Virus record (IMG/VR): IMGVR_UViG_2534682108_000003 | Location: 1 to 33,127 of that record | Reading direction: 5' to 3' (one strand) | DNA: 33,127 nucleotides | Source: a virus | Lineage: Duplodnaviria; Heunggongvirae; Uroviricota; Caudoviricetes | In this document: one piece after another, positions 1 through 33,127 of the stretch | Position numbering within the stretch: position 1 is the stretch's first letter | Layout: every line of letters starts with the position of its first letter | Position numbers and translations under genes: made by a program | The notes under the pieces: generated by a model | The model's input: the letters and a program-made list of their open reading frames with translations, nothing else | Told to the model about the DNA's origin: nothing | Databases searched by the model: none

Positions 1-8652: not shown

Positions 8653-9341
8653 GTCGGTTTATCCGTTGCATTGGAATTTATTGTTGCCCCACCACTTTGT
8701 ACACCTGAAACAGAATGTTTGTGATTGTTATAATTGTCCCTTAAATTTTTAACAGTAGATGACTGTGAACTTGCGTTATCCTGAATATCACCGCTAACTT
8801 TAAGTAAAGGAGTATTCATGTTGACTCCATCAGGAGCATCAATATTTAACGATGAACATTTAATATTTAGTGGGTTAGGCGTGGTTATGTTTATTGCACC
8901 ATCAGCAAATTCAATGAATTGAGTAGGTGCAATATTTAATACCCCACCAAGATAAATTGCATCAGATTTACTGTGTCGCCTTTTGCTTCCAGGTACTGAT
9001 TCTTTACGATTTTTTCTTACCAGTGATGTGTCTTTGTCACATATCGCAATCAGACCAATATCACCCGCCACAGGGTCCATAATTACAGCGCTGTTTCCTC
9101 TTTGCAACCGCCATACGGGAAGATCATATAAAACCGAGTTAGAAATCATTTTTCCTGTACGGTCTGTTCTGGTTAGTAAAGGAAGAGCGTCAACAACTAA
9201 ATCCGGTGCTTCCCCCCTGACTTCCTGAACTCTCGCTAACTCAATGAAGAAATATCCAGACATCAGCATCTCAAAAATATATTCCTGAGATTGAGCCTCA
9301 CTTACCTGAGCAGGCGTTGGAGTAAATAGTTGCTTATCCAT
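8649..9341 (-). CDS. baseplate central spike / gpV-like protein
   Basis: ATG at 9341 overlaps the stop of the upstream gene (ATGGATAA); about 230 aa with Ser/Asn/Gly-rich C-terminus; the track start at 9434 is likely over-extended. Confidence 0.45.
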   Translation of the reverse strand: MDKQLFTPTPAQVSEAQSQEYIFEMLMSGYFFIELARVQEVRGEAPDLVVDALPLLTRTDRTGKMISNSVLYDLPVWRLQRGNSAVIMDPVAGDIGLIAICDKDTSLVRKNRKESVPGSKRRHSKSDAIYLGGVLNIAPTQFIEFADGAINITTPNPLNIKCSSLNIDAPDGVNMNTPLLKVSGDIQDNASSQSSTVKNLRDNYNNHKHSVSGVQSGGATINSNATDKPT

Positions 9342-10215
9342 TATTCTGTTGCGCCTCTGCTCTTTGTTCCGCTGTTCTGGCGGCAATACATATTGAGTGC
9401 CATGAACCATTTGGCATCCATGATGATAATTCATGCCGAACGGAGGTTAACTTATACCTTCCGCTTGCATGTGGTAGTTCTGTTTTGATATCCACATATC
9501 TTCCAATGCAAAGGAGAGATGAATATTGCGTCTGAAACATCAGTCCCCCATTTGAAAATACAGGATATCCAACAAGTCCGTATTCTCTGGATATAAACGG
9601 AATTACATCGTCTCTGTTTTTTTCTGAAGGCCAGAACTCTACTTTTGTCGGTGGCGTAGCTGACATCGCCAGTCCATAATCTGAACAGACCCTATAAAGT
9701 TGCTCAAAAACACTTCCTTCAAAATGCGGACTTCCTGATGTTGTCATCCCTTTTACATTATTAAACACAGCTTCATAACCTGCACTTGCACAAATGGATG
9801 AGATGACATCTTCAACACTTTGCGCCCCCTGCGCTGTAAACGGGCTTGCTGGCATGTTCTGTAAATCAACATTAGAAGAGGCTGTTATCATCAGACTGCT
9901 TTCAGGAGCAGAATTCATGTTTGCTATTGATGAAAGCATCGTGCCGGAGAAAACAAGAGAATCATCAGCAAATACCTCAACATTTAACTTCTGACCTTCC
10001 CCAACAATACCATCAGCCTTCCCTGATATATCAGCAAGTCTTTCAATTCCTAAGCCGTAAAGAGATATATCAGCCTGAGCACCTCCCCGACCGGTAACAA
10101 AGTTCAGGGATACTGTTGACTTAACATTTCTGATGGAGATTTTATTGTTTCCATTTTTATCAAATGCTGATGATTCATTCGTGAAGTCAAACCGAAGACT
10201 GTGATTTTTATACAA
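9334..10215 (-). CDS. tail/baseplate hub protein (gpD/Mu P-like)
   Basis: Frame of track ORF 9334..10323; I prefer a TTG start at 10213-10215 overlapping the stop of the upstream 100-aa gene with GAGGAA SD; ATG starts at 10287/10290 would overlap the upstream gene by about 80 nt; start uncertain. Confidence 0.4.
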   Translation of the reverse strand: MYKNHSLRFDFTNESSAFDKNGNNKISIRNVKSTVSLNFVTGRGGAQADISLYGLGIERLADISGKADGIVGEGQKLNVEVFADDSLVFSGTMLSSIANMNSAPESSLMITASSNVDLQNMPASPFTAQGAQSVEDVISSICASAGYEAVFNNVKGMTTSGSPHFEGSVFEQLYRVCSDYGLAMSATPPTKVEFWPSEKNRDDVIPFISREYGLVGYPVFSNGGLMFQTQYSSLLCIGRYVDIKTELPHASGRYKLTSVRHELSSWMPNGSWHSICIAARTAEQRAEAQQNNG

Positions 10216-10510
10216 GCTCGTTTTCCTCGATGTAGTACAGCAAGTAACGGCTACCCAAGCCTTCCCATTGAGGGTCCGATTCCCCATCATTATCAATGAA
10301 AATAAGGTCTCCCTTAAATCCAAGGTAGGAGTATCTTACCATCTTATTCCCATACAGACATGGAACGCCCTGCATAATTGGGACTTCATTAACAGTTAAA
10401 TCCATGTACATAAAACTCTGTCGCTGAACAAGTTTTATATTACATTGCTGACCAGCCAGACTTACCGAAATGGACTGAGATTTGCTGGGAAGAACAGATA
10501 CTGTAATCAT
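10208..10510 (-). CDS. small phage tail protein (100 aa)
   Basis: ORF coupled to the flanking tail genes on the same strand. Confidence 0.4.
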   Translation of the reverse strand: MITVSVLPSKSQSISVSLAGQQCNIKLVQRQSFMYMDLTVNEVPIMQGVPCLYGNKMVRYSYLGFKGDLIFIDNDGESDPQWEGLGSRYLLYYIEENELV

Positions 10511-11322
10511 GTACTCGCCTTAACTATATTTTTTGCAATATCTGCCGCTTTTTTTGTTGCGCTGTTTGTAACTTCGAGTATTGGTTTGGACACTGTATCA
10601 AGAGCACTCTGAAATTCAGTCTTGATTGTACCGGAGATTTTTCCAGTGATTCCGCCAACAGATGACTTCAGTGATGACCATGATTTACTTAGCTCATCGA
10701 CAGTAGATTCCCTGGCTCCGCCATTGGTTATTTGTGGATCAACTCCTACATCTCCCTGTGACTTATTGTTATCCGTTGGCTTCTGTTCTGACTGAGATCC
10801 AGAGAGGATAACCTCCATTTGTTGAATGACCTCCTGAAAATCAAGATAAACCGTCAGAAGAGTCACCCCTTTTTGAGAGTTAACTTCGTAATAGTGGTCA
10901 ACAAGGTCGAAACTCTCCAGAGTTTCCTTTGGCGTTTCAATATCGTATGTTTTTGCAGAGGACAGCATCGTTTTGATTGTGTTCAGCGTGCTGTTCTGGC
11001 TTGTGAATGTTAGATCGAAAATATTCGGGATGTTGCCGGAAAAACCAGTAAGACCATTTACGATGATTGCGCACCTTACCCTGGCAGGTTCTTTAACTTT
11101 GTTGATGGACTGGTATTTCCCTTTCTCCACCGGAGCGTTTGTTATTTGCGCCCTTCCACTTGGCTGTACGGATGCCATACCACTGAACTCAAGAGCAACC
11201 TCGCCAGTTTCCCTGTCACGAATCACATACTGGGGATGCAGAACGCTGTCGATGATCGAAAGCGGAGAGCCACCACCGATAGCATTGAATATGTCTGCTG
11301 TGTTTAAATCGATTATGCCCAT
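10507..11322 (-). CDS. phage tail protein (271 aa; DNA-circulation/hub-proximal candidate)
   Basis: First ORF of the baseplate block, immediately downstream of an intrinsic terminator; function assigned by gene order only. Confidence 0.4.
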   Translation of the reverse strand: MGIIDLNTADIFNAIGGGSPLSIIDSVLHPQYVIRDRETGEVALEFSGMASVQPSGRAQITNAPVEKGKYQSINKVKEPARVRCAIIVNGLTGFSGNIPNIFDLTFTSQNSTLNTIKTMLSSAKTYDIETPKETLESFDLVDHYYEVNSQKGVTLLTVYLDFQEVIQQMEVILSGSQSEQKPTDNNKSQGDVGVDPQITNGGARESTVDELSKSWSSLKSSVGGITGKISGTIKTEFQSALDTVSKPILEVTNSATKKAADIAKNIVKAST

Positions 11323-11334
11323 CTACTCTCCATT

Positions 11335-11370
11335 AAACAAAAACCCAGCCGAAGCTGGGTTGGTTTTTAT
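11335..11370 (-). terminator. rho-independent terminator after the antirepressor operon
   Basis: GC hairpin CCCAGC-CGAA-GCTGGG (11344-11359); read on the minus strand it is followed by TTTTTGTTT; lies between the antirepressor stop (11383) and the next gene start (11322). Confidence 0.5.
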
Positions 11371-11382
11371 AAAAAGATTTAA

Positions 11383-12108
11383 TTAGGCTGCGGTAGAAAC
11401 ATTAACTAGATTTCTCAATACTTCAACTCCTTTTGAGTTGTAGCGGAATGCTTCCACCTGTTTGCTGGAATGCGCAGATTTATCCAGGAAGAACTTCCCG
11501 TACTGCTCAGTTTTGAGGTTGTTTGCGTTAGCAATGCGACCAATCTTGTTTGCCGTTACTCCAAGCTGCTCTGCAACCTCCCCTGCTGAGTAGTAATGCT
11601 CTTCTATTGCCGGAAGAGGTATTGCATTAAAACCAACGAGCGGGTTGATTATACTTGCTGCCGCTGTCTGCTTTGCCTCCGGCGCAAGATTTGGCATCAG
11701 ATCGAACAGATTGGTAACAGCTTCAACCGTCATTTTCAATGTTCGCGCTTGACGATACTCAACAAGTCCACTCGCTGATTTACCGCTTTTAATGTGCGCT
11801 TCCTGCATACTTTCAAGTTTGTCTACAAGTGTTCGGCGAACTGCTTTAGATTCGCGAGCAGCAACACGAAGCGCCTGCTTGATAGTCATGGAGATAACAT
11901 CAATGTCAGCCCCGTTTTTCCGACCTACACTTTTTGTGTAGGTCTCGCCTTCCAATTCATCCTCAATTTTCTCGATGAATTTGTTGTTACGTACTGATGG
12001 CTCTCCACATAACTTGCGAGCTTCATTAACCATCATCAGAAGACTTTGGCTGTCAATGGTTTTATCCGTGACAACGGATCCGATGTTTGCTACATTCTTA
12101 AAAGTCAT
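11383..12108 (-). CDS. phage antirepressor, KilAC-domain type
   Basis: ATG at 12108 with AAGGAA SD; about 241 aa; product family assigned from my recollection of KilA-C antirepressor sequences; the track ORF to 12192 overlaps the upstream gene and is probably over-extended. Confidence 0.5.
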   Translation of the reverse strand: MTFKNVANIGSVVTDKTIDSQSLLMMVNEARKLCGEPSVRNNKFIEKIEDELEGETYTKSVGRKNGADIDVISMTIKQALRVAARESKAVRRTLVDKLESMQEAHIKSGKSASGLVEYRQARTLKMTVEAVTNLFDLMPNLAPEAKQTAAASIINPLVGFNAIPLPAIEEHYYSAGEVAEQLGVTANKIGRIANANNLKTEQYGKFFLDKSAHSSKQVEAFRYNSKGVEVLRNLVNVSTAA

Positions 12109-12191
12109 TAGGCATTCCTTATGTGGTAGTAAGGGTGTGACATAGGCCGCCAGCAGCACACTGGCGGTTTTTTTCACCGCCAGATGCGTCA

Positions 12192-13106
12192 TTAATACAG
12201 ATGAACAGAAGGCGGCAATTCTTTATTCTTAAGCCTTATCCATGCGGAAAGATTCGTTGGTCCGTCTGGCTCATTAATATCAACATCTCGTGTGTGGTTT
12301 ATTAAAACGTCTCTCGCCATTCCGATAACATACGAGAATTCATGACCGTAGTCGTAGCATCTGCCGGAATAGTTCGATTGAATTTGTTTTAGCGCCGGAT
12401 ACAGTTCGCGGAATAATGCCTGTGAACGGTTGGCATAATCCCATAACCATACAAGGCTGTTTGCTTCTTTTGCAGAAAGCTCGTTGGTTTTCTTCTCTTG
12501 TTTGCCGATGAATTCACCTTCAAGTGGAACTCGAGCTGCAAGTGACAGTGCTTCGGTAAACTGCTCCTCACTGATTTCTTTGTACGAACATCCAAAATGG
12601 GATTTCAGTGACGACCACATGGTGATCATCGCCTTAGCCTGTTTTTCTTTTGGCAGAGACTGACCGCGACTCATGACGAGTTGTTTAATAGCTTCCTGCT
12701 GTTCAGTGGTGATTTTACCAGGCAACGCTTTTTTATCTTTCGGTGTATTTCCGTAAGACCCCGTTTTACGAATGGATGGCAAAACTTCAGCTGTTACCCA
12801 TTTGCGGAATTTGTGCGGGACTGAACCTTTATTGACGGCATCACGGCAGCGCAGAACCAATGTATACATACCTGATTCGCTCACAATGCTTAAATTCTGC
12901 TCACCACCAAGGGTGTAACTTAAAGTTACTCCCTTCTCATCGTCATCAAGTGCAGTAAGCGCCTTGCGTGAGTTAGTCAGGGTTAAAGCATCACAAACAT
13001 CTTTTGCTACAAACCACGGCTCACCGCACTTGTTGATGACGCGGATTTCACTGTCGCCGAATTTGAAGATGGTGAAATCGTTTTGTTCCTTTGCTATACT
13101 TTTCAT
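12192..13106 (-). CDS. phage antirepressor with Bro-N domain (Ant-like)
   Basis: 304-aa ORF; N-terminal Bro-N-like region ([30 protein letters not shown]); located directly downstream of an Arc-like gene, as ant is in P22 immI. Confidence 0.65.
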
Positions 13107-13177
13107 GTCAATATTTCCCGATCAGATTTGTTGATGTAGAAGCCTCGCCAGTTCCCGCTGTCGGGGCTTCGTTATTT

Positions 13178-13339
13178 TTAGAGAGCATTCCGCATTTTCT
13201 CCCGGTACTTCAACCACCAAGCAAGTCCCTGAACCAACACTGAGTTTTCTGACATCCCCTCTTCCTTAGCGATGCGTTTCACCTCCTCCTTAAAACGGTA
13301 CGGATACCGAAGAGTTGTCTTCACTTCATTCTTTTCCAT
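13178..13339 (-). CDS. arc: Arc-like ribbon-helix-helix repressor (53 aa), not in the ORF track
   Basis: Hand-translated: ATG at 13339 with AAGGAG SD 5 nt upstream, TAA at 13178-13180; MEKNEVKTTLRYPYRFKEEVKRIAKEEGMSENSVLVQGLAWWLKYREKMRNAL; pattern parallels P22 Arc as I recall it; divergent from the mnt-like gene. Confidence 0.5.
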   Translation of the reverse strand: MEKNEVKTTLRYPYRFKEEVKRIAKEEGMSENSVLVQGLAWWLKYREKMRNAL

Positions 13340-13441
13340 TGATTACTCCTTTTTACGTAATGGCATTATGCCTTGAAAGCAATATGCCATCATTGAATAT
13401 AAATAGCAATATGCCATCATTGTTTTTTTTGAGGTGATGTT
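13340..13441. promoter_or_regulatory. divergent promoter/operator region between arc-like and mnt-like genes
   Basis: Two 18-bp direct repeats AGCAATATGCCATCATTG (13378-13395 and 13405-13422) plus an inverted copy of the ATGCCAT core at 13360-13375 (AATGGCATTATGCC); flanked by divergent RHH repressor genes. Confidence 0.45.
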
Positions 13442-13762
13442 ATGGCTGAAAAGCAGGTTAAAGATTACGAAAAGTTTGTTGTGCGTTTCCCTGACGGGAT
13501 GAGGGACGCGATTGCGGAGAGAGCCAAACGAAACGGGCGCTCTATGAACTCAGAGATTGTGCAGATACTGGAAGATGCCTTGAATGCAGAAAATACTCTT
13601 GGGGAAATAGCAGACAAAATCAACAGCGTCTCGGTTCCGCTAAATGTTGATGCGCTAGTTCAACTTCAAGCCCAGGTTATCGCCATGCAAAAAGAAATAC
13701 AGGAAAAGTTCAGAGAGCAGAACGAAAAGTTGAGAGAACTACTAAACAAAAAACCCACCTGA
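13442..13762 (+). CDS. mnt: Mnt-like ribbon-helix-helix repressor
   Basis: 106-aa ORF with GAGGTGA SD; N-terminal RHH segment FVVRFPDGMRDAIAERAKRNGRSMNSEIVQILEDAL closely parallels the P22 Mnt N-terminus as I recall it; coiled-coil C-terminus. Confidence 0.65.
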   Translation: MAEKQVKDYEKFVVRFPDGMRDAIAERAKRNGRSMNSEIVQILEDALNAENTLGEIADKINSVSVPLNVDALVQLQAQVIAMQKEIQEKFREQNEKLRELLNKKPT

Positions 13763-13777
13763 CGGTGGGTTTCATAA

Positions 13778-14746
13778 TTAGATTTCTGGTTTCATTCTTC
13801 CGAAAACCTTTTCTATTCCTTTTTCGTATTCTTCTCTTGTCTCACTCATCGCTGCGACACCAAGAAGCTTACCGATATGCTGACGCAAAGCCTTGACACC
13901 AATTTCAGAAAGGAACAGATGCAACTTATCAGATTGTTTTCCGTTCTCGTCTCGGCTGGCTCGAATCTGTTCAAGTATTTTACCTTTACTCTTTGCTAGC
14001 GGGGTGTATATCTGCATGTTGGTTAGCTGCCCAAAACGAATAGGCCGTCCTTTCTCTGGCCTATTCAGTCCGTACAGTCGATACCACTCCTCGTATAGCT
14101 CATCTGGAAATTCCTTTTCATATTGACGAGCCTCTTCACGAACAAACGCTTTGAACTCGTCAATGACAGCCTGAACTTCTGGACGATAACCAGCAAGCGC
14201 ATACGCAACCCCCTTAATTCCCGCCTTAGCGGAGGCATTAATAAGTCTCTGTGCTGCGGCGGCTGCCTTTAACCGTGATTGTGGTAGATCGTCATTATCT
14301 TTGGCTTCTATTAGTGCCCTACCAATATCAACAATTGCTGTAATGTCATAACCTAACGCTTGATGAACGGTTTTAGACTTCGAAGTAAGTTGAAATTTAT
14401 AGGGATTTTCCATTTTTCGCTGCAATTCTAGATCTCGGTATTTGCTCATATACTGAGCGCCAAGCAGTTGATCTAAATCCCTGGCATGTTCACCAATCCC
14501 TAGCAACTGAGATAATCCAGTTTTCGTAACAACGACAGTTTTCGACTCGTCATCCAGTACATAACATTCAGCATCAATGCCAAAATCATCTAAAAAGTTA
14601 CCACGATGAGTTGCCCTGAGAATCTTACTTTTCCATCTTGCAGCAGCTGCTTTCTTTGCTATTTCAGAACGCTGCTCTTTAGTCAGCGATTTTGCGCGAG
14701 CGATCCCGCCCTTGGCTTTCCCTTCGCCACTTTTCTTTTCAGTCAT
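13778..14746 (-). CDS. P63C-like phage protein, putative DNA-binding (322 aa)
   Basis: ATG at 14746; N-terminal basic motif KGGIARAKSLTKEQRSEIAKKAAAARW, which I recall as common in P63C-type phage proteins; the track ORF extension to 14848 runs into the promoter and is rejected. Confidence 0.45.
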   Translation of the reverse strand: MTEKKSGEGKAKGGIARAKSLTKEQRSEIAKKAAAARWKSKILRATHRGNFLDDFGIDAECYVLDDESKTVVVTKTGLSQLLGIGEHARDLDQLLGAQYMSKYRDLELQRKMENPYKFQLTSKSKTVHQALGYDITAIVDIGRALIEAKDNDDLPQSRLKAAAAAQRLINASAKAGIKGVAYALAGYRPEVQAVIDEFKAFVREEARQYEKEFPDELYEEWYRLYGLNRPEKGRPIRFGQLTNMQIYTPLAKSKGKILEQIRASRDENGKQSDKLHLFLSEIGVKALRQHIGKLLGVAAMSETREEYEKGIEKVFGRMKPEI

Positions 14747-14955
14747 AATGCAAGCACCTTTGCTGTGATATATGCTTGCATTATATGCACTGTACCCACA
14801 TACAAGCAAGCATAAAACAAAAGAAAAATGCTTGCATTGCAACCGCACTACTCCAACTACACAGTATCATCTGGTATCCTGCGCAAAACTAACTGTTGCG
14901 TGCTTTTGCTTCAGTTAACGGATACAAACATAGGAAACGTTACAAGGGGAAAGCT
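14747..14955. promoter_or_regulatory. divergent intergenic region with repeated ATGCTTGCAT motif
   Basis: Direct copies ATGCTTGCAT at 14772-14781 and 14828-14837, inverted copy ATGCAAGCA at 14748-14756 and a related CAAGCAAGCAT at 14803-14813, between two divergently oriented genes. Confidence 0.4.
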
Positions 14956-15429
14956 GTGGAACAAGTGATTAAAGTTACAGCAATTGCCATTATCCTTCTC
15001 ACCATGTCACCCATTACAGCAACGGCAAAAAAAATTAATGTTTTGAATGGCTATCCACAGGAAGTAACGACCATTATTAATGACCCTAAAAATGAAGTGG
15101 TAATGATTAAGTCATTTAATGTCGATTCTTCCGGGTGTGACGTCAGGGAGCAAATGATGCTGATAGATAAAATCACAATGGACTCAGACGATAGATACCC
15201 AGAAAAAATGACATTCAGAGATATGCAAAACATGCGAATAAGCATGCCAACAAATTTTTCTTCTTTAGATAATGCCAGCAGATCATGGACTGATAGCATG
15301 TTCTCAGAAAACGAATGGGTAAATGTTCAATATTTACTTTGCGGCTCTGGAGGATTCCCACAAATGACTTCCATATCCAAGCATTCAAAGAGGTTCCCTA
15401 AAGTTGGTGTAACGATAGGTAGCAAGTAA
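14956..15429 (+). CDS. secreted/periplasmic hypothetical protein (moron)
   Basis: GTG at 14956 with AAGGGGA SD; N-terminal signal-peptide-like segment VTAIAIILLTMSPITATA followed by a hydrophilic domain with two Cys; plus strand, convergent with the tape-measure gene; the track TTG start at 14896 is doubtful. Confidence 0.4.
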   Translation: MEQVIKVTAIAIILLTMSPITATAKKINVLNGYPQEVTTIINDPKNEVVMIKSFNVDSSGCDVREQMMLIDKITMDSDDRYPEKMTFRDMQNMRISMPTNFSSLDNASRSWTDSMFSENEWVNVQYLLCGSGGFPQMTSISKHSKRFPKVGVTIGSK

Positions 15430-15431
15430 TA

Positions 15432-17249
15432 TTAAGGATTCACTCCACTAGAAAATGCCGCGTTTGTTGACACCCGGCTAACTTGCTGATTGACACTTCT
15501 GGTAAGAGCATCAACTGTTGTCGGGTTACTGTTAACAACAACCGTGCCAATAGTTGTACTGCTGCTACGACTGTTGTCAATTTTTGATGTTGTCTGGCTT
15601 GGTGTTGAAGCGATGCGTTGCTGCTGCTGATAGTAAGCCAGCGTCTCGTTTTCTTTTGCATTAAGAGCAGCGCGAATCTTTGGCACATATTCTCGCGTCT
15701 CTTTCGGTAAGGTGTTCCAGTATTTGGATGATGGTGAATCAAACCCGGTACTGGATATGTATTTTAACTTTTTGTCTACATTGCCCATCCCCCAGTTGTA
15801 AGCCATCAGCGCATGGTTAACATTGCCTTTGTAATGCTTTAGCAAATACTGCATGTACTTTGTGACTGCTGTGCGGGATTTTTCTTCATCAAGTCTCTCA
15901 TCAATTCCATCACCAACTTTCAGGCCTAACTCTCTAGCTGTATCAGGCATAAGCTGATAAGGTCCCGCAGCGCCTCTCGAACTGAAAAGATTTTTACCAC
16001 CACTCGATTCCACCTCACGAATGGCATCAAGAAGAGAATCCATGCTTACAGGCTTTACTCCGTCAGGGAGAGGGATATCTGGCTGAATGTTATTGCCATA
16101 AATCTCATCTCCCCTACGCCCAAAATCGGTGTCAAACCCCATGCTGCGCATGGTATCTCCAAGTTCACGCTTAGAGTAATCAAACGATCCTTTAGCTGCA
16201 CCCTCAATGTTTTCCCTGTCATTGTAGAGGTACAAACCATATGCTATTAACCCAGCCAACCATGGAGGAAGGGCACCGCCTGTAAGTTTGCTTCCTACAT
16301 ATGCTGCTGCCAATAGCTTCAGAGCCTCTTCCGCACCACCAACTGCCTTTGTGAATTGCTTCGTCATATTCCCGGCGTCATTGAAAAAGCCAATGATGTC
16401 GCCATGATGTTTCTCAATCCAGGAACCAAAAGCCTTCATCCCGTCAATAACGTCTGGAGCGAATGCCATGGCTAAATTTTGCTTTAATCGGGAAAACTCT
16501 GAATCAAGTTGCCCAAGAGTGGCAGCAACCTTCTCCTGCTCTTTTACCTGCTGTGCTGTAATACGGGATTTCTTTGTTTCTGAATCGACAAGCTGCTTAA
16601 GTTCCCCTGATTTTATTTTAGCGGCATCTGTCGGATCGAACCCTGCGGCAGCCATCACCTGCATCAGGTTTTCTTGAGAATGAGTCTTGCCATAGCGAGA
16701 AAACTCAGCAAGAGCCTTGTTTGGGTCGCCGAGCTTATTGATATCTAATCCGGTACGAGCGCCAAGAACCAGCAAATTTTGGGCAGCGCCAGTAAGCCCT
16801 CCCATAACAGTTGGATCGGCAATATTTGCCAAAGCCATTCTGGCATTCCCAGAAGATGAAATGAACGAGTCACCGTTAAGACCAGCCTGCCGAAATCCCC
16901 GCTGAACACCAAACATCTTATTAACATCAGAGCCGAAAAACTTGGCCTGTTGACTGGCTCTCACAATTTCGTTGGCAGTAGATGTAAAAAGTTGCTTGAT
17001 TCCATACAACCCGGCGCCGATTCCCAAAAATCCAGCGGCTGCTGTTGTTACGTTGCGGAAAGCTGAAACAGCGGTTTTACCGAACCTCTCCGTTTCCTGT
17101 CGCTGTTTTTCAAGTTCCTTTAGCCTTTCCTTCTCAGCCCTGGAAAGATCTTTGTTTAATTTACTAACTTCATCTTTTACTTTCCGTTTTCCATTCAGGA
17201 ATTCATCGGCCTTAATTGTGACCTTGTAGGCCAACTCATTGATAATCAT
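15432..17249 (-). CDS. tail tape measure protein with internal lytic transglycosylase (SLT) domain
   Basis: 605-aa ORF; coiled-coil N-terminus, Gly/Ala-rich central region, SLT-like motifs (ESSGGKNLFSSRGAAGPYQLMP...AYNWGMGN); follows the tail chaperone genes. Confidence 0.7.
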   Translation of the reverse strand: MIINELAYKVTIKADEFLNGKRKVKDEVSKLNKDLSRAEKERLKELEKQRQETERFGKTAVSAFRNVTTAAAGFLGIGAGLYGIKQLFTSTANEIVRASQQAKFFGSDVNKMFGVQRGFRQAGLNGDSFISSSGNARMALANIADPTVMGGLTGAAQNLLVLGARTGLDINKLGDPNKALAEFSRYGKTHSQENLMQVMAAAGFDPTDAAKIKSGELKQLVDSETKKSRITAQQVKEQEKVAATLGQLDSEFSRLKQNLAMAFAPDVIDGMKAFGSWIEKHHGDIIGFFNDAGNMTKQFTKAVGGAEEALKLLAAAYVGSKLTGGALPPWLAGLIAYGLYLYNDRENIEGAAKGSFDYSKRELGDTMRSMGFDTDFGRRGDEIYGNNIQPDIPLPDGVKPVSMDSLLDAIREVESSGGKNLFSSRGAAGPYQLMPDTARELGLKVGDGIDERLDEEKSRTAVTKYMQYLLKHYKGNVNHALMAYNWGMGNVDKKLKYISSTGFDSPSSKYWNTLPKETREYVPKIRAALNAKENETLAYYQQQQRIASTPSQTTSKIDNSRSSSTTIGTVVVNSNPTTVDALTRSVNQQVSRVSTNAAFSSGVNP

Positions 17250-17464
17250 CGCTGCTCCTGATGTTTATTCCAGACCCGCTTGTTAAATGATTCCACCGAG
17301 ATAATTTCCAGAAGGTTATACATATCACGAACAGATAATCTTTCCTGCAAATCGGTATAAGTGGCTTTTCCTGAACAGATAATGGCGTTCATTGATGGTG
17401 TGACGTTTACGGGGCTAACGAGTTTTGCCGGAAGAGTCTCCTCTTCCATGAACGGGTACTTCAC
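17246..17464 (-). CDS. tail assembly chaperone (small, distal)
   Basis: 72-aa ORF between chaperone and tape measure, overlapping stops/starts; context-based. Confidence 0.35.
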   Translation of the reverse strand: MKYPFMEEETLPAKLVSPVNVTPSMNAIICSGKATYTDLQERLSVRDMYNLLEIISVESFNKRVWNKHQEQR

Positions 17465-17868
17465 TCTCCGGCGATCGTTAAAAAATCAAAATTGACTTTA
17501 AATACCTTGTCCATTACCTGACGAATGGTTGATACCTCTTCAAAGTCGACAGGCTTCACGGTTCGCACCTGTCTGCTGCCTTCGTGTGTAATCACAATTT
17601 GCACAGTTGACATCAGGCGATCACGAAGTTTTCTGGCGACTTCCGGCGATGCAGCAGAAATAACATTCAGACCAAGGGTGGCAAGGCCAGCACACCCCAT
17701 GGCAATCACATCAGCAGGGATACCAGAGAATCCCGATTCCCCCATGGAGCGGAATAAATCCTGTGCCAGTTCGTCGGCATCCCATGCCGACATCTCTGTG
17801 ATAATGAACTCTTTCCCATTGTCGCGATTATCGTCTTCCACGATAAAGGGGATTTCTTTACGTGCCAT
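17461..17868 (-). CDS. tail assembly chaperone
   Basis: 135-aa acidic ORF immediately downstream of the tail tube gene; context-based. Confidence 0.4.
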   Translation of the reverse strand: MARKEIPFIVEDDNRDNGKEFIITEMSAWDADELAQDLFRSMGESGFSGIPADVIAMGCAGLATLGLNVISAASPEVARKLRDRLMSTVQIVITHEGSRQVRTVKPVDFEEVSTIRQVMDKVFKVNFDFLTIAGE

Positions 17869-18302
17869 CAGATAGTGCTCCGTGTTACAGACTCAAAGTG
17901 AAATACTGCCGGGCGTGGTTGCAGTACGCGCCGACCCGGAGGGGTTGGAGTCCATGTATAAAGAACCCCGTTCACAAAATTCCACTTCGCGCCGAGAGCT
18001 GGAACTGTAAGCACCGCATTACACTGAAACGCTGAAATTGCGGTTCTCTCCGCTGCATACCAGTCATCAATCAGCGAGCCAGCATTGGATGTTGGCATCA
18101 GGTTGATGGTGAACTCTGTCGGGTTAAAGATAAAACCAGCATGGTATTTACCGTCCGCTGACATCATGTCTTCTTTGTTCTGTAACGCACCAGTTTCAAA
18201 CATGTTATCAGCTGCGTAGTCGTCAACATCAAAACCGCCAGGGTAGTAAGCGGGCACGACGATTCGCAGCTTACTGTTTGCCGAGGTAATATCGATAGGC
18301 AT
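17868..18302 (-). CDS. tail tube protein
   Basis: 144-aa ORF directly downstream of the sheath gene; size and context. Confidence 0.55.
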   Translation of the reverse strand: MPIDITSANSKLRIVVPAYYPGGFDVDDYAADNMFETGALQNKEDMMSADGKYHAGFIFNPTEFTINLMPTSNAGSLIDDWYAAERTAISAFQCNAVLTVPALGAKWNFVNGVLYTWTPTPPGRRVLQPRPAVFHFESVTRSTI

Positions 18303-18313
18303 GATTTATTCCC

Positions 18314-19804
18314 TTATAAAATCGCGGTTGAGGACATTGTGATGGACTGAATAATTTGCCCATCGACATAATAAAAAATGACACCTTTCAGGTCGCGCTC
18401 AATGCGTGCAGAGCCTGACTGTGTCGGGATGTACAGGAACCAGCCCTGTGAATACAGCGTCGATGAGATATCTTTTCCAACTGTGTTATTCACAATTCTG
18501 GTTTGCGCATTATCAAGTTTCACGCCACGCTGAATAGCCCCGAAATTGAGAGCCTGTTCAGCAACATCAATAACAGCGGCAGACACTGCGCCGTATCCTG
18601 TCTCATTGAACGGGTAAGACTGGTTATTGGTGAACAGGTTGGCAAAAGCACTAACCAGATTGGCATTAATCCATACCTGATTAATAAAACTGTCCAGCCA
18701 TACAAACTTGCCAGTAATGGCACCATCAGATGCGTACTGCGCCATTGTTTTGTTCAGGCTGTATGATCCGTAGAAGTTGTAACCGTTTGACTTCAGTGCC
18801 TGAGAGGTCGCCAGATCTCTGACGTTGGGTGCTAACCCTGAAAATCCACGGAACTTGAACGAGATACGCCCATTGGTGCGTGCAAAATCCACGGATGCAG
18901 CATATGCCAGTGCTGTAACGCTATACAGGTATGTTCCGTACACCGGAAAAATGTTCTCGTAGCCATTTGCCACAACCACTTTCTGCACAAAGCAATTGGC
19001 ATTATTTGCTACCGTTCCTGCTGAGGTGGTGTCGTGAACAACATATCCAAACCGGTTTTTACTGCTGCTTGCCCATGCGCACAATTCTGTTTTCTGGTCA
19101 TCGGTCAGTTCGACCAGCGAGTTAAACAGGATCCAGTTCTGGTTGACGTTGATGATGTTATTCATCGTATCTGTCAGCGTTACCGCATCAGAACCCGGTG
19201 ATACAATCGCTGCGGAATCCTGCGTCAGTAATAACCCGGCAGCCAGAGCGCCAGCAGAGGCATAAGACACTTCACTCTCTGCGCCAGTAGTGGCAGAGCG
19301 AATGATGAATCGGTTAGCGATTGGCAACCATTCAACCACCACCTTGCTTGCACCAATTCCAACCTGCAACTTGGACGCAATATCACTAAAACTTGTGGCT
19401 GTGGACAAATCAATTGATGTGCTGGTAGTCGACTCACCGTCAATGGAAAGGGTGATTGTTCCTGCTGGAATAGCTTTCAGTGTTGCCAGGGTAACACCTT
19501 TCAGGTTGCCGGACAGAAGATACCCAGCCACTGGTGAAGTAACAATACGATACATCAGCAGTTCACCAGGAATAACAGATGAGTTTTCGTATCCGTTAAA
19601 ATACTGTTGTGCTGCGAGGAATTCTTTCGATTCACTCCCCATCAAAGCTGATACATCAGATGAGGAGTAATAAGATTGTACCGCGCCAACCGGGATAAGC
19701 TCGTTATCGGTCAACATCAGGCCGTTAGCATCAACCGCAGAACCGGCAGGCGTAACGACATTGGGCGTGATATTAAAATCTACAGATAAAGGAATTGTGC
19801 TCAT
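18314..19804 (-). CDS. contractile tail sheath protein
   Basis: 496-aa ORF followed by a tube-sized gene; size and gene order typical of myovirus sheath. Confidence 0.65.
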   Translation of the reverse strand: MSTIPLSVDFNITPNVVTPAGSAVDANGLMLTDNELIPVGAVQSYYSSSDVSALMGSESKEFLAAQQYFNGYENSSVIPGELLMYRIVTSPVAGYLLSGNLKGVTLATLKAIPAGTITLSIDGESTTSTSIDLSTATSFSDIASKLQVGIGASKVVVEWLPIANRFIIRSATTGAESEVSYASAGALAAGLLLTQDSAAIVSPGSDAVTLTDTMNNIINVNQNWILFNSLVELTDDQKTELCAWASSSKNRFGYVVHDTTSAGTVANNANCFVQKVVVANGYENIFPVYGTYLYSVTALAYAASVDFARTNGRISFKFRGFSGLAPNVRDLATSQALKSNGYNFYGSYSLNKTMAQYASDGAITGKFVWLDSFINQVWINANLVSAFANLFTNNQSYPFNETGYGAVSAAVIDVAEQALNFGAIQRGVKLDNAQTRIVNNTVGKDISSTLYSQGWFLYIPTQSGSARIERDLKGVIFYYVDGQIIQSITMSSTAIL

Positions 19805-20316
19805 GGGCGGTTATCCACCTGTTCAGTTGAAATTTCTGCTTTGTCGAAATAGTCCTGCTGGAACGACACGGTGATGTGTGCTTGCAGGGAAAGAGTTAAC
19901 GTGTAACGCTCCTGCCACTGACTCTCGGCGTTGATCATCGGCGCCTGAATGGCAGGAGATGAGTAAAGCGGCGCAAGCCGTGCATCAATAGCCTTGATGA
20001 TGTCGTAGCCATATCCACTGGTGAATGTTGTTTCCAGTGCAATAGCTCTATCCCCTGCACCCTGACCATAGATATCTACCTGAATATCAGCCTGGCGAAC
20101 TTCCGTATATCCCATGGCGCTTGTGTCCGGAGAGCCGGTATCTTGTTTAAGCTCTCTCGTCGTGGATAGTCTGGTGAATCGCAAAGGGGTCAGGATGCAG
20201 AACTGATCTTTGGGCATTGGTACACGGTTAGCCTGAGCCTGCAGGCATTTACCAGCGATAGGTTCTATGTAGCCAGCAAGTACATCGATAATATTATCGA
20301 CAGTGAAATCATTCAT
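19801..20316 (-). CDS. tail completion / neck protein
   Basis: ATG at 20316 overlapping the upstream stop (ATGA); context between head and sheath genes. Confidence 0.35.
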   Translation of the reverse strand: MNDFTVDNIIDVLAGYIEPIAGKCLQAQANRVPMPKDQFCILTPLRFTRLSTTRELKQDTGSPDTSAMGYTEVRQADIQVDIYGQGAGDRAIALETTFTSGYGYDIIKAIDARLAPLYSSPAIQAPMINAESQWQERYTLTLSLQAHITVSFQQDYFDKAEISTEQVDNRP

Positions 20317-20690
20317 GGGCTTACCTGCAACACGGCAATCAGCCGGCACCAGTCAGGCCACAACTCTATTGGCTCAACAACAAGCCATTGTTCCCCGTTA
20401 ATCACGAAGATATCTCCGCCCTGCTCCAGTTCTCGCTGCACACTGAAGTAATTACCATTGACGTAAATCACTTTTGCCAGCCCCTGAATATTCAATCCAT
20501 CGACGTGTTGCATGTCGCCGCGACTGATTGGCTGTAGTTGAATGGTAACGTTCTGGTCAGGGAGATAAGACGGAATCGGCTTGCGACCGGGGCCGATAGT
20601 TTCACCTGCATACTTTTTCAGGATTGCCGGGATGTTGGGGTTAATGCTTGTGATCGCGTTATTGGCTATCTGTCGAAGATTCAATTTCAC
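20313..20690 (-). CDS. head-tail joining protein (hypothetical)
   Basis: 125-aa ORF; track start at 20690 is a GTG; context only. Confidence 0.3.
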   Translation of the reverse strand: MKLNLRQIANNAITSINPNIPAILKKYAGETIGPGRKPIPSYLPDQNVTIQLQPISRGDMQHVDGLNIQGLAKVIYVNGNYFSVQRELEQGGDIFVINGEQWLVVEPIELWPDWCRLIAVLQVSP

Positions 20691-21225
20691 CTACCTCATA
20701 ATCAATAGCCCTTAACATGTCCCCGGTCCATATGAGAGGCTTGTTGTTGCTCATATCAACATCAACCTTTTTCACCGGGCCGAAATAGCCCGGACCACCA
20801 AAAACATCTTCTCTGGCCTTCACTACATCCCACTTGGTCATTTCCGCCCTGTTATTAGGGAATCTACTTCTTAGAAGTACTGTTACCGGGCTTAATGGCG
20901 GCTCTTGAATAGTTCGAATGGAATCCTGAATGTCTGCTTTTATGATCTCGCCGATAAGATTCAGAACAGTATCCGTATCTCCGTCATGCGATTTCATGAT
21001 CTTTTCGACCTTTTCTGACCACTCTTCAGATTTAGAAGCTATAGCATTCCTGAAGAATGGCCTTGGCGGACTTCCACTTGCCGGGTTACCAAATTCGTTA
21101 GATGCTGCAACCATTGGCATAGAAGTACCATCTGGATAGGTGGTATCTTCAAGAAACCCGACCTTCAATTGCTTTGAGGACAACTCACTACCAACTGAAT
21201 CAAGGAACTCCATCACCTTATTCAT
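20659..21225 (-). CDS. virion morphogenesis / head completion protein
   Basis: 188-aa ORF, ATG at 21225 overlapping the upstream stop; context only. Confidence 0.35.
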   Translation of the reverse strand: MNKVMEFLDSVGSELSSKQLKVGFLEDTTYPDGTSMPMVAASNEFGNPASGSPPRPFFRNAIASKSEEWSEKVEKIMKSHDGDTDTVLNLIGEIIKADIQDSIRTIQEPPLSPVTVLLRSRFPNNRAEMTKWDVVKAREDVFGGPGYFGPVKKVDVDMSNNKPLIWTGDMLRAIDYEVGEIESSTDSQ

Positions 21226-21656
21226 CAGTACCTCCGGTAATACCCATACGGGTAATTTGATGGAGAATGCCCGCTTATATACTGGAAGGTGCGAAACGGC
21301 GCCGTAGCATTCCAGTAATCAGCCCCGTACTTTGTTTGCATGTACCATGCTGAATTTGCTGTTCCCCCTGGCATATCGGCATGAACGCTAACCGAACCCT
21401 CTGAAGCACTGTCGATTCTTCCAACCAATCCGGATGGAGACTGCCCATTCGCTCCTGAATACAAACAGGCGATATGGGCAACCAGCATATTCAGCAGCAT
21501 TGAGCGTACAGCCAAATCCGACACACGACTTGTGTCTGTGTTATCGAGATAAATGGTTGCTTGCGTGAAATACTGCTGAAGAAGTGCGTCGTCGACGGAT
21601 GAGAATTCAGGATAGCGTAGCTTAAATGCGGAGGGGTCAAATATTACGACGCCCAT
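21225..21656 (-). CDS. head-tail connector protein (hypothetical)
   Basis: 143-aa ORF in the head-tail junction block; context only. Confidence 0.35.
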
Positions 21657-21668
21657 TTGCTGCTCCTG

Positions 21669-22016
21669 CTATTTTTTGTCAGCCTTTTTTACGCCAGGGG
21701 CCGGATTTTCCGGGTCAATGCCTTCGAGGCCAGTTTTTGATTCTTTCAGATCTTTACCCTGCGCATTCAGACTGCGAATATCTTTCTGAATGAAGATTGC
21801 ATTGTTCTGAATATACGCGGCATCCTTATAGGTCTCGATGAACTTATCCATGAAGTCTTTCTCGACCATGGTAACTCCGAAAGCCCCCTCAGGAATTGCA
21901 CCATCAAGACCACGGAGGGCGGTTGTTGCCGCCCCGTTCAGGATTACTGTTTTGCCATCCAGAGTTACCTGAAGGCCATTTGGCAATTTGCAGCCAACGC
22001 TTACCATTTCTGCCAT
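21669..22016 (-). CDS. small head-associated protein (hypothetical)
   Basis: 115-aa ORF directly downstream of the major capsid gene. Confidence 0.35.
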   Translation of the reverse strand: MAEMVSVGCKLPNGLQVTLDGKTVILNGAATTALRGLDGAIPEGAFGVTMVEKDFMDKFIETYKDAAYIQNNAIFIQKDIRSLNAQGKDLKESKTGLEGIDPENPAPGVKKADKK

Positions 22017-22019
22017 GAA

Positions 22020-23060
22020 TTAAACTCCCAACATGCTTGCAAATGCCAGCGGCTGGCGAATGATTGCGCCCCAGGTGCCACCGGTTTTCTTTTGTTTATA
22101 CGCGGACAGATCAACAACAACCGGATGCGCACGCATTTTTTCGGTAAATGCGCAGTAGCCGGTGTCCTGACCATCCAAATCGTCGGCGATCAACTGAACC
22201 AGTTCGCCGGATTCGGTTTTGTACTCGACAGCAGTAACAACGCGCAGGTTCGGGAAGTTTTTCTTCAGCTGATCAGACACGTTGACGTTGTACATGTTGG
22301 TCTTGGTCAGATTTGCTTCTGACTCTGGACTCATCGCCAGCGTCATCTTGCTGTCTCGCTCAACGTACCCCTTGGTCTGCTTCACTAACTGCATGTAAAG
22401 CGCCTGGATATCGTCATACACCGCCTGACCGTCTTTGGTTGCCCAGGTGGTTCCGCCGCTCGCACCAGTTGCACCCGGGGTGATTGATGCCGGAAGGTTA
22501 GGGTCATTCAGAATGCCGTAGTTCTTCAGGCCAGCAACGCCGAAGAAGTAGGACTTGTTCTGAAACTTATTCAGGGTCAGCGCAGAAGCAGTATTCAGTT
22601 GTTGAGCCCATGCAATGCGGCCTTCACCGTAACGGTCAAGTTCCAGCTCACCCCACTGAGTAATGGTCTGGTACAGATAGGACTCACGAGCAACCCAGTT
22701 GACGTTAGCATTTACCTGCCCATTATTGTTGTAGTCACCATAACTGGAAACCTGACCCGTTGATTCCACAACCGGGAATTGTGCGGTCATGGTGGTCCAG
22801 TCTCCCTTCTTCGTTTCCCCCAGAATTTCCACCGCTTTCATCGGAGTGACAAGGATGCGAATCAGTTCCGGGTCAACGTAATTAGTGAAGTACCATGGAA
22901 TGCCAGAGTTGCTGGTTGTTACCAGTGAAGGCTGAGAGTCCATTGCATAGGAATAGCTATTAGCAACAGCATCCGTCAGATAGGCTTTGGCTTCCGGAAG
23001 GATTACACCGTAATCTCGCTCAGCCATAGCTTTATGTTGTAAAAATTCTGCGTTATTCAT
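22020..23060 (-). CDS. major capsid protein (candidate)
   Basis: 346-aa ORF following the scaffold and a small head protein gene; size and position. Confidence 0.55.
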
Positions 23061-23063
23061 GTA

Positions 23064-23543
23064 TTAGCTCCAGGTGCCCATCTGAATCAATTCGCCAGCC
23101 TCGCCAGCACTGCCAACAACAAATTTTGTTTCAACGTAATCCGAGATTGACGCCCCGGCATCGCCAGCGGTAATGGTTCCATCTGACAGTTTGGCGAAAA
23201 TCTTCTGCCCTACGGTTGCCGCACCGGCAGTTTTCACCCAGTAGTCGCCAGCAGTCATCAATGTCATCTGAACTCCAGGCTGAATAGTCATAGATGATTC
23301 ACCAAGCCATGTGGTGACAGACGCCTGCCCTTCCCGATGAACGAAACCGGCAGGAGCACCGGTTCCAGTGTTATTGACAACACCATTGCTTACCCATGCA
23401 AAGCGACCAACAACAACCCCATTTGCACCGGCAACAAGAGCGCCCTCACCTGCAAGAAGACTTGCTTTAGGGTTAGCCGAAGCGAAATCCCCTTCAACTC
23501 CAGGCGCCTGTTGCTGATTAATTACACTTTGAAAGCCACTCAT
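23064..23543 (-). CDS. small Gly/Ala-rich head protein (decoration or cement candidate)
   Basis: 159-aa ORF between scaffold and capsid genes. Confidence 0.35.
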   Translation of the reverse strand: MSGFQSVINQQQAPGVEGDFASANPKASLLAGEGALVAGANGVVVGRFAWVSNGVVNNTGTGAPAGFVHREGQASVTTWLGESSMTIQPGVQMTLMTAGDYWVKTAGAATVGQKIFAKLSDGTITAGDAGASISDYVETKFVVGSAGEAGELIQMGTWS

Positions 23544-23546
23544 TTC

Positions 23547-24773
23547 TTAGCTCCGTTTCAGTTTAGTTGCGCCAGGAAATGCCTTGGCGAAAGAATTGGT
23601 TGCAGCAGAATCCATCCCCATACCATGAGATGGTTTGCGAACTACCGCTTTCTGGCTGATAGCAAATTCAACCATCGATTTAAGTGCTGAAGGATGAACG
23701 CCTTTATGTTCGGCACCGATTGAATCAAGAGCAAAGCGATAAATAGACTCTGCGGAATCCATAGCGATCAGACTCACATCACCAACCAAAGCACGAACAC
23801 ATTCTCGAGCCTCATTGGCTTGACGGATACGCCCCATCACATTCTCTTCAGCTTTTCGAATTAATGCGGCATCCATAGCTGCTTTATTCTCATCATCGTC
23901 TTCATCCTCGGCAGTCTTTTTATCCTTGCCGTCATCATCTTCGTCTTCCGCTTCTTTGCGGTCACGATCGCGATCCTTTCGCTCACGTTCTTCACGCTCT
24001 TTTAGTTCATCCTCTTCACGTTTCAGACGCTCTGCTTCTGACTCATTATCTCTCTCAGCCTGCGTGGCTTCGTCTTCAACAACCTTTTGCACTTTCTTTT
24101 CCACTTCTTCTGGCTTCTCATCACTGGCCAGCATCGGCGTGATAACTGCCATCAACTTTTTAGTAAGTTCTGACATTGATTTCATTCCTGTTGGTATTGA
24201 ATCCCCGACAACAACGTCGGATCCGGCTCTTCCCTCTGTTACGAGAGCAACGTGGTTCCCGACGATATCGCGCATTACACCATCGTATGGCTGGCCTTCA
24301 TGCACGCCGGGGGTCATGTCAGCTACATATCTGTAGGCCGACGAAAGTTCTTTCTTCTCGTCTGTCTCGATTCCAGCGATAGAATCTGCGTCCCATACGA
24401 CAAGCGAGTTCTTGAGATAAGTCCCGTCAAACTCAGCATCAGTACCAGTAGAACCAACCACAGCCATCTTCTGAGGGTCTGAAGCAGTAACCGGAATGTG
24501 TTCGTTAAGGAGCGGGATGTTGTTGAATGTAGATGCTGCTTTGGCTAACTCTTTCGGGTCGCGAAGCAGGTAGTAAACTTTGTCAGGCTGTAAACCTAGC
24601 GATCTGTAATTAGGGATTTCACGCCCATAATAAGGGCAAACGTTAGCCTTACTGATTGGCGTCACTTCGATATGCAAACGCCCATCCTTATCAAAGGAGC
24701 GCACCGTTGCCTTGTCGAATGCCAATCCGTGATATCCCCATTGCCAGTCGCCTTTAACTTTGCGTAATGGCAT
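23547..24773 (-). CDS. head scaffolding / prohead protease-like protein
   Basis: 408-aa ORF with a highly acidic, Glu/Asp/Arg-rich central segment ([28 protein letters not shown]) typical of scaffold proteins; position between head morphogenesis and capsid genes. Confidence 0.5.
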
Positions 24774-24793
24774 GCTTTTACCTTTCGGCAGGC

Positions 24794-24816
24794 AATAAAA
24801 AAGCCGCAGTAGCGGC
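24794..24816 (-). terminator. hairpin plus T-run inside the late gene cluster (candidate internal terminator)
   Basis: On the minus strand GCCGCTACTGCGGC is followed by TTTTTTATT; lies between the head morphogenesis and scaffold genes. Confidence 0.3.
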
Positions 24817-24907
24817 CATTATTTCCTCTTGGACATAGCTATTTTCAGTAGTGCAATCATTAAGCAACCAAAAATCAACACTAATCCCAGAGACCATAAA
24901 ACCTCAA

Positions 24908-25726
24908 TCATTTTCTATCTATCCCAGGGATAACAGGAGACCACGTACAACGGCAGTTGATAGCCTCTCCCGGCAGCACCCATTCACCATCGAGATACAG
25001 CCCTTTATCGAGGTCGAACTCTTTACCGTCAGCTTTCACATGGGATGGCCTTGGCTGCTTCCCGGCGTGTGAGTGACGCCAGATTCCTTTGGTGATTCCT
25101 AACTTCTTCTGCCGTTCAGACTGAATTACCGCTGTAGCTTTGTTGTTCTGGTCGCGTGCAATCGTCTCAGCGCGTCTGCGTGTAATGCCATATCGCTTAA
25201 CCAGTTCATCAGTGAGATAGCCAAGGTCACGACCACGGCTGACAGACTGCATGACCATCGTCTCCACCTGCGTGTGATATTGCTCAGGTATCGACTTAAT
25301 CAGGTTTACGTTCTCATTGATAACCGCCTGCATCGTGTCCTTAAGCTCATCATTCATGGTGAACTTAACGGTAAAGCCAGCAGTTTTTAATGCAGAGTGA
25401 AGCGAAACATCAGTGTTGCGCAGCGTCTTATCGACGAAGCGATCTGCCAGTTTCTTGGCAAGCTCATTGAACTTGCTTTCCCACTGCTTTCCGAGCTTAG
25501 CCAGCCTGCGCTTTAACTCATCCGCCGGACTGGCATCCATCGCCATGCTGTCTTTGTATGCAGCCTCAAGCCAGTACCGGTAAGACTTATTCATCTCACT
25601 GACCAACTTGAGAAGCTCAGAGCGATACCACTCATGAACTCCGGCGTTAGCTCTGACTGGACGAAGGGTTTTCCGGGTCTTCGAATCCTTCTTCGATGGA
25701 CTCGTTTTCGTACTCTTCTTCGTCAT
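24908..25726 (-). CDS. head morphogenesis protein (Mu gpF / SPP1 gp7-like)
   Basis: 272-aa ORF directly downstream of the portal gene; C-terminal NCRCTWSPV motif, which I recall as characteristic of this family. Confidence 0.6.
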   Translation of the reverse strand: MTKKSTKTSPSKKDSKTRKTLRPVRANAGVHEWYRSELLKLVSEMNKSYRYWLEAAYKDSMAMDASPADELKRRLAKLGKQWESKFNELAKKLADRFVDKTLRNTDVSLHSALKTAGFTVKFTMNDELKDTMQAVINENVNLIKSIPEQYHTQVETMVMQSVSRGRDLGYLTDELVKRYGITRRRAETIARDQNNKATAVIQSERQKKLGITKGIWRHSHAGKQPRPSHVKADGKEFDLDKGLYLDGEWVLPGEAINCRCTWSPVIPGIDRK

Positions 25727-27182
25727 ATTCAGATTCCAACATGTGGTATGGGCTGGCCTTATCCGACTGGCGCATGCTTCTTATTGCATCAAGGTCGAAC
25801 ACGCCAGCTTCGGCATAGTTCTTATCAGCCTCAGACTGATGTTTCATGATCTCGGCTTTCTCTGCTTCTGTAAGCTCGTACAACGGCAGGAATTCAAAAT
25901 CAATGTCAGGGTCAATCTCGCCAAATTCATTCAACTGGATAACATCCAGCACTGTTTTCAGCGGCACCCTGAACAGATTCTCCTGCATGGCGTGTATTGA
26001 GTCATAGAAGACGCGGATTTCGCCATCAGATGAAGCGTTTAGCCCGTTAGGAGTGATGCCAAGGAGCTTAACCAGAGGAATGCTTGATACCGATGCCATT
26101 TGTTCCTGCGCTTGCGCCTGAAGAGCATCTACTCCGGACAGACTTGTCACAAACTGGAAGAATTCTTCTTCATCCTTATCAATAAGGAACATTCCGCGAT
26201 TGTCGCGAACCTTATTAAAGAGCTCGGCACGCATAAACAGGTTTGGGTCTGCAATTCCAGACAAGGCATTCTGCATGTTCGTCTTCAGCCCATGGACCAC
26301 AAACGAATGAACCAGATCGCTCACGCTGTCACGCGTTCTCAACCAGTTCTGCACGTATGGCTCAGCCATCTGACTCAGCGACAAGCCGCCGAAGTTGTAC
26401 GCCGCTTTGAGAATGTCTGGCACCTGGCGAGAAATCATTGTCAACATACGGCTGGCGTGAACAGCACGCCCCATGACATACCATTCAGATGGATTGAAGA
26501 AATCAGGACTGAGAGGGTTATCAGCGTTATACACACCAGGGTATGTCCACATGGCCTCGATAACACGGAAACCATTCAGGCTTCCTTTGGTAATCTTGCG
26601 CGGGCTGATATAGAGCTTCTTATCCAGTTCGTCGGGAACCAGCCAGGCTGAGTTACCGCTTGGCGTCTTCACGTCGATATAAATCTGTCCGCGCCCGAAG
26701 TAACCATCATGTTCCGCCGCCTCGCGAAACTTCTCTCGCACTCTGAAACGCTTTAATGCGTCGTCAAGCTGACGAATCTTATCGGCCTTGTCGTCACCAT
26801 CGCCTTTACCTACATGCTTCAGCTCAATCCATTTTCGCGTCATCTCTTCTGCTATCGTGCCAGTAATCTTGCGATACTCCGGCAACTGAGCAAGTTGAGA
26901 CAGATATGGGTAGCCAGGAAATCCACCGTAGCCATATGAGGTGATGTTTGCTGAGTTAAGGTAACTGTACGGCGTGGAGTCCATCGCCAGAACTGACTCC
27001 CCAATATGTTCAGGAATAACGCCTGGCGGGGGTACGTATCTCTCAATTATACGCAATGCCTCGCCTTCATTTTTAATTCGCTCCTGTTCGTTAATAATCG
27101 CAAGAACATTCGCCAGAGACATTGGCTGTTTCGCCTCTTCTTTCTGAGGCTCAGATTTTTTCTTTCTCAAAAAATTAAACAC
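25647..27182 (-). CDS. portal protein
   Basis: 511-aa ORF immediately downstream of terminase large subunit, acidic C-terminus; gene order. Confidence 0.6.
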   Translation of the reverse strand: MFNFLRKKKSEPQKEEAKQPMSLANVLAIINEQERIKNEGEALRIIERYVPPPGVIPEHIGESVLAMDSTPYSYLNSANITSYGYGGFPGYPYLSQLAQLPEYRKITGTIAEEMTRKWIELKHVGKGDGDDKADKIRQLDDALKRFRVREKFREAAEHDGYFGRGQIYIDVKTPSGNSAWLVPDELDKKLYISPRKITKGSLNGFRVIEAMWTYPGVYNADNPLSPDFFNPSEWYVMGRAVHASRMLTMISRQVPDILKAAYNFGGLSLSQMAEPYVQNWLRTRDSVSDLVHSFVVHGLKTNMQNALSGIADPNLFMRAELFNKVRDNRGMFLIDKDEEEFFQFVTSLSGVDALQAQAQEQMASVSSIPLVKLLGITPNGLNASSDGEIRVFYDSIHAMQENLFRVPLKTVLDVIQLNEFGEIDPDIDFEFLPLYELTEAEKAEIMKHQSEADKNYAEAGVFDLDAIRSMRQSDKASPYHMLESEYDEEEYENESIEEGFEDPENPSSSQS

Positions 27183-28708
27183 TATGCGAGCCTCAAAAGG
27201 TCTTCAGATATACGTAACGGACCATTGCCATTTTTCATCTCATCGATGGCATCCATCATCGGATCAAGCTGGTCGTCGTGCGTATTGAAATCAGGATTAA
27301 TGGCTTCCATCTCAACGAGGAAGTCGTTGATGAATGGTGCGCTGCTGGGCAACTTGATGTAACCGGACTCGATATAACCCTGTACGTCCATCAGTCGTGT
27401 GTACTTATCCTTATCGCGCTGAATTGCTTTGATGGGGCATATCGCTTTTTTACGGATGTTCTGTATCAGGCCTGTGCCAGATGACTTGTCCTCTATCGCC
27501 ATGTGGCGAAGCGGCCCATTCTTCAGAGTTTTGCACTTTTCCCAGAATGCAACAGCACGGCGTTGTAATTCATCGGCCTCCCATTTACCGCGAATCATAT
27601 CGATCAGATAGATGTACCCGTCAGTACCAAGCCCCCAGTGCTCGAATACTGAGAAGTCGTTGACCTCTTTTGTTTTCTGTGCGGTGTCTCCATAGACGGC
27701 ACGCCATTGCATGGGAGGGAGTACCGAATATTCACCAAACCATTCAGACTTAATAATCCCCCCGCCTTTGGCGGTTGGTCGTTGCTGATAAAGGGCATTC
27801 CATACAAGAGAACCGCGCTGTTTGCACTTCTCTACGAACTCTCTCGGCATGCGCTCAGGAAACAGAATTTCACCGGGATTGCGCAGTCGATACACATTAC
27901 CGTTGAGTTCATGAATCTCTTCCTTTTCAGCCTCCATTGGGAAGCTAACTACGCGCCAGCGTTCCCCGCCCTCTTCAGCTAGTTTTAATAACTGTCCGGC
28001 GAGATCGTTTTGATGCCAGCGTGTCAGGATGATGACAATTCCGTTTATCTTCGGGTCAACACGAGTGAAGAATGTCGTGTCATACCAGTCCATCACCGCT
28101 TCCTGGTAAGTTGGAGACGATGCGGTTTTGTAATCTTTCGCGGGGTCATCAATAACCCCAATGTTCATACCCTGCCCGGTGATGCCACCGTTAACACCAG
28201 CAGAACGATATGAGCCGCCGTGTAGTTCGCCTTTGGCATCAACTGGTTCCCATAGCTCGGTTTTGTTGATGCCTCCCGCCAAACTGCGTCCTGAGGGTAT
28301 TTTCACGTCAGGGAAAACATCAGCGTACTTATCAGAGGTGATAATGCGTTTAACGTCACGGCTCATTCGGTCTGACAGGTCAGAAGAATATGAGCACGAG
28401 ATAATGTTCCATGATGGATGCTGTCCTAACACATACGCTGGGAAGCGGCGAGAGCACAACTCACTCTTTCCTGAGCGCGGAGGGGCAAACACCATTAGCC
28501 TGGGCATGTTTCCGGCTTTAACTTCATCCAGAAAGTGATCCAGCTCAGCACAAAGCAGCTCGTTAAACCAACCTGTTTCGTATTGCGGATTAGTGTACAA
28601 AGTGAAATCGAGAAGGCTTTTTCTTGCTGATCGGATAGCCAACTCTTTGTGCAACTCATAAATCTGAGCGTTTCGATTCAAGCTGATTGGAGCGCCTGCC
28701 ATTACCAA
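27182..28708 (-). CDS. terminase large subunit
   Basis: 508-aa ORF; N-terminal ATPase P-loop-like region (VFAPPRSGKSE) and C-terminal nuclease-sized domain; overlaps the small subunit gene upstream. Confidence 0.75.
   Translation of the reverse strand: MVMAGAPISLNRNAQIYELHKELAIRSARKSLLDFTLYTNPQYETGWFNELLCAELDHFLDEVKAGNMPRLMVFAPPRSGKSELCSRRFPAYVLGQHPSWNIISCSYSSDLSDRMSRDVKRIITSDKYADVFPDVKIPSGRSLAGGINKTELWEPVDAKGELHGGSYRSAGVNGGITGQGMNIGVIDDPAKDYKTASSPTYQEAVMDWYDTTFFTRVDPKINGIVIILTRWHQNDLAGQLLKLAEEGGERWRVVSFPMEAEKEEIHELNGNVYRLRNPGEILFPERMPREFVEKCKQRGSLVWNALYQQRPTAKGGGIIKSEWFGEYSVLPPMQWRAVYGDTAQKTKEVNDFSVFEHWGLGTDGYIYLIDMIRGKWEADELQRRAVAFWEKCKTLKNGPLRHMAIEDKSSGTGLIQNIRKKAICPIKAIQRDKDKYTRLMDVQGYIESGYIKLPSSAPFINDFLVEMEAINPDFNTHDDQLDPMMDAIDEMKNGNGPLRISEDLLRLA

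Positions 28709-33127: not shown

Follow-up and report, generated by a model that had tools for sequence, protein, structure and literature searches.

The window analysed here, a stretch of 33,127 nt, carries a block of ~4 kb between a tape-measure gene and the first baseplate gene. The original prediction described this block as a P22 immI-type module with moron-type accessory genes, inserted into the tail operon and closed by an intrinsic terminator. Profile searches and open reading frame checks placed every feature on its list, each gene exactly where it had been called, and identified two more: an RNA resembling sar (13108-13174, plus strand) and a second terminator (13750-13773, minus strand). 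From right flank to left flank, followed by a gene outside the block, the features are:

10507-11322, minus strand: Dit-like first baseplate gene, the right flank (phrog_1830, 5e-74)
11342-11361, minus strand: intrinsic terminator, bidirectional, located 20 nt 5' of the start codon of the Dit-like gene
11383-12108, minus strand: second antirepressor-family gene, 241 aa, downstream of ant (phrog_1726, 9e-99)
12192-13106, minus strand: ant, with an N-terminal Bro-N and a C-terminal P22AR_C domain (Pfam 4.6e-20 and 5.8e-30; phrog_245, 1e-111)
~13108-13174, plus strand: sar-like antisense RNA, with a promoter-like site at 13072-13100 (Rfam RF00262; promoter and terminator scan)
13178-13339, minus strand: Arc-like ribbon-helix-helix (RHH) repressor of 53 aa, leading the ant operon (phrog_582, 1.6e-10)
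13340-13441, unstranded: divergent promoter/operator region, 102 bp, with two 18-nt direct repeats and a near-palindrome as candidate operators
13442-13762, plus strand: Mnt-like RHH repressor, 106 aa, against the late direction (PF03869, 1.6e-19)
13750-13773, minus strand: intrinsic terminator 3' of the P63C gene, a 10-pair stem followed by a T-run, overlapping the convergent 3' end of the mnt-like gene
13778-14746, minus strand: P63C-domain protein, in the orientation of the late genes (PF10546, 7e-14; phrog_2384, 2e-104)
14745-14838, unstranded: putative divergent control region of the P63C gene and secW, with four copies of TGCTTGCAT/ATGCAAGCA
14956-15429, plus strand: secW, a moron gene for a 157-aa secreted (signal-peptide) protein, convergent with the tape-measure gene
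15432-17249, minus strand: tape-measure/lytic tail protein with an SLT domain, the left flank (PF01464, 1.6e-21; phrog_2013, 6e-189)
32122-32610, minus strand: Q-family late antiterminator, outside the block and required by the mechanism proposed below (PF06530, 8.8e-25; closest relative annotated 'antiterminator Q family protein')

The block is carried by what is best read as a lambdoid myovirus prophage, dependent on Q and related to Edwardsiella phage GF-2 (Gofduovirus), whose tail module it matches. The Dit-like protein, which matches the Pfam Dit_like family at 1.4e-4, under the family cut-off, is 66% identical to its GF-2 gp24 homolog. In E. coli, the closest relative is a lambdoid prophage that is complete, its genes including int, xis, N, cro, cII, Q and one for a CI-like S24 repressor. 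The prophage repressor gene lies outside the window.

Both small repressors of the block could be aligned with their P22 namesakes. The Mnt-like protein is 47% identical to P22 Mnt over 43 aa (E 2e-11), its C-terminal half giving no alignment to P22 Mnt; the gene matches P22 mnt in position and orientation, diverging from the ant operon. The Arc-like protein equals P22 Arc in length and is 38% identical to it over 29 aa (BLASTP E 3e-5). Because its score against the Pfam Arc family is 17.5 bits (E 0.0038), under the cut-off of 20.4, support for the Arc assignment is moderate. Some PHROG names for the RHH proteins read 'partition protein'.

The 102 bp between these two genes contain perfect 18-nt direct repeats, AGCAATATGCCATCATTG, at 13378 and 13405 and a near-palindrome, ATGGCATTATGCC, at 13360-13372, an arrangement far from chance. 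Both copies of the repeat and the near-palindrome have the core GGCATAWTGC in common, which recurs in the corresponding region of GF-2; the operators of P22 are unrelated in sequence. A promoter scan of 13340-13441 found no near-consensus ant or mnt promoter. Other alleles of this region have clear TTGACA-17-TAxxxT promoters directed toward arc and ant, each with its own palindromes.

Over the whole alignment Ant is 67% identical to P22 Ant (171 aa, E 1e-80), and residues 194-304 are ~90% identical to residues 190-300 of P22 Ant (111 aa, read off the alignment by eye). The N-terminal domain is unlike that of P22 Ant, being a Bro-N domain (PF02498, 4.6e-20) rather than the P22 type. Upstream of ant, the sar-like region matches RF00262 over the full length of the model with 28.5 bits (E 0.0014), against a gathering score of 43. 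The predicted RNA is complementary to the ribosome-binding region of ant and ends in a hairpin and T-run, and its promoter-like site has the GCTATACT..CATG motif (-10 of Psar) in common with P22 Psar. Among 16 alleles, P22 included, the stem of the sar terminator has compensatory changes at 6 of its 12 pairs, thus indicating selection.

The original prediction also held that two antirepressors lie in tandem, the second of KilAC type. A second antirepressor-family gene does follow ant, and it is the type that failed: Pfam KilAC/ANT (PF03374) did not match the 11383-12108 product even at E<=10, a weak HTH_31 hit being the only one, and an NCBIfam search gave no match. A structure model of medium confidence (pLDDT 69.6) shows an alpha/beta domain at the N-terminus, long helices and, at the C-terminus, a winged helix like that of MerR/Xis. 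Foldseek matched this model to predicted structures of viral proteins named 'antirepressor KilAC' at E 3e-8 and TM 0.2-0.36, a resemblance of fold that only weakly suggests the KilAC label.

Taken together with the sar-like RNA and the ant terminator, the Mnt, Arc and Ant alignments indicate that the block is homologous to P22 immI, beyond mere analogy, as originally proposed. Judged by its sequence, the element is a P22 second-immunity-type "ant moron" (Villafane, Casjens et al. 2008, PMC2629481), comprising two repressors (Mnt-like and Arc-like), a putative antisense RNA, an antirepressor, a terminator and accessory genes.

The predicted accessory genes are the P63C gene and the signal-peptide gene secW. 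The P63C protein scores above the PF10546 cut-off of 26.1, and at the DNA level positions 13748-14892 share 97.4% identity with the counterpart gene of Lederbergvirus vB_EcoP-611R6, which lies in the ant-moron region of that phage. Between the two genes, the repeats of 14745-14838 form two inverted pairs (I1 and I3) and a direct repeat (D1), an arrangement that may serve their control. The secW stop codon lies 2 nt from the convergent tape-measure stop, in a position equivalent to that of sieA in P22; no similarity of the protein to P22 SieA (BLASTP) or to HK97 gp15 was detectable. Elsewhere in the block, the DNA spanning arc, mnt and the N-terminal part of ant is 75% identical to GF-2, and the 3' end of ant is 91% identical to a Lederbergvirus ant-moron region. 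The cassette is a mosaic of GF-2-like and P22-like pieces.

We compared 93 related loci at the tape-measure/Dit junction, where slot length varies between -4 bp and 4950 bp. The two genes abut in 13 of these loci, and since distant relatives are among them, the block is an insertion, as had been claimed. An antirepressor-family gene occurs in ~38 of the 93 loci and an RHH gene in 36, with mostly the same order: a secreted-protein gene on the opposite strand, an Mnt-like or LexA-like repressor, an Arc-like repressor, Ant and the second antirepressor-family gene. Sister alleles of the slot encode an HTH + S24 peptidase repressor instead of the Mnt-like protein, upstream of Arc-like and Ant, and a Panacea (SocA) domain pair also occurs in sister alleles. 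The block behaves as a moron in the sense of Hendrix and Casjens: it is present or absent among syntenic relatives and has a terminator at its right edge, its promoters being putative. The junction itself appears to be a cargo hotspot of the late operon.

The terminator at the right edge, predicted from the outset, is a stem-loop (ACCCAGCTTCGGCTGGGTTTTT, 11342-11361) with exact 22-nt identity to the annotated ant terminator of P22 and also to vB_EcoP-611R6. The second, 13750-13773, ranks top among the terminators in a 20-kb scan. With two strong terminators on the late strand and two genes opposing the late direction, the block could be thought to split the tail operon functionally, so that the baseplate and fibre genes would need their own promoter or the prophage would be tail-defective. 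We consider this unlikely. Promoter scans found no late-strand promoter-like site upstream of 11322, Q is present in the window, and the tail ORFs downstream of the block are all intact. A hairpin and T-run lies 12-20 nt before Dit in nearly all non-empty slots, that of the viable phage GF-2 included, and is missing where the genes abut; in P22, the identical stem-loop precedes the tailspike gene. A further strong late-strand terminator (24802-24817) is found within the head genes. The choice originally offered, between a separate promoter and compromised tail expression, leaves out what is most likely the actual case, read-through by Q-antiterminated transcription, and the insertion should not cripple tail expression.

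We therefore favor, as the probable reading, an immI-type ant moron in a late-operon hotspot, with a P22-like circuit and a Q-modified polymerase that reads through it. In the lysogen, we infer, the Mnt-like repressor made from the opposite strand would bind the repeated operators and hold the ant promoter off. Were that promoter to fire, its transcript would carry the genes for the Arc-like repressor, for Ant (Bro-N/P22AR-C) and for the second protein of antirepressor family, and would end at 11342-11361, just before the baseplate genes. The Arc-like repressor would then exert rapid negative feedback on the ant operon, and the sar-like RNA, transcribed from inside the start of ant, would block ant translation. 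The target that Ant binds and inactivates would be the prophage repressor, of CI type, and repressors of co-resident phages may be targets as well; the action on heterologous repressors that the original prediction had suggested is plausible only from what is known of P22 Ant. During lytic growth, and by extension from lambdoid biology, Q-modified RNA polymerase coming from the late promoter would ignore the cassette terminators and continue into the baseplate and fibre genes, so that the operon would not be functionally split by the insertion. The 11342-11361 terminator would at the same time insulate the tail genes from the cassette promoters.

A circuit of this kind presupposes that the cassette is active. 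It could instead be an inactive remnant, its intact genes having no role in lysogeny and persisting because the site tolerates cargo. In keeping with this, this allele has promoters that match the consensus poorly, ant genes are degraded in some P22-like ant morons according to Casjens and colleagues (PMC2629481), and expression of mnt was undetected in lysogens of Kapi1, a P22-like phage of E. coli (PMC12922286), so that the rules of P22 are not automatically transferable. However, all six cassette ORFs are full length, and the operators and terminators are intact, as is the sar promoter. Several loci have the same allele of the cassette or one nearly identical to it, and the compensatory changes in the sar terminator likewise speak against decay. 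A remnant is improbable in our view. Still more remote is a module for defence or exclusion, of toxin-antitoxin-like or abortive-infection type, in which the two RHH proteins would act with the Bro-N, P63C and phrog_1726 proteins and no antirepressor circuit would exist: RHH proteins are often antitoxins and some of these carry the 'partition protein' name, sister alleles hold the Panacea pair, and Bro-N/KilA-type proteins can inhibit growth (PMC5944126), but a PADLOC search gave no notable match, Ant shares ~90% identity in its C-terminal domain with P22 Ant, an antirepressor defined by experiment, and sar RNA and ant terminator are specific to an ant circuit.

The P22-like ant moron can be set beside other antirepressor and exclusion systems. 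Antirepressors under LexA- or CI-type control were reportedly described in the Gifsy phages by Lemire et al. in 2011, and Tum of coliphage 186 belongs to the same class. These systems resemble the present one in having an antirepressor as trans-acting inducer, and the sister alleles of the slot with an S24 repressor resemble them further. In contrast, the repressor of the window allele is of the RHH (Mnt) type and has no S24 domain; therefore no direct SOS input is evident. The gp15 protein of HK97 is said to mediate superinfection exclusion from a moron beside the tape-measure gene (Cumby et al., 2012). As with secW, a small envelope-targeted accessory gene there adjoins the tape-measure gene; the sequences are unlike.

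Among myoviruses, GF-2 has the same arrangement, with Mnt-like, divergent Arc-like and Ant genes between its lytic tail protein and Dit homolog, and it forms plaques. It differs in having no P63C gene, no gene of the secW family and no second antirepressor-family gene, and in the C-terminal part of its Ant. For Edno5, a close relative of GF-2 that forms myovirions and is spontaneously induced, an ImmI region comprising Ant, Mnt and Arc is reported by its authors (PMC6372524).

P22 itself can be compared part by part. Its order is 16 | sieA< mnt< | arc> sar< ant> t | 9, with the same parts in the same orientations as the window: a membrane or secreted gene on the opposite strand, mnt, divergent operators, arc, sar (in the window a sar-like candidate), and ant with its terminator. 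In both, the cassette sits inside a late operon dependent on Q or gp23, where it directly follows the gene of a protein for ejection or wall penetration and precedes the distal adsorption apparatus. Sequence identity is direct for the terminator, for the C-terminal domain of Ant and, among P22-like phages, for the P63C segment. The ant moron of P22-like phages is likewise hypervariable among close relatives, some of which have empty sites. The window phage differs from P22 in its contractile GF-2-type tail, not a podovirus tail; in its flanks, which are tape-measure and Dit-like genes instead of gene 16 and the tailspike gene; and in its operator sequences, the Bro-N domain of Ant and the extra antirepressor-family gene that follows ant. 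It also differs from P22 in the P63C gene lying between mnt and the gene at the exclusion position, a feature that it shares with Lederbergvirus vB_EcoP-611R6. We tentatively raise a wider idea, itself rather doubtful: the junction after the wall-penetrating or ejection gene might be an equivalent docking site across unrelated virion types, with whole cassettes bounded on the right by the ant terminator moving between podovirus and myovirus late operons, and the diverse secreted proteins always encoded first in the slot on the opposite strand acting as SieA-like periplasmic exclusion factors against incoming tape-measure or ejection proteins. In its parts and its place, the locus is a known kind of element at a known kind of site, comparable to the "ant moron" of Casjens and colleagues.

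The ~4-kb block between the tape-measure gene and the Dit-like gene had been predicted to be a P22 immI-like module inserted into the tail operon, and both parts of this proposal emerged stronger than first stated. All of the genes in the original prediction are present, with unchanged coordinates and significant family matches:

14956-15429, plus strand, signal-peptide protein (secW), its stop codon 2 nt from the convergent tape-measure stop
13778-14746, minus strand, P63C protein
13442-13762, plus strand, Mnt-like RHH protein
13178-13339, minus strand, Arc-like RHH protein
12192-13106, minus strand, Bro-N/P22AR_C antirepressor (Ant)
11383-12108, minus strand, second 'anti-repressor' (phrog_1726)
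11342-11361, bidirectional terminator

The immI identification is carried by protein alignments, a predicted antisense RNA, the ant terminator and DNA identity. Over the RHH domain, the Mnt-like protein shares 47% of its residues with P22 Mnt (E 2e-11), and the Arc-like protein is equal in length to P22 Arc and aligns with it at E 3e-5. In the Ant alignment, as we read it, identity with P22 Ant is ~90% over the C-terminal 111 residues, whereas the N-terminal domain has been exchanged and is Bro-N in the window. The terminator before the Dit-like gene contains a 22-nt exact match to the annotated P22 ant terminator. DNA comparison gives 88-91% identity for the ant 3' end against P22 and the P22-like podovirus vB_EcoP-611R6. 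P63C with its upstream region (13748-14892) reaches 97.4% identity to its equivalent in vB_EcoP-611R6, a gene located between those for the DNA-transfer protein and the tailspike. With Edwardsiella phage GF-2 the block shares 75% identity across the ant 5' end, arc and mnt. Because the identities are split in this way, the block is a mosaic of P22-lineage and GF-2-lineage pieces.

A candidate counterpart of the P22 antisense RNA sar was found on the plus strand at 13108-13174, exactly opposite the ant ribosome-binding region. The P22 sar model matches end to end, with a score of 28.5 bits against a gathering score of 43; the match appeared solely in a relaxed local Rfam scan, the scan at gathering threshold returning tRNAs only. 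A TG-extended -10 promoter-like site lies upstream (13072-13100), and the 3' end is formed by a GC-rich hairpin and T-run. The GCTATACT..CATG motif around the ant start is common to P22 Psar and 20 distinct alleles of related loci, and the sar terminator stem carries compensatory changes at 6 of its 12 pairs. A toxin-antitoxin or defence reading of the RHH pair was rejected because the block carries parts specific to ant: the predicted sar RNA, the ant terminator and P22AR_C.

Two identical 18-nt direct repeats and a near-palindrome occupy the divergent region separating mnt from arc (102 bp), each with a GGCATAWTGC core. Allele comparison showed that in two or three cases the arc-proximal palindrome goes with the allele of Arc; assignment of operators to Mnt or Arc by this route was dropped, the core being common to all three sites. 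In the window allele, scanning the mnt-arc region for sigma-70 sites gave no consensus promoter. Further hairpins were observed within and beside the block. One, CTGGCGGTGAAAAAAACCGCCAG (12163-12185, minus strand), has no T-run and falls within the 83 nt that separate the ant stop codon from the second antirepressor-family gene's ATG. Another, terminator-like and followed by a T-run (15548-15576, plus strand), is found ~120 nt beyond the secW stop, within the 3' part of the tape-measure ORF, and may mark the end of the secW transcript.

The label 'KilAC-type' originally given to the 11383-12108 product is weak: the Pfam KilAC test failed, and it is the predicted fold that matches proteins bearing KilAC and KilA names. 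This protein belongs to a large unnamed family (1888 homologs). For both it and secW, Pfam, NCBIfam, PADLOC and PDB sequence searches gave nothing useful. Its model, of medium confidence (pLDDT 69.6), gave Foldseek matches to predicted viral proteins named antirepressor, KilAC or KilA (E 3e-8 to 1e-4, with low TM-scores). Judged by modelled fold and position, the product is an antirepressor-family protein and a putative antirepressor. The secW model is confident (pLDDT 85) and shows a generic OB-fold-like barrel with no informative structural match; comparison with P22 SieA revealed no similarity. Between the P63C and secW starts (14745-14838) there are four TGCTTGCAT/ATGCAAGCA copies arranged as two inverted pairs, which look like candidate operators for a regulator of these two moron genes.

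The window covers the greater part of a lambdoid prophage, with these landmarks outside the block:

32122-32610, minus strand, Q-family antiterminator (PF06530, 8.8e-25)
31875-32030, minus strand, tRNA-Thr(TGT) and tRNA-Asn(GTT), between Q and the holin gene
15432-17249, minus strand, tape-measure protein with SLT domain
10507-11322, minus strand, Dit-like gene
3624-4817, integrase, beside tRNA-Arg
3424-3498, plus strand, tRNA-Arg(CCT), adjoining the integrase
2060-2926, second integrase-like ORF

All of the late genes lie on the minus strand, in the order Q, the two tRNAs, holin/endolysin/Rz, Rha, terminase, head genes, sheath, tube, the tape-measure gene with its SLT domain, the block, the Dit-like gene, and baseplate and fibre genes. 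The Rha-domain gene (29548-30315, minus strand), located between the lysis genes and terminase as is P22 rha, is a further antirepressor-family gene of the late operon. Among complete relatives the closest, a prophage of E. coli KCJ3K291, matches the block at 97.3% identity. Its genome is that of an entire lambdoid phage, encoding int, xis, N, a CI-like S24 repressor, cro, cII, nin genes and Q, and sits between dacD and torS, a different integration site from that of the window prophage. In E. coli the tail module is uncommon, occurring in 21 of 5426 complete genomes, and the described phages nearest to it are the myoviruses GF-2 and Edno5 (genus Gofduovirus).

The insertion was placed in context by comparing 98 loci with relatives of the Dit-like protein, drawn from viral and genome collections, together with two E. 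coli relatives and the window. The slot, from tape-measure stop to Dit start, was measurable in 93 loci and ranges from abutting genes to 5 kb. In thirteen loci the two genes overlap or abut (-4 to +2 bp); these loci come from more distant relatives, Arsenophonus prophages among them. About two dozen slots span 25-300 bp, most with one 70-aa membrane ORF; those of 285-295 bp (loci L026-L043 and similar) contain the terminator and a gene, in the late orientation, for a predicted membrane protein of 67-76 aa, and may represent the simplest moron state of the site. Another ~17 slots (0.5-1.3 kb) usually hold one signal-peptide ORF on the opposite strand, and the remainder span 1.6-5 kb. Long slots follow the order (< and > marking opposite orientations) secreted protein<, optional cargo, Mnt-like< or HTH+S24 LexA/CI-like repressor<, Arc-like>, Ant>, often a second domain-shuffled antirepressor-family gene (phrog_1726 in 15 loci, an ORF6N protein in about five), and sometimes then a 73-aa ORF. 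At least six unrelated secreted-protein families occupy the first position. The HTH and peptidase S24 repressor replaces the Mnt-like protein in L002 (E. coli A41, 3874-8771), L012, L013, L053 and L086, and some of these sister alleles additionally carry a Panacea (SocA) domain gene pair, an indication of SOS-responsive control over the antirepressor and of toxin-antitoxin cargo in this same slot.

The original prediction also held that either the distal tail genes have their own promoter or tail expression of the prophage is compromised. This is unsupported, given a conserved terminator, the layout of GF-2, the presence of Q within the window and the lack of any promoter-like site upstream of 11322 on the late strand. 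A GC-rich hairpin and T-run 12-20 nt upstream of the Dit start is found in almost every non-empty slot irrespective of cargo, even in those of 71-300 bp, is absent where the tape-measure and Dit genes abut, and shows compensatory stem changes between lineages. GF-2 has the Mnt-like/Arc-like/Ant cassette and the pre-Dit terminator at the same junction. In its close relative Edno5, which produces complete myovirions and is spontaneously induced, the authors named an ImmI region containing Ant, Mnt and Arc (PMC6372524). The tail operon is probably not broken by the block. The most economical reading is that the block terminators would halt transcription started at promoters of the cassette itself, while polymerase modified by Q would read through. 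The late operon has another strong intrinsic terminator on the late strand (GGCCGCTACTGCGGCT and TTTTTATT, 24802-24817, minus strand) in the 134-bp gap between a head-morphogenesis gene and a DUF2213 gene, a further sign that late transcription must resist terminators. For annotation, internal terminators are no ground for calling such prophages tail-defective.

Nothing in current understanding is overturned, and a block of this kind is already recorded in a sister phage; the interest lies mainly in portability across morphotypes and in the populated series of slot states. The second-immunity cassette of P22 is not bound to P22-like podoviruses but is portable, bringing with it a predicted antisense RNA and a terminator of its own, and here sits at an equivalent position in the late operon of a lambdoid lineage with contractile tails. 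The series, from empty through terminator with small ORF and single secreted protein to full immI under Mnt-type or LexA-type control, is a natural data set on how morons enter essential operons without breakage and how regulators are swapped in antirepressor circuits. In genes and orientations the block mirrors the P22 order, 16 / sieA< orf59a< mnt< / arc> sar< ant> terminator / 9. The variability of the slot is the behaviour described for the corresponding cassette of P22-like phages, the ant moron of Casjens and colleagues, which occurs as ten types in sixteen genomes and is missing from some (PMC2629481).

Follow-up and report, generated by a model that had tools for sequence, protein, structure and literature searches.

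The spacer between the arc-like gene and the antirepressor gene ant of an Escherichia coli prophage very probably encodes, on the plus strand, a cis-antisense small RNA homologous to sar of phage P22. The window analyzed is the whole of IMG/VR record IMGVR_UViG_2534682108_000003, 33,127 nt in length. In P22, the literature has sar blocking ant translation by occluding the ribosome-binding site, and the RNA is annotated in P22-like phages. A preliminary description of the window had proposed a sar-like antisense RNA for this spacer, with an attenuator as an alternative, and the antisense part of that proposal is now supported by synteny, a promoter-like site, a sub-threshold full-length Rfam match, the predicted fold, covariation, and strand asymmetry. 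That the RNA is produced, that its ends fall where we place them, and that it represses Ant are each suggested by homology to the P22 system.

The window is recognizable as an E. coli prophage by an integrase gene beside a tRNA and by genes for tail sheath, baseplate, portal, and terminase. The tRNA, at 3424-3495, directly precedes the integrase gene (3624-4817) and probably serves as the attachment site, and two adjacent tRNAs are found on the minus strand at 31878-32030, near the opposite end of the window. The module corresponding to P22 immI has the baseplate genes on one side and a lytic tail/tape-measure-like gene (15432-17249) on the other. Its features, as found or predicted, are these:

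12192-13106, minus strand: ant antirepressor gene, 304 aa, with Bro-N and P22_AR_C domains by Pfam; the presumed target mRNA.
13072-13100, plus strand: Psar-like promoter from the promoter scan, lying opposite the first ant codons.
13107-13179, plus strand: sar-like antisense RNA, predicted at about 73 nt and placed by the Rfam match, the fold, and the P22 annotation, with its ends inferred.
13107-13135, plus strand: 5′ stem-loop, present in the minimum-energy and centroid structures and with covariation.
13139-13170, plus strand: 3′ hairpin GAAGCCUCGCCAGU-UCCC-GCUGUCGGGGCUUC, 14 stacked positions with one C·U mismatch.
13171-13180, plus strand: U-tract tail GUUAUUUUUA, completing an intrinsic terminator on this strand only.
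13178-13339, minus strand: arc-like gene for a 53-aa ribbon-helix-helix repressor, preceding ant in their shared operon.
13360-13422, no strand assigned: candidate operators (a repeat and a near-palindrome) where the arc and mnt promoters diverge, given as context outside sar.
13442-13762, plus strand: mnt-like Arc-family repressor gene, divergent from arc (Pfam Arc, 69.9 bits).

By the ORF listing of the window, the arc-ant gap is 71 nt, 13107 to 13177. The ant ATG is at 13104-13106, the earliest start available downstream of an in-frame stop, and G13107 adjoins its complement; at the other side of the gap, the arc-like stop codon is 13178-13180. PHROGs classes the 53-aa protein as Arc-like (phrog_582, E = 1.6e-10), and its match to Pfam Arc is weak, at 17.5 bits for a cut-off of 20.4. 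The gene order of mnt-like, arc-like, gap, and ant is syntenic with P22 immI. Candidates for the Arc-like or Mnt-like operators are an 18-nt exact direct repeat, AGCAATATGCCATCATTG, at 13378-13395 and 13405-13422 with a 27-nt spacing, and the near-palindrome ATGGCATTATGCCTT at 13360-13374. A second anti-repressor gene, 11383-12192 on the minus strand, abuts the ant stop codon and matches phrog_1726 (E = 9e-99); the match begins at residue 29, so the real start of this gene may be an internal Met. Beyond the mnt-like gene, a 10-bp hairpin, GAAACCCACC-GTCA-GGTGGGTTTT, at 13750-13773 between the convergent mnt-like and P63C-domain (13778-14848) genes looks like a shared or bidirectional terminator.

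At its gathering thresholds, Rfam reports three tRNAs and no sar over the whole window. A permissive local search of 12950-13450 gives as its best match sar, RF00262, at 13108-13174 on the plus strand, covering model positions 1-68 of 68 with 28.5 bits and E = 0.0011 (for 4227 families and 501 nt), which is below the 43-bit gathering threshold. How such a score should be read is indicated by the relatives. Positions 13050-13170 of the window (121 nt) are 87.6-90.1% identical to the Escherichia phages Kapi1, PhiR12, and EC.P3 (E ≤ 2e-34), and against RF00262 the elements of Kapi1 and PhiR12_1 reach 72.4 and 69.4 bits. Because these Kapi1-type relatives are both similar to the window copy and above the threshold, they link it to accepted members of the family. 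Sar was matched in 16 of the 20 relatives searched, with scores running continuously from 92 to 32 bits and six of the 16 below threshold at 32-38 bits; the window copy is at the low end of this continuum. A leave-one-out nhmmer profile matches the window with E = 1.7e-12, or 8.4e-11 when the GTCAATA class is omitted, but we discount this match as partly circular, the family having been gathered by a pattern that the window matches. As for location, the element is intercistronic between arc and ant, opposite to ant, and overlaps the ant ribosome-binding site. A c4-type antisense RNA was also considered and rejected: there is no c4-type Rfam family in the window or in 12950-13450, where the matches besides sar are weak and attributable to chance, and the structured strand is the one opposite to ant.

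The GC-rich hairpin that had been pointed out in the gap is there, as GAAGCCTCGCCAGTTCCCGCTGTCGGGGCTTC at 13139-13170 (32 nt), and it is upstream of the ant ribosome-binding region as described, 32 nt 5′ of the ATG in the ant-sense direction. Folding the plus strand places this hairpin second of two in a 74-nt segment, 13107-13180, with an energy of −26.4 kcal/mol and agreement between the minimum-energy and centroid structures. Dinucleotide shuffles of the segment average −13.35 ± 2.68 kcal/mol (z = −4.87), with none of 200 as good. The first hairpin has the stem arms GUCAAUA (13107-13113) and UGUUGAU (13129-13135) around a 15-nt loop, UUUCCCGAUCAGAUU, which holds the complement of the Shine-Dalgarno-like GGGA(A) of ant. 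Directly 3′ of the second hairpin is GUUAUUUUU, giving it the appearance of a terminator, so that the predicted RNA has the 2-hairpin architecture of sar, an anti-Shine-Dalgarno loop in the 5′ hairpin and a terminator hairpin at the 3′ side. The 5′ end would be G13107 and the 3′ end would fall within the U-run, 13175-13180, overlapping the arc stop codon. In the whole window there is a single match to the hairpin motif, against 0.04 expected.

Whether the structure has been selected as RNA can be asked of the homologues. IMG/VR was scanned with the pattern GAAGCC-N6-GTT-N9-GGGGCTT, in which the outer terminator arms and the GTT are fixed. The scan finds 120 loci, the addition of the P22, GF-2, PhiR5_1, Kapi1, and PhiR12 reference loci brings the matches to 125, and 115 of the 125 matches have the start-codon complement CAT 30-55 nt upstream, itself preceded by TAnnnT. 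As a control, the same pattern was run genome-wide, and there 9 of 120 pass the CAT and TAnnnT filter; the genome-wide matches are mostly unrelated GC-rich terminators from many phyla, although those in Pectobacterium and Enterobacter look genuine. The pattern also matched a separate conserved element found repeatedly among Hymenobacter species (…CACCCACTTCCT/CTTCTT, then GAAGCCCCGG…GGGGCTTC and a U-run; loci L166, L168, L171, L173, L198, L199, L201, L234, and L238) that is unrelated to sar. Among 23 representatives, the downstream genes are nearly all of the antirepressor type, with 10 Bro-N, 5 P22_AR_N, 3 ORF6N, 2 KilA-N, 1 Rha, and 1 ANT domains.

Across the homologues, the first paired base of the 5′ hairpin is at or beside the predicted +1. 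Stems anchored at +1 have a mean length of 6.15 bp versus 4.18 ± 0.18 in shuffles, none of 500 of which reach 6.15, and the 5′ hairpins include 27 distinct outer-arm pairs. For covariation, 53 distinct variants were placed in an N-padded structural alignment; a plain MAFFT alignment was set aside for pair counting since it put the 5′ hairpin arms out of register. In the structural alignment, 96.0% of the cells are paired versus 33-47% for slid registers, the first figure being inflated by setting the helix-1 register with a best-stem rule and by the outer terminator pairs that the pattern fixes. The shuffle, slide, and free-inner-pair results are independent of both. Changes on both sides of a pair occupy 96 cells, where shuffles give 14.7 ± 3.7 and none of 500 has as many, and they are found in all 6 of the helix-1 pairs and in the 4 inner helix-2 pairs left free by the pattern.

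The main competing explanation is that the hairpin works within the ant-sense transcript. It could be an intrinsic terminator or attenuator separating arc from ant, or a structure at the 3′ end of the arc mRNA for stabilization or processing, and no dedicated antisense RNA would be required. The hairpin does form on the minus strand, with 11 pairs in the minimum-energy structure, and it comes directly after the arc stop codon. The minus strand over this region, however, folds no better than its shuffles (−16.7 kcal/mol, an energy reached by 32 of 200; z = −0.98), and there UACAUCAACAAAUC follows the hairpin, with the U-tract absent. Among the homologues, 65 of 65 variants fold better in the sar sense than in the ant sense, with means of −28.9 versus −20.2 kcal/mol, because the frequent G·U pairs would be C·A on the other strand. 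An ant-sense function would also leave unexplained both the TGnTAnnnT found at a fixed distance from the ATG complement and the covarying 5′ hairpin, whose first base is exactly at +1. We consider this reading improbable, with the proviso that a role of the hairpin in mRNA processing or stability could coexist with sar. The attenuator suggested earlier fares no better: in the ant-sense direction the hairpin is weaker and runs into UACAUCAACAAA, not a U-tract, and an intrinsic terminator or attenuator, taken as hairpin plus U-tract, is not formed on the minus strand, where UACAUCAACA comes after the hairpin. The terminator scan finds sites at the arc-ant gap only on the plus strand. Because of the strand-specific fold, the U-tract, and the terminator scan, the hairpin at 13139-13170 is, on these predictions, a plus-strand intrinsic terminator and not an arc-ant attenuator.

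An antisense RNA of this kind should have its own promoter, and a search for a plus-strand promoter near 13100 had been suggested. The scan finds a candidate extended −10 site at 13072-13100 with the layout of P22 Psar: a −35 of GTGAAA at 13072-13077, a 17-nt spacer, and an extended −10 of TGc-TATACT with the TG at 13092-13093 and the hexamer at 13095-13100, for 9 of 12 consensus matches plus the TG. At the sequence level, this GTGAAA-17-TGcTATACT would start transcription beside the ATG complement. The hexamer ends 6 nt before G13107 and is complementary to ant codons 3-4 (AGT ATA). Taken alone the match is not significant, since 2 sites were found versus 3.3 expected from shuffles of a 2.2-kb stretch. 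The homologues add to it, with TGn in 49 of 59 distinct upstream contexts and a 6-nt distance from the end of the −10 to +1 in 48 of 59, and neither the TGn nor the 6-nt distance was used in the homologue filter. Codons 3-5 often read S-[I/V/L]-A across antirepressor N-termini that are not homologous to each other (Bro-N, P22_AR_N, ORF6N, KilA-N, and Rha), and these codons are the complement of the Psar TGnTAnnnT.

The insignificance of the promoter match on its own, together with the fact that GAAGCC...GGGGCTT hairpins are common generic terminators across bacteria, gives some room to the idea that the hairpin is a mere plus-strand terminator for stray antisense transcription through ant, with the −10-like site a by-product of codons and no discrete RNA. 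Against a codon by-product, the TGnTAnnnT is kept across those non-homologous N-terminal domains, and the residue at codon 4 varies among I, V, and L, yet the hexamer keeps its T, A, and T. Neither would a mere terminator be expected to come with a 5′ hairpin that starts at the predicted +1 and covaries, and the homologous P22 element is an experimentally characterized RNA of 68-69 nt. These observations make the idea of a mere terminator very unlikely.

A reading that we find scarcely credible is that the spacer is coding, with either an ant start further upstream or the small plus-strand ORF at 13091-13243 (50 aa) as the real feature. Mechanical ORFs do run across the spacer, at 13091..13243 on the plus strand and 13122..13220 on the minus strand, and the public records of GF-2, Kapi1, and PhiR5_1 have annotated ant starts overlapping arc. 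In the window, however, no ant start is possible between the in-frame stop and the ATG at 13106, and the homologous ATG is at a conserved fixed distance from the −10. Moreover, the spacer before the hairpin ranges from 30 to 40 nt among the homologues in steps that are not multiples of three, and its substitutions preserve pairs and are not codon-like. The antirepressor starts called through the sar region in GF-2, PhiR5_1, and Kapi1 (L002, L003, and L004) are probably mis-called. Sar is unannotated in the records of these three and in those of PhiR12 and EC.P3.

On the model of P22, the antisense RNA most likely blocks translation of the antirepressor. RNA polymerase would initiate at the extended −10 promoter embedded in ant codons 2-5, the transcript would start at G13107, beside the complement of the ant AUG, and it would end at the hairpin and U-run, 13139-13180. 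The resulting RNA of about 73 nt would be fully complementary to the ant leader, with the 5′ hairpin displaying the anti-Shine-Dalgarno in its 15-nt loop. Pairing with the arc-ant mRNA, or with late read-through mRNA, would then occlude the ant ribosome-binding site and the flank of the start codon, and antirepressor synthesis would be limited post-transcriptionally, on top of transcriptional repression by the Arc-like and Mnt-like proteins. The Shine-Dalgarno of ant is weak, GGGA(A) at about 9 nt from the AUG, and its assignment is tentative; a similarly long spacing is found in P22. P22 sar reportedly exerts its effect chiefly in infection or induction, at times of active Pant or late transcription. 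The P22 Psar is stimulated by convergent transcription from Pant.

As to how the element is distributed, near matches to the window in a 50,697-record phage collection are confined, within the 5000-29000 portion considered, to the immI module at about 12200-14900. Eight complete E. coli genomes have a copy covering at least 80% of a 551-nt query, seven of them at least 98.5% identical and one 90.3% identical, and the one RefSeq copy inspected has no ncRNA feature in the spacer. The exact sar of the window, with the same arc, is found with 2 different Ant N-terminal domains. Window positions 13107-13339 were compared with loci L011, L044, L059, and L004, and L011 has sar and arc identical to the window with an Ant of the P22_AR_N type. 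Because the Ant N-terminus is swapped in L011 and the homology of the Kapi1 type stops at 13170, mosaic joints flank sar on both sides.

This mosaicism raises the question of what sar is as a unit of exchange. One proposal, which we put forward as speculative and rather doubtful, is that sar is a portable antisense cassette and a recombination joint between arc-type and ant-type modules, with its 5′ hairpins as specificity types. If so, the cassette would have four parts: a Psar −10 that holds ant codons 3-5 to S-[I/V/L]-A, the +1, a 5′ hairpin that varies, and a terminator that is conserved. It would then be common to non-homologous antirepressor families and to different phage morphotypes instead of being a P22-like peculiarity, at least 23 classes of 5′-hairpin arms would decide which ant mRNAs of co-resident or superinfecting phages are silenced in trans, and the window copy would be one specificity type.

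Apart from that proposal, the window element is, judged from its sequence, a divergent sar family member that carries no annotation and belongs to an unusual host element, and its mechanism is the one already known. The understanding of mechanism is unchanged, as the host element is new but the paradigm is that of P22. The immI-type control of an antirepressor in 3 layers, Mnt-like, Arc-like, and antisense RNA, would have travelled as a unit into a contractile-tail prophage. There is a practical consequence for annotation in that the curated Rfam threshold misses this branch of sar, with the window at 28.5 bits and 6 relatives at 32-38 bits. Since sar is unannotated and below the Rfam threshold, the control of antirepressors in such prophages will probably be mistaken for a purely protein-based one.

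The closest comparison is with P22 itself, where sar also occupies the interval from the stop of arc to the start of ant, on the strand opposite to ant. The P22 record places Psar, a 29-nt site, at 15097-15125 on the minus strand, within the opening codons of ant, and its 6+17+6 arrangement is that of 13072-13100. In the same record, sar begins at 15090, one base ahead of the ant ATG, and finishes at 15021, within the stop codon of arc. P22 sar is likewise about 70 nt, with a 5′ hairpin having an anti-Shine-Dalgarno loop and a terminator hairpin of 14 positions. Both genomes have an identical TTGCTATACT block at the −10, and the terminator hairpins are identical at 25 of 32 positions with the arms conserved; the seven substitutions include one mismatch and a U-A to A-U swap. 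In contrast, all six pairs of the 5′ hairpin differ on both sides, with GUUGGU/ACUGAC in P22 and UCAAUA/UGUUGA in the window. The window has the better U-run, GUUAUUUUU versus AACUUUA in P22. The surrounding proteins differ as well, as the Ant N-terminal domain is Bro-N in the window and P22_AR_N in P22, and the Arc proteins are only distantly related. The host elements are also unlike, a contractile-tail E. coli prophage for the window and a P22-like podovirus for P22.

Kapi1 and PhiR12 have the same ant N-terminus and Psar as the window and nearly the same 5′ hairpin, but they carry a terminator inner stem of the P22 type and a different arc gene. Edwardsiella phage GF-2 is 81.7% identical to the window over arc, the spacer, and the 5′ end of ant, but its 5′ region folds otherwise, with a short UCGG/CCGA stem. 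Two further phage antisense RNAs invite comparison. The c4 RNA of P1 and P7 is likewise small, blocks the ribosome-binding region of an antirepressor (ant) mRNA, and has its recognition sequences in loops. It is processed from a same-sense transcript upstream of ant and has separate target sites, and so is not a convergent cis-antisense RNA. The lambda OOP RNA, one of the short cis-antisense RNAs that end in an intrinsic terminator, is, as proposed for the window element, a convergent antisense RNA of about 70 nt. It has a promoter and a terminator of its own and modulates a regulator of the lysis-lysogeny choice. OOP overlaps the 3′ end of cII, acts via RNase III-dependent decay, and has no sequence or structural relationship to the window element.

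Follow-up and report, generated by a model that had tools for sequence, protein, structure and literature searches.

The 102-bp gap between two divergent RHH genes in a 33,127-nucleotide stretch of Caudoviricetes DNA (IMG/VR record IMGVR_UViG_2534682108_000003; hereafter, the window) probably holds three operators of the Mnt-like RHH repressor encoded beside it, placed over both predicted divergent promoters. We favour the Mnt-like rather than the Arc-like protein as the ligand because the sites covary with the DNA-reading strand of the former, match the site recognised by AmrZ, and combine invariant subsites with variable linkers. A sequence-only reading of this DNA had assigned the repeats in the gap to both Arc and Mnt; that they are operators placed over the two promoters is very probably correct, whereas the evidence collected here ties all three to the Mnt-like protein only.

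An immI-type locus with two divergent RHH genes

Judged from its gene content, the locus is an immI-type control region, in which a mnt-like gene stands divergent from an arc-like gene that is followed by ant (Table 1), the gene order found in P22 (mnt-type RHH gene divergent from arc-type RHH gene, then ant). The gap extends from 13340 to 13441, with the arc-like gene on the minus strand at one side and the mnt-like gene on the plus strand at the other; its length and the flanking ORFs agree with the earlier placement of the repeats between divergent RHH genes. Related DNA is present in Lederbergvirus phages, Shiga-toxin phages, Edwardsiella phage GF-2, and E. coli prophages.

Table 1. Positions of the genes, repeats, putative operators, and predicted transcription signals in the window.
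Feature	Position	Strand	Description
ant, anti-repressor	13106..12192	-	304 aa; Pfam Bro-N and P22_AR_C; PHROG 245, E = 1e-111
sar-like antisense RNA	13108..13174	+	candidate; spans the arc-ant junction; Rfam RF00262, 28.5 bits, full length, under the gathering score of 43
arc-like gene	13339..13178	-	53 aa; RHH protein, strand VKTTLRYP
O1 (putative operator)	13361..13373		TGGCA-TTA-TGCCT, centre 13367; near-perfect palindrome, best of the three; core GGC-ATTAT-GCC
O2 (putative operator)	13377..13389		AAGCA-ATA-TGCCA, centre 13383; within first 18-bp repeat
First 18-bp repeat	13378..13395	+	AGCAATATGCCATCATTG; exact match
Predicted Pant	13381..13409	-	-35 TTGCTA (13409-13404), 17-bp spacer, -10 CATATT (13386-13381), start ~13374; best hexamer pair on the strand
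Predicted Pmnt	13393..13420	+	-35 TTGAAT (13393-13398), 16-bp spacer, -10 CATCAT (13415-13420), start ~13427; best hexamer pair on the strand
O3 (putative operator)	13404..13416		TAGCA-ATA-TGCCA, centre 13410; within second 18-bp repeat
Second 18-bp repeat	13405..13422	+	AGCAATATGCCATCATTG; exact match
mnt-like gene	13442..13762	+	106 aa; N-terminal RHH domain, strand KFVVRFP, long C-terminal helix

The mnt-like protein matches the Pfam Arc family (PF03869; E = 1.6e-19, 69.9 bits against a cut-off of 20.4) and is 47% identical to P22 Mnt over 43 aa, the BLASTP alignment covering residues 6-48 only and the C-terminal domain being unrelated in sequence to that of P22 Mnt. Its matches in the PDB are AmrZ (3qoq, E = 6e-9), which is the closest solved relative, Mnt, and Arc. 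An AF2 model gave a confident 34-residue C-terminal helix (residues 69-102) that resembles the oligomerisation domains of Mnt and AmrZ, and the protein probably forms tetramers, as those two repressors do. The 53-aa arc-like protein is a more distant RHH protein: it scores 17.5 bits against Pfam Arc, under the cut-off of 20.4, matches PHROG 582 ("Arc-like repressor") with E = 1.6e-10, and its profile finds Arc in the PDB with E = 1.5e-4. The AF2 model of this protein (pLDDT 81) comprises an extended N-terminus and helices at residues 14-27 and 31-52, for which the best Foldseek matches were Arc, CopG, and AmrZ.

Two further features of these genes were noted. A second anti-repressor-family gene, ant2 (11383-12192, minus strand, 269 aa; PHROG 1726, E = 9e-99, with no Pfam match), comes immediately after ant, its start codon overlapping the ant stop codon, so that Pant would drive the arc-like gene, ant, and this second ant-like gene. 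A 23-nt inverted repeat (74%; 13224-13246 and 13547-13569) connects the arc-like and mnt-like genes, and we regard it as a trace of paralogy and not as a structure because it consists of homologous NS.(L/I)VQ helix codons on opposite strands.

The repeats form part of three pseudo-palindromic sites

Both copies of the 18-bp repeat described for this gap were recovered as exact matches whose starts lie 27 bp apart. Allowing up to 3 mismatches, these are the only two copies of this sequence in the 33 kb, where dinucleotide shuffles expect 0.05. The inverted ATGCCAT element reported at 13360-13375 was likewise found, as the reverse complement ATGGCAT (13360-13366) with ATGCC again at 13369-13373, and a repeat finder returned a 15-nt inverted repeat (13360-13374 and 13376-13390) that is 80% complementary and centred on 13375. 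An "inverted" ATGSCAT 7-mer alone carries little information, however, because it is nearly its own reverse complement.

The arrangement had been described as direct rather than purely palindromic, and this description did not hold, since each repeat contains a 5-3-5 pseudo-palindrome, (A/T)AGCA-ATA-TGCCA, in the format of P22 O_mnt. Read together with their relatives, the repeats are better understood as belonging to three 13-bp pseudo-palindromes of the form TGGCA-N3-TGCCA, which we call O1, O2, and O3 (Table 1) and whose centres are separated by 16 bp (O1-O2) and 27 bp (O2-O3). In O2 and O3 the left subsite is weakened in the same orientation (AGC for GGC), and both are followed by a common flank, TCATTG, that is absent at O1. 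The direct-repeat appearance of O2 and O3 is thus accounted for by the same weak-left/strong-right asymmetry together with flanks that coincide with promoter hexamers; in relatives, the linker and flank of O2 differ from those of O3.

The 11-bp core RGCAWTATGCC, searched with zero mismatches, occurs in the window only at O1, O2, and O3. Two one-mismatch copies lie inside ant on the minus strand, 22 bp apart (12410-12420, GGCATTATTCC, and 12432-12442, GGGATTATGCC), and in both the mismatch falls on a GGC/GCC position; they are probably due to chance, since about 2.5 such matches are expected in the window.

From O1 through O2, subsites recur every 8 bp exactly (four centres, at 13363, 13371, 13379, and 13387), so two tetramers could bind these operators side by side. 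RHH dimers of MetJ and CopG occupy adjacent, regularly spaced subsites, in MetJ the tandem 8-bp met boxes, and the spacing at O1/O2 resembles that of tandem met boxes. Unlike in those systems, the regularity is lost in other operator classes: O1-O2 spacing ranges from 16 to 20 bp across classes (17-20 bp in the KFNLR and KFTVR classes described below), and a side-by-side array would therefore not be general. No co-repressor is implied by the comparison.

Joint covariation of the three sites with the Mnt-like DNA-reading strand

The comparison drew on IMG/VR, GenBank phages, and bacterial contigs (one genome per species), which yielded more than 100 related loci; both RHH genes and the gap were taken from each. 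An unbiased scan of each locus for its best trio of related 13-mers found three everywhere, in a register that slides because the sites are pseudo-palindromic, and the register was set by the 5-3-5 model. Three related sites, occasionally four, were present in every collected locus, in several bacterial orders, with a sequence specific to the class and a constant format. Their recurrence bears on the view that no protein binds here at all and that the repeats are a local duplication or promoter elements repeated by chance. The 18-mers do include pieces of four predicted promoter hexamers, and their exact identity is lost in several relatives. The presence of three sites of constant format in every related locus speaks against this view, as does the combination of invariant subsites with variable linkers, which would not be expected of promoter hexamers alone; we regard the view as very improbable.

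Across the more than 100 loci, a different DNA-reading strand in the Mnt-like protein goes with a different version of all three sites (Table 2). The arc-like strand VKTTLRYP, which in some loci belongs to a protein one residue away from that of the window, is paired with three site families, and the sites are unchanged where the Mnt strand is the same but the Arc-like proteins differ. Local alignment of the gap DNA gave scores of 41-74 where the Mnt contact residues agree and the Arc-like proteins differ, against 9-33 where the Arc-like protein is shared and the Mnt class differs.

Table 2. DNA-reading strands of the Mnt-like protein and the sites found in the adjoining gap.
Mnt-like strand	Sites	Found in
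KFVVR	GGCA..TGCCA	window
KFNLR	GCCA-TAA-TGCCA / TGGCA-ATA-TGGCA	Stx phage 2851, GF-2
KFTVR	AGGCA-AAT-TGCCT	
KFM(L/V)R	TGTCA-CGG-TGACA	Pectobacterium to Duganella
RFNIR	ACCAA-N-TTGGT	
RFTVR	CATCA-N3-TGATG	

Nine loci of the KFV(V/L)R class with diverged flanking genes were compared. None of the six 5-bp subsites differs among them, variation being seen in the 3-bp linkers of O1 and O2 and in the flank on the right of O2; O3 is invariant in 9 of 9. A natural change at a contacted subsite base was seen in an otherwise identical locus (L010/L091; IMG/VR 2675903580_000003), where O2 has TGCTA for TGCCA at the equivalent of window position 13387. Another locus (L071; IMG/VR 3300048927_000085), whose gap is otherwise typical of the KFMLR class, has a tandem array, tttatagctttatagcttgatagctttatagctttatatc, inserted in the stretch from O3 to the mnt-like start.

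The same comparisons weigh on a division of labour after the P22 pattern, with O1 as the Mnt operator and the exact repeats O2 and O3 as operators of the Arc-like protein. Such a division would suit the location of O1, which is that of P22 O_mnt, and of O2 and O3, which lie upstream near the -10 and -35, roughly where P22 O_arc sits, and it would give a meaning to the flank that O2 and O3 share and O1 lacks. O2 and O3, however, follow the Mnt-like strand where the Arc-like protein is identical (window versus L093 and L104) and remain constant where the Arc-like protein changes (L117 versus L084/L118, L124 versus L128, and L012 versus L109). They also have the AmrZ-type GCC subsite expected for KFVVR, and the flank common to both falls on promoter hexamers and is variable at O2 in relatives. 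We consider the division improbable, and retain the assignment of all three sites to the Mnt-like protein.

Operator sequences and Mnt N-terminal codons are adjacent, and the covariation could in part reflect linkage within one recombining block instead of selection, a reading disfavoured by the match of the sites to the chemistry of AmrZ. [quoted passage not shown] These boundaries and the C-terminal exchange suggest that the operators and the Mnt N-terminus behave as one exchangeable unit.

The sites have the format recognised by AmrZ

The crystal structure of AmrZ on DNA shows two 5'-GGC half-sites, with a 5-bp AT-rich linker between them, being read by Lys18, Val20, and Arg22, of which Lys and Arg are the guanine-reading residues (PMC3325190). 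[quoted passage not shown] The DNA-reading strand of the mnt-like protein, KFVVR, is identical to that of AmrZ and includes the three contact residues Lys, Val, and Arg, and the aligned RHH regions agree at about 25 of 45 residues (counted by eye from the alignment). Set against amrZ1, O1 reads TGGCATTATGCC, and O2 and O3 read AGCAATATGCC. The GGC-N5-GCC format of amrZ1 (GGC-AAAAC-GCC, in TGGCA-AAA-CGCCG) is therefore found with both half-sites at O1, and with one half weakened at O2 and O3 (AGC-AATAT-GCC); the A-tract linker AAAAC differs from ATTAT and AATAT in the window. Invariant subsites with variable linkers fit this mode of readout because AmrZ leaves the linker uncontacted.

On these sequence grounds, the operator chemistry matches AmrZ rather than P22 Mnt, whose recognition residues are H, N, and R (read by eye from the alignment) as opposed to K, V, and R in the window. 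The two proteins are also alike in having a C-terminal oligomerisation region (predicted in the window) and, if our proposal for the window is right, in autorepression. Unlike the phage immunity repressor considered here, AmrZ is a chromosomal global regulator, and its two sites lie at a distance upstream of the promoter of its own gene, in place of three sites over two promoters.

The putative operators overlap both predicted promoters

A stricter promoter scan of the 102-bp gap found no promoter. The candidates in Table 1 come from a looser hexamer scan that was checked on the annotated Pant and Pmnt of P22, both of which it recovered. The candidate hexamers CATATT and CATCAT are weak matches; the best promoter pairs of the looser scan keep their position relative to both start codons in the window and in every operator class, with the Pmnt -10 lying 20-23 nt upstream of the mnt-like ATG in most classes. 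We infer that Pant and Pmnt are overlapping divergent promoters in the P22 geometry.

With these assignments, O3 would lie over the Pant -35 and abut or overlap the Pmnt -10, O2 would lie over the Pant -10 and end 4 bp from the Pmnt -35, and O1 would cover about +2 to +14 of Pant. The distance from the predicted Pant -10 to O1 is 14 bp, compared with 15 bp for P22 O_mnt. The weakened left subsite of O2 would also be the Pant -10 hexamer and that of O3 the Pant -35 hexamer, and the right flank shared by the two sites would serve Pmnt, at O2 with the TTG of its -35 and at O3 with its -10, CATCAT. O2 and O3 would thus be asymmetric in the same sense because their weak left subsites and right flank double as promoter hexamers.

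In the mechanism that we propose, one RHH dimer would bind each subsite by placing its two-stranded sheet (Lys, Val, and Arg of KFVVR) in the major groove, and the long C-terminal helix would join two dimers to give one tetramer per operator. O1 should be filled first, because it has two good subsites where O2 and O3 each have one weakened, and its occupancy would block Pant as in P22. O2 and O3 would follow, reinforcing repression of the arc-ant operon and limiting the repressor's own promoter. Operator occupancy would in this way silence anti-repressor synthesis in the lysogen, and higher repressor levels would limit mnt transcription too.

The Arc-like protein may share these sites

To look for a motif of Arc type in the gap, loci of one Arc-like type but different Mnt classes were searched for their best common 10-, 12-, and 14-mers, which were no better than those of control triples; the top common k-mer of same-Arc-type loci was the T-run and ribosome site of mnt. 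O1 had been suggested as an Arc-like site by its right half, TGCCTT, which resembles the KFTVR sites. We rejected the suggestion, since a KFTVR locus whose Arc-like protein is of another type (L123) has this half-site as well, and since O1 and O2 are identical to each other in KFNLR loci whose Arc-like type is that of the window. A possible palindrome or roadblock in arc-like codons 6-11, GAAGA-N4-TCTTC, was also set aside, its DNA not being conserved in relatives (read by eye).

The Arc-like protein could instead bind the same three sites as the Mnt-like protein, with different affinities or filling orders, as Cro and CI do at lambda OR; made from Pant, it would then limit ant expression after infection. 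Such sharing would add to the explanation by Mnt-like operators and would not replace it. It is consistent with the lack of a separate Arc-type motif in the gap, with the RHH fold of the Arc-like protein, and with the Lys and Arg, the guanine readers of AmrZ, that the window's Arc-like (K,T,R) and Mnt-like strands have in common. Contact residues are identical in 6 of the 16 distinct Arc-like/Mnt-like strand pairings (KLNLR/KFNLR, KINLR/KFNLR, KYNLR/KFNLR, KTTLR/KFTVR, KFMLR/KFMLR, and PTGIR/PFGLR). Against sharing, the middle contact residue differs in the window (Thr in the Arc-like and Val in the Mnt-like strand), and the S,Q,R type of Arc-like protein pairs with three unrelated Mnt classes. 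Changing a short N-terminal region is also said to suffice to switch operators in P22 (reportedly Youderian et al. 1983; Knight and Sauer 1989). We treat shared binding as possible but on balance doubtful.

A wider proposal, which we put forward tentatively and hold to be somewhat unlikely as a whole, is that throughout this widespread branch of immI-like loci the operators and the first ~15 mnt-like codons form one swappable specificity cassette, that the arc-like gene lacks a separate operator, and that the Arc-like protein either competes for the same sites or acts without binding the control region. In the competing variant, the locus would be a Cro/CI-style two-repressor switch built from RHH paralogues.

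Comparison with P22 immI and lambda OR

In sequence terms, the locus is a variant of the P22 immI switch built from the same parts, from which its putative three-operator form differs. Gene order and orientation are the same, the predicted divergent promoters overlap in the same geometry, a 5-3-5 Mnt-type operator stands just past the Pant -10 (GTCCA-CGG-TGGAC in P22, TGGCA-TTA-TGCCT in the window), and in both loci a terminator hairpin contains the mnt stop codon; P22 has the sar antisense RNA, of which the window has a candidate. Unlike P22, which has one Mnt-type operator, the window has three putative ones, and it has neither a 21-bp Arc-type operator in the Pant spacer nor an Arc-specific motif, so that the P22 arrangement of one Mnt operator at the Pant start and a separate Arc operator between -35 and -10 was not found. 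The predicted transcription starts are about 53 bp apart in the window, compared with about 37 bp in P22. The "ant moron" is highly variable, and its P22 version alone has been studied (PMC2629481). We found no description of a three-operator form in the literature searched on this variant, on Arc/Mnt of Stx phages, and on the "ant moron", in which the functional study was of P22 only.

Lambda OR offers an analogy only: it also has three graded pseudo-palindromic sites between divergent promoters, with ordered filling and negative autoregulation at the last site, both of which may apply here. Unlike the RHH repressors, its proteins have the helix-turn-helix fold, the spacing and promoter arrangement are different, and site sharing, which is established for CI and Cro, is hypothetical here.

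The general picture of immI regulation from P22 is unchanged by these results. An anti-repressor under this control can turn a prophage from lysogeny to lytic growth, near relatives of the control region occur in Shiga-toxin phages of E. coli O157:H7, and the KFNLR version is carried by about 290 of 5426 complete E. coli genomes. The comparative set provides several natural and mutually distinct repressor/operator pairs on one scaffold, of use in studying DNA recognition by RHH strands and, as orthogonal parts, in synthetic circuits. If operators and strand are indeed exchanged as one cassette, the pairs K-V-R, K-N-R, K-T-R, K-M-R, R-N-R, R-T-R, and P-G-R would constitute a recognition table for an RHH subfamily. 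The main value of the locus lies in this natural table of strands and operators and in the question of what the Arc-like protein binds; assigning each protein to its sites allows the circuit to be tested with few constructs.

A candidate sar-like RNA and the mnt terminator

The candidate sar-like antisense RNA (Table 1) is preceded by a promoter-like site at 13072-13100 (GTGAAA-17-TATACT with TG). Its predicted fold has two hairpins (-26.4 kcal/mol, z = -4.9), with a T-run after them, and a terminator-like hairpin is present. Rfam matches to MIR3440, ctRNA_pGA1, and sroH in the region were far under threshold and were discarded. At the other end of the locus, the mnt-like stop codon lies in the loop of a terminator hairpin at 13742-13781, AAACCCACC-TGAC-GGTGGGTTT. 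Many homologues terminate in KKPT even where the C-terminal domains are unrelated, and P22 mnt ends likewise; this ending is kept apparently because its codons form the A-run and stem of the terminator hairpin.

What the first reader, a model, noticed from the sequence alone, without database searches (positions are those of the whole stretch)
13778..15429. Divergent pair of P63C-like protein and secreted protein with a repeated ATGCTTGCAT motif in the shared promoter
Seen in sequence: a 322-aa protein with a basic N-terminal motif (KGGIARAKSLTKEQRSEIAKKAAAARW) and a divergent gene for a roughly 150-aa protein with an N-terminal signal-peptide-like segment. Their 209-bp intergenic region holds at least four copies of a 9-10-bp motif in both orientations (14748-14756, 14772-14781, 14803-14813, 14828-14837). 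Both genes sit inside the tail operon but are not structural. Inference: a self-regulated moron pair; the secreted protein could be a superinfection-exclusion or lysogenic-conversion factor and the P63C-like protein its DNA-binding regulator or an independent anti-phage factor.
Basis: partly seen in the sequence, partly recalled or inferred. Interest (0 to 1): 0.6.

Follow-up and report, generated by a model that had tools for sequence, protein, structure and literature searches.

The report
Self-regulated P63C gene beside sieA-slot gene
Two unrelated accessory genes sit side by side in a prophage tail operon, and the repeated motif belongs only to the P63C gene: it is a four-site promoter/operator array kept almost letter for letter upstream of P63C genes in phages and in an IS1-type transposon across many bacterial phyla.

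Summary
There is a 322-aa P63C protein (13778-14746, -), a 157-aa signal-peptide protein (14956-15429, +), a 209-bp spacer and four copies of ATGCAAGCAT.

The "pair" reading is not supported. The identical P63C cassette occurs with other neighbours or alone. The 157-aa gene occurs in 4 of 5426 E. coli genomes, and in 3 of them a Panacea-domain pair replaces P63C.

All four repeats travel with P63C. In 57 of 79 homologous loci from many phyla, the same 10-mer sits at about -87, -64, -32 and -8 from the start codon. Site 2 supplies a -35 (TTGCAT). Site 3 overlaps a conserved -10 (TAnnAT). Site 4 ends in the start codon.

My best reading is tight autorepression by P63C, probably through its conserved N-terminal basic motif. 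That motif and the array also occur together on RhuM-family genes.

In chromosomes the array lies between P63C and a divergent IS1-family transposase, inside a 2.3-2.9 kb transposon. That transposase is absent from the window.

The 157-aa gene sits in the P22 sieA position behind a PsieA-like -10 and leader. It is a candidate periplasmic exclusion factor, untested. The biochemical function of P63C remains unknown.

The parts
13750..13773 (.). G+C-rich hairpin that acts as a bidirectional terminator between the convergent Mnt-like gene and the P63C gene. It is the left end of the P63C cassette shared among prophages.
   Evidence: The terminator scan found a 10-bp stem followed by a T-run on the - strand. 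The megablast block shared with P22-like prophages begins at window 13745-13748.
13778..14746 (-). P63C-family gene, 322 aa. It has an N-terminal basic helical motif (residues about 9-38), a beta-rich domain (about 43-134) with a weak Bro-N/Ant-N-like fold, and a helical C-terminal region that contains Pfam P63C (199-286).
   Evidence: Pfam PF10546 6.8e-14; phrog_2384 1.7e-104; 1682 full-length homologues; AlphaFold model pLDDT 76.6; weak fold matches.
14748..14757 (-). Operator site 4 (GTGCTTGCAT on the gene strand). It lies between the Shine-Dalgarno sequence and the start codon. In most homologues its last two bases are the AT of the ATG; here 3 extra bases intervene.
   Evidence: Site 4 is at -8 in 39 of 58 arrays (57 loci plus the window).
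14757..14761 (-). Shine-Dalgarno sequence (AAAGG) of the P63C gene.
   Evidence: Read from the sequence. A conserved aGGa lies directly before site 4 in the 58-array logo (57 loci plus the window).
14772..14781 (-). Operator site 3 (ATGCAAGCAT on the gene strand). It overlaps the -10 hexamer, and the predicted transcription start falls at its 3' end.
14780..14785 (-). Predicted -10 hexamer TATAAT of the P63C promoter.
   Evidence: Read from the sequence. T and A at positions -4 and -3 before site 3 are conserved in 45 and 51 of the 58 arrays (57 loci plus the window), giving TAnnAT.
14804..14813 (-). Operator site 2 (ATGCTTGCTT on the gene strand). It contains the predicted -35 hexamer TTGCTT (14809..14804), which is TTGCAT in the family consensus. 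The spacer to the -10 is 18 nt.
   Evidence: The site 2 to site 3 distance is 31-32 nt in 51 of 58 arrays (57 loci plus the window), which gives a 17-18 nt spacer.
14828..14837 (-). Operator site 1 (ATGCAAGCAT on the gene strand), upstream of the promoter. In IS1-type elements it lies in the 5' leader of the divergent transposase gene.
14863..14892 (+). PsieA-like -10 (TATCAT, 14865-14870) and conserved leader (GGTATCCTGCGCAAAACTAA) that drive the sieA-slot gene. No good -35 is present here.
   Evidence: This block is identical in all six compared prophages whatever the upstream or downstream gene, including E423, which lacks P63C. It matches P22 13836-13870, just downstream of the annotated sieA promoter.
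14956..15429 (+). Gene for a 157-aa exported protein. It has a Sec signal peptide (residues 1-24, 14956-15027), a predicted all-beta OB-like barrel, two invariant cysteines and a CGSGG loop. It occupies the position of P22 sieA next to the SLT tape-measure gene.
11383..13762 (.). Context: the rest of the immI-like island. It holds a second antirepressor (11383-12192, -), Ant with Bro-N and P22AR_C domains (12192-13106, -), an Arc-like 53-aa gene (13178-13339, -) and a Mnt-like Arc-family 106-aa gene (13442-13762, +).
   Evidence: The same order is seen in P22 and in phage vB_EcoP-611R6.

Best explanation
The region holds two independent accessory cassettes in the immI/sieA slot of a lambdoid prophage that has a contractile tail.

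Cassette 1 (13745-about 14860) is a P63C-family gene that carries its own regulatory module. This is a sigma-70 promoter built out of four copies of a near-palindromic 10-mer (ATGCAAGCAT, core TGCAAGCA) in alternating orientation. Site 2 supplies the -35. Site 3 overlaps the -10 and the transcription start. Site 4 covers the stretch from the Shine-Dalgarno sequence to the AUG. Site 1 lies upstream.

I infer that the P63C protein binds these sites as double-stranded DNA and shuts off its own promoter, so the prophage makes a small, buffered amount of it. Binding is most likely through the conserved N-terminal basic motif GGxARAxxLxxxxRxxIAxxAAxxRW.

The same gene plus array is the core of an IS1-family transposon found in many phyla. 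There the array lies between P63C and a divergent transposase gene and overlaps promoters in both directions. The phage-borne cassette is a transposase-less version of that module.

Cassette 2 (14863-15429) is a gene for a periplasmic 157-aa OB-like protein. It is driven by a PsieA-like promoter in the position of P22 sieA and is always linked to the SLT tape-measure gene. It is most likely an envelope-level superinfection-exclusion or conversion factor.

Shown: the anatomy, the independent assortment, the conservation and the transposon context. Inferred: who binds the sites, that binding represses, and both protein functions.
For: Independent assortment:
- The P63C cassette is in 73 of 5426 E. 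coli genomes and the 157-aa gene in 4. They are adjacent in only 1.
- P63C also occurs alone or beside other small membrane proteins.
- A Panacea-domain pair replaces P63C in 3 sister prophages.

The array belongs to P63C:
- 57 of 79 genome loci (43-72% protein identity; Proteobacteria, Acidobacteriota, Myxococcota, Firmicutes and others) have the four sites at about -87>, -64<, -32>, -8< with an invariant core.
- 64 of 120 viral contigs that carry the inverted pair have a P63C homologue starting right beside it, down to 26-33% identity.

Promoter:
- TTGCAT lies inside site 2, a conserved TAnnAT overlaps site 3, and the spacer is 17-18 nt.
- The window has TTGCTT, an 18-nt spacer and TATAAT.

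DNA site rather than RNA stem:
- The core is identical in all four sites.
- The variable outer positions show no compensatory pairing (p 0.16-0.45).
- RNA from the predicted start site has no unusual fold (z 0.3).

The binder is encoded by the gene itself:
- The sites persist where no transposase is present.
- An acidobacterial subgroup has both a changed N-terminal motif and a changed operator, GGCAAGTA.
- Two RhuM-family proteins share only the N-terminal motif with P63C, yet have the same sites 3 and 4 and the same CATG start.

No other targets: there is no other motif cluster in the prophage.

Transposon context:
- An IS1-family DDE transposase is divergent from P63C in 49 of 80 loci.
- Three 99.9%-identical 2.52-kb copies in one genome have terminal inverted repeats, and two of them have matching 8-bp target duplications.
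- The same inverted repeats flank the unit in 10 or more other genomes.

sieA slot. Exported beta-barrel protein.
Against: - No binding or expression data exist, so repression and the identity of the binder are inferences.
- The N-terminal motif is very common. It occurs in more than 7500 proteins, mostly 60-83 aa proteins that sources call YciG-like stress proteins. Three such small genes checked have no four-site array. The motif alone may therefore not specify TGCAAGCA, and the Bro-N-like domain could be the DNA reader instead.
- The RhuM evidence rests on two related proteins.
- 22 of 79 loci lack a clear array.
- The strict > < > < orientation is not explained by a simple dimer-per-site model. 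It does give a very stable RNA fold on read-through transcripts.
- The window's own -35 matches the consensus in only 3 of 6 positions.
- Taxonomic labels of metagenome bins that carry mobile DNA can be wrong.
Confidence: 0.55

Rival explanations
1. The repeats act as RNA, not as DNA operators. In transcripts that cover the whole leader, the four arms pair and bury the Shine-Dalgarno sequence and the AUG. P63C is then not translated from read-through transcription, such as late Q-antiterminated transcripts that cross the island, or outside transcripts that enter the IS. This would resemble the fold-back inhibition known for IS10 transposase. It could act in addition to DNA-level repression.
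For: The 111-nt leader RNA (14845->14735) folds at -45.7 kcal/mol, z -5.9. It pairs site 1 with site 4 and site 2 with site 3, and it encloses the SD and AUG. Site 4 ends in the start codon in 39 of 58 arrays (57 loci plus the window). The gene lies on the late-operon strand, downstream of the tape-measure gene. The alternating orientation is what a hairpin needs.
Against: A structure-only constraint would allow compensatory drift. Instead, the 8-bp core is invariant and identical in all four arms across phyla, and the variable outer positions do not covary. The transcript from the conserved internal promoter lacks the 5' arms and has no special fold. The operator changes together with the protein's N-terminus in one subgroup. 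There is no Rfam family above threshold.
Confidence: 0.25
2. The two divergent genes are one co-regulated moron pair. P63C is the DNA-binding regulator of the secreted protein, acting through motifs in a shared promoter.
For: The genes are divergent and 209 bp apart. Site 1 ends 27 bp upstream of the PsieA-like -10, and that promoter has no good -35 here (ACCGCA). Sister prophage E423, which lacks P63C, has TTCACA at that spacing. A protein bound at site 1 could therefore activate or hinder that promoter.
Against: The genes assort independently, with 1 co-occurrence among 73 and 4 genomes. The four sites and their spacing are the same where the neighbour is a transposase, another gene or nothing. 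The + strand gene keeps its own conserved -10 and leader without P63C.
Confidence: 0.1
3. The sites are bound by something other than P63C, either the IS1-family transposase (through its N-terminal helix-turn-helix) or a host factor. P63C would then be merely a passenger gene placed behind them.
For: In 49 of 80 genome loci a transposase with an N-terminal HTH is encoded divergently across the array. In classical IS1 (established knowledge, not tested here) a transposon-encoded repressor, InsA, controls the transposase promoter.
Against: The array is fully conserved in 62 of 64 viral loci and in all E. coli prophage copies, which have no transposase. A host factor with the same 8-bp specificity in Firmicutes, Acidobacteriota, Myxococcota and Proteobacteria is unlikely. 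The operator covaries with the P63C N-terminus.
Confidence: 0.08
4. On function, P63C is a defence or addiction-type effector (abortive infection or toxin-like) rather than a regulator. The tight autorepression exists to keep a harmful protein low. The slot is a defence hotspot.
For: The same slot holds a Panacea-domain pair in sister prophages; by established knowledge such pairs are toxin-antitoxin modules. The same regulatory module is attached to RhuM-family proteins. Many charged and aromatic residues are invariant in the C-terminal domain across phyla. The gene is carried by selfish elements.
Against: There is no PADLOC match, no recognisable catalytic fold and no partner gene that is consistently present in phage contexts. 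This reading is compatible with the best explanation, not opposed to it.
Confidence: 0.2

Closest known systems
P22 immI region with sieA (gene 16 | sieA, PsieA | orf59a, mnt | arc, ant | gene 9)
   Same: Gene order and orientations match. A DNA-delivery gene (here the SLT tape measure) is followed by an opposite-strand small envelope protein behind a PsieA-like -10 and leader, then a Mnt-like gene, an Arc-like gene and Ant, with a weak sar-like RNA match. As in P22, late transcription has to cross the island.
   Different: The host phage has a contractile tail and a lambdoid early region. The slot protein is an exported soluble-looking OB-like barrel with no similarity to the inner-membrane protein SieA. 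A P63C cassette is inserted in the stretch that in P22 is about 320 bp of spacer between PsieA and the mnt terminator.
Bro-N / KilA-N antirepressor-like modular phage proteins (Iyer, Koonin and Aravind 2002, the source of the Pfam P63C domain; recalled from my own knowledge, not re-read here)
   Same: The architecture is an N-terminal beta-rich putative DNA-binding domain plus a helical C-terminal module. The weak fold matches are enriched for Bro-N, Ant-N and KilA-N proteins. The gene sits next to a true Ant protein (Bro-N + P22AR_C).
Autorepressed promoters embedded in operator arrays (for example P22 Arc/Mnt at Pant/Pmnt, or toxin-antitoxin operon operators)
   Same: Short near-palindromic sites overlap the -35, the -10 and the start of the regulated gene. 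In the transposon form there are divergent overlapping promoters.
   Different: The operator sequence is essentially invariant across phyla, whereas phage repressor-operator pairs usually diversify. There are four sites in strict alternating orientation, with the start codon built into the last one. The presumed DNA-binding element is an uncharacterised 30-aa motif.
IS1-family insertion sequences that carry passenger genes (tIS), and IS1 InsA-type self-regulation
   Same: In other genomes P63C lies inside an element with IS1-like ends (GGTAGTG..., compared from memory with the IS1 end GGTGATGC), 8-bp target duplications and an IS1-family DDE transposase.
   Different: The window has no transposase and no IS ends, so here only the P63C regulatory cassette is present. 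P63C is unrelated to InsA. Whether it regulates transposition is untested.
Periplasmic or lipoprotein superinfection-exclusion factors (T4 Sp, T5 Llp, phi80 Cor, TP-J34 Ltp; my own knowledge)
   Same: The protein is small, prophage-encoded and exported. Its gene is next to the DNA-delivery gene and is expressed from its own promoter on the strand opposite to the late genes.
   Different: There is no sequence or fold relationship to any of them. It has no lipobox. The family is tiny: 18 clusters in the word-indexed search and 28 representatives among 1.84 billion proteins. No phenotype is known.

Membership tests
Pfam P63C (PF10546) / phrog_2384 | A profile match above the curated threshold. 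| tested here: met
   52.7 bits against a cut-off of 26.1, residues 199-286. phrog_2384 matches over the full length at 1.7e-104.
Bro-N / KilA-N / Ant-N DNA-binding domain | A sequence profile match or a clear fold match for the N-terminal beta-rich domain. | tested here: inconclusive
P63C four-site operator/promoter module (defined here) | Four ATGCAAGCAT-type sites in > < > < order at about -87, -64, -32 and -8. There is a -35 inside site 2 and a TAnnAT overlapping site 3. The N-terminal GGxARA...ARW motif is present in the product. | tested here: met
   In the window the sites lie at -91, -67, -35 and -11, with 0, 1, 0 and 1 mismatches. The promoter reads TTGCTT, 18 nt, TATAAT. The motif is present.
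P22-type immI region | A Mnt-like and an Arc-like ribbon-helix-helix gene in divergent orientation, followed by ant, located between the DNA-delivery and tail genes. | tested here: met
   Arc-family matches of 1.6e-19 (106 aa) and 0.0038 (53 aa; phrog_582 1.6e-10), and Ant with Bro-N + P22AR_C. The order is identical to P22. The sar RNA match is only sub-threshold.
SieA superinfection-exclusion protein | Homology to one of the SieA sequence types; an inner-membrane protein. | tested here: not met
   BLASTP against P22 SieA gives E about 3. The 157-aa protein has a cleavable signal peptide and a soluble beta-barrel model. Only the position and the promoter/leader are shared.
SieA superinfection-exclusion protein | Blocks DNA entry of related phages. 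| not testable with these tools
   This needs plating and DNA-injection assays.
Sec-exported periplasmic protein | An N-terminal signal peptide with a basic n-region, a hydrophobic core, an A-x-A site and no lipobox cysteine. | tested here: met
   MEQVIK-VTAIAIILLTM-SPITATA|KK, by inspection. All 15 aligned homologues have an equivalent leader, and Cys61 and Cys129 are invariant. No SignalP tool was available.
IS1-family transposon carrying P63C | An IS1-family DDE transposase divergent from P63C. | tested here: not met
   tblastn finds no transposase in the window or in any of the E. coli or phage loci L001-L006. It is met in 49 of 80 other genome loci.
IS1-family transposon carrying P63C | Terminal inverted repeats GGTAGTGnnTCAGTTTGAA and 8-bp target duplications. 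| tested here: not met
   There is no match in the window with up to 3 mismatches. Both features are present in L016, L021, L031, L045, L060, L069, L074, L077/78/80 and L084.
Known anti-phage defence systems (PADLOC 2.0) | A profile match to a defence protein. | tested here: not met
   No hit for either protein at E up to 0.1.
Known cis-regulatory RNA (Rfam 15) | A covariance-model match at the gathering score. | tested here: not met
   The only hit on the leader is a chance MIR3440 match, 26.5 bits against 105.

The most novel reading that the evidence does not exclude
P63C proteins are the self-encoded regulators of a mobile module that has not been described. A roughly 30-aa N-terminal basic motif would be a portable, sequence-specific reader of TGCAAGCA. 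It would clamp four sites that are themselves the -35, the -10 and the start codon of its own gene and, in an IS1-family transposon present in many phyla, of the divergent transposase gene. The same arms would fold read-through RNA to block translation, giving two layers of insulation. Phages would have captured the transposase-less cassette into their moron slots, and RhuM-family genes would have borrowed the same motif plus operator. On this reading P63C controls transposition in the IS and has a second, still unknown, effector role in prophages.
Probability: 0.3. Interest if true: 0.7.

Novelty: new variant of a known kind. Interest (0 to 1): 0.55.

Why it matters
P63C is a domain of unknown function, with thousands of members in phages and bacteria and almost no literature. 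The full-text search found three papers with the phrase "P63C domain", once each; I did not open them.

This work gives it a concrete, testable handle: a defined 10-bp site, a defined promoter architecture and a candidate DNA-binding motif. The operator is conserved across phyla while the protein drifts to below 30% identity. That is unusual for phage regulators, which normally diversify their specificity.

It also links a phage accessory gene to an IS1-family transposon. It marks the P22-type sieA/immI slot as an exchange point in tailed prophages of a different morphotype, where P63C, a Panacea-domain pair or nothing can sit. The rare periplasmic protein there is a candidate exclusion factor aimed at SLT tape-measure phages.

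For annotation, the result warns against reading adjacent divergent genes as functional pairs.

Tried and rejected
- **Solved-structure relatives by sequence.** None for either protein, with a single sequence or with a profile.
- **Defence libraries.** No PADLOC hit. NCBIfam has nothing for either protein.
- **Rfam.** Nothing real on the leader.
- **Pfam 'CSLinker' hit on the N-terminal motif.** Rejected as chance, because it is an algal pyrenoid linker motif.
- **Hairpin covariation.** The outer positions pair no more often than in shuffles.
- **Other targets of the motif.** None in the window or in the early region of the sister prophage.
- **IS ends or transposase in the window.** None.
- **Do small YciG-like proteins with the same motif also carry the array?** Three checked. 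None has the array. One has a single exact core plus related repeats, which is inconclusive.
- **Homology of the 157-aa protein to P22 SieA.** None.
- **Literature.** Nothing on P63C function. Two papers came up for IS1 family with passenger genes; the one I read mentions tIS only in general terms.
Full report
**1. What is there**

The window is a prophage late region read on the - strand: terminase, capsid, a DUF3383 sheath, an SLT-domain tape measure at 15432-17249, and baseplate genes. It is 98.6% identical, over the 2.3-kb stretch compared (13400-15700), to a prophage of E. coli KCJ3K291. That prophage has a lambdoid early region with N, a cI-like gene, cro, cII, Q and the nin genes.

An accessory island at 11383-15429 lies between the tape-measure gene and the baseplate genes. 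It contains:
- two antirepressor-type genes, one of them Ant with Bro-N and P22AR_C domains;
- an Arc-like 53-aa gene;
- a Mnt-like Arc-family 106-aa gene;
- the P63C gene;
- the 157-aa gene.

This is the layout of the P22 immI region: gene 16 | sieA with PsieA | orf59a, mnt | arc, ant | gene 9. The P22-like phage vB_EcoP-611R6 has the same P63C gene between its gene-16 homologue and mnt.

**2. Checking the observation**

- The 322-aa protein begins with the quoted basic motif and matches Pfam P63C (52.7 bits, cut-off 26.1).
- The divergent ORF starts at GTG 14956 (157 aa, as in RefSeq). It has a textbook Sec leader, MEQVIKVTAIAIILLTMSPITATA|KK.
- The spacer is 209 bp.
- The four motif copies are at 14748-14757, 14772-14781, 14804-14813 and 14828-14837.
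- The core 8-mer occurs 6 times in the window against 2.2 expected, and three of those copies lie within 90 bp here.

**3. The two genes are not a pair**

- Megablast shows a conserved block, 13745-14892, made of terminator, P63C, repeats and a 30-bp leader. It recurs at about 98% identity in dozens of E. coli prophages.
- The P63C cassette is in 73 of 5426 complete genomes.
- The 157-aa gene is in 4 genomes, with leader remnants in 2 more.
- They are adjacent only in KCJ3K291.
- The identical P63C protein sits next to the tape-measure gene with nothing between them (TW10590). It also sits next to unrelated small membrane proteins in P22-like prophages.
- In E423, EC16 and A41 the 157-aa gene is present, but a Panacea-domain pair occupies the P63C position.
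- The 157-aa gene is always next to the SLT tape-measure gene.

**4. The + strand gene has its own promoter and leader**

In a seven-way alignment, the block AGTATCATCTGGTATCCTGCGCAAAACTAA (14863-14892) is shared by all prophages, including E423, which lacks P63C. It matches P22 TTTTTTCATGGTATCCTGCACAAAACTAAGGAGG, that is, the end of the annotated sieA promoter plus the sieA leader.

The 157-aa gene therefore occupies the sieA slot behind a PsieA-like -10 (TATCAT, 14865-14870). E423 has a good -35 (TTCACA) at 17 nt. The window has ACCGCA at that position, because the P63C cassette abuts it there.

**5. The repeats are a deeply conserved module of P63C genes**

*Genome loci.* A scan of one genome per species recovered 80 loci that encode full-length homologues at 43-72% identity. 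They come from Enterobacteria, Burkholderiales, Gallionella, Alphaproteobacteria, Myxococcota, Acidobacteriota, Desulfobacterota, Firmicutes, Abditibacteriota and others. A start codon could be assigned in 79.

In 57 of those 79, the same 10-mer occurs four times at fixed places relative to the start codon:
- ATGCAAGCAT at about -87;
- ATGCTTGCAT at about -64;
- ATGCAAGCAT at about -32;
- ATGCTTGCAT at about -8.

The core TGCAAGCA is essentially invariant. Only the outermost bases vary.

Some of these are only 26-33% identical, yet still keep the full array. Most of the rest look like chance two-site hits inside long ORFs.

**6. Anatomy of the module (58 arrays: 57 loci plus the window)**

- Site 2 contains TTGCAT.
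- Site 3 is preceded by a conserved T and A (45 and 51 of 58). Together with its own AT this makes TAnnAT.
- The site 2 to site 3 distance is 31-32 nt in 51 of 58, which gives a 17-18 nt spacer.
- The sites therefore are the promoter: the -35 lies in site 2 and the -10 overlaps site 3.
- The predicted start falls at the end of site 3.
- A Shine-Dalgarno sequence (aGGa) abuts site 4, and the last two bases of site 4 are the AT of the ATG in 39 of 58.
- The window has TTGCTT (14809..14804), an 18-nt spacer, TATAAT (14785..14780), AAAGG, site 4, three extra bases and then ATG.

**7. DNA operator or RNA hairpin?**

Evidence for a DNA operator:
- The four arms share one invariant sequence. Selection for structure alone would not require that.
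- At the variable outer positions, pairing between arms is no better than in shuffles (p 0.16-0.45).
- RNA made from the predicted start lacks the 5' arms and has no special fold (z 0.3).

I therefore read the sites as double-stranded DNA operators.

There is a real caveat. A transcript that enters from upstream, such as late read-through across the island, would fold at -45.7 kcal/mol (z -5.9). That fold pairs site 1 with site 4 and site 2 with site 3, and it buries the SD and the AUG. An added RNA-level insulation, like the fold-back inhibition of IS10, cannot be excluded. It would also explain the strict alternating orientation.

**8. Who binds?**

- The array persists where the only constant neighbour is the P63C gene itself, as in phages.
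- An acidobacterial subgroup that lacks TGCAAGCA has a different inverted pair, TATACTTGCyCGrG / CyCGGGCAAGTATA, with symmetric TTGACT boxes. It also has a different N-terminus...LGAAKGGEARA...EIARAAIQARWEKAGK. Protein and site change together.
- Two RhuM-family proteins (PF13310, about 1e-65) share only the N-terminal motif with P63C. Yet they have the same site 3, SD, site 4 and CATG arrangement.
- In homologues at 26-33% identity, the N-terminal motif is the best-kept part of the protein.

Together these point to the motif GGxARAxxLxxxxRxxIAxxAAxxRW as the site reader.

Against this, the motif is extremely common. It occurs in more than 7500 proteins, and the top hits are 60-83 aa two-repeat proteins that JGI calls YciG. 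Three such small genes have no array upstream. The assignment is therefore provisional, and the Bro-N-like domain remains an alternative reader.

No other cluster of the motif exists in the window or in the early region of the sister prophage. The only visible target is the gene's own promoter.

**9. The transposon connection**

- In 50 of 80 genome loci a conserved protein of about 290 aa is encoded nearby. It is divergent from P63C in 49, and within 400 bp in 42.
- It is an IS1-family DDE transposase. Pfam DDE_Tnp_IS1 is above threshold in 4 of 4 tested, and the best NCBIfam hit is IS1.
- One genome bin has three 99.9%-identical 2519-2521-bp copies with ends GGT(G/A)GTGC(A/G)TCAGTTTGAA. Two of the three have matching 8-bp target duplications, GACTTTTC and GGCGCTTG.
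- The same type of inverted repeat flanks the transposase + P63C unit, 2.3-2.9 kb long, in at least ten other genomes.
- On the transposase side the opposite strand shows the mirror promoter: TTGCAT in site 3 and nAnAAT overlapping site 2 (read from the sequences printed). The array therefore sits on two overlapping divergent promoters.
- Only 2 of 64 viral loci have the transposase. The window has neither the transposase nor the IS ends.
- In the enterobacterial phage cassettes, site 2 reads ATGCTTGCTT, which destroys the last T of the transposase-side -10. This is consistent with loss of that promoter.

**10. The proteins**

*The 157-aa protein.* It belongs to a tiny family: 18 clusters, mostly from E. 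coli and Yersinia, and 28 representatives among 1.84 billion proteins. It has a confident all-beta OB-like model (pLDDT 84.9), two invariant cysteines and a CGSGG loop. In a few relatives it is fused to Sel1, PDZ or Adhesin_E domains, which fits an envelope location. It is not related to P22 SieA.

**11. Verdict**

The interpretation needs to be re-centred.

- The motif is the built-in promoter/operator of a mobile P63C module, not a shared control region of a gene pair.
- Autorepression by P63C is the best-supported mechanism (about 0.6).
- A superinfection-exclusion role for the periplasmic protein is a reasonable guess from its position (about 0.3).

I found no description of this operator, of its link to P63C, or of the IS1-type element that carries P63C in the literature available here. 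ISfinder could not be consulted.

Noticed in passing
window 13108-13174 (+): A sub-threshold match to the P22 sar antisense RNA (28.5 bits, gathering score 43). It lies between the Arc-like gene and ant, the same place as sar in P22 immI.
   Followed up: no
window 11383-15429: The whole immI-like island interrupts the tail operon between the SLT tape-measure gene and the Dit-like and baseplate genes. Late transcripts must therefore cross it, antisense to the 157-aa and Mnt-like genes and sense to P63C, arc and ant.
   Followed up: partly
window 11383-12192 (-): A second antirepressor-like gene (phrog_1726, 9e-99; no Pfam domain) lies immediately downstream of Ant, with overlapping stop and start codons.
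   Followed up: no
L077 2973-5493; also L016, L021, L031, L045, L060, L069, L074, L078, L080, L084: An IS1-family transposon of 2.3-2.9 kb carries a transposase, P63C and a small convergent ORF of 73-108 aa with no Pfam match. It has IS1-like ends (GGTAGTGnnTCAGTTTGAA) and 8-bp target duplications, and occurs in three copies in one Kaistiaceae genome bin.
   Followed up: partly
L199 1507-1703 (-); L157 3510-3600 (+): RhuM-family (PF13310) proteins of about 380 aa carry the same N-terminal basic motif as P63C and the same operator sites and CATG start upstream.
   Followed up: partly
L004 3371-4238; L208 and L209 1269-2136: In sister prophages (E423, EC16, A41) the P63C position holds a Panacea-domain protein plus a 139-aa partner. 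The slot therefore swaps accessory cassettes. EC16 and A41 also have a LexA-family gene in place of the Mnt-like gene.
   Followed up: partly
L025, L029, L033, L035, L040, L042, L048, L051, L064 (about 170 bp upstream of the P63C start): An acidobacterial P63C subgroup has a different, symmetric divergent-promoter and operator design (TATACTTGCyCGrG ... TTGACT / CyCGGGCAAGTATA). It also has a longer, altered N-terminal motif.
   Followed up: partly
proteins P0166-P0285: The N-terminal motif GGxARAxxLxxxxRxxIAxxAAxxRW is very widespread, in more than 7500 proteins. It is mostly found as tandem copies in 60-83 aa proteins that JGI labels 'general stress protein YciG'. Its function there is unknown.
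   Followed up: partly
L003 2740-3006 (TW10590): A remnant of an antirepressor N-terminal domain gene lies next to the P63C cassette. The leader of the deleted 157-aa gene is still present, which is evidence of recent cassette turnover in this slot.
   Followed up: no
L001 22914-23414, 32357-32854; L210 3319-3843, 9000-9800: The sister prophage carries several HNH endonuclease genes scattered through its late and early regions. One lies between neck genes, at a point where the window's ORF list shows no ORF of that size.
   Followed up: no
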